The position numbers and the translations under genes were made by a program. The notes below the pieces were generated by a model. The model worked only from the letters and a program-made list of their open reading frames with translations. It had not been told where the DNA came from and searched no databases. A stretch of DNA of 48,617 nucleotides, taken from the sequence record SRR20825019_1657; one strand, written 5' to 3'. Positions 1 to 48,617 of the stretch are shown here, in pieces; position 1 is the stretch's first letter, and each line of letters begins with the position of its first letter.

Positions 1-66
1 GGTGGATGGGCACGTCCCTGTGCCCGTCGAACACGCCACACCGTCACAGGGACTTGCCGGTCCACC
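1..66. repeat. REP-like imperfect palindrome (possibly truncated by window edge)
   Basis: ggtggatgggcacgtccctgtg ... cacagggacttgccggtccacc form inverted arms. Confidence 0.6.
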
Positions 67-195
67 TCAAGCCCATCCCTACCGCATTCATGGATTGCCA
101 CGTCGGCCCCGCGCTCGGGCCTTCTCGCAATGACAATCCGTTCCCGCGAAATTTTTGACGTGCGCCGACCGCCGGTTCATGAACAACTCACCTGT

Positions 196-1290
196 ATGCC
201 TGATAAACCGTTCACTTTCATCTGCGGAGCCGACGACTTTCTCGTCGATCGGCTCGGAAAGGAACGCTATGCGGCTCTCACGAAGGAAATCGATGACGAG
301 TTTTCCCAGGAAGTCCTCAGTGGATTTGCCAACAATGTCGGCGAAGTCGAAACCGCCATCAATCGATTCCGCGACAGCGTGCAAACCGTCTCGATGTTTG
401 GCGGACGCCGCGTGGTCTGGCTCAAGGATGTCAATTTTCTCGCCGACAGCGTGACCGGCCGTGCCGACAGCACGCTCAAGCTCGTCGATGATCTCAAGGA
501 ACTGCTCGCGGCGATCAATCCCGCCGATACCGCTGTGCTCATCACCGCGGCACCGATTGATCGGCGACGCGCGTTTCCGAAATGGTGCGAGAAGACCGGC
601 GACTTCACGCTCGTGGGTGGCGGCGATGACGGCGATGCCCTCGCGGGGGTCGTAATCTCCGAAGCCCGCTCACTCGAAGTGAGCATCACCCCCGATGCCA
701 CGCGGCTCCTCCTCGCCAAGATCGGTAGCAACACCCGGTTGATCGTCGAGGAACTCCGCAAACTCGCCAACTTCGTCGAAGAAGGCGAGAGCATCGAAGA
801 CAAGCACGTCGCCGAGCTCACTCCCAATGTCGCCGAGGGGGATTTCTTTGAATCGGCTGAAGCGTTTTTCAGCGGTGATCTCAAATGGACCCTTGCCGCG
901 CTTCAGCGTCATTTCTTCGCCGGTGGCGATGCGCGTCCCGTCATCAGTGCACTGCAGAATCGCAACCGCATTCTGATCCAAGTGCGCGCCCTCCTCGATT
1001 CCGGCGAAGCCCGACTCGGCTCGCGCGGGCTCGATGGTCTCAAACAAGCCGCCCCCGCCTACGCGGAAAAGTTTGGCGAGGCCGCCGGTGAGAAAAGCGC
1101 CTACAATCTCTTCAGCCAAAATGCGTGGTATGTGGGCAAACTCGCTTCCAGTGCGAAACTCCCTTCGCTCCGCCGCCTGATCGACAACCAGCAGGAATTC
1201 GTCAACGTCTTCGAAGAAATCATCCGACGCCCGCGCGAACAGGAAGAGGTGCTCCGCGAGATGGCGACGCGCTGCTTATCCACCGGTTAG
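196..1290 (+). CDS. holA: DNA polymerase III subunit delta
   Basis: N-terminal FICGADDFLV, 'TVSMFGGRRVVWLKD', 'IVEELRKL' and length fit HolA; ATG 196 preferred to ORF start 130. Confidence 0.88.
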   Translation: MPDKPFTFICGADDFLVDRLGKERYAALTKEIDDEFSQEVLSGFANNVGEVETAINRFRDSVQTVSMFGGRRVVWLKDVNFLADSVTGRADSTLKLVDDLKELLAAINPADTAVLITAAPIDRRRAFPKWCEKTGDFTLVGGGDDGDALAGVVISEARSLEVSITPDATRLLLAKIGSNTRLIVEELRKLANFVEEGESIEDKHVAELTPNVAEGDFFESAEAFFSGDLKWTLAALQRHFFAGGDARPVISALQNRNRILIQVRALLDSGEARLGSRGLDGLKQAAPAYAEKFGEAAGEKSAYNLFSQNAWYVGKLASSAKLPSLRRLIDNQQEFVNVFEEIIRRPREQEEVLREMATRCLSTG

Positions 1291-1304
1291 ACAGAAACAA
1301 ACTC

Positions 1305-2273
1305 TTGGACTCCGACTCACAAACGTCTCCAACGCTTTCGTTGCACCGCCGTCTGGTCGTCGTGGCGATCCTTGCAGTCTCTTTCGTCTGCAATGTGTTG
1401 GTGCTGTTTCTGCCCTTCATGCATCTGCGCAAAGGGCTGGCGACGGAGCCCTACACCCTCTTTCGTTCGGTCGAAATGCTCTGGCATGGCGGGCTTTATG
1501 TGCTCGCGTTGCTCGTGGTCATTTTTTCGGTCATCTTTCCATTCGCCAAGCTGGGCGTGCTCGCATGGATCACCTCGAGCCCCTCCGTCATCGGGCTACA
1601 GAAAACCTGTCTGCATTGGGTCGAGAGATTGGGCAAATGGTCGATGCTCGATGTCTATCTCATCGCGATCATCCTCACCCTGACCTCGAATCAGGTCTTC
1701 GTGGGAGGGGAACCGCAGATCGGTCTGAGTCTCTTCATTGTCGCCATCCTGCTCAGCATGATCGCCGGCGAGATTCTTTCCGTTGGTCTGCATGATGAAC
1801 CCAAGGTCCAGGAAGTCGCCAAAGCGAGTAACAGCGGATGGTGGCTTGCGCTTTCGGGATTGGCGCTACTTGCCACCATCACCCTGCCCTTCCTGCGCAT
1901 CCACGATTGGCGCATGCTTGATCACAGTTACAGCATTCTCTTTCTCGTGCCCGTGCTGTGGATGGAGGAGGCCTATCTCGCTTCCGCACTGACGGGAGTC
2001 TTTCTCGTGCTCGCCCCTCTCGCGGTGTGGATCGCCAGTGCCGTGGCTTGGTGGCAGCATCGGCGAGGCCATTGGGGTCGCGCGAAACTGCGTTGGGTGC
2101 CGATGGCCCATCGCTGGAGCATGCTCGATGTCTTCGGGTTTGCCCTGACGGTCTTTGCGTTCGAAAGCGGAGGTTTGATGCGCACCGAAGTGCGTTGGGG
2201 CGTGCTCGCACTGGCCGGAACCCTCGTGCTCCAACGCGTTTTCCAAACCGTGCTGGAGCGTGCTAAATCCTGA
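1305..2273 (+). CDS. pqiA: Paraquat-inducible protein A family membrane protein (two PqiA repeats)
   Basis: Two 'WSMLDV' motifs and 'FSVIFPFAKL'; TTG start estimated just after holA. Confidence 0.8.
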   Translation: MDSDSQTSPTLSLHRRLVVVAILAVSFVCNVLVLFLPFMHLRKGLATEPYTLFRSVEMLWHGGLYVLALLVVIFSVIFPFAKLGVLAWITSSPSVIGLQKTCLHWVERLGKWSMLDVYLIAIILTLTSNQVFVGGEPQIGLSLFIVAILLSMIAGEILSVGLHDEPKVQEVAKASNSGWWLALSGLALLATITLPFLRIHDWRMLDHSYSILFLVPVLWMEEAYLASALTGVFLVLAPLAVWIASAVAWWQHRRGHWGRAKLRWVPMAHRWSMLDVFGFALTVFAFESGGLMRTEVRWGVLALAGTLVLQRVFQTVLERAKS

Positions 2274-2308
2274 TTGCCGCCATTTCGAAAAACGGATTTC
2301 ACATCTCC

Positions 2309-2635
2309 ATGACTTCCATCCCTACTGAATTTGCCAACGCGACCGCCCACACGAAGGCGAATATCTATTTCGACGGCGAGGTGATGAGCCACACGGTGAT
2401 CGATGCTCAAGGCGTGCGCAAAACCCTCGGCTTAATCCGCCCCGGCACCTACCACTTCGGCACCGACGCCCCCGAACACATGGAAATCGTCGCCGGGGCC
2501 TGCACCGTCGTCCTCGATGGTGAAACCGCGGAGAATCACTATCACGCCGGACAGGTTTTCGACCTGCCGGGCAAAAGCGGTTTCAACATCACCAGCACCG
2601 ACGGCGTCTGCGAATACATCTGCACGTTCCTCTGA
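2309..2635 (+). CDS. ppnP: Pyrimidine/purine nucleoside phosphorylase (DUF1255)
   Basis: 'KANIYFDGEVMS', 'KTLGLIRPGTYHFGTDAPEHMEIVAG', 108 aa cupin. Confidence 0.9.
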   Translation: MTSIPTEFANATAHTKANIYFDGEVMSHTVIDAQGVRKTLGLIRPGTYHFGTDAPEHMEIVAGACTVVLDGETAENHYHAGQVFDLPGKSGFNITSTDGVCEYICTFL

Positions 2636-2642
2636 GAGAACT

Positions 2643-2795
2643 TGAATGTCACTTAATAGGTGACATTCAGTTGATCGCGGAAACCGGCACCAGGGCATCG
2701 CCGGAAACGCTCGATCCGAACCCACCGCGAAGCACCCACGTGTCACGATCCACGAACGGTTTCATTGCACCTGCACGTCAACTATTAGTTGACGT
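2643..2795. repeat. Doublet of related TAATA/TATTA-core palindromes
   Basis: tgaatgtcac-ttaatag-gtgacattca (2643-2669) and perfect acgtcaacta-t-tagttgacgt (2775-2795), similar to each other in inverted orientation. Confidence 0.65.
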
Positions 2796-2941
2796 ATAAT
2801 CAGGAAGTGATTCGGGAAATAGTTAGGAAGAACCAGAGTAAGAAATCGGCGGTGATTCGGTGATCCGCACATGTGATCGCGGACGAAATGCGTTTGCCAT
2901 TGGCAAGCACCACGGTGGCTGCTCCAATCGTCAGCTCTCAC

Positions 2942-4369
2942 GTGAACGAATCCCTTCCTATTACCAACGTCCTCGCCGAGCGCTATGCATCGGCTGCCAT
3001 TAAAGCTATCTGGTCTCCCACGGGCCGGGTTTCCCTCGAACGCGATTTCTGGATCGCGGTCATGAAGGGACAACGCGACCTCGGCGTGAAAATTCCCGCC
3101 GAAGCGATCAAGGACTACGAGAAGGTCAAAGATCAGATCGACCTCGCTTCGATTGACGCGCGCGAACGCGTGACCTTGCACGATGTGAAGGCGCGCATCG
3201 AAGAATTTTCCGGTCTCGCCGGCCACGAATATATTCACCTCGGCCTCACCAGCCGCGATCTCACGGAAAACGTCGAGCAGCTGCAGATCCTGCGCTCGCT
3301 CAAAGTCGTGAAACTGAAAACCGCCGCCGCGCTCAACGGGCTCGCCAAGCAGGCCGAGGCCCATCGCGACGTCATGATCACCGGTCGCACCCATAACGTG
3401 CCCGCGCAACCGACCACACTCGGCAAGCGAATCGCGATGTTTGGGCAGGAGCTTCAGATCGCCTACACCCGCCTCAGCGAGGTGCTCGCCCGCTATCCCG
3501 TGCGCGGCCTCAAGGGCGCAGTCGGCACGCAACTCGACCAACTCACCCTCCTCGGAGGCGATGCTCAGAAAGTCGATCAACTCGAACAAAGCGTCCTCAA
3601 GCATCTCGGCTTCAAGGCCGCCCTTGGCTCCGTCGGCCAGGTCTATCCCCGTAGTCTCGATTTCGAAGTCGTCACCGCGCTTCAACAAATCGCCGCCGCC
3701 GCTGCGAGCTTTTCCACCACCCTCCGCCTGATGGCCGGTCAGGGTCTGCTGACCGAAGGTTTCCAAAAAGGTCAGGTTGGCTCGTCCGCGATGCCGCACA
3801 AGATGAATGCCCGCAACTGCGAACGCATTTGCGGATTCGCCACGATCATCAGCGGTTACGCTGCCATGACCAGTGGACTCGCCGGTCACCAGTGGAACGA
3901 AGGCGATGTCTCCTGTTCCGTTGTGCGCCGCGTGGCGCTGCCCGATTCGTTCTACGCGATCGACGGCCTGCTCGAGACCTGGCTCAACGTGCTGAACCAG
4001 ATGAACGTGTTCCCCGCCGCCATCGCCGCGGAGAACGAACGCAACCTCCCCTTCCTCGCCACGACCACGATCCTCATGGAAGCGGTCAAAGGCGGCGCCG
4101 GACGCGAAACGGCCCACGAAGCCATCAAAGAGCACGCCCTCGCCGCCGCCACCGCCCTGCGCAATGGAGGCGATGCCGATCTCGTCAGCCGTCTCGCCGG
4201 CGACAAACGGGTGGGTCTGGGCAAACGCGCCTTGCAGAAGATTCTCTCCGAAACGCACCGCTTCATCGGTGGCGCGCCTCATCAGGTGGACACCTTTGTC
4301 GCGGAGGCCCGCAAGCTTGTGAAAAAGCAAAAAGGAGCCGCCGATTACCAACCGGGCAGGTTGTTGTAA
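2942..4369 (+). CDS. purB: Adenylosuccinate lyase
   Basis: Signature GSSAMPHKMN, 'IHLGLTSRD', 'GRTHNVPAQPTT'; GTG start estimated. Confidence 0.95.
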   Translation: MNESLPITNVLAERYASAAIKAIWSPTGRVSLERDFWIAVMKGQRDLGVKIPAEAIKDYEKVKDQIDLASIDARERVTLHDVKARIEEFSGLAGHEYIHLGLTSRDLTENVEQLQILRSLKVVKLKTAAALNGLAKQAEAHRDVMITGRTHNVPAQPTTLGKRIAMFGQELQIAYTRLSEVLARYPVRGLKGAVGTQLDQLTLLGGDAQKVDQLEQSVLKHLGFKAALGSVGQVYPRSLDFEVVTALQQIAAAAASFSTTLRLMAGQGLLTEGFQKGQVGSSAMPHKMNARNCERICGFATIISGYAAMTSGLAGHQWNEGDVSCSVVRRVALPDSFYAIDGLLETWLNVLNQMNVFPAAIAAENERNLPFLATTTILMEAVKGGAGRETAHEAIKEHALAAATALRNGGDADLVSRLAGDKRVGLGKRALQKILSETHRFIGGAPHQVDTFVAEARKLVKKQKGAADYQPGRLL

Positions 4370-4400
4370 TCCGGTTCCAGAAGTAAGACTTAAACTGATC

Positions 4401-4482
4401 CGTAGGCCGCGAGCTCGCTCGCGCAGATCCAGTTGGTGCCCGCATCGTGCCGTTGGATTGCGCCTGCAAGCAGGCCGCCTAC
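4401..4482. repeat. GTAG-type REP doublet
   Basis: cGTAGgccgcgagctcgctcgcgc ... gcgcctgcaagcaggccgcCTAC; related copies at 28670 and 39435. Confidence 0.75.
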
Positions 4483-4662
4483 CTCCCGTCGTCGCTTCCA
4501 AGAGGGGCTGATCGCACACGCAAACGGGTTGCCGCAAAAATCGGATCAGGGTGCATTCTAAGGCCACCTTTTCCCTTCGGGGCAAAATTGAGTTTGCCAC
4601 TGTCGGTCGCGCTGCGCCACTTTCTCCCCTCACGTTCTCTTCAAACCTTTTTAAACACTCTC

Positions 4663-5922
4663 ATGTCTGAACTCGTAGGAAATGTATTAGTAGGCCAATC
4701 CGGTGGCCCCACTTCTGTTATTAATGCCAGCGTGGCGGGCATCGTTGCCGAAGCCCTCAACCACGAATGCGTTGAAGAGATCTACGGCACGCTGAACGGT
4801 GTGCTCGGCATTCTCAACGAGGACTTCATCGACCTCGCCGACGAATCCCAACAGCAGATCCGTGCCCTCCGCCACACTCCCGGTGCGGCCCTCGGCACCT
4901 GCCGCTACAAGCTGAAGAGCCAGCAGGATTTCGAGCGCGTGCTCGAAGTCTTCAAGGCGCACAACATCCGTTACTTCTTCTACATCGGCGGCAATGACTC
5001 CCAGGACACCGCCGACAAGATCTCCAAACTCGCTCAAGAGCAGGAATACGAGCTCCGGGTGATCGGCGTGCCGAAGACGATCGACAACGATCTCCCCGCC
5101 ACCGATCACTGCCCCGGCTACGCCAGCGCGATCAAGTATCTCGCCACCACCGTGCGCGAAGTCGCTTGTGACAGCGAATCGATGGGCCAAGGCGACCTCG
5201 TTTCCATTATCGAAGTCATGGGCCGTTCCGCTGGTTGGCTCGCCGCTGGTGCCGCTCTCGCGAAACGTCGCGACCACCCGCACGATCCTCCGCACATCAT
5301 TCTCCTCCCTGAAGTGCCTCTCAACCGGGAGAAGGTTCTCGAAGACATCCAACGCGTGCTCAAACGCGAGAAGTTCTGCTCCATCGTCGTCGCTGAAGGT
5401 CTCGTCGATGAAGATGGCAACTACTTCGCCGCCGATGCGCAGACCGATGCTTTCGGACACGCTCAACTCGGTGGAGCCGGAGACGCGCTTTCCGATCTCA
5501 TCGAAGCCAACCTCCCCGGCATCAAGGTTCGCGTCGCCAAGCCCGGCCTTATGCAACGCGCCGCGGCCCATGTGGCCTCCCAAACCGACGCCGACGAATC
5601 CTACCAGGCTGGTCAGGCTGCGGTTAAAGCCGCTGTCGATGGTCAGACCGACAAGATGATCACGCTCCTCCGTGGAGATGGCGATGCCTACACCTGCGAA
5701 ACCGGACTCGCGCCCCTCTCGGAAATCGCCAATGGCGTGAAGAAGCTTCCCGCCGATTGGATCAACGAAGACGGCATCAGCATGAACTTCCAGTTCCTCC
5801 GCTATGCTCAACCGCTCATCCAGGACGAAGTTGAAGTCCCTTACGAAAACGGCCTCCCTGTCTTCGCCCGACTCAACAAAGTCCGCGTCGACAAGCAGCT
5901 CGCGGCCTACGTCGCCAGCTAA
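4663..5922 (+). CDS. 6-phosphofructokinase family protein, probably PPi-dependent
   Basis: GQSGGP, GGNDS, PKTIDND, EVMGR motifs; Asp in GGNDS and Lys in PKTIDND are the PPi-type signature. Confidence 0.9.
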   Translation: MSELVGNVLVGQSGGPTSVINASVAGIVAEALNHECVEEIYGTLNGVLGILNEDFIDLADESQQQIRALRHTPGAALGTCRYKLKSQQDFERVLEVFKAHNIRYFFYIGGNDSQDTADKISKLAQEQEYELRVIGVPKTIDNDLPATDHCPGYASAIKYLATTVREVACDSESMGQGDLVSIIEVMGRSAGWLAAGAALAKRRDHPHDPPHIILLPEVPLNREKVLEDIQRVLKREKFCSIVVAEGLVDEDGNYFAADAQTDAFGHAQLGGAGDALSDLIEANLPGIKVRVAKPGLMQRAAAHVASQTDADESYQAGQAAVKAAVDGQTDKMITLLRGDGDAYTCETGLAPLSEIANGVKKLPADWINEDGISMNFQFLRYAQPLIQDEVEVPYENGLPVFARLNKVRVDKQLAAYVAS

Positions 5923-5943
5923 GCCAAGCTAAACGCTTTAATC

Positions 5944-5979
5944 AAAAGGCCGGTTCGCATTTCGCGAACCGGCCTTTTT
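5944..5979 (+). terminator. Rho-independent terminator (likely bidirectional)
   Basis: aaaaggccggttcgc-attt-(c)gcgaaccggccttttt after pfk stop. Confidence 0.85.
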
Positions 5980-6045
5980 ATGGGGAAATCTGAAGCAGGG
6001 TCGGATCGCCGAAGCCACTCGTAGAGGCACGCCCGGAAATTGATA

Positions 6046-6132
6046 TGTCATTCTGAGCAAAAGCGAAGAATCCAGTGCGATTTCCCCCGCAGGTAGGCCA
6101 ATGCCGGATTCTTCACTTCGTTCAGAATGACA
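6046..6132. repeat. GTCAT...ATGAC-type long palindromic repeat
   Basis: tgtcattctgagcaaaagcgaagaatcc ... ggattcttcacttcgttcagaatgaca; similar architecture at 33812-33921. Confidence 0.75.
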
Positions 6133-6198
6133 AAAAGGGTGAGCTCCAAGGTCATCACCACTCAGCCTAGATTCCCCAAGAGAACCTCATTCCCCCAA

Positions 6199-6460
6199 TC
6201 AGACCTCCTCAATCTCTGTAACAATCACCTGCTTAACCGCATGATCTACCCAGAAATCAAAGATAAATTCATCGACCATGATATGACAGATTTCCCGTTC
6301 CTCTGTATCCTGAGTTCGAAAGTCGGGAATAAGAAATGGATCGGCGGCGAGTTCTGTAGCTCGATCCAAGACTCGGCGTTGCTTCCGCCTGTTCAATCCA
6401 ACGAATGACTCAACCCACCGAGTCTGAAAATATAATCTAATATTTTGATCGGCTAGCCAC
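6199..6460 (-). pseudogene. RelE/ParE-like toxin, 5' end frameshifted
   Basis: C-terminal ORF (…LDRATELAADPF…FDFWVDHAVKQVIVTEI) resembles the RelE fold; GTG at 6460 overlapping the upstream gene's end hits TAG at codon 8 and is out of frame with the toxin body. Confidence 0.5.
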
Positions 6461-6647
6461 GACAGTAGCGCGTTTCCAGGTCTTGCAGAGTCGTTCCCTT
6501 CCCTCCTTGAACGTCGCGGATCTTCTTAGCGGTCGCCTTTTTCCAAGCTGGAGTCGTGCGTTTCAGTTGCTGCAAATAAACCTGCACCTCCCTGCGCTCA
6601 CGCGCAGAGAGACGAGACAGACTTTGTTTGATCTCCAAAACACTCAC
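6453..6647 (-). CDS. Small putative antitoxin
   Basis: ~64 aa 'MSVLEIKQSLSRLSARERREV…' immediately upstream of the toxin-like ORF. Confidence 0.55.
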   Translation of the reverse strand: MSVLEIKQSLSRLSARERREVQVYLQQLKRTTPAWKKATAKKIRDVQGGKGTTLQDLETRYCRG

Positions 6648-6718
6648 GGCAGGAAACATACTCGCACACTGAGGAAGCTCAAGAGACGCATGAAGCAGGA
6701 ATATGCCACTCAGTCATC

Positions 6719-7189
6719 CTACAAGGAAACTTCCATTCTAACGCATGGGATCAAGATATCCTCTCCTAGCTTATGATTCTGTCTTTCGATTTCCTGGCAT
6801 CCCATCGCCAAATAGAAAGGAACGCTGGTTAGCGAAGCATCCAACCAAGCTCGTGACAGTCCCTTCCTGCGAAGCTCCTCGGTTACTTTTTTAAACAGAC
6901 TTCGTGCCACCCCTTTCCTCACAAAATCAGGGTGAACATAGATGGCGCAAATCTCCGGTCTTGCCTCCTGATACTCCCCAAAGCCGATCACTCGTCCGGA
7001 ATGTTCAGCGACATAGAGTCTTTCATTCCTGATTGGCTCCAAATAATCGGCCGGCTTCCGCGGGCCAGCCCATGCTTCGAGTTGTTCAGGAGTATAATCT
7101 GCAGCGCAGAGCTCACGAATCGCCCGGATATGCGTTTCACATATCCCGGACGAATCCAATTCTGTAGCGAGGCGAATAACGATACTCAC
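6719..7189 (-). CDS. GNAT acetyltransferase (YafP-like)
   Basis: 'YVHPDFVRKGVARSL', 'ASLTSVPFYLAMG'; GTG start overlaps the cstA stop (GTGA). Confidence 0.85.
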   Translation of the reverse strand: MSIVIRLATELDSSGICETHIRAIRELCAADYTPEQLEAWAGPRKPADYLEPIRNERLYVAEHSGRVIGFGEYQEARPEICAIYVHPDFVRKGVARSLFKKVTEELRRKGLSRAWLDASLTSVPFYLAMGCQEIERQNHKLGEDILIPCVRMEVSL

Positions 7190-9024
7190 ACCTTCACCGG
7201 CTCGATCGCGTTGTCCTCGATGAGACCCTTGGTCTTCGGGAAGAGTTTGATCGCTTCGATCACCATCCAGACTTCGAGGACGAGTGTAATGACGGCGATA
7301 CCGACGAGCAGCCAATTGTTCTGCATCAGCCAGCTCTTCTCGCCGACGAAAGCCTGCAGCGTCATCGCCCACGCAGGGAGAATCAGCATGAGGATCATCG
7401 GCACGACGAGGAACCAGATCGGCGAACCGCGACGCCAGAGATAAAACGCGATCACCAGAAAGGAAACGCCGCCGAGCAACTGATTGGTCGCTCCGAAAAT
7501 CGGCCATAACAGCATGCCACCCTTGCCCGCATTCGCGATCGACCACTCGAGACCCGCCGGAGGCACGGCCGCCATCAGCATCGCCGTGCCCACGGCAAAG
7601 ATCGTCGCCCCGTGCTTGCCTTGGAACCATCCCAGCCAGCTTTTACCCTCGGACGTTTTCGGTGCGATCGCTGTCGCCAGCTCCTGCACGATGTAGCGTT
7701 GCAGACGGCAGGCGGTATCAAGGGTCGTGCCCGCAAAGGAGGCCACAAACACGCCCATCAAGGCCACCGCCACACCGGATGGCACACCGAGCGCTTTCAC
7801 GAAATTGGCCGAGCCGGTGACGAAGGCGCCGACTTTGCTGCCGAGGGTCGAACTGGTGCTCCAATCCGCATAATGATGCGCCCACGCCTCGTGCCCCAGG
7901 AGCATCACGCCACTGGCCTTATCCATCGAGCCGAGACCAATCCCCGCCGCACAGGCGATAATCACCAGCGTCGCGAGGAAGCCTTCCGTGAGCATCGAAC
8001 CATAGCCAATCGCGCGTGCGTCAGGTTCGGTTTTAAGCTGTTTGCTGGTCGTGCCGGAGGACACCAAACAGTGGAATCCACTGATTGCTCCACAGGCGAT
8101 CGTGATAAAGAGAAACGGGAACATCGCCGGCGCGCCGACCGGATTCGGATTGATCGCCGGAGCCGCAAGTTCCAGAGCCGGACGCACCCCGTCAATCGGA
8201 GCACCACCAAAGAATGCCGCCGCAAACACGCCGACGACGACCAGTCCGAGCACGGAGATCAGTTGAAGGGCGTTAATATAATCGCGCGGTTGGAGTAGCG
8301 CCCACACGGGAATGACCGAGGCGACATAGGAATAAAGCAGAAGAAAGACCACCCAGGTAAACGCCGACCAATCCGCAAGAGTGCTGTTGATCGTGTGTAG
8401 AAACCCCGTGTCTCCGTAGATTACCGAAAGATACATCACGACCAGCGCGATAATCGACGGCACCTTGAGGCTCAGACCGCGGCGGTTGAGCCAGAATCCG
8501 ATAAACACCGCCAAGGGGATCTGAATCAAACACGGCACAATCGCGCTAGGGAACATCCGGAAGACCGCCGCGATCACCAGACCGAAGATCGCCAGCACAA
8601 TCGCCAGCGCCATGAATAGAATGCAGAGAAAAACGATCCGCACCCGACGGTTGAGCACGCGGCCGGCGATATCGCCGACGGTCTGACCATTGTTGCGCAA
8701 CGACACCACGAGTGCGCCGAAATCGTGCACCGCGCCGATGAAGATCGACCCGAAGATCACCCAGAGCAGCGCCGGAAACCAGCCCCATAAAATCGCGATC
8801 GCCGGTCCGACAATCGGCCCCGTGCCCGCGATCGAGGCAAAGTGATGCCCAAAAACAATGCCCTTGGAAGTCGGCACGTAGTCCACGCCGTCCTTCAACT
8901 TTTCCGAAGGACAGAGATGCCCGGCGGACAATTTGAAAATTTTGCTACCGAGCCAGCGGCCGTAAGTATGATAAGCAACGATGAAGCCGAGGCCGGCCAG
9001 CAGCGCAATCAAGAGGGTTTGCAT
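7186..9024 (-). CDS. cstA: Carbon starvation protein A family transporter
   Basis: 'DGVDYVP', 'FGHHFASIAGTGPIVGP', 'FITIACGAISGFH', 'GYGSMLTEG'. Confidence 0.93.
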   Translation of the reverse strand: MQTLLIALLAGLGFIVAYHTYGRWLGSKIFKLSAGHLCPSEKLKDGVDYVPTSKGIVFGHHFASIAGTGPIVGPAIAILWGWFPALLWVIFGSIFIGAVHDFGALVVSLRNNGQTVGDIAGRVLNRRVRIVFLCILFMALAIVLAIFGLVIAAVFRMFPSAIVPCLIQIPLAVFIGFWLNRRGLSLKVPSIIALVVMYLSVIYGDTGFLHTINSTLADWSAFTWVVFLLLYSYVASVIPVWALLQPRDYINALQLISVLGLVVVGVFAAAFFGGAPIDGVRPALELAAPAINPNPVGAPAMFPFLFITIACGAISGFHCLVSSGTTSKQLKTEPDARAIGYGSMLTEGFLATLVIIACAAGIGLGSMDKASGVMLLGHEAWAHHYADWSTSSTLGSKVGAFVTGSANFVKALGVPSGVAVALMGVFVASFAGTTLDTACRLQRYIVQELATAIAPKTSEGKSWLGWFQGKHGATIFAVGTAMLMAAVPPAGLEWSIANAGKGGMLLWPIFGATNQLLGGVSFLVIAFYLWRRGSPIWFLVVPMILMLILPAWAMTLQAFVGEKSWLMQNNWLLVGIAVITLVLEVWMVIEAIKLFPKTKGLIEDNAIEPVKV

Positions 9025-9222
9025 ACGCGTATAGAGGGAAAGTTGAGAAAAACTAGGAAGAGCGACCTTTTCTAGGAGCCTGTCACCAAACTGCAACCTT
9101 GGAGAATCAAAGCCGGCCGATACCTACTCTTGCCAAAAAGCGGTCAGGGTAAGAGCCTTATGGTAATCGGATTGCATGGCCGCACTGCGGTCTGTCGATT
9201 GGAAGAAGCTGAAGTTCGGTTC

Positions 9223-11163
9223 ATGATCATCACACTCACACTCATAGGCATCGGCGCGTTGGTCATGTTCATGTCCATCCTCGAAACGCGGCGAATACTG
9301 CAGACGCTGGGCGGCAATAAATATCGGCCGGTCTGGGTGATTCTGCGGCTCCTGATGGGCGCGTTTTTGTTGGGTTACATCGGAGTCGCCATCCTGATCA
9401 TCAGGGGACACGAATCCTGGATTCTCCTACTGACCGGATGGGTGTTTTTCTTTGGAGCCGTCTTTGTTTACACCGTGGTTCGCACGGGCTATCTGAGCAT
9501 TAAGGAACTGCTGATCACCCAAAAAGTCGCGGATCGAGCCCGGCGCGCCCAAGCGGCGGCCGAAGAGGTCGCAAAGGCCAAGAGTGAATTTCTCGCCAAC
9601 ATGAGCCACGAGATTCGCACGCCCATGAATGGAGTCATCGGGATGACCGGACTGCTGCTCGACAGCAAGCTGAACACCGAACAACGCCAGTTTACGGAAT
9701 CAGTCCGCAACTCCGCCGATAACTTGATGACCATCATCAATGACATTCTGGATTTTTCCAAAATCGAAGCCGGCAAGCTCACCTTCGAGGTCCTCGATTT
9801 CGATCCGATCGAAGCGGTTGAAAGCACCTTGGAAATACTCGCCGCGCGGGCTCAAAGCAAAAACATCGAACTCATTGCCGATACTTATCAGGAACTCCCC
9901 CGCAGATTGCGTGGGGACTCGGGCCGGCTCGGGCAAATCCTCACGAACCTCGCAGGCAATGCGATCAAGTTCACCGAGAAAGGTGAGGTGGTCATCAAGG
10001 TCAGTGCCTCCAAGGAAACCGATTCCCATGCAACGCTGCGTTTCGAAGTCATCGACACCGGCATCGGCATCCCTCCGGAAGCTCAGGAACGCCTGTTTAA
10101 ATCCTTCAGTCAGGCGGACAGTTCCACGACCAGGAAATACGGCGGCACCGGTTTGGGTCTGGCGATTTCCAAGCAATTGGTCGGCATGATGGGGGGATCG
10201 ATCGGGGTGGAAAGCGAAGCTGGCCGAGGCTCCACCTTCTGGTTCACGGCTCAATTTGAAAAGCAAACCGGCGCCCCCAAACCGAAACGGACCGCCCTCA
10301 AAGAGCCAAACAATGTGCGCGTGCTCGTCGTCGACGACAATGACACCAATCGCCTCATCCTGAAGCATCAGCTCACCAATTGGAAAATGAAAATGGGAAT
10401 CGCCGCCCATGGGAAGGAAGCACTCCGCTTACTACACGAAGCCTCCAAAGCCGGCGAACCCTTCGATCTTGCGATTCTGGATATGCAAATGCCGGAGATG
10501 GATGGACTGATGCTGGCCCGGGCCATCAAAGCCGATCCCGCCATTGCGAAAACCCGTTTGATCATGCTGACCTCGCTCGGTTCCAGCTTCAATGAGGAAG
10601 AACTCGCGGCATCCGGCCTTGATGCCTATCTGCCCAAACCCATCAGACAATCCCGCCTCTTCGATTCGCTGGTCGATGTGCTTGATCCGGGAGAAAGCAC
10701 CGAAAAATCGAATCAGGAAAGCACTTCCCCGCTGCCGGAAGAGCCTACCGCATCGAAACTACCTCCGCTGCACATTCTCGTGGCAGAGGACAACCAGGTG
10801 AATCAAAAGGTCGCCATCCATCTGTTGAAAAAACTAGGCTGCACCGCCGATGTCGTTGCAAACGGCGAGGAAGTCTTGGAGCAACTTTCGCAGATTACCT
10901 ACGACCTTGTGCTGATGGATTGCCAAATGCCCGAGATGGATGGCTATGAAGCGACCCGACTCATCCGCAAACGCGAGCAGGACACCAATCGCCGGTGCCG
11001 TTGGAAAGCCCCTATGCATGTGATCGCCATGACCGCCAACGCGATGCAAGGTGACCGGGAACATTGTCTGAAAGTGGGCATGGATGACTACGTCAGTAAG
11101 CCCACCCGTCTGTCGGATATCCAGGGAGCATTGGAGCGATTCTGTGAGAAGAAAGCCTCCTAA
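9223..11163 (+). CDS. Hybrid sensor histidine kinase (3 TM, HisKA, HATPase, two receivers)
   Basis: [43 protein letters not shown] motifs DMQMPEMDG and DCQMPEMDG. Confidence 0.95.
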
Positions 11164-11218
11164 CTCGCCGGGAAGAAAGATGGCCAAGCCGGACTGAATC
11201 GACCATCAACGACAGCCT

Positions 11219-12865
11219 ATGTCCGATTCGATTCATTCGACAGAAATCGCCATCATCGGAGCAGGAGTTGGCGGATGCGCCGCCGCCCTCTCCTCCCTCG
11301 AAGCCGGAGCCCGCGTGATTCTCACCGAAGAAACCCGCTGGATCGGTGGACAGCTCACCTCGCAAGCCGTGCCGCCCGACGAACACGGCTGGATCGAGCG
11401 ATTCGGACGCACCTCGAGCTATGCCCGTTTTCGCGACGCCGTGCGCGGCTACTATCGCGAACACTATCCGCTGCGCCCCGAGTTTCGCGATGATCCCAAA
11501 CTCAATCCCGGCAACGGCTGGGTCTCCCCCCTCTGCCACGAACCGAAGGTCGCGCTCGCCGTGCTCGAAGCGATGCTCGCACCCTATCGGGAAAGCGGAC
11601 AACTCCGCGTCTTCCTCGAAACGACCCCCACCTCGGCCGAACTCGGGGCCAACTCCGATACGATTACTTCCGTGCAACTCACCACGCGCGAGCACGGCGT
11701 GATTAACATCGAAGCATCCTGGTTTCTCGATGCCACCGAGCTGGGTGATCTCCTCGCTCTCAGTAAAACCGAATCCGTGACCGGTCGTGAATCGCAGGCG
11801 CAAACCGGTGAGCCGAGTGCACCCGTCAAAGCACAACCGACCAATAATCAGGCCTTCTCTTGGTGCTTCGCGCTCGAACATCTCGAAGGCACCAATCAAG
11901 TCGGCGAGCCTCCCCGCGATTATGATTATTGGCGCAACTACGAAGCCGACCTCACCCCTCGCTGGCCCGGCAAATGGTTGGGCTGGAGCGGACTGAATCC
12001 GCGCACGATGGAGGCGATGCACTACAAGTTCGCGCCGCATCAGGAGAAGCTCGGCCTGTTCTCCGGACTCTGGACCTTCCGCCGGATCATCGATCGCGAT
12101 CTCTTCGAACCCGGCACCTATCCCAGCGATCTCGTGATGGTGAACTGGCCGATGGTCGATTACCTCGGCGGCGATCTCATCTCGGCCAACGCCGCTCAGC
12201 GCGCCCAACTTTACGACGGTGCGAAACAACTCAGCCTGTCCATTTTTCATTGGCTCCAAACCGAAGCTCCGCGGCCGGATGGCGGCATCGGTTGGCCCGG
12301 GTTGCGGTTACGTCCCGACATCCTCGGCACCGAGGACGGACTCGCGATGGCGCCCTACATTCGTGAATCCCGCCGCATCCAAGCCCTCACCACGATTCGC
12401 GAACAGGACGTCTCTTCGGCGCACTTACCCGCCGGATCCGATCGCGCGCGTCCATTCGCCGACAGCATCGGAGTGGGCTATTATCGGATCGATCTGCATC
12501 CCTCCTGCGGCGGGGACAACTACGTCGATGTGCATTCGCTCCCGTTTCAAATTCCGCTCGGCGCCATCATTCCCGTGCGGATGAAAAATCTCCTCCCCGC
12601 CTGTAAAAACATCGGCACGACCCACGTCACCAACGGCTGCTACCGGCTCCACCCCGTCGAATGGAACATCGGTGAATCCGCCGCCGCCCTCGCCGTGCAT
12701 TGTTTGCGCGAACAGCTCACGCCAAAACAACTCCATGCCGACCCAGCTCGCGTCTCTTCTTTCCAACAACTCATCCGCAATCGCGGCGTCGAACTGGAAT
12801 GGCCCGACCAACCCCTCGACCCCGTCGAAGGCGATCCCCATGCGCATGTGATGCACTTGGATTGA
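11219..12865 (+). CDS. FAD-dependent oxidoreductase
   Basis: GAGVGG Rossmann motif, 'IGGQLTSQAVPPDE', 'DATELGD', 'YIRESRRI', 'YRLHPVEWNIG'. Confidence 0.85.
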   Translation: MSDSIHSTEIAIIGAGVGGCAAALSSLEAGARVILTEETRWIGGQLTSQAVPPDEHGWIERFGRTSSYARFRDAVRGYYREHYPLRPEFRDDPKLNPGNGWVSPLCHEPKVALAVLEAMLAPYRESGQLRVFLETTPTSAELGANSDTITSVQLTTREHGVINIEASWFLDATELGDLLALSKTESVTGRESQAQTGEPSAPVKAQPTNNQAFSWCFALEHLEGTNQVGEPPRDYDYWRNYEADLTPRWPGKWLGWSGLNPRTMEAMHYKFAPHQEKLGLFSGLWTFRRIIDRDLFEPGTYPSDLVMVNWPMVDYLGGDLISANAAQRAQLYDGAKQLSLSIFHWLQTEAPRPDGGIGWPGLRLRPDILGTEDGLAMAPYIRESRRIQALTTIREQDVSSAHLPAGSDRARPFADSIGVGYYRIDLHPSCGGDNYVDVHSLPFQIPLGAIIPVRMKNLLPACKNIGTTHVTNGCYRLHPVEWNIGESAAALAVHCLREQLTPKQLHADPARVSSFQQLIRNRGVELEWPDQPLDPVEGDPHAHVMHLD

Positions 12866-12889
12866 ACGGGATTTGCCAATCAGGATTAA

Positions 12890-12981
12890 ACCACGAAATA
12901 CACTAAAGACACGAAACATACAAACTACTGAAGGCTGAGTATCCGAGGTCTTCCTTTCGTGTCTTTAGTGTATTTCGTGGT
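12890..12981. repeat. 27-bp perfect inverted repeat element between convergent genes
   Basis: accacgaaatacactaaagacacgaaa ... tttcgtgtctttagtgtatttcgtggt. Confidence 0.85.
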
Positions 12982-12989
12982 GACAAACC

Positions 12990-13184
12990 TCACCCCTCCG
13001 GATCGAAGATTGCTTCGATCGGTTTCTCAAAAAGTTGGGCGAGCTTAAAGGCCAGCGGCAGACTGGGATCGTATTTGCCCGTCTCGATCGCATTCACGGT
13101 TTGACGAGACACTCCCAGCTCATTGGCCAGCGATGCCTGCGACCATTGTTTGTCCGCCCGCAATTCGCGTAAGCGGTTTTTCAT
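12990..13184 (-). CDS. XRE/Cro-CI family HTH regulator
   Basis: MKNRLRELRA…SQASLANELGVSRQTVNAIETGKYDPSLPLAF; ATGA overlap with upstream gene. Confidence 0.92.
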   Translation of the reverse strand: MKNRLRELRADKQWSQASLANELGVSRQTVNAIETGKYDPSLPLAFKLAQLFEKPIEAIFDPEG

Positions 13185-13624
13185 GAGTAGCGACGATTGG
13201 CAATTGAGACCCCGATGCACCACAGGAAGAACATCACGAGATAGGTGCCACCGATTTCCAGACCATGCGGGAATTTCTCCCAGATAATCCCATTGGCGTT
13301 GAGCACGTTGATGATCGTGCCCACAATGACGGTGCCGATAGCAGCAAAGAGCCACGCCTCGAATTGGATTCGACGCTGCAATTCGTCTTTGGATCGCAGC
13401 AGCCGCAACTGACCGAGTAAATAGAGGATCCCCGGCAATACCGGAAGTAAGGTGAGTCCGATTTTCAACAACGGACTCCAATCCGGGTTTTCTCGCACCA
13501 GATAAAGCGTCACCAAATAGGTCACCGTCGCCACCGCCAACCAGCCGTTTGATTTCAGGCTATGACCAACGGAGCCTTTCTTCCGGCATGACTCCTCTTG
13601 TTTCGATTCAATGTGTTTTTCCAT
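13181..13624 (-). CDS. 4-TM membrane protein, XRE-associated
   Basis: Four hydrophobic segments, 'DELQRRIQFEA' motif, coupled to XRE gene. Confidence 0.75.
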   Translation of the reverse strand: MEKHIESKQEESCRKKGSVGHSLKSNGWLAVATVTYLVTLYLVRENPDWSPLLKIGLTLLPVLPGILYLLGQLRLLRSKDELQRRIQFEAWLFAAIGTVIVGTIINVLNANGIIWEKFPHGLEIGGTYLVMFFLWCIGVSIANRRYS

Positions 13625-13633
13625 GCCAATGAC

Positions 13634-13653
13634 ATGTAAAGCTCACTTTACAT
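13634..13653. promoter_or_regulatory. Palindromic operator, probable XRE autoregulatory site
   Basis: ATGTAAAG-ctca-CTTTACAT about 10 bp upstream of the operon start. Confidence 0.7.
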
Positions 13654-13705
13654 ATGTCAAGCACGCTTGTCACCCTTATCGATTTTCCCCACCGCGTCTG
13701 ACGAA

Positions 13706-15025
13706 TTATGCCAACACGAGGCGCAGCACGACCACCGCGGTAATCGCGGTGAGTCCGACCAAGGCCGAGCCGATCGTCACCAACCGATAGCCCTGCCCCA
13801 CTGACAATCCGGAGAGCTGCGTGACGACCCAGAAATAACTGTCGTTCACATGCGAGACGGTCATTCCGCCAGCCCCGATCGCCAGCGTCGTCAGAGCCAG
13901 CGCGGTCGAGCCTTCCAAGCCGAGCACGGGCAACAACGGCGATACCAACGAAGCGGTTGTCACGATCGCCACCGTCGATGACCCCTGGGCTGTTTTAAGT
14001 CCTGCGGCGACGAGAAACGGCAGGACAATGTTAAAAATCCCCAGATCAAACGTCGCCAACATCAGGCCGATTTGATCCGCCAGCGGCGTCACGCGCAGCA
14101 CCGCTCCGAGGGCCCCGCCCGCCGCCGTGATCAGCACAATCGATCCGGCCGCGCGCAGTGCCTCACTCGTCCAATCGCTCAAGGATTCCGTGCCGTGCTT
14201 TCGCGCCAATCCCAAGGCCAGAAAGGCGCCCAGCAACAACGCCACGTTGGGGTTCCCCAACAAGTCCAACACGGCTCCACCATGAGCACCCACCAGTGAA
14301 CGCGCCGCAATCAAAGCCACCGGCAACATGATCGGGGCAAACGCCGTCAACGCGCCCGGTAAATTTTCGATCTCCGATTCGTCCGCCGCAAGTTGCGCCG
14401 CCGGCGGCTCGATATACCAGCGGCGGCCCGCGTGGACCGCGTAAGCCCAAATCACCACCATCACCGGAACCGAAACAACGAGACCCAACGCAATCACCCG
14501 GCCAAGATCCGCGTGCAGCTCTCCGGCTGCGGCCACGGGTCCGGGAGTGGGCGGCACCAGACAATGCGTCGCATACAACCCCATACTCAGCGCGACCGCG
14601 AAGGCCGCCATCGAATGTTTGGTGCGGCGCGCCAGTGACCGTGCCAAGGGTGACAGCACCACGTAACCGGAATCACAAAACACCGGCACCGAGACGACCG
14701 ATCCCGTCAATGTCATGGCCAACACCGATCGTCCCGCGCCGACAATCCGCAAGGCCGTATTCGCCATGACCAACGCGGCGCCGGTTCGCTCCAACACCGT
14801 GCCGATAATACAACCGCTCGCGATCACGATCCCGATACCCGACACCGTGCGCCCCAATCCCCCCGTGAGAGTGGTCAAGGCAGCATCAACCGAAAGTCCG
14901 TTGACCAACCCATAGGCCGCCCCTCCCACCAGCAGAGCCAGAAACGGGTGCAGCCGCCACCGGCTGGTCGCGACAACGATCAGCACGATAACGGCTAATA
15001 ATGAAAAAATGGGAACGATGGACAT
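13706..15025 (-). CDS. GntP family permease
   Basis: 'LHPFLAL', 'VPVFCDSGYVVL', 'LVPPTPGP', 'KTAQGSSTVA', 'SHVNDSYFWVV'. Confidence 0.92.
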   Translation of the reverse strand: MSIVPIFSLLAVIVLIVVATSRWRLHPFLALLVGGAAYGLVNGLSVDAALTTLTGGLGRTVSGIGIVIASGCIIGTVLERTGAALVMANTALRIVGAGRSVLAMTLTGSVVSVPVFCDSGYVVLSPLARSLARRTKHSMAAFAVALSMGLYATHCLVPPTPGPVAAAGELHADLGRVIALGLVVSVPVMVVIWAYAVHAGRRWYIEPPAAQLAADESEIENLPGALTAFAPIMLPVALIAARSLVGAHGGAVLDLLGNPNVALLLGAFLALGLARKHGTESLSDWTSEALRAAGSIVLITAAGGALGAVLRVTPLADQIGLMLATFDLGIFNIVLPFLVAAGLKTAQGSSTVAIVTTASLVSPLLPVLGLEGSTALALTTLAIGAGGMTVSHVNDSYFWVVTQLSGLSVGQGYRLVTIGSALVGLTAITAVVVLRLVLA

Positions 15026-15085
15026 CAGGTTAGACCCTCGCTTCGGTCACACCATCCCAAAACACTCCGACCGTCGGCCGCATCA

Positions 15086-16522
15086 TCACTGGTAGTAAGG
15101 TTCGCCGCGTTCCCAGCGGGCCTGCGCTTCGCGCAAACGTGGATCGATCTTTTCCTCCCAACTCGATACTCCGTTTCTCAGCTCGCTCGCCCGCAACACC
15201 AGAGGTGTCCAGCATTCGCGTCCGGCATCATCGACCAACACGTAACGCAGGATCGGATCGTCCTGAGTGAGATCGCACTCGATCACGCCGACATTGGTCG
15301 AGCTGCTATATCCCGGGCGAATCCGAATCTCCGGCTGGATCCGCAACCAGCCCATACCGGGACGCTGCGCCAGCGGCGAGCTCGTCAGTTCATACAAATC
15401 GTAGCCGCCGCGTTTCGACCAGGGAATCGCGTTGAGCTCACCCATGTGGGTGTCGCCCGAAACAAGCACGACACCCTCGATACCTTCATCGCGAATAAAA
15501 TCAAACAGGGCATCGCGTTCGGCCTGAAACGCCGACCAGGCATCGCCTTTCGATCCTTTTGCCAAGCTCCAGCCACTGCCACTGACTAGGATTTTAAACG
15601 GGGCCTCGCTCGCCTTCAAGCCCGCCTTCAACCACTCCAACTGCACCGCGCCCAACATTGTTCGTTTGCCACCCTCCGGCGCCTTGTTCGGCGAACGATG
15701 ATAGCGGCCATCGAGCAAAAACAGGTCCACCCCGGCATAGGAATACGAGGTAAAGACACCCGGCGTGTCCTCCACTCCGTAGGAGGGATTGGCCCAATAG
15801 TTTTGAAACACGCCCAGCGCTTCCGCTTTGCCCGGATGTTCGCGGTCATGGTTATTCAATCCGTAATCGTGATCGTCCCAAATCGCGAGTTGAGGGATAC
15901 TCGTGAGGAACGAGTTCAATGCGGGCACTTCGTGAATGCGCCGGTATTCCTCTGCGAGCACCATCGGATCGAGCGCATCACCATAGATGTTATCGCCGAT
16001 CCAGATAAACGCATCCGGTGACCATTTTGCCAAGCCGCGCCAGATATTGTCTGCGGCCGAGGCCTGTAACCGGTAGCAGGAACCAAAGGCGATCCGGAAC
16101 CGTGCGGGTGATCCCTTGGCGGGCGGCGTGCGAAACGAAAACGCCGGATAGGGCTTCAGATATTTATCCACCCTCCCCGCGATCTCGACGCGATAGTAGT
16201 AAGTCGTCTCCGGAGCCAGGCCCGTCAATCGCAGTGTCGCGGTGCGATCAGAAGCGATCGTCGGCACCATGGAGGCACTCACTTGGGTGTCCTCCGAAAG
16301 CAGCCAGGGATCCAAGCCATAGCGCACGCGAACAGGTTCTAGGTGACTCGCGCGCACCCACACCAATGCGTCATCAGTCGTCACCGCCCCCAACATCGGG
16401 CCTTGCATAATGCGGGCGTAGCCATCCTCGGAACGAGCCTGCAAGCAGACCGCCCCGAGGATGAACCACGCCAGCGTGTTCAACCAAACCCAATAACGGG
16501 AAGATGAGAAAAATGAACGCAT
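15086..16522 (-). CDS. phoD: PhoD-family alkaline phosphatase
   Basis: Signal peptide, FN3-like N-domain, FGSC, GDNIYGD, IWDDHDY, LDGRYHR, SGDTH motifs. Confidence 0.88.
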   Translation of the reverse strand: MRSFFSSSRYWVWLNTLAWFILGAVCLQARSEDGYARIMQGPMLGAVTTDDALVWVRASHLEPVRVRYGLDPWLLSEDTQVSASMVPTIASDRTATLRLTGLAPETTYYYRVEIAGRVDKYLKPYPAFSFRTPPAKGSPARFRIAFGSCYRLQASAADNIWRGLAKWSPDAFIWIGDNIYGDALDPMVLAEEYRRIHEVPALNSFLTSIPQLAIWDDHDYGLNNHDREHPGKAEALGVFQNYWANPSYGVEDTPGVFTSYSYAGVDLFLLDGRYHRSPNKAPEGGKRTMLGAVQLEWLKAGLKASEAPFKILVSGSGWSLAKGSKGDAWSAFQAERDALFDFIRDEGIEGVVLVSGDTHMGELNAIPWSKRGGYDLYELTSSPLAQRPGMGWLRIQPEIRIRPGYSSSTNVGVIECDLTQDDPILRYVLVDDAGRECWTPLVLRASELRNGVSSWEEKIDPRLREAQARWERGEPYYQ

Positions 16523-16556
16523 CGGAATTAAAAACAGGTTCTGACGTTAGCGGTGA

Positions 16557-19364
16557 TTACATCTTCCACGTCACACCCGCGCGGGCGTTCCAGGAATAGA
16601 TTTCACTTCCGGCATAGCGTCCGACGGTCCCCCGTGATTCATCGAGAGGCTCTTCGCCCAGATTCAACACTTCCGCGAAGACCGACCAATTTTTATTGAT
16701 CCGGTAGCCGGCCTTGAAATCCAGAGTCGTGCGGGCATCGACATAGAAATCATTGTCCGCCACTCCGCCGATACTCGCGATGTAACGTCCCGTATAGTTG
16801 AGCGCCAGACGCACGTCCCAGCCATACTTCTCATAGTAGATCGCCGCGTTACCGGAACCATCCGCCTGCTTGAAGAAGGGAAGGTCCTCGCCGGGACGAG
16901 TGGGCACAACCACTTTGGAATCCGTCCAGGTGTAATTCATCGAATAGCCGAATCCGTCGAATGGTCCCGGCAGAAAGGTGAGATACTGCTGATAGTTGAG
17001 CTCCAGACCGGAGATCTCACCACTGTCGCCATTGGTCGGACGCGAGCGGCTCAACACACTGTAATAGCGATTTTCAAAGGTCACATCGCGCTCGATGGTC
17101 GCCCGACCGTAAATCGGGTTATCGATCTTTTTGTGGAAGATCGCGGCGGAAATCGATCCGGCGCTCTTGAAGTAATACTCCAGGCCAAGGTCGAAGTTCA
17201 TCGACTCATAGGGATCCAGATCGGGATTACCTTCACTGAAACTGCCGACAAACTCTCCGGGGACAATCTCATCGATTTCCGTTTCACGAGTCGGTGCCAA
17301 ATCCTCATAGGAAGGACGGCCCAGCGTGTTCGTCCATGATCCCCGCAATTGGAGGCGATCCGAAAACTTGTAGACCGTATGCAAACCCGGAAGCACATCC
17401 GAATAGCTCGTGGATCCGGTCAGGCGACGAAAGATCGCGACCCCGTTTTCCTCTCCAAACTCATTTCCGGCATAAGTCGCCTCCGTGATCTCCAAGCGCA
17501 CACCGGTCAGCACATTGAGCTTACCGAACTCGGCACTGCCCATCAGGTAGGTGGCCCAGATATCTTCCGTGGCATCAAAGTCGGATTCCGTGGAATCGCT
17601 CTGCGAACCGGAAGCATCGTAATCGAAGTAGCTCGGCGAAGAGGCAAAGAACGATTCGAGGGCGGCGATGTTCAGGGTTGGCCCGAAATTGATCGCGCCG
17701 TCAAAGAAGTCGGAAGGCGACTCCCCGGCCAAGCCGGCCTCGGACAAGCTGAAGGCAGCCCCGCCGGTATAGTTTTCATTCTCACGATCCAGCGACTTTT
17801 CCCGACTCAACCAGCGGGCCCCGGTCTTCCAGAATCCCTTGCCTCCGAAAAACGAAGCGTCGCGCTGGTAATTGAATTCCGCACTCAGCAGATCCTCAAC
17901 CTCCGCATCCGAACGACGGCGCACCCGGCGGAACGGATAGGCAGCCGGATCGTAAAAATCACTCGTCGGGGTGATTTCCGGCTGATAACCGGAAACATCG
18001 TAAGCACTCGGGAAAGCACTGGTCGACGAACGGAACTCCCAGTCGATCCGACGCGGGGTGATGCGTTCGGCGCGACCTGCGGTGATGCTGGCGTCAAACT
18101 TCGCCTCAGCCAATTCCATCACCGTGCCCGCCTGCACATTGTTGATCTCACGGGTCTGCAGGTAGCTGCGAAACTCGCGGGAAGCACGACCCTCGGTCCA
18201 CTCACCGCTCGTCGCCGTTTGATTGACGAGATCACCGCGATCATAATCGAAATCGACCTGGTTTCTGCCTTCGTCGTCACGGAAGGTGTTCATGCTCGTC
18301 CGCAAATAAAAGCTCTTCCCTTCCTCCGGACGGAATTCCAAGGCACCGTTCAAGCCGGTGCGGCGGCGGTTCACATCGTAATCAAACAAGGTCTGCGAGG
18401 TGGGCGTGTAGTAGCCGTTGCGTTCGACCCATCCACCCGTGCTGTAAAGATCGGAGGCATAACGGCGATGCGAGTAGCTCGCGCCCATGACCAATCCCCA
18501 TTTGTTATCACCAAACGTGGTCCCAAAACTGGCCGACCCCTGATAAAGCGGCTCGCCACTCTTGTCGTTCTGACCACCGGAAAAACGCACGGTCGCAAAG
18601 GCTTCCTCCCGATCAAACGCACTCGGCGTCACGATGTTCACCGAAGCACCGATCGCATTGTGATCCATATCCGGAGTCACCGCCTTGATCACCTCGATCC
18701 GGGAGATGAGGTCGGAGGGCACCGTGTCCATCGCCACGGCACGCGACCCGCCATCGGGAGAACCGACGGTCTGGCCGTTGATCGTCATATTATTCAGCGC
18801 CGAATCCACACCGCGCACGACGATAAACCGACCCTCGCCCTGATCGATTTCCGCCACCACGCCGGGCAGACGGCGCACGGCCTCAGCCGCATTGTCGTCG
18901 GGCAGCTTGCCAATCGAGTCGGCAGAAACGACATCGATCAGATTGACCGACACCCGCTTTTGCTGAAGCGCGCGGGCCAGACCTTCCCGGTTACCCTCAA
19001 CCACGAAGTCTTCGAGCTTGAGCACTTCCTCACCGGCTTCGAAATCGGCCGTCTGATTCTTCCCCGCCTCGATCGTCACGGTGTGCGCCACCGCGTTGTA
19101 GCCGAGATAGGAGACTTCCACTTGGTAAGTGCCCGGGGCCAGGTCGCGCAAAGCATAGCGCCCTTCACGATCCGTCGTCGTCGTCTCGGACGATCCGGCG
19201 ATCGAAATCTCAGCCCCAAAGAGGAAACTGTTGTTGTTCGCATCCCGCACGCGACCGGAAAGCGTTTCCGCCATCGCCGTGGGCGAAAAAAGAAGCAGGC
19301 CGCCGACCAGGCCGCCGAGTGCACGCCAGGAGCGCGCTGAAAAAATGTTGTTACGTAGATTCAT
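16557..19364 (-). CDS. TonB-dependent receptor with N-terminal carboxypeptidase-regulatory-like domain
   Basis: Signal peptide, plug 'IGKLPDDNAAEAVRRLPG…VRG', 'RIEVIKAVTPD', 'GNPDLDPYES', amphipathic C-terminal strand. Confidence 0.93.
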   Translation of the reverse strand: MNLRNNIFSARSWRALGGLVGGLLLFSPTAMAETLSGRVRDANNNSFLFGAEISIAGSSETTTTDREGRYALRDLAPGTYQVEVSYLGYNAVAHTVTIEAGKNQTADFEAGEEVLKLEDFVVEGNREGLARALQQKRVSVNLIDVVSADSIGKLPDDNAAEAVRRLPGVVAEIDQGEGRFIVVRGVDSALNNMTINGQTVGSPDGGSRAVAMDTVPSDLISRIEVIKAVTPDMDHNAIGASVNIVTPSAFDREEAFATVRFSGGQNDKSGEPLYQGSASFGTTFGDNKWGLVMGASYSHRRYASDLYSTGGWVERNGYYTPTSQTLFDYDVNRRRTGLNGALEFRPEEGKSFYLRTSMNTFRDDEGRNQVDFDYDRGDLVNQTATSGEWTEGRASREFRSYLQTREINNVQAGTVMELAEAKFDASITAGRAERITPRRIDWEFRSSTSAFPSAYDVSGYQPEITPTSDFYDPAAYPFRRVRRRSDAEVEDLLSAEFNYQRDASFFGGKGFWKTGARWLSREKSLDRENENYTGGAAFSLSEAGLAGESPSDFFDGAINFGPTLNIAALESFFASSPSYFDYDASGSQSDSTESDFDATEDIWATYLMGSAEFGKLNVLTGVRLEITEATYAGNEFGEENGVAIFRRLTGSTSYSDVLPGLHTVYKFSDRLQLRGSWTNTLGRPSYEDLAPTRETEIDEIVPGEFVGSFSEGNPDLDPYESMNFDLGLEYYFKSAGSISAAIFHKKIDNPIYGRATIERDVTFENRYYSVLSRSRPTNGDSGEISGLELNYQQYLTFLPGPFDGFGYSMNYTWTDSKVVVPTRPGEDLPFFKQADGSGNAAIYYEKYGWDVRLALNYTGRYIASIGGVADNDFYVDARTTLDFKAGYRINKNWSVFAEVLNLGEEPLDESRGTVGRYAGSEIYSWNARAGVTWKM

Positions 19365-19429
19365 GGTAGATCAAGTTCGCCAGCCGTTAGGCGTCCTTTT
19401 TCTACCCATGTCAACGATGGCCGACTTCC

Positions 19430-19457
19430 GTCACAAAGACGTTTCTCGCCTGTCACA
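19430..19457. promoter_or_regulatory. Pho-box-like GTCAC direct repeats (22 bp apart)
   Basis: GTCACA at 19430 and 19452, upstream of the TBDR-phoD genes. Confidence 0.35.
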
Positions 19458-19521
19458 TTCGAGGTCAATTTCGGATTAATTAGCGCTACTTAGGTAACAC
19501 TATAAATCCACCGCTTAACTC

Positions 19522-20361
19522 TCACTCGACGCGGAGGAGACGGCACACCACGACTTCGCGGGCCTTCTTGCGAATACCATAAAACACTTCCGGATCCTCC
19601 GGATCCCACGCGAACGCCTGACCCTCGAAAGGGATTTCAACCGTGCCCACCCACTCCAAAACCGAACCCATTTTCGGAAAGTGAAGGATGTGCAGCTCAC
19701 GATCATCGTGACCCGTCACATAGAGATAACCGCCCGGCCCGAACGCACCGCCGGAAAGAGTATAAGCACCGCCGATGTGCTCGAATAACGCCGCCGGAAA
19801 CGCCCAACCTCCGGTCCGCCGCCATTGCTCATCAAAGCGCACCAGACTCGTCCAGGTCGGATCCCGATTCGGCTCGGCTGCTCGATTCGAATAGTGCGCG
19901 AAGCACGCGATCCAACCGTCCTCCCAACGATCCACCCAGGTCAACGATCCAAAATAGATTCCAAAACTCTGACTCCCGATCGGAGTGAGCGTCTTCGGAT
20001 CAAAGCGCTCCACCGAGCCCTGCATCGGCACTCCCGGATAGTTCGAATGCGACACGACCAGTTCACCCTCGTGCACCAGCCCCGCATTTAAATGGATCAC
20101 CGGCCCGCCTTTTGGCGAGGACCATGACGCCACTTTTTCATGAGTGCCCTTGGTATATTTCCCGAGCTCACGATTCCCAATGACGTAAATAAAATTTTCA
20201 TCCACCGCCACGCCCTGACGAGCCTCCTCCGCGGAAAAGCGCGCGACTTCTTCCACCCGCCATTCCGATAGCCCCTCCCGCTCGTTCGACATACCCGGCG
20301 CGACCCAGGTTAAAAAAACCAATACCACCGACCAATGAAACTGAATGTATCGTGACACCAT
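19522..20361 (-). CDS. Secreted hypothetical protein, probable beta-propeller
   Basis: Signal peptide; 'EARQGVAVD', 'HLNAG', 'GSLTW', 'SGGAFGPGGYLYVTGHD', 'EGQAFAWD' blade-like repeats. Confidence 0.7.
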   Translation of the reverse strand: MVSRYIQFHWSVVLVFLTWVAPGMSNEREGLSEWRVEEVARFSAEEARQGVAVDENFIYVIGNRELGKYTKGTHEKVASWSSPKGGPVIHLNAGLVHEGELVVSHSNYPGVPMQGSVERFDPKTLTPIGSQSFGIYFGSLTWVDRWEDGWIACFAHYSNRAAEPNRDPTWTSLVRFDEQWRRTGGWAFPAALFEHIGGAYTLSGGAFGPGGYLYVTGHDDRELHILHFPKMGSVLEWVGTVEIPFEGQAFAWDPEDPEVFYGIRKKAREVVVCRLLRVE

Positions 20362-20414
20362 TGTCAGCGGTCGTAGCAGCGTTCACAACGCGACGTCAAA
20401 GCGCATCGGCGGCT

Positions 20415-20431
20415 GTCACTTACTCGTCACA
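20415..20431. promoter_or_regulatory. Pho-box-like GTCAC direct repeats (11 bp apart)
   Basis: GTCACttactcGTCACa upstream of the 20361 start. Confidence 0.4.
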
Positions 20432-20496
20432 CAAGCGCACTTCCCTCAAATCATTCGATACTTCGGTAACACCTTAGCTATCTGTTGTTAGCTAAA

Positions 20497-21699
20497 TTAC
20501 AGGCTCTCGAGCGCCCTCACCGGTTGCATCGAGGCCCCTTCCGCTGAATCGCCCCCGCCCGCGATCAGGATTCCCACGAGGTGACCATAAAAATACACCG
20601 TCACCGTGCCGCTCTGCGCCAGCGGATAGAGATCGACCGCTTCTCCGGCCAAAGCCCGACCGATCGACCACTGGCGGCCCTCAAAATAAAAGCCGCCTTT
20701 ATCCGAAACCCGCCGCGACACCGTGCCGGCCGGAGGCTCTGCCCGCACGGGCTGATCCAACCGACGGGGACTCGGACGATATCGAGCCGATGCCGAGCTA
20801 CGGCCCTCTTCTCCGTGCACCCGTGGACCATTCTGTCGATCCGCCCATTCCATTAATCGCCCGCGCCAACGCGCCAAAACCTCATGGGGAGGTCTCGCCA
20901 ATGGCGCAGCCTCATCGGCAGGATCAACGATCCGCCGACGCAACAACGCCCCCACATCACTCCCCGACGGCAATCCCCTGAGCTTCGTCTGCAATCCCGT
21001 CCAGACCGCATCCTGAGTGGGCGGTTGTTCGATCGAGCCAAATTCCACCGCTACCCCGACCTTTAAAATATCAACCATCAGGGGGGTATACTTCTGAGCC
21101 GGCATTCCCTTTGCCGCATTCTCCCGGACAGGGATCACCCACCGCAAACTCCGGGGCAAGCCATGCCGCTCAAATGACTTCCAAATGATTTCGCGACACC
21201 CCTCCTCTCCACGTTCAGCGAGCACCTCCGCCGCCAACACAAAGCCCGTGGCTCGATCTCGCAGCACGTAAGCCCGATGATTCCACCCACCCGACACCGT
21301 CACGGGCCCCATCTCCAATCCCCAACCGTCATTGGGCGCCGCCCGCCCCTCGGATTCGGCCGCTGCCATTCTCCGCCGCATCGCTTCAATCGTGGTAATC
21401 GCCGGCACGGGATCCACTCCTTCCGACTCCAACTCGCGACGCACCCGACCATTGGTCCAATCCGGGTGCACCGACAACAACTCGCCCACCCGCCGCTCAA
21501 TCTCAGGTGCCGTGCGACGGGGATGGGAGTGCGGCACCCGGTCCCGTTCCAACAATCCCAACGGCCCCTCAGCCCGAAAGCGGTTTAACCATTTATATCC
21601 CGTCTTCCGACTAATCCCGAAACGCGCGCACACTTGCGCAAAGGGCAATCGCCCCTCTTCTGCTAATTTAATAAAACGTTCACGCACGAGGAGTATCAA
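20497..21699 (-). CDS. IS481-family transposase-derived protein with degenerate catalytic core
   Basis: IS481 N-terminal HTH 'CARFGISRKTGYKWLNRF…PHSHPRRT', 'APNDGW', 'FERHGLPRSL', C-terminal 'YRPSPRRL…RRVSDKGGFYFEG'; DDE positions substituted. Confidence 0.75.
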   Translation of the reverse strand: MILLVRERFIKLAEEGRLPFAQVCARFGISRKTGYKWLNRFRAEGPLGLLERDRVPHSHPRRTAPEIERRVGELLSVHPDWTNGRVRRELESEGVDPVPAITTIEAMRRRMAAAESEGRAAPNDGWGLEMGPVTVSGGWNHRAYVLRDRATGFVLAAEVLAERGEEGCREIIWKSFERHGLPRSLRWVIPVRENAAKGMPAQKYTPLMVDILKVGVAVEFGSIEQPPTQDAVWTGLQTKLRGLPSGSDVGALLRRRIVDPADEAAPLARPPHEVLARWRGRLMEWADRQNGPRVHGEEGRSSASARYRPSPRRLDQPVRAEPPAGTVSRRVSDKGGFYFEGRQWSIGRALAGEAVDLYPLAQSGTVTVYFYGHLVGILIAGGGDSAEGASMQPVRALESL

Positions 21700-21835
21700 T
21701 AGAGGGAGCTACGTCCTCATTTCAATCTCTGCACGTAGCAATTTTGTCACAAACCGGTGTCGGCGGCGATGAGAGACACTGCGTTGCGTTCATCTCTTGA
21801 TCCTCAGCAACCGAAGAGACGACCCGAGGCATAAA

Positions 21836-21862
21836 GGTAGGGCACGACCGCTGGGCACGCCG
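21836..21862 (+). repeat. GTAG-type REP half-site
   Basis: ggtagggcacgaccgctgggcacgccg, 22/27 identical to 28593-28619. Confidence 0.55.
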
Positions 21863-22096
21863 CGGATGTTCGACAGGTTCGCCTCCTCCTGTCCGCACCG
21901 CCACCCTCTCACTCGTATCAATATAGAGTCTGGACGAATCCCCATAAAACCCTAGGAATATCCTCACCCCTTCGATAATAGCCCCTCCCCCGATTATCAT
22001 GCTTTCCTTCCGAGCAATCTCCGGAAACACCTCACACGCCATGAGTTTCAATGACTCTTTGCCTACTAAAAATACCGGCAAATATACAATTTATTG

Positions 22097-22115
22097 TGCC
22101 TAAACAACGATAGCT
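22097..22115 (+). other. attI-like integron site (or right half of a decayed attC)
   Basis: TGCCTAAACAAC-GATAGCT resembles attI1 GCCCTAAAACAAA-GTTRRRY; lies 10 bp before the first cassette ATG. Confidence 0.45.
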
Positions 22116-22125
22116 AAAATAATTT

Positions 22126-22431
22126 ATGCCCGGTCCAAAACTGAAATTTCCCAATACGAAAGATTATGCCGCGAAGCACATCGTTGTGCTTTGCCCCGCA
22201 GACCGAGTTCTCGGTCTTTACGAACAAGGAGCTGGCGTCAAAGCGCAGCGCATCGCGAAGAAAGTAAAAGCCTAGTTTACCGCAGAAGCGCAGAAGCAAG
22301 GATGGGCAGGTTGCGAGTTTGTGCCAGAGGTTCAGTCCACCCATGGAGCCGGAGCGATTCTACTGAATCCTCTTTCGACGAAGGTTACTGTGAATCAAAT
22401 TGTGATCCAGCTTCCCAAAGCAGAAAAGTAA
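22126..22431 (+). pseudogene. Cassette 1 ORF (101 codons) with one internal TAG
   Basis: MPGPKLKFPNTKDYAAKHIVVLCP…KKVKA*FTAEAQKQGWAGCEFVPEVQSTHGAGAILL…KAEK*; TAG at 22273-22275; ORF fills the space between att sites; absent from ORF track. Confidence 0.65.
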
Positions 22432-22433
22432 GA

Positions 22434-22494
22434 GGCTATCAAATCACCGCAGCCAACGGCGGCCAGCCGTCGCGTCTGAGTTCAAACGTTGGTT
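22434..22494 (+). other. attC site 1
   Basis: R'' GGCTATC, 5 bp, L'' ACCGCAGC, hairpin acggc-ggcca-gccgt, L' TCTGAGT, 6 bp, R' GTTGGTT. Confidence 0.7.
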
Positions 22495-22522
22495 TCAGAA
22501 AATTAAAGAACCGCACATTCCT

Positions 22523-23140
22523 ATGTCATTACCCGAAGCTAACATCAACAATACTGGATCGCTGTCGAAGTTCTTGGATGCGATCAAAACCGCAGGAGTG
22601 CCAGACCGAGTAACTTTCGAATTCCTCAAAACCATTGGCTTCAAGAGCAGCAATGATCGACCGATCATCGGGATCATGAAGGGAATCGGCTTCCTTGACG
22701 GCAATGGAACGCCGACTGAACTGTATAAAGCTTATCGCGGCCATGATGGTCCGAAGGTTCTCGCGAAGGCGCTTGAGAACTCCTACTCGGATATTTTTCT
22801 CGCGCACACGAAGGCGCAGACTCTTCCCCTTGATAAGCTGAAGGGCATCATCGCCAGCAAATCCAACAAAGGCGATGCAACGGTTGAGCGAATTGCACGA
22901 ACGTTTCAAATTCTTGCGAAGGCTGCGGATTTCTCCGAGGAACCTACAGTATCACACGAGAAGGAAGTAAACGGTGAGCCAGAAGAAACTCCGCCCCCCA
23001 CGCCACCGAATGTGGTTCAACCGACATTGCCAGGGCACACACCATCCTTTCATTACAACATCGAGATTCACTTGCCTACCACCACCGACGTCACCGTCTA
23101 CAATGCGATCTTTAAGAGCCTGAAAGAGAACCTACTCTGA
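22523..23140 (+). CDS. DUF5343-like protein
   Basis: 'AGVPDRVTFEFLKTIGFKSSNDRPIIGIMKGIGFLDGNGTPTELY', Pro-rich linker, C-terminal 'HYNIEIHLP…VYNAIFKSLKENL'. Confidence 0.75.
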   Translation: MSLPEANINNTGSLSKFLDAIKTAGVPDRVTFEFLKTIGFKSSNDRPIIGIMKGIGFLDGNGTPTELYKAYRGHDGPKVLAKALENSYSDIFLAHTKAQTLPLDKLKGIIASKSNKGDATVERIARTFQILAKAADFSEEPTVSHEKEVNGEPEETPPPTPPNVVQPTLPGHTPSFHYNIEIHLPTTTDVTVYNAIFKSLKENLL

Positions 23141-23730
23141 TGAAAGATTCTCTGAGTCAGACGAAAGACTTTGTATTCCGAGGGTTGTTGTCACTCGATT
23201 CCTTACAACAACTAGAGAGCAGTGGCGTTTACCTCCGCGATTCCCACAAACGGCTTGGCTCTGCCCTTGCTGAACTGACGTTTGCCGAGTTTAGTGCGCC
23301 AATCCGAGATGGCGCGGAGAAGATGGCCCGCCTTTACGTTGCGTTCTTCTGCTTCGAAAATTCAGTTCGAGAACTCGTAGCTCAGAAGCTTCGCGACGCC
23401 CACGGTGATACTTGGTGGGACACTAACGTGCCTCCGCTGATACGTAGCAAGGTGGAAAACCGAAAGAAACAAGAGGAGAAGAACAAGTGGCACCAACCAA
23501 GAAGCAGAGCCAACATCAACTACACAGACTTCGGGGATATGCCAGGCATAATCCTGAACAATTGGGCGCTGTTTGAAGACATGTTCGATTCTCAAGAGTG
23601 GGTGAAGGCTCGATTTGGTGACATGGAGAAGGCTCGTAACGTCATAGCCCACAACAATGTCCTTGAGGATGCAGAATTGGAGAGGATTCGCCTCTATCTA
23701 CAGGATTGGGCGCGTATAGCTGGTCTCTGA
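23140..23730 (+). CDS. Swt1-like HEPN domain protein (putative RNase)
   Basis: 'FENSVRELV…HGDTWW', 'YTDFGD…IILNNWALF', intact RxxxxH 'RNVIAH'; TGATG overlap with upstream gene. Confidence 0.8.
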   Translation: MKDSLSQTKDFVFRGLLSLDSLQQLESSGVYLRDSHKRLGSALAELTFAEFSAPIRDGAEKMARLYVAFFCFENSVRELVAQKLRDAHGDTWWDTNVPPLIRSKVENRKKQEEKNKWHQPRSRANINYTDFGDMPGIILNNWALFEDMFDSQEWVKARFGDMEKARNVIAHNNVLEDAELERIRLYLQDWARIAGL

Positions 23731-23740
23731 AGTGAAAGAA

Positions 23741-23800
23741 GCACAGCAAGACGTGGCACATCAACGCGCTTCTCCCGCGAGTGCACTTTGCACGTTAACC
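23741..23800 (+). other. attC site 2 (degenerate R'')
   Basis: GCACAGC-AAGAC-GTGGCAC…cgcg-cttctcc-cgcg…GTGCAC-tttgcac-GTTAACC, directly followed by the next start codon. Confidence 0.6.
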
Positions 23801-24313
23801 GTGAAGAAATACCTACTAATTCTATTCCCGCTTCTGTGCTTCGGTAAGTTACCCCCAACCCAAGCCGAAGCACAGGCGCTTTTTGATCGCGCTGTCGCCG
23901 CTGTGGACCACGCCGAAGCAGAATATATCTCCTTCGATTCCGCGACCGGTGACGAATCATTGAGTCCAATTTGGGAAAGTCATTCCCGGGACGAAATTAA
24001 TATGCTGATCCAATATTTCCGGCTCGAAGTGCCTCCACCTGAGAGACGGTTGGTCGATGGGGAGGAAGTCCTATCTTATAAAACATTCCGATGCGGTTGC
24101 AGGGGCGAATTCATCATCACTCTAAGAAAGGAGAACGAAAAGCTCTTGTCGTTTGGATTCACTCATGGAGAGCACATTGGTTCCGTTGAGATTCTGGAAA
24201 ATTCAGCGATCCGCATAGATCGGAATTCCGCCGCTCCGTTTTACTCCATGCTTGTTGAGGCAGTAAAAAAATTAGAGGCGAAAAAAGGCGTCAATGCGAC
24301 GCCCTTGCGGTAA
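23801..24313 (+). CDS. Exported hypothetical protein (cassette 3)
   Basis: GTG start MKKYLLILFPLLCFG signal-like peptide; CGCRG motif; 3' end runs into an attC-like sequence. Confidence 0.65.
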   Translation: MKKYLLILFPLLCFGKLPPTQAEAQALFDRAVAAVDHAEAEYISFDSATGDESLSPIWESHSRDEINMLIQYFRLEVPPPERRLVDGEEVLSYKTFRCGCRGEFIITLRKENEKLLSFGFTHGEHIGSVEILENSAIRIDRNSAAPFYSMLVEAVKKLEAKKGVNATPLR

Positions 24314-24359
24314 GCGAGGCATAATTCTCGGTAGCCCCCGCTAGCACCAAACGTCAGAA
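24277..24359 (+). other. attC site 3, strongly decayed
   Basis: ggcgaaaaaaggcgtcaatgcgacgcc … gcaccaaacGTCAGAA; both core sites deviate from consensus. Confidence 0.35.
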
Positions 24360-24545
24360 CTGACTACTTAACTGGACAATCGGGACCAAACGCTCACCAG
24401 GAACCCATTCCCTAAACAAGTCTCTCATTCGCAGCAGTGCGGATCTGTGCCCATCCGCGTTCATCGGCGGTTAAAAAACAGCCGGAGAGGAATTCACGAT
24501 TTCTCGGTCTTAATCTTAGACCATAAACACACTGCGTAAGCCTCC

Positions 24546-26102
24546 TCAAAGATAGTTACGCGTGGGCATTTCCCGATGCTTGGGCTGGGCTGAATTGGGC
24601 GCGAAGCCATCACTCGCCAAAGGGTAAGTCGATTTGCCCATGACCTCTCCCGTGAGCTTCACTCCGGGCTGGGTATTCACCAAACGGCGTGTGGTCGCAT
24701 TCCAATCGAGCAGCTTGCCGCGCGATTCCATGACGATGGATTGATGCGCCTCATCCTGAGCGAGATTGTGCAGCTCATCCGGATCGGCCTCCATGTCGTA
24801 AAGTTCGTCGTGATTGCTGCCGCCAAACATCGCTTCGGGATAGTGAACATAGCGCCACTTACTCCAGCGGATCGCCTTGCTCCACGGGTTCTCCGTGACG
24901 GCCACGGCCTTGCCTGTCGCAGCCTCGCCCGTGAGTTGCGGGGTGATGTCCACGCCGTCAGTGGTTTCAAATCCTTCGACTCCGCAGAGCGAGGCTAGGG
25001 TCGGCGCCATGTCGATATTCTCGATCAGCCCATCATGCACCGCGCCTTGCGGCGTCAGACCGGGCACACGCCAGATCATTGGCACGCGGCAGACCGCATC
25101 CGAACAGATCCCGGGGGCCTTCTCCTGAATACCATGCATCCCGTGATACGCGCCGTGATCGCTGCCGTAGATCACAATCGTATCGTCCTCCAAGCCGTGC
25201 TCGCGCAGAAATTTGAGCAACCGGCCGACGACATCATCCATCTGCGTTACGCAGGCGAGCGTGCCGCGCCAGGCGCGACGAGCGCAGTCGTGAAACGTAT
25301 CACCCGGCTTCGCCTGTTCCCATTCCATCGCGCGGAACCGTTTCCACATCTCCTGAAAATGCGGCGGACGGCCCGTCGGTTCACGATCCACCGTCGGCGG
25401 CAGGGGCAGATCAGCCGGATACCTGTCCAAAAATTCCTGCTGCGGAATCAGCGGATGATGCGGGCGCTGCAGCGCGATCTGAATACAGAACGGTTTATCA
25501 ATATCTTCGGCGATAAACTCCGTGGCCTTGCGCTCCGCCCAGCGCTCCATCGTGTGTTCGTAGGGTAGCTTCGACGGACAGGCATCGTTCGGGAGCGACG
25601 AACCGTAAGGACTGTTGTAGTTGCGCCAGCTGTCCTCCAAATCGCGCAGCCCGAGACTCGTGAGCTCATCAAGATAGTCGGATTTACCAATTTCCCCATC
25701 AGCGGTTTCATACGAATCGCCGAAGGTGTCCACATCGTCGGCGATCCAGTTGCGCGGCGAGTTGGGTAAATGCAATTTTCCGTAGGCCGCCGTGCGATAT
25801 CCCGCCGTCTTGAAGTGACGAAACAGATTAGGCAGGCCCGGTTTCACCGGTCCGGACAGACCGTAGTAACCGTGATTCTGACAATACTGTCCGCTCAAGA
25901 TGCTCACGCGACTGGGCGTGCAAATCGGATTCTGACAATACGCATTCGAAAACCGCACGCCTTCCGCCGCGAGCCCGTCGATATGCGGCGTTTGCACTCC
26001 ATACCGATCCCCCGCGCACCCCATCCAATCGGCATGATGCTGGTCAGCCAGAATCATGAGCACATTACGACGACGCGGAGCAGGGGTAGAATCAGCAGAC
26101 AT
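24546..26102 (-). CDS. Sulfatase (formylglycine-dependent, S1)
   Basis: ILADQH, CTPSR, YGKLH, SDHG motifs. Confidence 0.93.
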   Translation of the reverse strand: MSADSTPAPRRRNVLMILADQHHADWMGCAGDRYGVQTPHIDGLAAEGVRFSNAYCQNPICTPSRVSILSGQYCQNHGYYGLSGPVKPGLPNLFRHFKTAGYRTAAYGKLHLPNSPRNWIADDVDTFGDSYETADGEIGKSDYLDELTSLGLRDLEDSWRNYNSPYGSSLPNDACPSKLPYEHTMERWAERKATEFIAEDIDKPFCIQIALQRPHHPLIPQQEFLDRYPADLPLPPTVDREPTGRPPHFQEMWKRFRAMEWEQAKPGDTFHDCARRAWRGTLACVTQMDDVVGRLLKFLREHGLEDDTIVIYGSDHGAYHGMHGIQEKAPGICSDAVCRVPMIWRVPGLTPQGAVHDGLIENIDMAPTLASLCGVEGFETTDGVDITPQLTGEAATGKAVAVTENPWSKAIRWSKWRYVHYPEAMFGGSNHDELYDMEADPDELHNLAQDEAHQSIVMESRGKLLDWNATTRRLVNTQPGVKLTGEVMGKSTYPLASDGFAPNSAQPKHREMPTRNYL

Positions 26103-26387
26103 GATTCAACATTCCCAAAATTCCCGCGAGGCAGGCAACCCCGAACCTGTGAGTTAAACCCAAACTCGACTAAAACACCCCGAATCCCTCTCACTTCGAT
26201 CATTTGAACCGGTCAGCCAGATCCTCCGGCGGCATTTCACCCGAAAGAAAAGAGACGAAAATTCTAAAGCTGCGCTACGACTTCACTTCAGCTCAGCTAC
26301 AAAACGCACTCAGCTCCGAATGCGGCCATGCTAGGCGTGGACATCATCCATGCCGTGTTTCAAGGTAGCCCGAACGAATTCCCCATT

Positions 26388-29300
26388 GTGACCACCGATA
26401 TCGCACCTTCTCCATCTCTTCTCACCGACCTCGCCTCCCGCCTCACCGGCGAACTGCACTACGATCATGCGATGCGGACGCTCTATGCGACGGACGCATC
26501 GGAGTATCAATCGCTGCCCCTCGCGGTCGCGTTGCCACACACCGAAGCGGATGTTCGCGAACTGATTCTCTTCGCAAACGAACATCGCGTGGGGCTGATT
26601 CCCCGTGGAGCGGGAACGTCCCTCGCCGGGCAGGTCGTCGGCGATGGGATCGTCGTCGATCTCGGGCGTCACCTGAATCGCATTCTCTCCTTCGATCCGG
26701 AAACCCATCGCGTGCGCGTGCAGCCGGGGGTGGTGCGCAACGATCTCAATCTTTACCTCAAACCGCACGGCCGTCTCTTCGGCCCGGAAACCTCCACCGC
26801 CAATCGCGCGATGATCGGCGGCATGGTTGGCAACAATTCCTGCGGCTCCAATTCCATCGTCTACGGCAGCACCCGCGATCATCTCATCACCGCGCGCGGT
26901 TTTCTGAGCGATGGCTCCGAAGCGACCTTCGGCCCGCTCACCACGGAAGAGTTCCACGCCAAATGCGCCGCGCCGGATTCCCTGGAGACGCGGATCTACT
27001 GTTTCGTGCGCGACCTGTTGGGCGACGACGCCAATCGCACCCTCATCCGCGACAATTTCCCGAAACCCACCGTCACGCGCCGCAATACCGGCTACGCGCT
27101 CGACCAGCTCTTCGATTGCGGGGTCTTCGATCCGGAGTCGGACAAACCGTTCAATCTCTGCCGGCTCCTCGCCGGTTCCGAGGGCACGTTGTTCTTCGGC
27201 GTCGAGTTCGAGCTGAACAGCGAACCGATCCCTCCGGCCAGCACGCTGATGTGCGCGCACTTCGAGACGATCCACGATTCGCTCAAAGCCACGTTGATCG
27301 CGATGAAGCATCAGCCCTTCGGGTGCGAATTGATCGATCGCCACATCCTCGAATGCACCAAGGCCAATCTCGAACACGCGAAGAATCGTTTCTTCGTTGA
27401 AGGTGATCCGGGAGCCGTGCTCGTGGTTGAGATTCGTCACGAGGATAAGGCGCATGTCGCCTCAGAGATGGCTGCCATCGAAAGCGAAATGCGCGCCGCC
27501 GGCCTCGGTTACGCGTTTCCCGTGTTGCATGGGGCCGACACGGACAAGGTTTGGGAGCTGCGTCGGGCGGGTCAGGGTCTGATGAACAACGTCGAGGGTC
27601 CGGCCAAGCCTCGCGAAAATGTCGAGGACACCGCCGTGGCCGTGGAGGATCTGCCCGCCTATATCGAGGAGTTCGATGCGCTCATGCGCGAGAAATACAA
27701 GATCAGCTGCGTCTACTACGCGCACGCCGGGGCGGGCGAATTGCACACGCGGCCGCTCTTCAATCTCAAGACGAGCGAAGGCCTGAAGATGTTTCGCGAT
27801 GTCGCCACCGATGTCGCTGCGCTGGTCAAAAAATACCGCGGCTCGCTATCCGGCGAACACGGTGACGGACGCCTGCGTGGCGAGTTTTTAAAGTTCATGG
27901 TCGGCGACGAATGCTATGCGATGATGCAGCGTGTGAAGGCGACCTTCGATCCGCAGGGAATTTTCAATCCCGACAAGATCATCGGCACGCCGCCGATGGA
28001 TACGTCGTTGCGTCACCAGCAGGATGTCGCGGAACCGGAACATGAAACTCTCTTCGATTTTTCGGCCAGCGAAGGCGTGCTCGCCGCCACCGAGAAATGC
28101 ACCGGCGTCGGCGAATGCCGCAAGTCGCACCAGATGGGCGGCACGATGTGCCCGAGCTACATGGCCACGCGCAACGAAAAGGACACCACCCGCGCCCGCG
28201 CCAATATCCTGCGCGACGTGCTGTCCAAACCGATTGGCAACAACAACCCGTGGGACAGCCGCGAAGTTTCCGCCGTGATGGATCTGTGTTTGTCCTGCAA
28301 GGGCTGTAAATCCGAGTGCCCGTCCAACGTTGACGTCGCGCGCCTCAAGGCCGAATGGCAGCAGCATTATTACGATGCTAACGGCGTGCCGTTCCGCTCG
28401 CGCCTGATCGCCAACTTCACGCGCAGCATGAAACTCGCGGCCCTCGCGCCCGGCATTTACAATTGGGTGGTCAAATCCCCCACCCTCTCTTCGCTAATGA
28501 AACGCGTGTCCGGGTTCGCGCCGGAACGCAGCCTGCCACCGTTGCACCAAACGACTTTGGAGGCATGGCACGCCAAGAACGCCAACAAAACAGGTAGAGC
28601 ACGACCTCCAGGCGCGCCGGGTAACAACGGCCTGCTCGGAGATCAGGCCCTACCGGAAAAGAACGGGGCCGTAGGCCGCCAGCTCGCTGGCGCTCAATCA
28701 AGCCCTGACGCCACACACCCTACGCGAGCAAGCTCGCTGCCCACGAATCTCGATCTTTTCCCCAACGGTCAGGTCTACCTGTTCTGTGACGAATTCACCA
28801 ATTACAACGACACGCCGGTCGGCATCAAAGCGATCGAACTGCTCAACCGTCTCGGCTACGAGGTCATCATCCCCGAACACGTCGAAAGCGGACGCGCCCA
28901 TTTCTCGAAAGGGCTCGTGCGCGAGGCCCGGGAATTTGCGATTTCCAATGTCGAGCTGCTCGGGGATGTCGTCTCCGAAGGCACCCCGTTGATCGGACTC
29001 GAACCGTCGGCTCTCCTCAGCTTCCGCGACGAATATCCCGATCTCGTGCCGTCCGAACTAAAAAGCGCGGCACGGGCACTCGCGAAAAACGCCTTGCTGA
29101 TCGAAGAGTTTATCGCCCGTGAAGCCGATGCCGGTCGCATCACCAGCCAATCGTTCACCGATCGGCCACAGGCGATTAAGCTGCATGGGCACTGTCACCA
29201 AAAGTCGCTTTCCTCGCTCACGCCGGCAGTGAAGATGCTTGAGCTGCCCGCTGGCTACAATGTGCAGATGATCCCCTCCGGCTGTTGCGGCATGGCCGGT

Positions 29301-29495
29301 TCGTTCGGTTACGAAAAGGAACATTATGCGGTCTCTCAACAGATCGGCGAACTCGTCCTCCTGCCCACCGTGCGCGCCACGCCCGTCGAAACGATCATCG
29401 CGGCTCCCGGCACCAGTTGCCGACACCAGATCAAGGACGCTACCGGTCGCATCGCCCAGCATCCGGTCGAGATTCTCCACGCCGCCTTGCGATAA
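26388..29495 (+). CDS. FAD-linked, Fe-S-binding oxidoreductase (YdiJ/D-2-hydroxyacid dehydrogenase-like)
   Basis: PRGAGTSLAGQ, GSEGTL, SGEHGDG, CxxxxxC and CxxCxxCxxxCP clusters, CCG domain; GTG start estimated (ORF from 26328). Confidence 0.92.
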   Translation: MTTDIAPSPSLLTDLASRLTGELHYDHAMRTLYATDASEYQSLPLAVALPHTEADVRELILFANEHRVGLIPRGAGTSLAGQVVGDGIVVDLGRHLNRILSFDPETHRVRVQPGVVRNDLNLYLKPHGRLFGPETSTANRAMIGGMVGNNSCGSNSIVYGSTRDHLITARGFLSDGSEATFGPLTTEEFHAKCAAPDSLETRIYCFVRDLLGDDANRTLIRDNFPKPTVTRRNTGYALDQLFDCGVFDPESDKPFNLCRLLAGSEGTLFFGVEFELNSEPIPPASTLMCAHFETIHDSLKATLIAMKHQPFGCELIDRHILECTKANLEHAKNRFFVEGDPGAVLVVEIRHEDKAHVASEMAAIESEMRAAGLGYAFPVLHGADTDKVWELRRAGQGLMNNVEGPAKPRENVEDTAVAVEDLPAYIEEFDALMREKYKISCVYYAHAGAGELHTRPLFNLKTSEGLKMFRDVATDVAALVKKYRGSLSGEHGDGRLRGEFLKFMVGDECYAMMQRVKATFDPQGIFNPDKIIGTPPMDTSLRHQQDVAEPEHETLFDFSASEGVLAATEKCTGVGECRKSHQMGGTMCPSYMATRNEKDTTRARANILRDVLSKPIGNNNPWDSREVSAVMDLCLSCKGCKSECPSNVDVARLKAEWQQHYYDANGVPFRSRLIANFTRSMKLAALAPGIYNWVVKSPTLSSLMKRVSGFAPERSLPPLHQTTLEAWHAKNANKTGRARPPGAPGNNGLLGDQALPEKNGAVGRQLAGAQSSPDATHPTRASSLPTNLDLFPNGQVYLFCDEFTNYNDTPVGIKAIELLNRLGYEVIIPEHVESGRAHFSKGLVREAREFAISNVELLGDVVSEGTPLIGLEPSALLSFRDEYPDLVPSELKSAARALAKNALLIEEFIAREADAGRITSQSFTDRPQAIKLHGHCHQKSLSSLTPAVKMLELPAGYNVQMIPSGCCGMAGSFGYEKEHYAVSQQIGELVLLPTVRATPVETIIAAPGTSCRHQIKDATGRIAQHPVEILHAALR
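28593..28745 (+). repeat. Two tandem GTAG-type REP doublets inserted in-frame in the oxidoreductase
   Basis: ggtagagcacgacctcc…ggagatcaggccctacc (28593-28654) and cgtaggccgccagctcgctggcgc…gcgagcaagctcgctgcccacg (28670-28745). Confidence 0.8.
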
Positions 29496-29538
29496 GCGGA
29501 AGGCCGTGAGCCGGTCCAGTCATTGAACCAGATAAACA

Positions 29539-29567
29539 AATTCGTAAAGGGTCAGCCTTTACGAATT
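29539..29567. terminator. Intergenic hairpin (terminator or operator)
   Basis: aattcgtaaagg-gtcag-cctttacgaatt. Confidence 0.45.
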
Positions 29568-29592
29568 GTGATTGCGTGGGTTTTTTGATCCT

Positions 29593-31071
29593 ATGACTCC
29601 CGTTCCCTCTCATCGTAACATCGTCGTCTTCATCACGGATGAACAACCCGCCTACATGACAGGTTGTTATGGCGACGAGATCGCCCGCACGCCCACGATG
29701 GATCGACTCTCTGCCGAGGGTTCGACCTTCGATCACGCCTATTGCGCCTCACCGATCTGCTGTCCGTGTCGCGCCGCCATGATGACCTCGCGGTTCACGC
29801 ACGATATCGAGGTCTGGGATAACGCGAGCCCGCTGCGCAGTGACTGGCCGACCTTTGCGCACACGTTTCGCGCCGCCGGCTACCGCACGGTCCTCTGCGG
29901 GAAAATGCATTTCGTCGGCCCGGATCAACTCCACGGTTTTGAAGAGCGCTGGGTTCCCGACATCTACCCGGCATCGTTTGAATGGACCCGTTCCAATCGC
30001 GCCGAAGTCGCCGTCAACACCGGCGAGCAGACGATTCGCTCCGTCATGAAAGCCGGTCATGGCGAAACCGACGACATGCTCTACGACGAACTGGTGATCC
30101 GCAAATCCGAGGAAGGGCTGCCCGGTTTACTCGCGGATGATCGTCCGTTCCTCCTCGTGGTCTCCATCACCGGACCGCATTATCCGTTCATGGCACCGTC
30201 CCCGTATTGGGAAATGTTCAAGGATGCCGAGGTGCCCTTGCCGGAACTTCCGGACAACTTCATGGCATCCGAGCACCCGACGATTCAGTGGACACGGAAG
30301 TCCGGTATTTTTGAGGAACTCGCTCCCGACGATGTCGTTCGCAATGCCCGGCGGGCAATCTACGCTCGCATGGCTCTGGCCGACGATCACCTTAAACGCA
30401 TCGTCACCACGCTGGAGAAGCACGACGCCTACGAGGAAACGATCATGGCGTTTCTGAGCGACCACGGCGACATGATGGGCGAACACGGGCTCTGGTATAA
30501 GAATACGGCCTTTGAACAATCCAGCCGTGTGCCGCTGATTTTTTCCGGACCGGACATCACCCAATCCCGCCTCAAGGAGACCGTCAGCCTGCTCGACCTC
30601 GGCCCCACGCTCGCCGGTCTGGCCAATATCCCGCCGCTCAATGTGCCCTCGGAAGGACGAAACCTCGCACCACTTCTCCGCGGCGAACGGGACGAGGAAA
30701 CCGGCAGTGCGATCATCGAAAATTACGGTGAAGCGATTCATCGCGGCATCCGCACCCTCGTGCAATGGCCCTATAAATTGAATCTCTGCCTCGGCACGCC
30801 GGTGGAGTTCTTCAACCTCGAGGAAGACCCTCACGAATGGAACAATGTCGCCGAGGACCCTCGCTTCACAACCATTGTGTCCCGAATGCGTGACGAATTG
30901 GAAACAGCGACTCCCCACCCGGAACGTTATGACGAATTGCGCTATCTGAACGAAGAACGACGCCTCGCATTGCTCGCCGCCATCCCCGAAAATGAGCGCC
31001 CACGTTGGCGCGACGATTGGCACGATACCTATAGCGAGAGCTTCGGATGCAAACCGATCCCGCAATCGTAA
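29593..31071 (+). CDS. Sulfatase, choline-sulfatase-like
   Basis: ITDEQ, CCPCR, 'GKMHFVGPDQLHGFEER', 'SDHGDMMGEHGLWYK'. Confidence 0.88.
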   Translation: MTPVPSHRNIVVFITDEQPAYMTGCYGDEIARTPTMDRLSAEGSTFDHAYCASPICCPCRAAMMTSRFTHDIEVWDNASPLRSDWPTFAHTFRAAGYRTVLCGKMHFVGPDQLHGFEERWVPDIYPASFEWTRSNRAEVAVNTGEQTIRSVMKAGHGETDDMLYDELVIRKSEEGLPGLLADDRPFLLVVSITGPHYPFMAPSPYWEMFKDAEVPLPELPDNFMASEHPTIQWTRKSGIFEELAPDDVVRNARRAIYARMALADDHLKRIVTTLEKHDAYEETIMAFLSDHGDMMGEHGLWYKNTAFEQSSRVPLIFSGPDITQSRLKETVSLLDLGPTLAGLANIPPLNVPSEGRNLAPLLRGERDEETGSAIIENYGEAIHRGIRTLVQWPYKLNLCLGTPVEFFNLEEDPHEWNNVAEDPRFTTIVSRMRDELETATPHPERYDELRYLNEERRLALLAAIPENERPRWRDDWHDTYSESFGCKPIPQS

Positions 31072-31142
31072 CGTAAATCTCCATGATATTTCCCTGATCA
31101 TTCACCTCAGAAAGATTTGACAATCCCTCCGACGAGCCGAAT

Positions 31143-31158
31143 GTAACCGACTGGTTAC
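31143..31158. promoter_or_regulatory. Palindromic operator GTAACC-N4-GGTTAC
   Basis: gtaaccgactggttac 40 bp upstream of MBL gene; recurs at 40437 and 44560. Confidence 0.65.
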
Positions 31159-31198
31159 CGTAAGTAACCTGGAACCCGGTTCCCATGTCCTAACCCTC

Positions 31199-32035
31199 AT
31201 GAAGAAATCCTCCGAACTTTCCGTTTTAATTGCAGGCAGCGGGGCCGTGCGTGCCCACCCCAACCGCGGGGGGCCAGCATTCATCGTAACAATCGATGGA
31301 CAGAAGCTGCTCTTCGATTGCGGACGCTGTGCCGTGCACAATGTCTCAAGATTTGGTGTTCCGGTGGAAACGGTTGATAAAACTTTTATCACGCATCTGC
31401 ATTTTGATCATATTTGCGACCTACCACTGCTTCTTCTGCTCTCTTGGAACAATGGGCGCAAGACCCCCATGCCGATTTATGGTCCCGAAGGTATCGCCAA
31501 CTTTTTGGAAAAGGGAATCCACCAAGCCTACGATCACGACATCAAGAGTCGTGCCGGTCACGGCAAGGATGTCTCTCTCCTCGATTGGAATGTCACCGAA
31601 TTGACACAAGAGGGTGTCATCATCGAAACCGACACGTATAAAATCGATACCCTCATCACGGAGCATGGCGGCCTGCTCAACTTCAATTACCGCATCACCA
31701 CCGCCGAAAAGATCATCGTCGTCATGAGCGATTCGGAATACGATGAGCGTATTATCGAATTCTGCCGCGACGCCGATCTCGTCCTGATCGAATGCTCGGG
31801 GACCCAGGAATTTCTCGATACCGTGCCATGGGGCTCGTGGCATATGATTCCGGAACAAATCGGCGAAATCATGAAAAAAGCCGGAGCGAAGAAAGTCGTT
31901 CTCAAGCATCTCGTGATCGAAAGCTTTCGCGACAATGACATGAGCATCTCCGAGGGAATGGCGGCGACCGCCCAAAAGATTTACTCCGAGGGCAAATGTA
32001 TCGCGGCGACCGATGGCATGAAAATCGAACTCTGA
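31199..32035 (+). CDS. MBL-fold hydrolase (RNase Z/AtsA-like)
   Basis: FDCG, THLHFDH, 'ADLVLIEC', 'VVLKHL'. Confidence 0.87.
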   Translation: MKKSSELSVLIAGSGAVRAHPNRGGPAFIVTIDGQKLLFDCGRCAVHNVSRFGVPVETVDKTFITHLHFDHICDLPLLLLLSWNNGRKTPMPIYGPEGIANFLEKGIHQAYDHDIKSRAGHGKDVSLLDWNVTELTQEGVIIETDTYKIDTLITEHGGLLNFNYRITTAEKIIVVMSDSEYDERIIEFCRDADLVLIECSGTQEFLDTVPWGSWHMIPEQIGEIMKKAGAKKVVLKHLVIESFRDNDMSISEGMAATAQKIYSEGKCIAATDGMKIEL

Positions 32036-32038
32036 TCG

Positions 32039-33610
32039 ATGGCCGACGCTCCGACTTACGACTATGTCATCCTGGGCGGTGGCCACAACGGTCTGATCAC
32101 CCAGGCCTATCTGGGCAAAGCCGGTTACTCGACGCTCTGTATCGAACGGCGCAGCTCCGTCGGCGGTGGGGCCGAAACGATGGAGGATCCCCGTCATCCG
32201 GGTTTCCTCCACAACACCCATTCGTTCTTCCATCGCGGCATCACCAGCATGCCCTGGTATCGTGATCTCGAACTGGAAAAGCTCGGTCTCAATTACCTCC
32301 AGCCGGAACTCTGCACCGCGGTGGTGCGTCGCGATGGCGAGATCCTCGAATGGTGGAGCGACATCTATCAGACCGCCGAATCGTTTGCACGTTTCAGCAA
32401 AAAGGATTCGGCGACATTACTGCGATGGCGTGACGACTTTCTCCCTATCGTTAAAACCATTCTCGAACCCGAATCCTGTTCGGTGCCGGTGCCGCCGGCC
32501 GAACGCGCGGCGCGACTGCAAAAGACGACGGAAGGCCGTTTACTCCTCGAAACGAGCAAGCTCTCCCCCCTCGAGTTTGTCACCCGTGAGTTCGAGCATC
32601 CCACGATTCAGGCCGGCATGCTCTTCTTCAACGGTCTGCGGGAAGTCGATCTGCGTTGCAAAGGGTTCGGCCATCACATCCCCGCACTCTTCGCGAGCGC
32701 GGGGCGTCCCCAAATGGCGAGGGGTGGATCGAAGAGCCTTGCGATCGCCTTGCAAACTGCCGCCAAAAAGGCCGGCGGTGAGTTCCTTCTACAAACCGAG
32801 CCCGAACAAATCGTCATCGAAGGTGGCAAAGCGGTGGGCGTCGCTCTTGCCGATGGACGCGTGATTCGCGCCCAACACGGCGTCGTATCAAGCCTCAACC
32901 CCCAGCAAACTTTTGTTGATCTCTTAGCCACGGAATCCGTGTCGGCTGAATGGAGACAGCAGGCCTCCGATTTCGAATACAATCTCATCGCGCCGCTCTT
33001 TGGCCTGAATCTGAATCTCCGTGAAGCCCCCGTTTACAAGGCCGCGGAAAAATACCCGCACCTCAACGACGCTCTGATGATCGTGCTGGGATTGGAAACG
33101 ATCGATCAGTTTCACGACATTGTGCGTCACCACGAACAGGGCACGATCCCACCCACTGTGATGTGGGGCTGCACGCCGAGTTATTTCGATTCCACGCAGG
33201 CGCCCGAGGGCTTTCACACCGCGTTCATGTGGGAAAAACTCCCCTACCATCTCAAGGGTGACCACCGGAATTGGGATCTCGAAAAAGACGCCCACGGATG
33301 CGAGATGCTCAAACTCTGGACGGAGTTCGCCCCGAACCTGAAGGATGCCGTCATCGACTCGTTCACCCGCAGCGCCGTCGATACCGAACGCACGTTGCCC
33401 AACATGAAAACCGGCGACCTGCTGATCGGCAGTTTCCAGAATGGACAGATCGGATACAACCGTCCCTTCGCCGGAGCCGGCCAATACGAAACCGTCATCG
33501 ACGGTCTCTACCTTTGTGGATCGAGCTCCCATCCCGGCGGCAACATCACCGGCCTGCCCGCCTACAACGCGGCAGGCGTGATTCTCGGGAAGAACGGTAA
33601 GTCGCGGTAA
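32039..33610 (+). CDS. Phytoene-desaturase-like FAD-dependent oxidoreductase
   Basis: GGGHNGL N-terminus; 'GLYLCGSSSHPGGNITGLPAYNAA' C-terminus. Confidence 0.87.
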   Translation: MADAPTYDYVILGGGHNGLITQAYLGKAGYSTLCIERRSSVGGGAETMEDPRHPGFLHNTHSFFHRGITSMPWYRDLELEKLGLNYLQPELCTAVVRRDGEILEWWSDIYQTAESFARFSKKDSATLLRWRDDFLPIVKTILEPESCSVPVPPAERAARLQKTTEGRLLLETSKLSPLEFVTREFEHPTIQAGMLFFNGLREVDLRCKGFGHHIPALFASAGRPQMARGGSKSLAIALQTAAKKAGGEFLLQTEPEQIVIEGGKAVGVALADGRVIRAQHGVVSSLNPQQTFVDLLATESVSAEWRQQASDFEYNLIAPLFGLNLNLREAPVYKAAEKYPHLNDALMIVLGLETIDQFHDIVRHHEQGTIPPTVMWGCTPSYFDSTQAPEGFHTAFMWEKLPYHLKGDHRNWDLEKDAHGCEMLKLWTEFAPNLKDAVIDSFTRSAVDTERTLPNMKTGDLLIGSFQNGQIGYNRPFAGAGQYETVIDGLYLCGSSSHPGGNITGLPAYNAAGVILGKNGKSR

Positions 33611-33662
33611 GTGTTTCCCTCATTGGAGGGCCCGTCTCCCGACGGGCCACGATTACGGTCGA

Positions 33663-33761
33663 TCAGGCGATCGCGGTATAAATATCCACCAGGGGTTTCC
33701 GTTCCTTGAGAACGGAATCGATGAATTCGTGTGTAATGAAACAGTGCGAGCCTTCGTGTCC
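33663..33761 (-). pseudogene. 3' fragment of a Gfo/Idh/MocA paralog
   Basis: Reads GHEGSHCFITHEFIDSVLKERKPLVDIYTAIA* versus GHEGSHCFITHEFIDSILKGRKPLVDIYAAIAC in the gene at 34946-36100. Confidence 0.85.
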
Positions 33762-33811
33762 ACAGTCACGCCCTCGGGCTACTTAGCTACCTCTCTAATC
33801 AGGTGACCACA

Positions 33812-33921
33812 CTGTCATTGCGAGGAACCCGCCTAGCGGGAGACGCGGCAATCCACGAATAGGCTGACGGTTCGAACTTCCGCAGATTGCCGCGTCGCCT
33901 CCGGCCTCCTCGCAATGACGG
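33812..33921. repeat. GTCAT...ATGAC-type long palindromic repeat
   Basis: ctgtcattgcgagg…gacgcggcaatc … gattgccgcgtc…cctcgcaatgacgg. Confidence 0.75.
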
Positions 33922-34202
33922 TCCAGATATCAACAGCCGGGGTTCCAACCAACCGCCTCGGCCTTCACAGCGGGTATCCCTGCGTGCAGGTAAAGCGCCG
34001 CGATTCACCATCCCCAACATCCTAAAATCAGCGGCATACCCATGCCATTTACACAGCCCTCTGCGATCTCTTCAAAAAAGTTAATCCGAGCAAAAAATTG
34101 GCTCGTCAAACACGTCTATTCAGGCCTATTTCTGCACAATCCACTTGCACAACCTATCTAGTGGCAAGTGGGTTACCTTATTTGAGCAATTCAACCCAAA
34201 TT

Positions 34203-34868
34203 ATGAAATCACTCCTTGCCATCTTATCCGTGCTCACGGTTTTCGCTTCTGCCGTCACCGCGCAGACCACACTGTCGTTCCGCAACATTGTCGTCACGTC
34301 GAATAATAATTCGAGCACCAGCGATCTGGCCAATCTGACCCTCACCATCGACACCTCCACCCTCACCGGAGCCACCACCACGGAAGTCGCCAACATCACC
34401 AGTTGGGAACTTGAGATGACCCGGCACTACACCAGCAACCTGTGGATTGATATCGATAATACGCTCCCCTCCTCGATTTTTGATCAGAACAGTAATAAAG
34501 TGCAAGTGGAGGCCGGTTCCGACCGACTTTCTTTTCAGCTCGAATACCTGTATAGCGGTGATCCTTCCGGCACCTACTCGGACGGGGTCGGTAATCCCCA
34601 AGTGACCATCCAAATCTCCAAGTTCAGTAACAGCGATGGCAGCTTGATCACCAACGGCAGCGCGCTGGGAGATTTTCTCAGTTTATCTCCGGCCGATTTG
34701 GGCAATATCCAATTCAGCGTTGCCTACAGCCTCGATACCTTCAGTGGAAACTTGGGAGCCGCCAACCTCAGTGCCGTGCCCGAACCCTCCACCTACGCGG
34801 CTCTCTTCGGATTGGCCGCTATCGGATTCGCCGCTTTCCGTCGTAATCGGAAAGCCCTCACCAGGTAA
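34203..34868 (+). CDS. PEP-CTERM sorting domain surface protein
   Basis: Signal peptide, Ser/Thr/Asn-rich body, VPEPSTYAALFGLAAIGFAAFRRNRK tail. Confidence 0.93.
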   Translation: MKSLLAILSVLTVFASAVTAQTTLSFRNIVVTSNNNSSTSDLANLTLTIDTSTLTGATTTEVANITSWELEMTRHYTSNLWIDIDNTLPSSIFDQNSNKVQVEAGSDRLSFQLEYLYSGDPSGTYSDGVGNPQVTIQISKFSNSDGSLITNGSALGDFLSLSPADLGNIQFSVAYSLDTFSGNLGAANLSAVPEPSTYAALFGLAAIGFAAFRRNRKALTR

Positions 34869-34891
34869 TCGTTTTTTCACGAACTGTTTTC

Positions 34892-34923
34892 AAACGGGCC
34901 TGTGACAACACAGGCCCGTTTTT
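34892..34923. terminator. Bidirectional rho-independent terminator
   Basis: aaacgggcctgtg-acaa-cacaggcccgttttt between convergent genes. Confidence 0.85.
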
Positions 34924-34945
34924 CGTGTCCGGCCAAACCTCCGCC

Positions 34946-36100
34946 TCACTTCGGATCGAACGACGGAATCTTGAGTTGCTTGCCGCCTTCCAGCGCCGAT
35001 TGATGCGCGACAATCCCGGGTGCGGTGCAGGCGATCGCCGCGTAGATATCCACGAGCGGTTTCCGGCCCTTCAGAATCGAATCAATAAATTCATGCGTAA
35101 TAAAACAGTGCGATCCTTCGTGCCCGCTGTCGTGACGGAGTTGAGGGGGAAGCAGATCCGTATCCCACCAATTCGTTTGGACAAACTCCTCCATACGATT
35201 GGCTGAACGCACAAACCCGCCGGAGTCCTTTTCCTGGGTCTCTTCACGTTTCACAATCACCGGCGGAGTTTTATTTGGACCATCGTGATAAAAGCTCATC
35301 TTGTCACCGTAGTAGCGCGCACGTTCCCCTCCAGTCTGCGCCCCGCGCCACCACACCGCCACCCGCATGGCGTTGCCACGATCCGTCTTGAATAGCGCGG
35401 TCTCATTCCAAAACGGATTTCCGTAGGGGTTGTTCTTGAGAATCGGGCTGTCATCGCCCCACCCGATGCAGGTCACTTCGGTTAAACGTTCCCCCGTCAC
35501 GCCCACCAGATGCGCGGTGCAGTGTGTGGGGTAGCCCATCGGCGTCATCCCATAGCGCCAGGTGCGCGATCCATCAGGTTTATGATAAAGATGATCCAAT
35601 CCGGAGTGGTGGTATTCCGATTCCACATAAAAGAGATTCCCAAATGCACCCTCTTCGTAAAACTTGCGCGCGCTGATCGTATGCTGCTGCCAATAGCTCG
35701 TCTCCGCCATCATGTAAGTCAGCCCCGTGCGTTCCACGGCTTCGACCATTTGCCCACATTCTTCGAGCGTCATCGCCGCCGGCACCGCACTGAGCACGTG
35801 CTTACCGGCCTCCAGACACAGCAGCGTGTGTTTCGCATGTAGCGGCACGGGTGTGGCGAGGAAAACCGCCTCGACCTCATCGTCGGCCAGCATCGCTTCC
35901 AGCGAATCGTAGCCTTGGTTGCATTGATAAACAGCCAACAATTTATCACGCGCTTCGGCATCGATGTCGGCCACCGCTTGGATCGTGCAATTGGGGTGTT
36001 CGTGAAATTGGAAGGTCGCGCCGAAGCGGGCGCCGGCAATCCCAACACGCAGTTTGCGGGTCGTCCCGTAGGACTCCGCCCATTCCTCAGGGGTCATCAT
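34946..36100 (-). CDS. Gfo/Idh/MocA family oxidoreductase
   Basis: 'VGIAGARFG', 'ATPVPLHA', 'AGKHVLSAVP', 'YMMAETS', 'YPTH'. Confidence 0.9.
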   Translation of the reverse strand: MMTPEEWAESYGTTRKLRVGIAGARFGATFQFHEHPNCTIQAVADIDAEARDKLLAVYQCNQGYDSLEAMLADDEVEAVFLATPVPLHAKHTLLCLEAGKHVLSAVPAAMTLEECGQMVEAVERTGLTYMMAETSYWQQHTISARKFYEEGAFGNLFYVESEYHHSGLDHLYHKPDGSRTWRYGMTPMGYPTHCTAHLVGVTGERLTEVTCIGWGDDSPILKNNPYGNPFWNETALFKTDRGNAMRVAVWWRGAQTGGERARYYGDKMSFYHDGPNKTPPVIVKREETQEKDSGGFVRSANRMEEFVQTNWWDTDLLPPQLRHDSGHEGSHCFITHEFIDSILKGRKPLVDIYAAIACTAPGIVAHQSALEGGKQLKIPSFDPK

Positions 36101-36105
36101 AATGT

Positions 36106-37515
36106 TCAAGTGGTTGGGTGATCATCTTCCAGAAAGAGCTCACGCAGGCCATCGTGAACTGAAGCGAATATTTTCTCGTGCGCCCCGCGGTCCAGAGGGG
36201 TTTGCCATACCGTGTAGAGATCGAGGTCGTAGTGTGGCGCAGGTGGGATATAACCGAGGTGCCCGTTCGCAATATTCAGAACGAAGAGCGGCACCTCGGG
36301 AAACAGCGCTCGCAGTTCCAATTGAAAAATCGAATACGCTTCGAAGGGCATCGCGCAGATCGCCGCATCACCCAACCGCCACAACCAGATTTGCACAGCG
36401 ACCGTCGCTCCTTCTCCCACCGATTCGCGCACTCGCTTTGCCCTCATGAGTCGCGCGCGTTGAAAACCATCCCCCTCTTTTATCAGGTTTTGCTCGATGG
36501 CCTCGAGGGTCGGCAGGTCGCTCTTTAACGGAAGTTCGAGCGAGAGGGTCATCGCCTGCAATTTCGGATTGGCCGGTTGAGCACAACTCTCCCAAAGCCC
36601 CAGCGGCGCACCGGACTCCACCACACCATCATAACGCAAATGCGAGAAACCCGGCATCAGAGGAGTGATTACGGAGAGGGCTGCGTAGCCCAGCTCGCGA
36701 CCATGCTGATCCGCCAAAGCCGGATCGCCGCTGTATTGTTCCGCCGGCGCGAGTTCACCGGAAGCGCCTTGCAAAAAGAGACAGGGGGCCGATGACGTCG
36801 CTCCTTCAACCAGCTCGCGGGCGGCTCCCGGATAATCCGGCGAGAACAGCTGGTTTTTCCATGCAAGCGTTGTGGGGTGACACGCGTAATTGACCAGCGA
36901 AGCGAGAACCCGGGAATCATCACTGAACGACAAAGCCGTCAGCAAGGTATCATCGGCCGGGGCATCAGGATGGTAGCCCGTAATGTAGCGATCCGGATTC
37001 TCGGGATCGATCAAATCACGATTGGTGGCCAACCCGCACCCGCCGGAATGAAACAATGTCGTGGCGGGAGATTGATTGGCGAGTGCTTCGCGCCCGCCCC
37101 GCACACAGGACGCCGCGAGCTGTTTCAAATAATCCCGGCCCGCCTGAGGGTTTGCGTCCGGCGGTGCCTCGGAATCAAGCACGGGACCCGCATGCGTGTG
37201 CGTGAGATGGATAATCACATTCGACTCTGTCAACCCGAGCTCCGTCACGACCTGCCAACGCAACGTTTCCGCATCGGCATGACGCAACCACCACCCCAGA
37301 TCCAAACTGATCAGCAAGAAGGCCGGTTCTGCATGCTGGATCGAGGACAGCGCCAGTGCGGTGCCGGTCAACGGACGGTGCACACCTGACGCGAAGATGT
37401 GTTTAGCCGCACCCCAATTTCTCGCCGCCACTTCCAACGTCGGTGTGATATCCCAACGACTCACGCCCACTAGAGAGCGGAGGCTGCCGAATCGTTGATG
37501 ATAACGTGGGATCAT
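36106..37515 (-). CDS. Neutral/alkaline ceramidase-like metallohydrolase
   Basis: DITP, THTHAGP, NYACHPT, QGASG, PFE, GYIP motifs. Confidence 0.75.
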   Translation of the reverse strand: MIPRYHQRFGSLRSLVGVSRWDITPTLEVAARNWGAAKHIFASGVHRPLTGTALALSSIQHAEPAFLLISLDLGWWLRHADAETLRWQVVTELGLTESNVIIHLTHTHAGPVLDSEAPPDANPQAGRDYLKQLAASCVRGGREALANQSPATTLFHSGGCGLATNRDLIDPENPDRYITGYHPDAPADDTLLTALSFSDDSRVLASLVNYACHPTTLAWKNQLFSPDYPGAARELVEGATSSAPCLFLQGASGELAPAEQYSGDPALADQHGRELGYAALSVITPLMPGFSHLRYDGVVESGAPLGLWESCAQPANPKLQAMTLSLELPLKSDLPTLEAIEQNLIKEGDGFQRARLMRAKRVRESVGEGATVAVQIWLWRLGDAAICAMPFEAYSIFQLELRALFPEVPLFVLNIANGHLGYIPPAPHYDLDLYTVWQTPLDRGAHEKIFASVHDGLRELFLEDDHPTT

Positions 37516-37517
37516 GC

Positions 37518-38270
37518 CTATTCCATACGGCGTTTCGCGGAAAGACCCCCATCGAGCAGCATTGTCGAACCCGTCATATTCCGCCGCTTCTCCGAACAGA
37601 GGAAGGCAATCGATTCCGCCACTTCTTCTGCCTCGATCAGCTGATGATTCGGCACCATCGCGCGCGCAGCATCGGCGCTGCCAGACTGCTCCTGAAAAAT
37701 CTTCCCACTCAACCCCGCATTCACAAACCCCGGCGCGACCTCGTTCACGAGAATCCCCTGATCGGCGAGCTCAAGTGCCATCGTTTGCGTCAGCATCCGC
37801 AGGCCTGCCTTGGCGGCGGAATAAGCGGCCATCCGCACATGCGGCGCATGCGCGGCCCAACTGCCCACGAAGACGATTCGGCCCGGCATCTTCGCTTCGA
37901 GCAAACGCTGCGCTCCCGTGCGTGCGGTCAGCCAGGCTCCGGTCAAATTCACGTCCAAGGTGCGCCGCCAATCCGCCACACTTGCCGTCAATGTGCTACC
38001 CAGCGTCACGATTCCGGCATTCGCCACGATCACCGAAGCCGGTTCTCCGAAATATTTTTCCACAGCAGCAAACCACGCGCTCACCGATCTCTCATCGCTC
38101 ACATCGACTTGGTGATAGTGACATCCCGGTGGCAAATCCGCATTCGCCGCCACATCGGCAATCGCAACCCGACAGCCCGCTTCGATCAGTGAAACCATCG
38201 TCGCCCGGCCAATATCACCGAGCCCTCCACTGATCATCGCCACCGGTTTATTGGGAAATTCTCGAGTCAT
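37518..38270 (-). CDS. SDR family oxidoreductase
   Basis: SGGLGDIG, ANAG, YSAAK, VNEVAPG. Confidence 0.93.
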   Translation of the reverse strand: MTREFPNKPVAMISGGLGDIGRATMVSLIEAGCRVAIADVAANADLPPGCHYHQVDVSDERSVSAWFAAVEKYFGEPASVIVANAGIVTLGSTLTASVADWRRTLDVNLTGAWLTARTGAQRLLEAKMPGRIVFVGSWAAHAPHVRMAAYSAAKAGLRMLTQTMALELADQGILVNEVAPGFVNAGLSGKIFQEQSGSADAARAMVPNHQLIEAEEVAESIAFLCSEKRRNMTGSTMLLDGGLSAKRRME

Positions 38271-39175
38271 CCGATCGGTGAAAGTTCACAGAGTTCACGT
38301 AATGCGTTGAAGAGACGCAGGGCTTCATTTTCGGTCGCCGCATCGAGTTTGAAACCAACCGGGCCGCGCACAAGCCGGTTTGGGAAAACGTCCTGATGAT
38401 TGAGCAGCAATTTTTCCACCGCGAGAAATCCATCGAGCCCCTGTTGCAATGAAACCAAGGGAGCGATCAATCCCTGCAATGCCGTTGCCCGATCCAGATC
38501 ACCCGCTTGCAGGGCATCCCACTCCGCGCGAATCGCCCAGACGATTTCCGATCCCGGCATCGTGCCGGCGATACCGCGTTGATACGAATCGAGCAGGGCA
38601 ATCCCGCCACTCCCTTCGAAGATCGCCGCTTTTCCACCGGTCGCGACGCGCAGCAAGGAGAGGTTTTGACCCAGCGGTTGCGCTTCCGGTTTAAACATCA
38701 CGCGACCCGGATGCCGGTTAAACAGCGCCGCCTGAGCCTCAATCGGCAACGGTGCTCCCACGTAGCCACTCGCATCCTGCACCACCAGTGGCAGTGAGCC
38801 CGCTCCGAGAATCGCTTCGTAATAACCAATCACCTCATCCGTCGACGCCGCGGTATTCGTCGGCGGAATTGCCATCACCGCGCTCGCGCCGGCCGCTTCC
38901 GCCACCCGGGCATGACGCTTCGCCTGGACCGCGCTTTCCGCGCCCACACTGAGAATCACCGGACCCCGGTCCGCCGTAAATTCAACTACCCGTGACGCGA
39001 GCTCATCGCGTTCGGCATCCGTCAGACGCAGCACTTCGGTCACCATGGCCGCGACGACGCCATCCGCGCCATGCGCAAAAACCATATCCACCTCCTCACG
39101 AAGCGTAGTCCAATCAATCGACTCATCGTCGAGATATGGAAGCTGCAGAACAGGAAGAACGCCGGTGATCGTCAT
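38267..39175 (-). CDS. DapA/NanA-family aldolase or dehydratase
   Basis: GVLPVLQLPY, 'LTDAER', 'MAIPP', Schiff-base Lys in 'FKPE'. Confidence 0.88.
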   Translation of the reverse strand: MTITGVLPVLQLPYLDDESIDWTTLREEVDMVFAHGADGVVAAMVTEVLRLTDAERDELASRVVEFTADRGPVILSVGAESAVQAKRHARVAEAAGASAVMAIPPTNTAASTDEVIGYYEAILGAGSLPLVVQDASGYVGAPLPIEAQAALFNRHPGRVMFKPEAQPLGQNLSLLRVATGGKAAIFEGSGGIALLDSYQRGIAGTMPGSEIVWAIRAEWDALQAGDLDRATALQGLIAPLVSLQQGLDGFLAVEKLLLNHQDVFPNRLVRGPVGFKLDAATENEALRLFNALRELCELSPIG

Positions 39176-39340
39176 GAAGGGGTAAGAGTAAGACTAACGA
39201 GCCCGATCATGAATAGCTACCAGTCCGTGTAAATTTGTATTATTCCGACTGGGTAATTTATGCATCACTGACGATGCGGATCAGATCCGGGCGATAAGGG
39301 ATAATCACCCCCATCTGTCGACCCGATGAACACAACCGTG

Positions 39341-39456
39341 TGTAGGAGCAGCTTCACGCCGCGATCTGATTCATTCCGGATCGGCGTGGATGGGTGATAG
39401 ACCGCTCGCTCGCAAGTGCGGAAGCATCCTATGCGCGAGCAAGCTCGCAGCCTACA
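39341..39456. repeat. GTAG-type REP composite
   Basis: tGTAGgagcagcttcacgccgcgat … gcgagcaagctcgcagcCTACa; right arm matches 28724-28745. Confidence 0.65.
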
Positions 39457-39537
39457 ACATGGGAATGATTTTCCCATTCCGGATCAGCGAGAAAGAGCGT
39501 TCCTCAACGGTTTGCTTTTCTGGGGTGGATACCAGCC

Positions 39538-40434
39538 TTACGCAAAATCCGGGCCACTGATCGCAAACACGCGCGACCAATCCGTGGGCAAGGCCACCTC
39601 ATCGCGCCCCATCCTCAGAAATCCGCGCTGGGGTGCAAAACCCACGGAGTTCAAAGCCGCAATCCAATCACTCTGCGCTTCCGGCACATCGATCATGATC
39701 GGGCCCTCCACGTGCTTGAGCGCCTCTGCGATCAAGGCAATCGCCGCTTCAGGTGAGTCGGCGACGAGCGGTCCGATCTGTGACGCCACCCGCCCCTCCC
39801 GACCTGCCACGAATCCACGCATCACGCCAGCTTCATCGGTAAGCTTCCAGGCCCCCTGAGGTAAACGCATTTGCCAATCTTCAAGCATCACCCGCCGATC
39901 CACACCCAACACCGCCGCATCGAGTCGGGCTGCCGCCGGCAAGTCATCAGCACTCAGAGCCGACAATGTCAGACCTGCGGGAGCTTGGCTTGCCGCGATC
40001 TCGCCCTCGCGCTGCGCTGAGAACAAACGCACAATGCGCTCCTCGCCGGAAAATCTTAACTTTGAGTAGACCTTCTGCCCCATATCAGTGGCATCGAGCA
40101 GCGCCCGCCGCTCGGCGGCGGTAATATCCTGCAGGCAGCGCTCCATCAATTGCCGGGCGATCCCCTGCCCCCTCGCTTCCTCGGTCACCAAGACCATCGC
40201 GATCCATGAATAGCCATCGGCCCATTCCCATGCTATTGTCGTGCCAAGCAAGACCCCGTCATCGTTTTCATATCCGTAACCACGACAATTGCTTAAGAGG
40301 AAACGCCAATCCGCTTCGGTTTGATTCCAATGCGCCTCGGTCGAGAGCTCGAGGCAGCGGGGCAGGTCGTTGTTTTTCAGATCGCGAATCACGGGTGAAA
40401 GCAAGAAATCGCATTTCGGGGAGTCAACCTTCAT
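39538..40434 (-). CDS. Two-domain GNAT acetyltransferase (YitH-like)
   Basis: 'WNQTEADW', 'MVLVTEEARGQGIA', 'LDATDMGQKVY', 'QIGPLVA'. Confidence 0.87.
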   Translation of the reverse strand: MKVDSPKCDFLLSPVIRDLKNNDLPRCLELSTEAHWNQTEADWRFLLSNCRGYGYENDDGVLLGTTIAWEWADGYSWIAMVLVTEEARGQGIARQLMERCLQDITAAERRALLDATDMGQKVYSKLRFSGEERIVRLFSAQREGEIAASQAPAGLTLSALSADDLPAAARLDAAVLGVDRRVMLEDWQMRLPQGAWKLTDEAGVMRGFVAGREGRVASQIGPLVADSPEAAIALIAEALKHVEGPIMIDVPEAQSDWIAALNSVGFAPQRGFLRMGRDEVALPTDWSRVFAISGPDFA

Positions 40435-40436
40435 TC

Positions 40437-40452
40437 ATAACCATCCGGTTAC
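40437..40452. promoter_or_regulatory. Palindromic operator ATAACC-N4-GGTTAC
   Basis: Between divergent GNAT and TetR genes. Confidence 0.65.
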
Positions 40453-40511
40453 GTAGGCCGATTTTACCCATTGAAAAATACGCCGCTTCCCTGAAGCTAA
40501 CATCAAATCTC

Positions 40512-41198
40512 ATGTCACCCCGCAACCCCACTTTCACTGGCAAGCAACTCAGCTCACGCGACAATCTGTTAAAAACTGCCATCACGTTATTCTCCGAGCG
40601 CGGCTATGACGGAGCCTCGGTCAACGACATCGTCGATCAGGCGGGGGTGAGCAAGCGGATGGTCTATCACTATTTTAAAAGCAAAGAGCTGCTCTATCAG
40701 GAAACGATCTCCTATGCCTACAATGAGCTCCGCGCCAGCGAGGAAGTCGCCATCACCGATGCGATTTCGCTGGAAGACGCCGTTAAACGTTTGGTGCGGG
40801 TTTACTTCAATTGGCCCCGCGAACATCCGCTCTACTCCCGCCTACTGCGCTGGGAAAATTTAAACAACGGTCGCGGGATGAAGAACAGTCAGTTTCCCAT
40901 CTCCAAGGATGTGATTATCAATCGGCTTAAAACGATCATCAAGCGTGAGGCCGATGGCGTCACGTGGCGCAAAGATCTGAAGGCACCGATTCTGCTGATT
41001 ACCATTATCGGCATGTGCCAGATTTACACCTCCCACCGCTACACGCTCTCGCAAGGTTTGCATATTGATCTGGGCACAGAGGCGGCCATCAAACGCGGCA
41101 TCGCGAATGCCGAACATTACCTTCTAGCCGGGATGCGGCCCAGTGCGGCTGAAGTGGTCAAAATCAAAAAGCCGAAGACTACGCGTAAATCCGCATGA
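40512..41198 (+). CDS. TetR/AcrR family regulator
   Basis: 'AITLFSERGYDGASVNDIVDQAGVSKRMVYHYFKSKELLY'; ATG 40512 preferred to ORF start 40206. Confidence 0.93.
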   Translation: MSPRNPTFTGKQLSSRDNLLKTAITLFSERGYDGASVNDIVDQAGVSKRMVYHYFKSKELLYQETISYAYNELRASEEVAITDAISLEDAVKRLVRVYFNWPREHPLYSRLLRWENLNNGRGMKNSQFPISKDVIINRLKTIIKREADGVTWRKDLKAPILLITIIGMCQIYTSHRYTLSQGLHIDLGTEAAIKRGIANAEHYLLAGMRPSAAEVVKIKKPKTTRKSA

Positions 41199-41995
41199 AG
41201 AGAGTTTCTCTTATCATACTCGCCCTCTGGGCCATCGGGTCGGCAGGGGCCGCTCCCCAGCTCGGTCTGATGACCTATACCTGCCGCCAATCCTCCTTCG
41301 AAGAAATGGTCAAACTGGCGGTCGAACACGACATCAAGAGGATCGAACTTTTCGGCGCCCACGTGCGTTATTCCGATCCGGAAGAAGTGAATCGCCACAA
41401 GTTCGCTGTGATGCATGAGCACGGACTCGAGCCCTACGCGATGTATGTCGGCGGGATGAGCACACCGGAAAACAACCGGAAGATTTTCGAATTTGCCCGG
41501 CGCTTCGGGCTGACCTACCTCGTGGTCGAGCCCAAGGAACAAACCCTCTGGCCGGAAATCGTCGCCCTCTCCCGGGAATTCGGAATCAAGCTCGCCCTGC
41601 ACAATCACGGCACCGGATCGACCTATGGCGATCCCGCGACGGTGCGACGACTGTTGGAGACCTACGACGCCGATGTGCTCGGCGTGTGTCTCGATGTCGG
41701 CTGGGTGACTTCCGCCGGTTTCGACGCCGCGGAGGTTTTTCGCCGCTATGATGGCCGCGTATTCGATATCCACTACAAGGACAAGCGATACACCGGTAAG
41801 GAAGGCAAGGCCGCCTGGGAAGACACCGTGCCCGGCGAGGGCGCTTCCAACTACGACGGCCTCTTCGCCGCGATGCACGAATCAGATTGGTCGGGAACCA
41901 TGGCGATCGAAACCGACAGTAAGGAATTCGCCGCCGATCCCGGCCCGTTCATCGCCAAAACCAAAGCGCATTTCGAGTCGCAGGTCAGTGAATAG
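41195..41995 (+). CDS. Exported sugar-phosphate isomerase/epimerase (xylose-isomerase-like TIM barrel)
   Basis: Signal peptide; HNHG, LDVGW, IHYKD, AIE metal motifs; ATGA overlap with tetR. Confidence 0.87.
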   Translation: MKRVSLIILALWAIGSAGAAPQLGLMTYTCRQSSFEEMVKLAVEHDIKRIELFGAHVRYSDPEEVNRHKFAVMHEHGLEPYAMYVGGMSTPENNRKIFEFARRFGLTYLVVEPKEQTLWPEIVALSREFGIKLALHNHGTGSTYGDPATVRRLLETYDADVLGVCLDVGWVTSAGFDAAEVFRRYDGRVFDIHYKDKRYTGKEGKAAWEDTVPGEGASNYDGLFAAMHESDWSGTMAIETDSKEFAADPGPFIAKTKAHFESQVSE

Positions 41996-42000
41996 TCGAA

Positions 42001-42462
42001 TCATCCCGGCGGTAAATCGCCAGGGCGCTCGTTAAGGTAAAGCCGTTGGTAGATCTGAAACAGGATCAAACCAGCCACGGTAAAAAGGAAGATCCGGCTG
42101 GATACCGCATGACCATACCCACTGTTCATGGTGGCCAATGCCCCATCCAGATCAATCCAAGTCGAGATCGACTGACGCTGCCACAGTAAAGGCAAAGCGT
42201 AGAGCATGACACTCCAACTACGAATCCAGTCGCCTTTCAACCAACTCCCTTCTTTGAGACGCGCACGGAATAGAATAATACAACGCAACATCAGATAGAG
42301 CATAATCGCTCCACTCAGCAGAAAGGCCAGGGTCACGGGGGAAACACTTTCGCTCGTCACTCCGAATTCCCGGTCATATTTGATCGACCAATGCCAATTC
42401 ATCCCGATCAAAATGATGCAGTAGCTCAAACTACCCATGTGAAGTTTTAACGTAGCTGACAT
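42001..42462 (-). CDS. Hypothetical membrane protein
   Basis: Several hydrophobic segments downstream of the TBDR; start uncertain. Confidence 0.5.
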   Translation of the reverse strand: MSATLKLHMGSLSYCIILIGMNWHWSIKYDREFGVTSESVSPVTLAFLLSGAIMLYLMLRCIILFRARLKEGSWLKGDWIRSWSVMLYALPLLWQRQSISTWIDLDGALATMNSGYGHAVSSRIFLFTVAGLILFQIYQRLYLNERPGDLPPG

Positions 42463-42512
42463 CAATTCGACTATCCTCAAGGTAGCCTTTACGATCAAGC
42501 GCCATCGAGTAA

Positions 42513-44522
42513 TCACCACCGCCATGCGCCGGTGACAATCAGCTGCCGGGGAGCTCCCGGCACACCATGGCCTGTGGCGGGGATCAGGAGTGAGTAGTAG
42601 TCCTGGTCGAAGAGATTGGTGACCGTGGCAGCAAAGCGCCATGCGGCGCGTTCGTAGCCCAAGGTTAAATCGACCACCGTGCGCGCCGCGGTGCCGGAGG
42701 CGGCTCGTTCGCTTTCATCGTAGAATACCGATCCCGTGGTCACAAAATCCGCATGCCCGAACCATCCACGGCTGGAGTGCCAATCCGCTCCCACCGCCAA
42801 GGTATAATCGGGTGAATAGGGAGCGCGTTTTCCGGCATAGTCCGTCTGATCATAGGGATCGATAAATTCCCGGAGCGTCATATCAGTCCAGCCAACCGCC
42901 GCCGTGAATTGCCACTCACGATGCGGACGCCAATCCAGTTCGAATTCCCCGCCCACCGATCGCGCGCGCGGCGCATTCACCACGAGGTAATCCGTCGCAC
43001 TGAATGAACGCTCGATCTGATAGTCTTTGATTTCATACCAATAAACCGTCGCGCTGCCGCGGAGTGTGTGATCCGCCGTATTGGCATGCAGTCCCGCCTC
43101 CAGGCTCATCAGTCGCTCCGGATCAAAAGAGGCCAGGTCGCGGTTACCCGTAAATGAAGACCATCCTCCCGGTTTGCCGCTGAGAGCCACGGCCGTGGTC
43201 AGGCGACTCTGGTCGGACAGCGCGAAATCCAGCTGCAAGCGCGGGTGCAACACTTCATAAGATTGATCATCAGCGATCCGGTCGTTGCCCGGCACGATTT
43301 CCGCACGGGTAAACTCCTTCGCGGTCTGCTCCAGACGCAAGCCTCCCAGCAAGGTCAGGCGATCCGTCAGCTTCGTGGTCGCCTGCCCATACCAGGCGAT
43401 GGTCCGAGCCTCAATCGTGAAATCGGAAGCCTCGATCAGAAACAGACCGGTCAACCCCCGGCTAATGCTTCCACGGGTATCCGACTTCGCCAGAAACAAC
43501 CCCGTCTGCCAATCCGTGGTGGCAGCGTCACCCGAAACCCATTGCAGATCCTGGGACCACTGACGTTGTTTTTGGTGAATCTCCGAATCGAGCGAGACTC
43601 CAATCTCAAGCACATTGGTATAAGGCGATAACTCCCAATCACTCACTCCGGTCACGCTGGTCAACATGCCCACCGGCAAGGCGATTTCGCCTTTGAGCGA
43701 AGCGCCGAGGCTGTCGACGTGAATCATCCCGTCAGCCGCCCGGGTCACGCTGTCCGGTGGACCACTCGTCGGCACCAATGGTTGCGCCCCGTTCCGGGAA
43801 CGACCACCCAAGACGCGCAGCGCCCAGCGCACCTGATCGTTCGCAATCCACCGCAATCCCGCCCGGGCAAATAGCTGATCCACGTCGTCCACTTTTTCAC
43901 GGGTCGTCAGATTATCGATATAGCCGTCGCGTTGAAAAGTCGCCACATCGGCGTAGGCACTGAGCGATCGATCCGCCGTTTGGCCGCGCACCGATGCCAT
44001 TGTCCTCATCAGGCCGTGATCTCCGAAACCCGCTTCGATGCCCCCCTCATCCGGTCGGTCCCAATCCGGAGAATGCAGCACAATCACGCCGCCCTCGCCC
44101 GCCCGACCAAAACGCGTTCCCTGCGGCCCCCGGAACACTTCCGCGCTTTCGTAGCCAAACCACCCGACCGGAAACGCAAAGGTGCTCGCGAGGGGCAAGT
44201 CATCCAAATAAACGCCAACCGACGGATCGGTAAAAAACGGGGTATTACTCACCCCCCGCAAACTGATCAGATCACCGTAAGAGCTCGCGCGCCCATCCGC
44301 GGCTCCCAGATTCGGCACCCGCCCGGCCAGATTTTGAATCGAGGGCAACGCCGTCGCCGGAGTCGCCCCAAGATCGACCTGCGAATAGCCGGATGGACGC
44401 GTCAGCTCACGCCGCCCTTCCACGAGCACCGGCTCAATTTGCACGACCTGGGCAGAGGCACTGTCGATACCGCCGAGCAGAATCGCACCGAAAAAAAGGA
44501 AGGCAAATCGTTTGCTGTTCAT
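42513..44522 (-). CDS. TonB-dependent receptor
   Basis: Signal peptide, plug 'ISLRG…PSVGVYLDD', 'EVFRGPQGTRFG', C-terminal 'NLFDQDYY…GAWRW'. Confidence 0.9.
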   Translation of the reverse strand: MNSKRFAFLFFGAILLGGIDSASAQVVQIEPVLVEGRRELTRPSGYSQVDLGATPATALPSIQNLAGRVPNLGAADGRASSYGDLISLRGVSNTPFFTDPSVGVYLDDLPLASTFAFPVGWFGYESAEVFRGPQGTRFGRAGEGGVIVLHSPDWDRPDEGGIEAGFGDHGLMRTMASVRGQTADRSLSAYADVATFQRDGYIDNLTTREKVDDVDQLFARAGLRWIANDQVRWALRVLGGRSRNGAQPLVPTSGPPDSVTRAADGMIHVDSLGASLKGEIALPVGMLTSVTGVSDWELSPYTNVLEIGVSLDSEIHQKQRQWSQDLQWVSGDAATTDWQTGLFLAKSDTRGSISRGLTGLFLIEASDFTIEARTIAWYGQATTKLTDRLTLLGGLRLEQTAKEFTRAEIVPGNDRIADDQSYEVLHPRLQLDFALSDQSRLTTAVALSGKPGGWSSFTGNRDLASFDPERLMSLEAGLHANTADHTLRGSATVYWYEIKDYQIERSFSATDYLVVNAPRARSVGGEFELDWRPHREWQFTAAVGWTDMTLREFIDPYDQTDYAGKRAPYSPDYTLAVGADWHSSRGWFGHADFVTTGSVFYDESERAASGTAARTVVDLTLGYERAAWRFAATVTNLFDQDYYSLLIPATGHGVPGAPRQLIVTGAWRW

Positions 44523-44559
44523 GAAAGATAGATCGTCCATCAATGGATCGGAGGCTTGC

Positions 44560-44575
44560 GTAACCAATCGGTTAT
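44560..44575. promoter_or_regulatory. Palindromic operator GTAACC-N4-GGTTAT
   Basis: Between divergent TBDR and DUF1080-PA14 genes. Confidence 0.65.
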
Positions 44576-44652
44576 GTCTCTCTTTATTTTCCCTTACCGA
44601 GAATATTTAGGCTGGGGGAGAACCTAAACCGCCTTAGGCTATTTAATACATT

Positions 44653-46548
44653 ATGCGCTTATCAACATTTCGTCGCTGGCTAAAAACCGGATGGGTTTGG
44701 AGCTTATTATCGATGGCTCTGATCAGCACCGCGCAAGCAGACGAAAATACGATCCGCAGCGCCATGGGAGACCTGGCGGAGTTTCAGGACCCACCGCCTA
44801 ACTGGAGCGTAGCGGGCGGCATCAGTGGCGATCTCCGTCACAACGCCGACATCACGATTCACGAAGGTTCCAGCCTTTGGGTGAACAGACCCGACGATAG
44901 CACTCATGGCGATTTGGTCACCAGCTGGTCCCATGGCGATTTGATCGTGGCCTTCGATTACCTTCTTCCCGCCGGATCGACTGCCGCCATCTCCTTCCAA
45001 GGTCGCTACGAAGTCACCCTGCCCCATAACCGCGCCCCCGGCCTGTGGCAGCACGCGCGGATCGAATTTGCCGCCGCGCGATACGGAACCGAGGGACAGA
45101 CGACTGAAGAAGCCCAGCTCGTGAGCCTGACGATTGATGGCACCGTAATCAGCGAAAATCTCGAATGGAATCAAACCGAGCGTATTTCTCGAACGCCATC
45201 TGTAGCTGGGGTCGGTGACCCCGGCCCGGCCTCACCGAGGCCGGCTACAACCAAGACCAATTTCGAGACATTTGATAATCCAACCGCCGGTCCATTGGTT
45301 ATCCGGGGCAATCACGGTCCAATCGCGCTGCGCTCCTTCGCCGTCCAGCATCTCACTAACGATCAGGTCGCGTTGCAAAACCTGCACTATCAGGTTTATC
45401 AAGGAGAGTTCGACGTGATCGACGACACTCGTCACGCAATGCCTTCGCTCAGCGGTGCTACTGACGAGATCAATGAAACGCTCGCCGATACCACCGATGC
45501 CTTTGCCATGGTCATCACCGGTGAGATGGTAATTCCCCAAACCGGTTGGTATCGCTTTACCCGGGTGATCGACCGAATCAGCAGCACACGCTTGCGGTTC
45601 GACGGACAGACGCCCCATCCCATCGGCACCGATGGCGAGGAGTCACAGATCCGCTTGGCCGCCGGCACCCATCCGTTCCGCCTTGATTATTTGCGCCCCG
45701 GAGAACGCGGCAAACCCCTGCTCGCGTGGAGCGTCACCGGACCCGATATGCGCTCACAGCCCCTCTCTTATAGCGCCGCCAATCCTCCCAATCCGATCCC
45801 CCGGGTGCCCGTGCCGATCGAAACGGATCGCGTGCACACGCATCGTTGTCACTTTCCGTATGCGGACAACAAGCGCCTCTATGTCGCCGCTGTAGGCACT
45901 CAAGAGCAGGTGCACTACGCCTACGATCTGGAATGGCAAAATCTCCTCACGGTGTGGCGGGGAGACTATCTCGATGCCAGTGGCATCTGGCATCAGCGCG
46001 GTGGTCTCCAGCAAGTCGTGCCGCTCGGCGCCGCGATTGAGTTGGGTTCAGGTCCCTCCCTCGCCGTGTTGGAAAATGCCGGCGAAGCCTGGCCCGATCC
46101 GGAAGCCGCCGCCCGGAAAACGGCCGGTGAGGATTTCATATCGGATGATAATGGCAGCGGCCCTCCCACGGCCCTGATCAACCTGCCCTCCCCGCTCACT
46201 TCGCAGGGCTACACCCTCGCTCCCAATGGACAGCCCACCTTTCAATTTACCGCCTACGGCATCGCCGTCGTAGATCGCTGGGAAGTCTCGCCTGATCACG
46301 ATGGTCTCGTCCGCACTCTCACATTCTCACAACCATTGGAACGCGATGATCTTTATCTGCTTCTCGCCAAGGAATCCCACATCAGCGTGCAGTCGGGATA
46401 TTACATTCTGGGTGATCGCAAAGCCTATCTGAATTGGCCAGCCGATCAAACGTCCACTCCTGAAATTCACGCGGACGGAGCCAATCAAGAACTCCGTGTG
46501 CGTCTACCCGCAGGCACCCAGTCCATCTCCTATCGCCTGATCTGGTAA
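44653..46548 (+). CDS. Exported DUF1080 (3-keto-disaccharide hydrolase-like) + PA14 domain protein
   Basis: 'HGDL…QGRYEV…RAPGLWQH…GPLVIRGNHGPIALR', PA14-like 'FAMVITGEMVIPQTGWYRF…LAAGTHPFRLDY'. Confidence 0.7.
   Translation: MRLSTFRRWLKTGWVWSLLSMALISTAQADENTIRSAMGDLAEFQDPPPNWSVAGGISGDLRHNADITIHEGSSLWVNRPDDSTHGDLVTSWSHGDLIVAFDYLLPAGSTAAISFQGRYEVTLPHNRAPGLWQHARIEFAAARYGTEGQTTEEAQLVSLTIDGTVISENLEWNQTERISRTPSVAGVGDPGPASPRPATTKTNFETFDNPTAGPLVIRGNHGPIALRSFAVQHLTNDQVALQNLHYQVYQGEFDVIDDTRHAMPSLSGATDEINETLADTTDAFAMVITGEMVIPQTGWYRFTRVIDRISSTRLRFDGQTPHPIGTDGEESQIRLAAGTHPFRLDYLRPGERGKPLLAWSVTGPDMRSQPLSYSAANPPNPIPRVPVPIETDRVHTHRCHFPYADNKRLYVAAVGTQEQVHYAYDLEWQNLLTVWRGDYLDASGIWHQRGGLQQVVPLGAAIELGSGPSLAVLENAGEAWPDPEAAARKTAGEDFISDDNGSGPPTALINLPSPLTSQGYTLAPNGQPTFQFTAYGIAVVDRWEVSPDHDGLVRTLTFSQPLERDDLYLLLAKESHISVQSGYYILGDRKAYLNWPADQTSTPEIHADGANQELRVRLPAGTQSISYRLIW
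45201..45249 (+). repeat. GTAG-type REP doublet inserted in-frame
   Basis: tGTAGctggggtcggtgaccccggc-ccggcctcaccgaggccggCTACa, translated as SVAGVGDPGPASPRPAT. Confidence 0.8.
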
Positions 46549-46550
46549 TC

Positions 46551-48557
46551 ATGAACCTCTCCCGTTTCACCCTGTTTGTAACGTTCTCCGCGCTGATTGC
46601 TTCGATGTCTGCGCAAACCCCCGAAGAACGTTTTGCTGCCACGCCCGACGCTATCCTTGAACGCGAAAACCAAGCCTACGAACGCGTTTCCCTGCCCATT
46701 CCCGAGGGCATTGAATTGGAAGTCGGCGGACTACTCGCCGTGCACGGCAAGCGACTCCTGGTCGCCACTCGCCGCGGTGAAATTTGGTGGGTTGATGGTG
46801 CTTACGATGAAAACCCTCAACCGCGTTTCAGCCTCTTCGCCTCCGGTCTCCACGAAATCCTCGGTTTGGAAGCGGCTCCCGATGGCGGATTCTATTTCAC
46901 GCAACGGCAGGAAATCACCTACATCAAGGACACCGACGGTGATGATCTCGCCGATGTCTTCCGCACAATTTATCGCATCCCCGTCTCCGGCAATTATCAC
47001 GAATATGCCTTCGGTCCGAAAATTGGACCGGAGGGCAATCTGCGCATCACCCTCAACATCGCCTTTGGAGGAGGCAGCCCGAGCCGCGTGCCGTGGCGTG
47101 GGTGGATGCTGGAAGTCACCCCCGAAGGTAAGATGACACCCATTGCGGCCGGTTTGCGTTCACCGGCCGGATTCGCCGTGACCAGCCAAGGGCTTTGGCT
47201 CGCAGCGGAAAATCAGGGTCGTTGGGTCGGCTCAGGTCGCGTCACCGTGATCGACAAAGGCGATTTTATCGGCGAACCCGCCTCACTCAACTGGGCGGAT
47301 CTGCCCGATTCTCCCGTCGCGTTGCGGCCGGACGACATTATCAATTTTCAGGAGAACTTCTCCGATGTTGCCGCGCGAATGGAAGGCGTAAAAACCCCGG
47401 CCGTCTGGTTTCCGCACACGATTCTGGGCATTTCCACTTCCGACATCCTCGAGGATCAAACCGGTGGAAAATTCGGCCCCTACGAAGGGCAATTCATCGT
47501 CGGTGATCAGGGGCAAAGCAAACTGATGCGGATGTCGCTCGAAAAGGTAAAAGGTGTCTGGCAGGGTGCCGCCTACTTTCTCCAAGGCGGTTTCGACTCG
47601 GGCATCGTGCGACTCACCTGGGGTGATGATGCGACTCTTTTCGTCGGTTCAACCAATCGCGGTTGGGGTTCCGTCGGCCCGAAATCCTTTGCGCTGGAGC
47701 GCGTGCGCTACACCGGAAATGTTCCTTTTGAAATTCAGGAGCTCACCGCCACACCCGATGGATTTAATGTCGCGTTCACCGAACCCGTCGACGCCGCCAC
47801 CGCCCTCGAACCCTCCTCCTACTCCGTCACCGGCTTCAACTACCTTTGGCATCTGGAATATGGCAGCCCGATCGTCGATCGCCTGACCTGTCCGGTCATC
47901 AAAGTCGTGCTTGCTCCCGATCGGCTGAGCGCACGTCTCGTTGTCGCCTGTCTCCGCGAAGGATATATCCACGAAGTGAAGGCCGCGGGTATCCGATCCG
48001 ACACCGGAGAAACTCTCGTGCATGAAAACGCATTCTATACGCTCAACCGCATTCCCGACGGAGAAACCCTCGTTCCGGCGGAGGAGTTGCTCGCCCTCGC
48101 CGAACTCTGCGGAGAAAACACCGCGCCAGCCGCACCGGTAAGTTCACCCACCCGCCAGATCGATCTACCGGAAGGTTGGCCCGATGAAGCTGTGACCACC
48201 CTCACGCTCACGACAGTTTCCGGACTCCAATTCGATAAGAAAGAATTGATCGTGAAAGCGGGAGCCCGCGTGCGACTGGAATTGGTCAACGACGACGACA
48301 TGCTCCACAACATCGTGATCACCCAACCCGGCAAAGGCCAGGTAGTCGGTGCCGCCGCCCTCACCCTTGGGCTCGAAGGTGAGACCCGCAGCTACGTGCC
48401 GGACTCTCCCGATGTGATCGCCCACACCCGCGTGCTCGGTCCTCACGAGCGCGAAACCATCTACTTCACCGCTCCTTCCGAACCCGGGGACTATGATTAC
48501 GTCTGCACCTTTCCGGGGCACTACATGATTATGAAAGGCATCCTCAAAGTGAGATAG
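46551..48557 (+). CDS. Exported beta-propeller (sorbosone-dehydrogenase-like) fused to azurin/auracyanin-type cupredoxin
   Basis: 'GNYHEYAFGP', 'GLRSPAG', 'ENQG'; type-1 Cu ligands HNIV and CTFPGHYMIM. Confidence 0.85.
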   Translation: MNLSRFTLFVTFSALIASMSAQTPEERFAATPDAILERENQAYERVSLPIPEGIELEVGGLLAVHGKRLLVATRRGEIWWVDGAYDENPQPRFSLFASGLHEILGLEAAPDGGFYFTQRQEITYIKDTDGDDLADVFRTIYRIPVSGNYHEYAFGPKIGPEGNLRITLNIAFGGGSPSRVPWRGWMLEVTPEGKMTPIAAGLRSPAGFAVTSQGLWLAAENQGRWVGSGRVTVIDKGDFIGEPASLNWADLPDSPVALRPDDIINFQENFSDVAARMEGVKTPAVWFPHTILGISTSDILEDQTGGKFGPYEGQFIVGDQGQSKLMRMSLEKVKGVWQGAAYFLQGGFDSGIVRLTWGDDATLFVGSTNRGWGSVGPKSFALERVRYTGNVPFEIQELTATPDGFNVAFTEPVDAATALEPSSYSVTGFNYLWHLEYGSPIVDRLTCPVIKVVLAPDRLSARLVVACLREGYIHEVKAAGIRSDTGETLVHENAFYTLNRIPDGETLVPAEELLALAELCGENTAPAAPVSSPTRQIDLPEGWPDEAVTTLTLTTVSGLQFDKKELIVKAGARVRLELVNDDDMLHNIVITQPGKGQVVGAAALTLGLEGETRSYVPDSPDVIAHTRVLGPHERETIYFTAPSEPGDYDYVCTFPGHYMIMKGILKVR

Positions 48558-48592
48558 GTTTTCCGCACAATGATTACTATTCGATTATTGAA

Positions 48593-48617
48593 TGTAGGGC
48601 GGGGATTCCGCTCCCCG
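48593..48617 (+). repeat. GTAG-type REP (truncated by window end)
   Basis: tGTAGggcgggga-ttccgc-tccccg. Confidence 0.55.

Follow-up and report, generated by a model that had tools for sequence, protein, structure and literature searches.

The stretch of DNA analysed here, referred to as the window (48,617 nucleotides of record SRR20825019_1657), contains a compact two-gene module of 1.2 kb, formed by genes A and B (Table 1). The stop codon TGA of gene A (23138-23140) and the start codon ATG of gene B (23140-23142) have one nucleotide in common, which results in the sequence TGATG. Both reading frames and their coupling agree with a first-pass annotation of the locus, which had described two genes joined by this overlap.

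Table 1. Features of the A/B locus in window coordinates.
Feature	Position	Strand	Description
Low-GC islet around the pair	21900..24600		roughly 2.5 kb; GC 0.45-0.53 vs ~0.58-0.64 in the flanks
Interrupted 99-codon frame, upstream of A	22126-22422		in-frame TAG at 22273-22275
Gene A (PDC-M34A)	22523..23140	+	205 aa; ORF, Pfam DUF5343, PADLOC PDC-M34A
DUF5343 domain, residues 9-140	22547..22942	+	helical; winged-helix-like core at residues 7-76; Pfam, VIA-align
Acidic/Pro-rich linker, residues 141-173	22943..23041	+	hypervariable, predicted disordered
C-terminal strand-helix module, residues 175-205, ...FHYNIEIHLPTTTDVTVYNAIFKSLKENLL	23045..23137	+	near-invariant
TGATG stop/start overlap	23138..23142	+	translational coupling of A and B
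Gene B (PDC-M34B)	23140..23730	+	196 aa; ORF, Pfam HEPN_Swt1, PADLOC PDC-M34B
ENSVR motif (E73, N74, R77)	23356..23370	+	first long HEPN helix
Rx4H catalytic motif RNVIAH (R166-H171)	23635..23652	+	sequence, intact

Search of the PADLOC profiles assigns gene A to PDC-M34A (HMM PDLC04589, E 1.9e-63; residues 1-204 cover positions 1-207 of the 208 in the profile) and gene B to PDC-M34B (HMM PDLC04592, E 1.2e-66; residues 3-195 cover positions 3-191 of 192). Gene A is immediately followed by gene B on the same strand, which is the gene arrangement of PDC-M34; adjacency of two genes is also what we take to be the PADLOC system rule for this candidate. NCBIfam offered no family for A or B. The proposal of the first-pass annotation that the pair is an undescribed system fails, since both proteins match a named PADLOC candidate end to end. 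Judged by sequence, the locus is an intact new copy of the catalogued candidate PDC-M34.

PDC-M34 is one of 145 untested candidates of Payne et al. (bioRxiv 10.1101/2024.01.29.577857). According to this preprint, these candidates were obtained from genes lying inside BREX, DISARM or type I R-M systems, and the status of PDC-M34 rests only on such a "guilt-by-embedding" prediction. The present copy shows no structural difference from PDC-M34; it is, however, not embedded in a BREX, DISARM or R-M locus. An independent study observed protection of E. coli by 4 of the 8 other PADLOC candidate systems it tested (PMC12881386). A full-text literature search found no paper testing PDC-M34 or the pair of DUF5343 and Swt1-like HEPN proteins, and it thus appears that nobody has characterised the pair, as the first-pass annotation had presumed.

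The DUF5343 domain of A (PF17278, residues 9-140) is recognized by Pfam with E 7.8e-37 and 127.1 bits against a gathering cut-off of 27. It was the only Pfam family found in A: no NTase family appeared at E <=1, and the C-terminal 35 residues searched alone matched no Pfam family. A protein atlas search likewise returned DUF5343 clusters only. The AlphaFold2 model of A has a mean pLDDT of 79.7. Foldseek comparison of the models of A and B with the PDB gave nothing at E <=0.001, and profile searches through the PDB sequences yielded no relative of known structure for either protein. Superposition by VIA-align relates residues 7-76 of A to wHTH proteins (TubR Z 5.4, FtsK-gamma Z 5.3, MarR-type proteins Z 4.3-5.3), and residues 1-148 to 3bhw (Z 5.8, 131 residues aligned), the FokI recognition region (Z 5.8), N.BspD6I (Z 5.6), SspB (Z 5.4) and BrxA (7zge, Z 5.0, 139 aligned); all of these matches are middling (Z <=5.8), in a range that, as the tool warns, can reflect a mere common helical arrangement.

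In an alignment of 38 sequences (A1), the recognition-helix region of A (KSSNDRxxIxxxKxxGF...G.PT) is near-invariant across phyla, and so is the C-terminal module (FHYNIEIHLPTTTDVTVYNAIFKSLKENLL). Y193, N194 and F197 are among the invariant residues of this module. The linker between the domain and this module (~140-173) has no conserved columns across the same 38 sequences, and its pLDDT is below 50. The architecture given in the first-pass annotation, a DUF5343-like domain followed by a linker and a short C-terminal module, is therefore borne out. Among 78 unique sequences, 15 of the 29 columns of the C-terminal peptide are at least 95% identical, and its 15 most conserved codons display a mean entropy of 0.26, 0.07 and 1.44 at positions 1, 2 and 3, respectively. 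As read from these codons, the peptide is under strong purifying selection at the protein level, with synonymous sites near saturation. Taken as a whole, A has diverged more quickly than B, the best identities being 86% for A and 97% for B. No A-B fusion turned up at E <=0.001 when proteins of 360-2000 aa were searched, which is weak evidence, and the 150 best representatives of the A family are all at most 348 aa long.

Gene B matches Pfam HEPN_Swt1 (E 1.2e-12, 48.6 bits against a gathering cut-off of 27.5), and its model (pLDDT 83.4) displays an all-helical HEPN fold. The best solved fold (VIA) is AbiF bound to its ncRNA (8vz6_B, Z 9.1, rmsd 3.5, 136 aligned), followed by the C-terminal domain of yeast Swt1 (4pqz, Z 7.2, 105 aligned) and then by HEPN domains of Cas13, Csm6, HepT and sacsin. 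Residues E73, N74 and R77 of the ENSVR motif are found in 79 of 79 aligned B proteins (invariant in alignment A2). R166 and H171 of the catalytic motif, which the first-pass annotation had correctly reported as intact, occur in 78 of the 79; the exception is a split gene in locus L011. B is thus a predicted HEPN RNase effector of the Swt1/Abi2 clade, which includes AbiD and AbiF, with a complete set of catalytic signature residues. Prediction of a complex of A with B returned "no answer" (score 0.01, mark 0.34, our own alignments unused) and carries no weight either way.

Relatives of A were collected with one genome per species; 322 were found, and the best 80 loci were kept. In 78 of these best 80 loci a homologue of B lies directly downstream of A on the same strand; the other 2 break off too early to tell, with 136 nt and 53 nt left downstream of A. 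The frames of A and B overlap in 52 of the 78 loci (25 at -4, 21 at -8) and are separated by 0-12 nt in 25 and by 41 nt in 1, two large apparent overlaps being artefacts of the choice of the first start. This strict synteny is best explained by A being an obligate, translationally coupled partner of B. Related loci have the pair alone in common: neither the flanks nor the next ORF matched any of the best 80 loci, which marks the A/B pair itself as the mobile unit. Horizontal acquisition as a unit of exactly two genes is the best explanation. The last ~90 nt of gene A are detectable by blastn even in distant loci.

The A family comprises 2,881 representative clusters at 50% identity, with relatives of A in candidate-phyla-radiation bacteria, an archaeon, Bacteroidota, Pseudomonadota and Planctomycetota. 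The pair is patchily distributed (11, 6 and 6 per 400 non-seed genomes in three phyla). tblastn with gene A at E <=1e-5 gave no match in 72,556 plasmids or 50,697 phage records. IMG/VR contains 2 loci, and one copy there has a Mob_Pre relaxase on one side and a serine recombinase on the other. Decay is seen in some copies: L011 has a split B, L087 a truncated A and G460 a split A. The upstream regions of the 78 loci have no motif in common beyond AT-rich k-mers. A near-invariant wHTH-like region, itself a weak fold match, together with the lack of a common operator-like motif argues against classical operator-specific autorepression by A, although operators particular to single loci are conceivable.

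A survey of partners covered 26 DUF5343-positive genomes among 1203 sampled. The partner of A is a Swt1-HEPN protein in 13 of the 26, a Hypoth_Ymh HEPN protein in 1, a weak DUF4145-like protein in 2, an unassigned protein with the motif RNECAH in 1, and a protein of DpnII-MboI REase fold in 1; the C-terminal module of A is kept with all of these alternative partners. DUF5343 is fused to TPR repeats in 5 of the 12 DUF5343-positive Bacteroidota genomes. Defence and toxin-antitoxin (TA) modules typically combine an unchanging regulator with nuclease effectors that can be swapped. The conservation of the A peptide, the swapped partners and the AbiF-like fold of B are new findings of this analysis.

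The occurrence of the same A peptide alongside several HEPN families and one REase-fold partner counts against A as a toxin-specific antitoxin: a peptide common to unlike effectors is unexpected if it is specific for one toxin. The peptide may rather mediate dimerisation or have some other common function.

The low-GC islet that holds the pair adjoins an IS481-like remnant, and in the window the pair is surrounded by genes of an ordinary chromosomal kind, namely a TonB receptor, sulfatases and this remnant. Pfam gave no match at E <=1 for the interrupted 99-codon frame (its TAG read as X), for the ORF that follows the pair (23801-24310) or for the minus-strand ORF 21722-22078(-). The first-pass annotation had placed the pair in an attC-bounded gene cassette of an integron array, next to another cassette carrying a stop. 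The stop is indeed present in the upstream frame, and the compactness of the pair, its GC content below the surroundings and the short flanking frames would fit such a cassette. The consensus of attC sites consists of R'' (RYYYAAC) and R' (GTTRRRY). Pairs of these elements 50-150 nt apart were sought on both strands of the whole window and compared with shuffled sequences: 4 pairs were observed vs 6.8 +/- 3.8 in shuffles, none of them in 21500-24700, and none in the window had at least 15 of 25 complementary end bases. Folding of the flanks as ssDNA is not unusual against shuffled sequence and not attC-like (z of -0.95 on the upstream side, -2.04 on the downstream side and +0.89 beyond the next ORF). 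A Pfam scan of 37 window ORFs revealed no integrase family, although an integron may lie elsewhere in the genome. The 25 related loci with scanned neighbours lie in unrelated contexts, with an integrase-type neighbour only in L001. Together with the chromosomal character of the neighbours, this renders an integron cassette highly improbable; we have rejected it on the missing consensus pairs at the locus and the unremarkable folding of the flanks.

As to the defence context, a specific PADLOC defence or candidate match lies at most 3 genes away in 6 of the 25 loci (L002, L005, L007, L020, L021, L033), and 2 more of the 25 (L012, L032) have weaker or accessory neighbour matches. At the remaining 17 of 25 loci the six nearest genes have no PADLOC match beyond a generic ABC-ATPase (mad3), a count to be read as one made with no background control. 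The defence genes and candidates found near related loci are AbiGi, PDC-S32, PDC-S45, a spbK-like TIR protein, an MTase and PDC-M43AB.

Several known systems resemble the pair in part. AbiF and AbiD (Abi2) belong to the same Swt1/Abi2 HEPN clade as B, have a neutraliser encoded directly upstream and form small mobile modules. According to a review (PMC13064643), AbiF represents a type III TA/Abi system whose HEPN active site is blocked by an RNA encoded upstream; the ncRNA antitoxin of AbiF/AbiD is listed as Rfam RF03085 (PMC12165695). Search of 21500-24700 against Rfam gave no match at E <=1, thus no ncRNA of the RF03085 type was found there. Whereas the upstream element of AbiF is an ncRNA, the element upstream of B encodes a protein of 205 aa which is under protein-level selection. 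HEPN-MNT systems (HepT-MntA, type II/VII TA) also form a two-gene operon with the regulator first and an Rx4H HEPN RNase, here a predicted one, second. The fold of B weakly resembles that of HepT toxins (7ae2 Z 5.9, 8xdj Z 5.6, 5yep Z 5.5). In contrast to MntA, A has no nucleotidyltransferase domain, so that neutralisation by AMPylation is not expected, and the HEPN domain of B falls in another clade.

Classical type II antitoxins such as Phd, CcdA and MazE consist of an N-terminal DNA-binding domain and a disordered C-terminal tail that binds the toxin. A is similar to these in being encoded by the upstream gene with overlapping frames, and in its folded wHTH-like N-domain, disordered linker and short conserved C-terminal element; it differs in that this near-invariant element is common to different effector families and that no conserved operator was found upstream. 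BrxA/DUF1819, an accessory protein of BREX, and the modules of FokI, N.BspD6I and SspB superpose weakly on residues 1-148 of A, which, however, has no sequence similarity to any solved structure.

The best reading of these data, to which we give about even credence, is a TA-like abortive-infection module in which A gates the RNase of B. In the uninfected cell, A would keep the RNase of B inactive, probably by direct binding, for which the tethered C-terminal peptide of A might dock onto the HEPN dimer. A cue from the phage, either sensed by DUF5343 or acting through loss of a labile A, would then release B, and released B would cut cellular and phage RNA, so that the infected cell is arrested. 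A has antitoxin-like features, namely its position as the upstream gene and a wHTH-like domain combined with a disordered linker. We infer the RNase activity and toxicity of B, its neutralisation by A, the trigger and an anti-phage effect of the pair. The interpretation in the first-pass annotation, a sensor or antitoxin gating an HEPN RNase, fits all findings; its notions of an undescribed system and of an integron cassette do not stand. We also consider a bolder version, which we think unlikely: the DUF5343 protein as a widespread, universal HEPN gatekeeper, whose near-invariant C-terminal peptide would plug or clamp the composite active site as the ncRNA does in AbiF, whose winged-helix-like domain, just as invariant, would release the plug on recognising a conserved nucleic acid or protein that stems from phage, and which would have been recruited alongside at least four families of HEPN protein and one nuclease of REase fold.

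The same observations may be turned around. A could be a positive sensor or targeting subunit, the winged-helix-like surface of which reads a nucleic-acid or protein cue of phage or host and recruits or activates the nuclease; in that case B alone should be inert or at least non-toxic. This would account for a recognition-helix region that is near-invariant across phyla while upstream regions have no operator in common, for one A architecture serving at least five effector types, and for the DUF5343-TPR fusions, which are organised as in sensor-regulator proteins. The whole-domain fold, too, resembles DNA-recognition modules of defence proteins (FokI, N.BspD6I, SspB and BrxA, Z 5.0-5.8). However, these fold matches are weak, and gene order, frame overlap, disordered linker and the faster evolution of A fit a labile inhibitor equally well. 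AbiF, the nearest characterised HEPN relative, is moreover controlled through inhibition and not activation, and we consider an activating A rather doubtful, with a small but real share of our confidence. AbiF also invites the thought of a type III system, in which the 3' end of gene A would function as antitoxin RNA and its reading frame would be secondary, given that AbiF with its upstream-encoded ncRNA is the nearest solved fold of B and that blastn picks up the end of gene A in distant loci. Codon positions 1 and 2 of this end are, however, near-fixed and position 3 near-saturated, a conservation at the protein level, Rfam is silent on the region, and A is a full-length conserved protein throughout a large family. 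The codon-position entropy and the Rfam result led us to reject this idea, which is barely credible.

A further alternative leaves the two proteins in their TA roles and drops phage defence: a selfish or stress-response module active in addiction, persistence or regulation of RNA turnover. The 17 of 25 loci set amid housekeeping genes, the decay of some copies and a candidate status derived from guilt-by-embedding alone would agree with it. On the other hand, nothing points to plasmid addiction, as A had no plasmid match. What brought the family to light was its embedding in BREX, DISARM or type I R-M loci, and the neighbours of related loci include AbiGi, the spbK-like TIR protein and the other defence genes and candidates named above. 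AbiD and AbiF, HEPN systems of the same clade, defend against phage according to the review (PMC13064643). A role outside phage defence is thus quite improbable, and the abortive-infection module gated by A continues to be the reading that we prefer.

Taken by itself, this locus is ordinary, as it adds a further copy of a candidate already in the catalogue. The family, on the other hand, merits a test at the bench: it is broad, small and uncharacterised, and its HEPN protein belongs to the AbiF/Swt1 clade, regarded as the probable source of Cas13 (PMC12165695). The near-invariant C-terminal peptide of 29 residues provides a sharp and mutable experimental handle. Control of this HEPN clade by a protein partner, where AbiF uses RNA, would, if demonstrated, represent a new control logic for HEPN toxins.

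The two genes of the pair, gene A and gene B, are joined by a TGATG overlap, in which base 23140 serves both the TGA stop of A and the ATG start of B, as the first-pass annotation had read them. Pfam assigns protein A to DUF5343 (PF17278; E 7.8e-37, residues 9-140) and protein B to HEPN_Swt1 (PF18731; E 1.2e-12, residues 68-192), both above the gathering cut-off, and the RNVIAH motif of B, previously described as intact, is present. In PADLOC-DB v2, A matches PDC-M34A (PDLC04589; E 1.9e-63, profile positions 1-207 of 208) and B matches PDC-M34B (PDLC04592; E 1.2e-66, profile positions 3-191 of 192), each end to end. The pair, proposed at first as a candidate undescribed system, is a new member of the known, named candidate family PDC-M34. 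PDC systems originate from Payne et al. (bioRxiv 10.1101/2024.01.29.577857) and were put into PADLOC as candidates. The HEPN survey by Anantharaman et al. (PMC3710099) describes bacterial Swt1/Abi2-clade HEPNs as catalytically active and occurring in R-M contexts; its account of Swt1 does not mention a DUF5343 partner. Full-text literature search returned no paper on PDC-M34, DUF5343 or Swt1-like HEPN / HEPN_Swt1, in line with the earlier remark that no characterisation was known. The pair is named and catalogued and, as far as literature searches reach, uncharacterised.

Features of the window, and partner and neighbour genes at related loci (L handles: loci from other genomes or IMG/VR carrying A-type genes)
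Feature	Location	Strand	Remarks
Gene A	22523..23140	+	ORF, 205 aa
Gene B	23140..23730	+	ORF, 196 aa
RNVIAH motif of B	23635-23652	+	residues R166-H171
Interrupted 99-codon frame	22126-22422	+	one in-frame TAG (22273-22275); just upstream of gene A
ORF directly 3' of gene B	23732-24313	+	likely true start near 23801
400-aa ORF	20497-21699	-	IS481-type HTH and leucine-zipper domains in first ~105 residues
Metallo-beta-lactamase-fold protein	31199-32035	+	Anti-Pycsar Apyc1 match, 29.3 bits vs cut-off 50
Swt1-HEPN partner			13/26 positive genomes
Hypoth_Ymh HEPN partner	L097:1462-2647	+	1/26; also matches PD-Lambda-3_B and Aga_HEPN models
Weak DUF4145-like partner	L102:690-1926	-	2/26; E 3.5e-4 and 2.8e-3, below cut-off; one with split gene A
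Unassigned 180-aa partner with RNECAH	L107:1489-2633	+	1/26
DpnII-MboI REase-fold partner	L091:728-1911	-	1/26
DUF5343-TPR fusions, 376-559 aa	L092-L096		5/26; Bacteroidota; TPR repeats C-terminal
No partner or architecture assigned			3/26 positive genomes
PDC-S32/AbiJ-like neighbour	L002		PADLOC
spbK-like TIR neighbour	L005		PADLOC
Type II MTase neighbour	L007		PADLOC
PDC-S45 neighbour	L020		PADLOC
AbiGi neighbour	L021		PADLOC
PDC-M43A+B neighbour	L033:9293-11049		PADLOC; immediately 3' of PDC-M34 pair

The clustered protein database yields 452 detectable relatives for A and 171 for B, B being the more conserved (best identity 97% vs 86%). When 1.84 billion representatives were searched with a profile, 2,881 clusters fell in the A family at E <= 1e-3 and 469 at <= 1e-30; the best 150 are nearly all 200-230 aa long and align over their full length. 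A screen of one genome per species gave 322 loci, of which the best 80, on which the synteny counts rest, span Planctomycetota, candidate-phyla-radiation groups, an archaeon, Chloroflexota, Bacteroidota, Pseudomonadota, Bacillota and Acidobacteriota. Co-occurrence of homologues, named in the first-pass annotation as a check, is borne out: a B homologue lies directly 3' of A on the same strand in 78 of these 80 loci, and in the remaining two the sequence stops 136 nt and 53 nt past gene A. The frames overlap in 52/78 loci (25 at -4, 21 at -8), with gaps of 0-12 nt in 25 and of 41 nt in one. Among the 80 loci there is no match to either flank of the window pair or to the ORF that follows it. A and B are strictly paired, in a unit of two genes. 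Residues E73, N74 and R77 of B are kept in 79/79 aligned proteins, R166 and H171 in 78/79, the exception being L011, where the gene is split in two. Decaying copies were seen at L011:8582-9167 (B broken into two frames), L087:1486-2010 (A without its C-terminal module) and L101:1270-1901 (A broken into 79-aa and 158-aa frames).

The layout of protein A proposed earlier, a DUF5343 domain followed by a linker and a C-terminal module, is confirmed by an alignment of 38 homologues, in which the linker (~residues 140-173) has no conserved columns and the C-terminal stretch FHYNIxIHLPTTTDxTVYNAIFKSLKExLL hardly varies. In the AlphaFold2 model (mean pLDDT 79.7), residues 140-173 fall below 50 and the terminal helix 190-204 is confident. 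Within this peptide, 15 of 29 codons specify one residue in 95% or more of 78 unique sequences, with a mean entropy of 1.44 bits at third positions (near saturation) vs 0.26 and 0.07 at first and second positions; judged by this codon pattern, the peptide is selected as protein.

The DUF5343 core (residues 7-76) is winged-helix-like, resembling TubR (Z 5.4), FtsK-gamma (Z 5.3) and several MarR-type proteins (Z 4.3-5.3). Residues 1-148 weakly resemble 3bhw (Z 5.8), the recognition regions of FokI and N.BspD6I (Z 5.8, 5.6), SspB (Z 5.4) and BrxA (Z 5.0). Such Z values may, as the tool warns, reflect a mere common helical arrangement, so nucleic-acid binding by A is a lead from the model and not a finding. 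Sequence search of solved structures gave no relative of A or B.

The partner of A is exchangeable. Pfam DUF5343 was searched in 401 genomes in each of three phyla, sampled around three pair-carrying seed genomes; 12, 7 and 7 genomes were positive, or 11, 6 and 6 of 400 once the seeds are set aside. The strand-helix C-terminus is kept in A proteins with alternative partners. By gene content and domain assignment, A is the constant partner of interchangeable predicted nucleases. The DUF5343-TPR fusions represent a second architecture of the domain. Selection on the peptide and the swapping of nuclease partners are the results that go beyond the PADLOC catalogue entry.

Foldseek with the model of B (pLDDT 83.4) returned nothing at E <= 0.001. 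Exhaustive structural alignment placed ncRNA-bound AbiF at the top (8vz6_B; Z 9.1, rmsd 3.5, 136 aligned), then the C-terminal domain of yeast Swt1 (4pqz; Z 7.2); HEPN domains of Cas13, Csm6, AbiA, HepT and sacsin come next at Z 5-6.4. This ranking of a predicted fold is consistent with the Pfam call and the Abi2/Swt1 clade. AbiF is described in a 2026 review (PMC13064643) as a type III toxin-antitoxin/abortive-infection system, whose HEPN active site is physically blocked by an ncRNA encoded just upstream. Although AbiF is the nearest solved fold, an RNA antitoxin of its kind in the conserved DNA ahead of B was rejected, because third codon positions there are near saturation with first and second positions almost fixed, and 21500-24700 has no Rfam match at E <= 1.

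The pair was also said to fill an attC-bounded integron cassette. The attC core consensus consists of R'' (RYYYAAC) and R' (GTTRRRY), 50-150 nt apart. Only 4 such pairs occur in the whole 48.6 kb window on both strands, vs 6.8 +/- 3.8 in shuffles; none lies within 21500-24700, and none of the 4 has at least 15/25 complementary end bases. Single-stranded DNA folding of the flanks is unremarkable (z -0.95 at 22400-22522, -2.04 at 23725-23850, +0.89 at 24305-24450), and integrase domains are absent from the 37 window ORFs scanned. Within the window, the cassette reading fails. The surrounding genes are ordinary chromosomal ones (a TonB-dependent receptor, a PhoD-like phosphatase, sulfatases and the 400-aa IS481-HTH ORF), and the pair sits in a low-GC islet of ~2.5 kb (roughly 21900-24600; GC 0.45-0.53 vs 0.58-0.64 either side). 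The interrupted frame upstream of A is probably the 'cassette 1' of the first reading; its stop is real. Read through with X, it lacks a Pfam match and may represent an islet gene that has decayed. The ORF 3' of B, whose product has a signal-peptide-like N-terminus (KKYLLILFPLLCFG...), does not belong to the system, since it has no Pfam, PADLOC or NCBIfam match and is missing from all 80 related loci. The 400-aa ORF has no transposase catalytic-domain match and may be a transposase, degenerated or domesticated, at the islet border. An ordinary MBL hydrolase is the likeliest identity of the metallo-beta-lactamase-fold protein.

At 25 loci, the six genes closest to the pair (150 proteins in all) are mostly housekeeping genes. 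Specific PADLOC matches (E <= 1e-10) occur in 6/25 loci (L002, L005, L007, L020, L021, L033), weaker or accessory ones at L012 (PDC-M55C) and L032 (WYL), and the others are generic ABC-ATPases or methyltransferases; as counts made with no background control, they make a defence context suggestive only. At L033, a second PADLOC candidate pair lies directly downstream of the PDC-M34 pair. In a Mucilaginibacter genome (L032:5252-7932), the pair is directly preceded by a WYL/WCX regulator and an RtcB RNA ligase, a suggestive single case of an RNA-repair gene beside a predicted RNase. By tblastn, gene A has no match among 72,556 plasmids or 50,697 phage records, and 2 loci were found in IMG/VR. In one of these (L081:2341-8783), the pair is flanked by a Mob_Pre relaxase with a DUF6076 protein and, at its other end, by a large serine recombinase; it appears to travel as cargo on a small integrative or mobilisable element.

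The best-supported reading, as we infer it, is a toxin-antitoxin-like abortive-infection module, in which B would be the RNase effector and A, encoded first and translationally coupled, would hold B inactive until infection. The proposal that gene 1 gates an HEPN RNase stays plausible, but the pair is not undescribed. With its disordered tether and invariant terminal peptide, A may carry an element that docks on the HEPN dimer or one that mediates A-A dimerisation. Since the winged-helix-like surface is invariant and no operator is common to the upstream regions (78 were compared, with no shared motif beyond AT-rich k-mers), A may read a conserved cue and not solely its own promoter. The main rival holds that A activates or targets B instead of inhibiting it. 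Activity, toxicity, binding and protection would follow from the abortive-infection reading by inference. As a calibration, among other PADLOC candidate systems, 4 of 8 tested protected E. coli in one independent study (PMC12881386).

The window locus itself is ordinary. Its family, PDC-M34, is broad, unstudied and compact, and experiments have concrete handles in the invariant C-terminal peptide of A and in the swapping of effectors.
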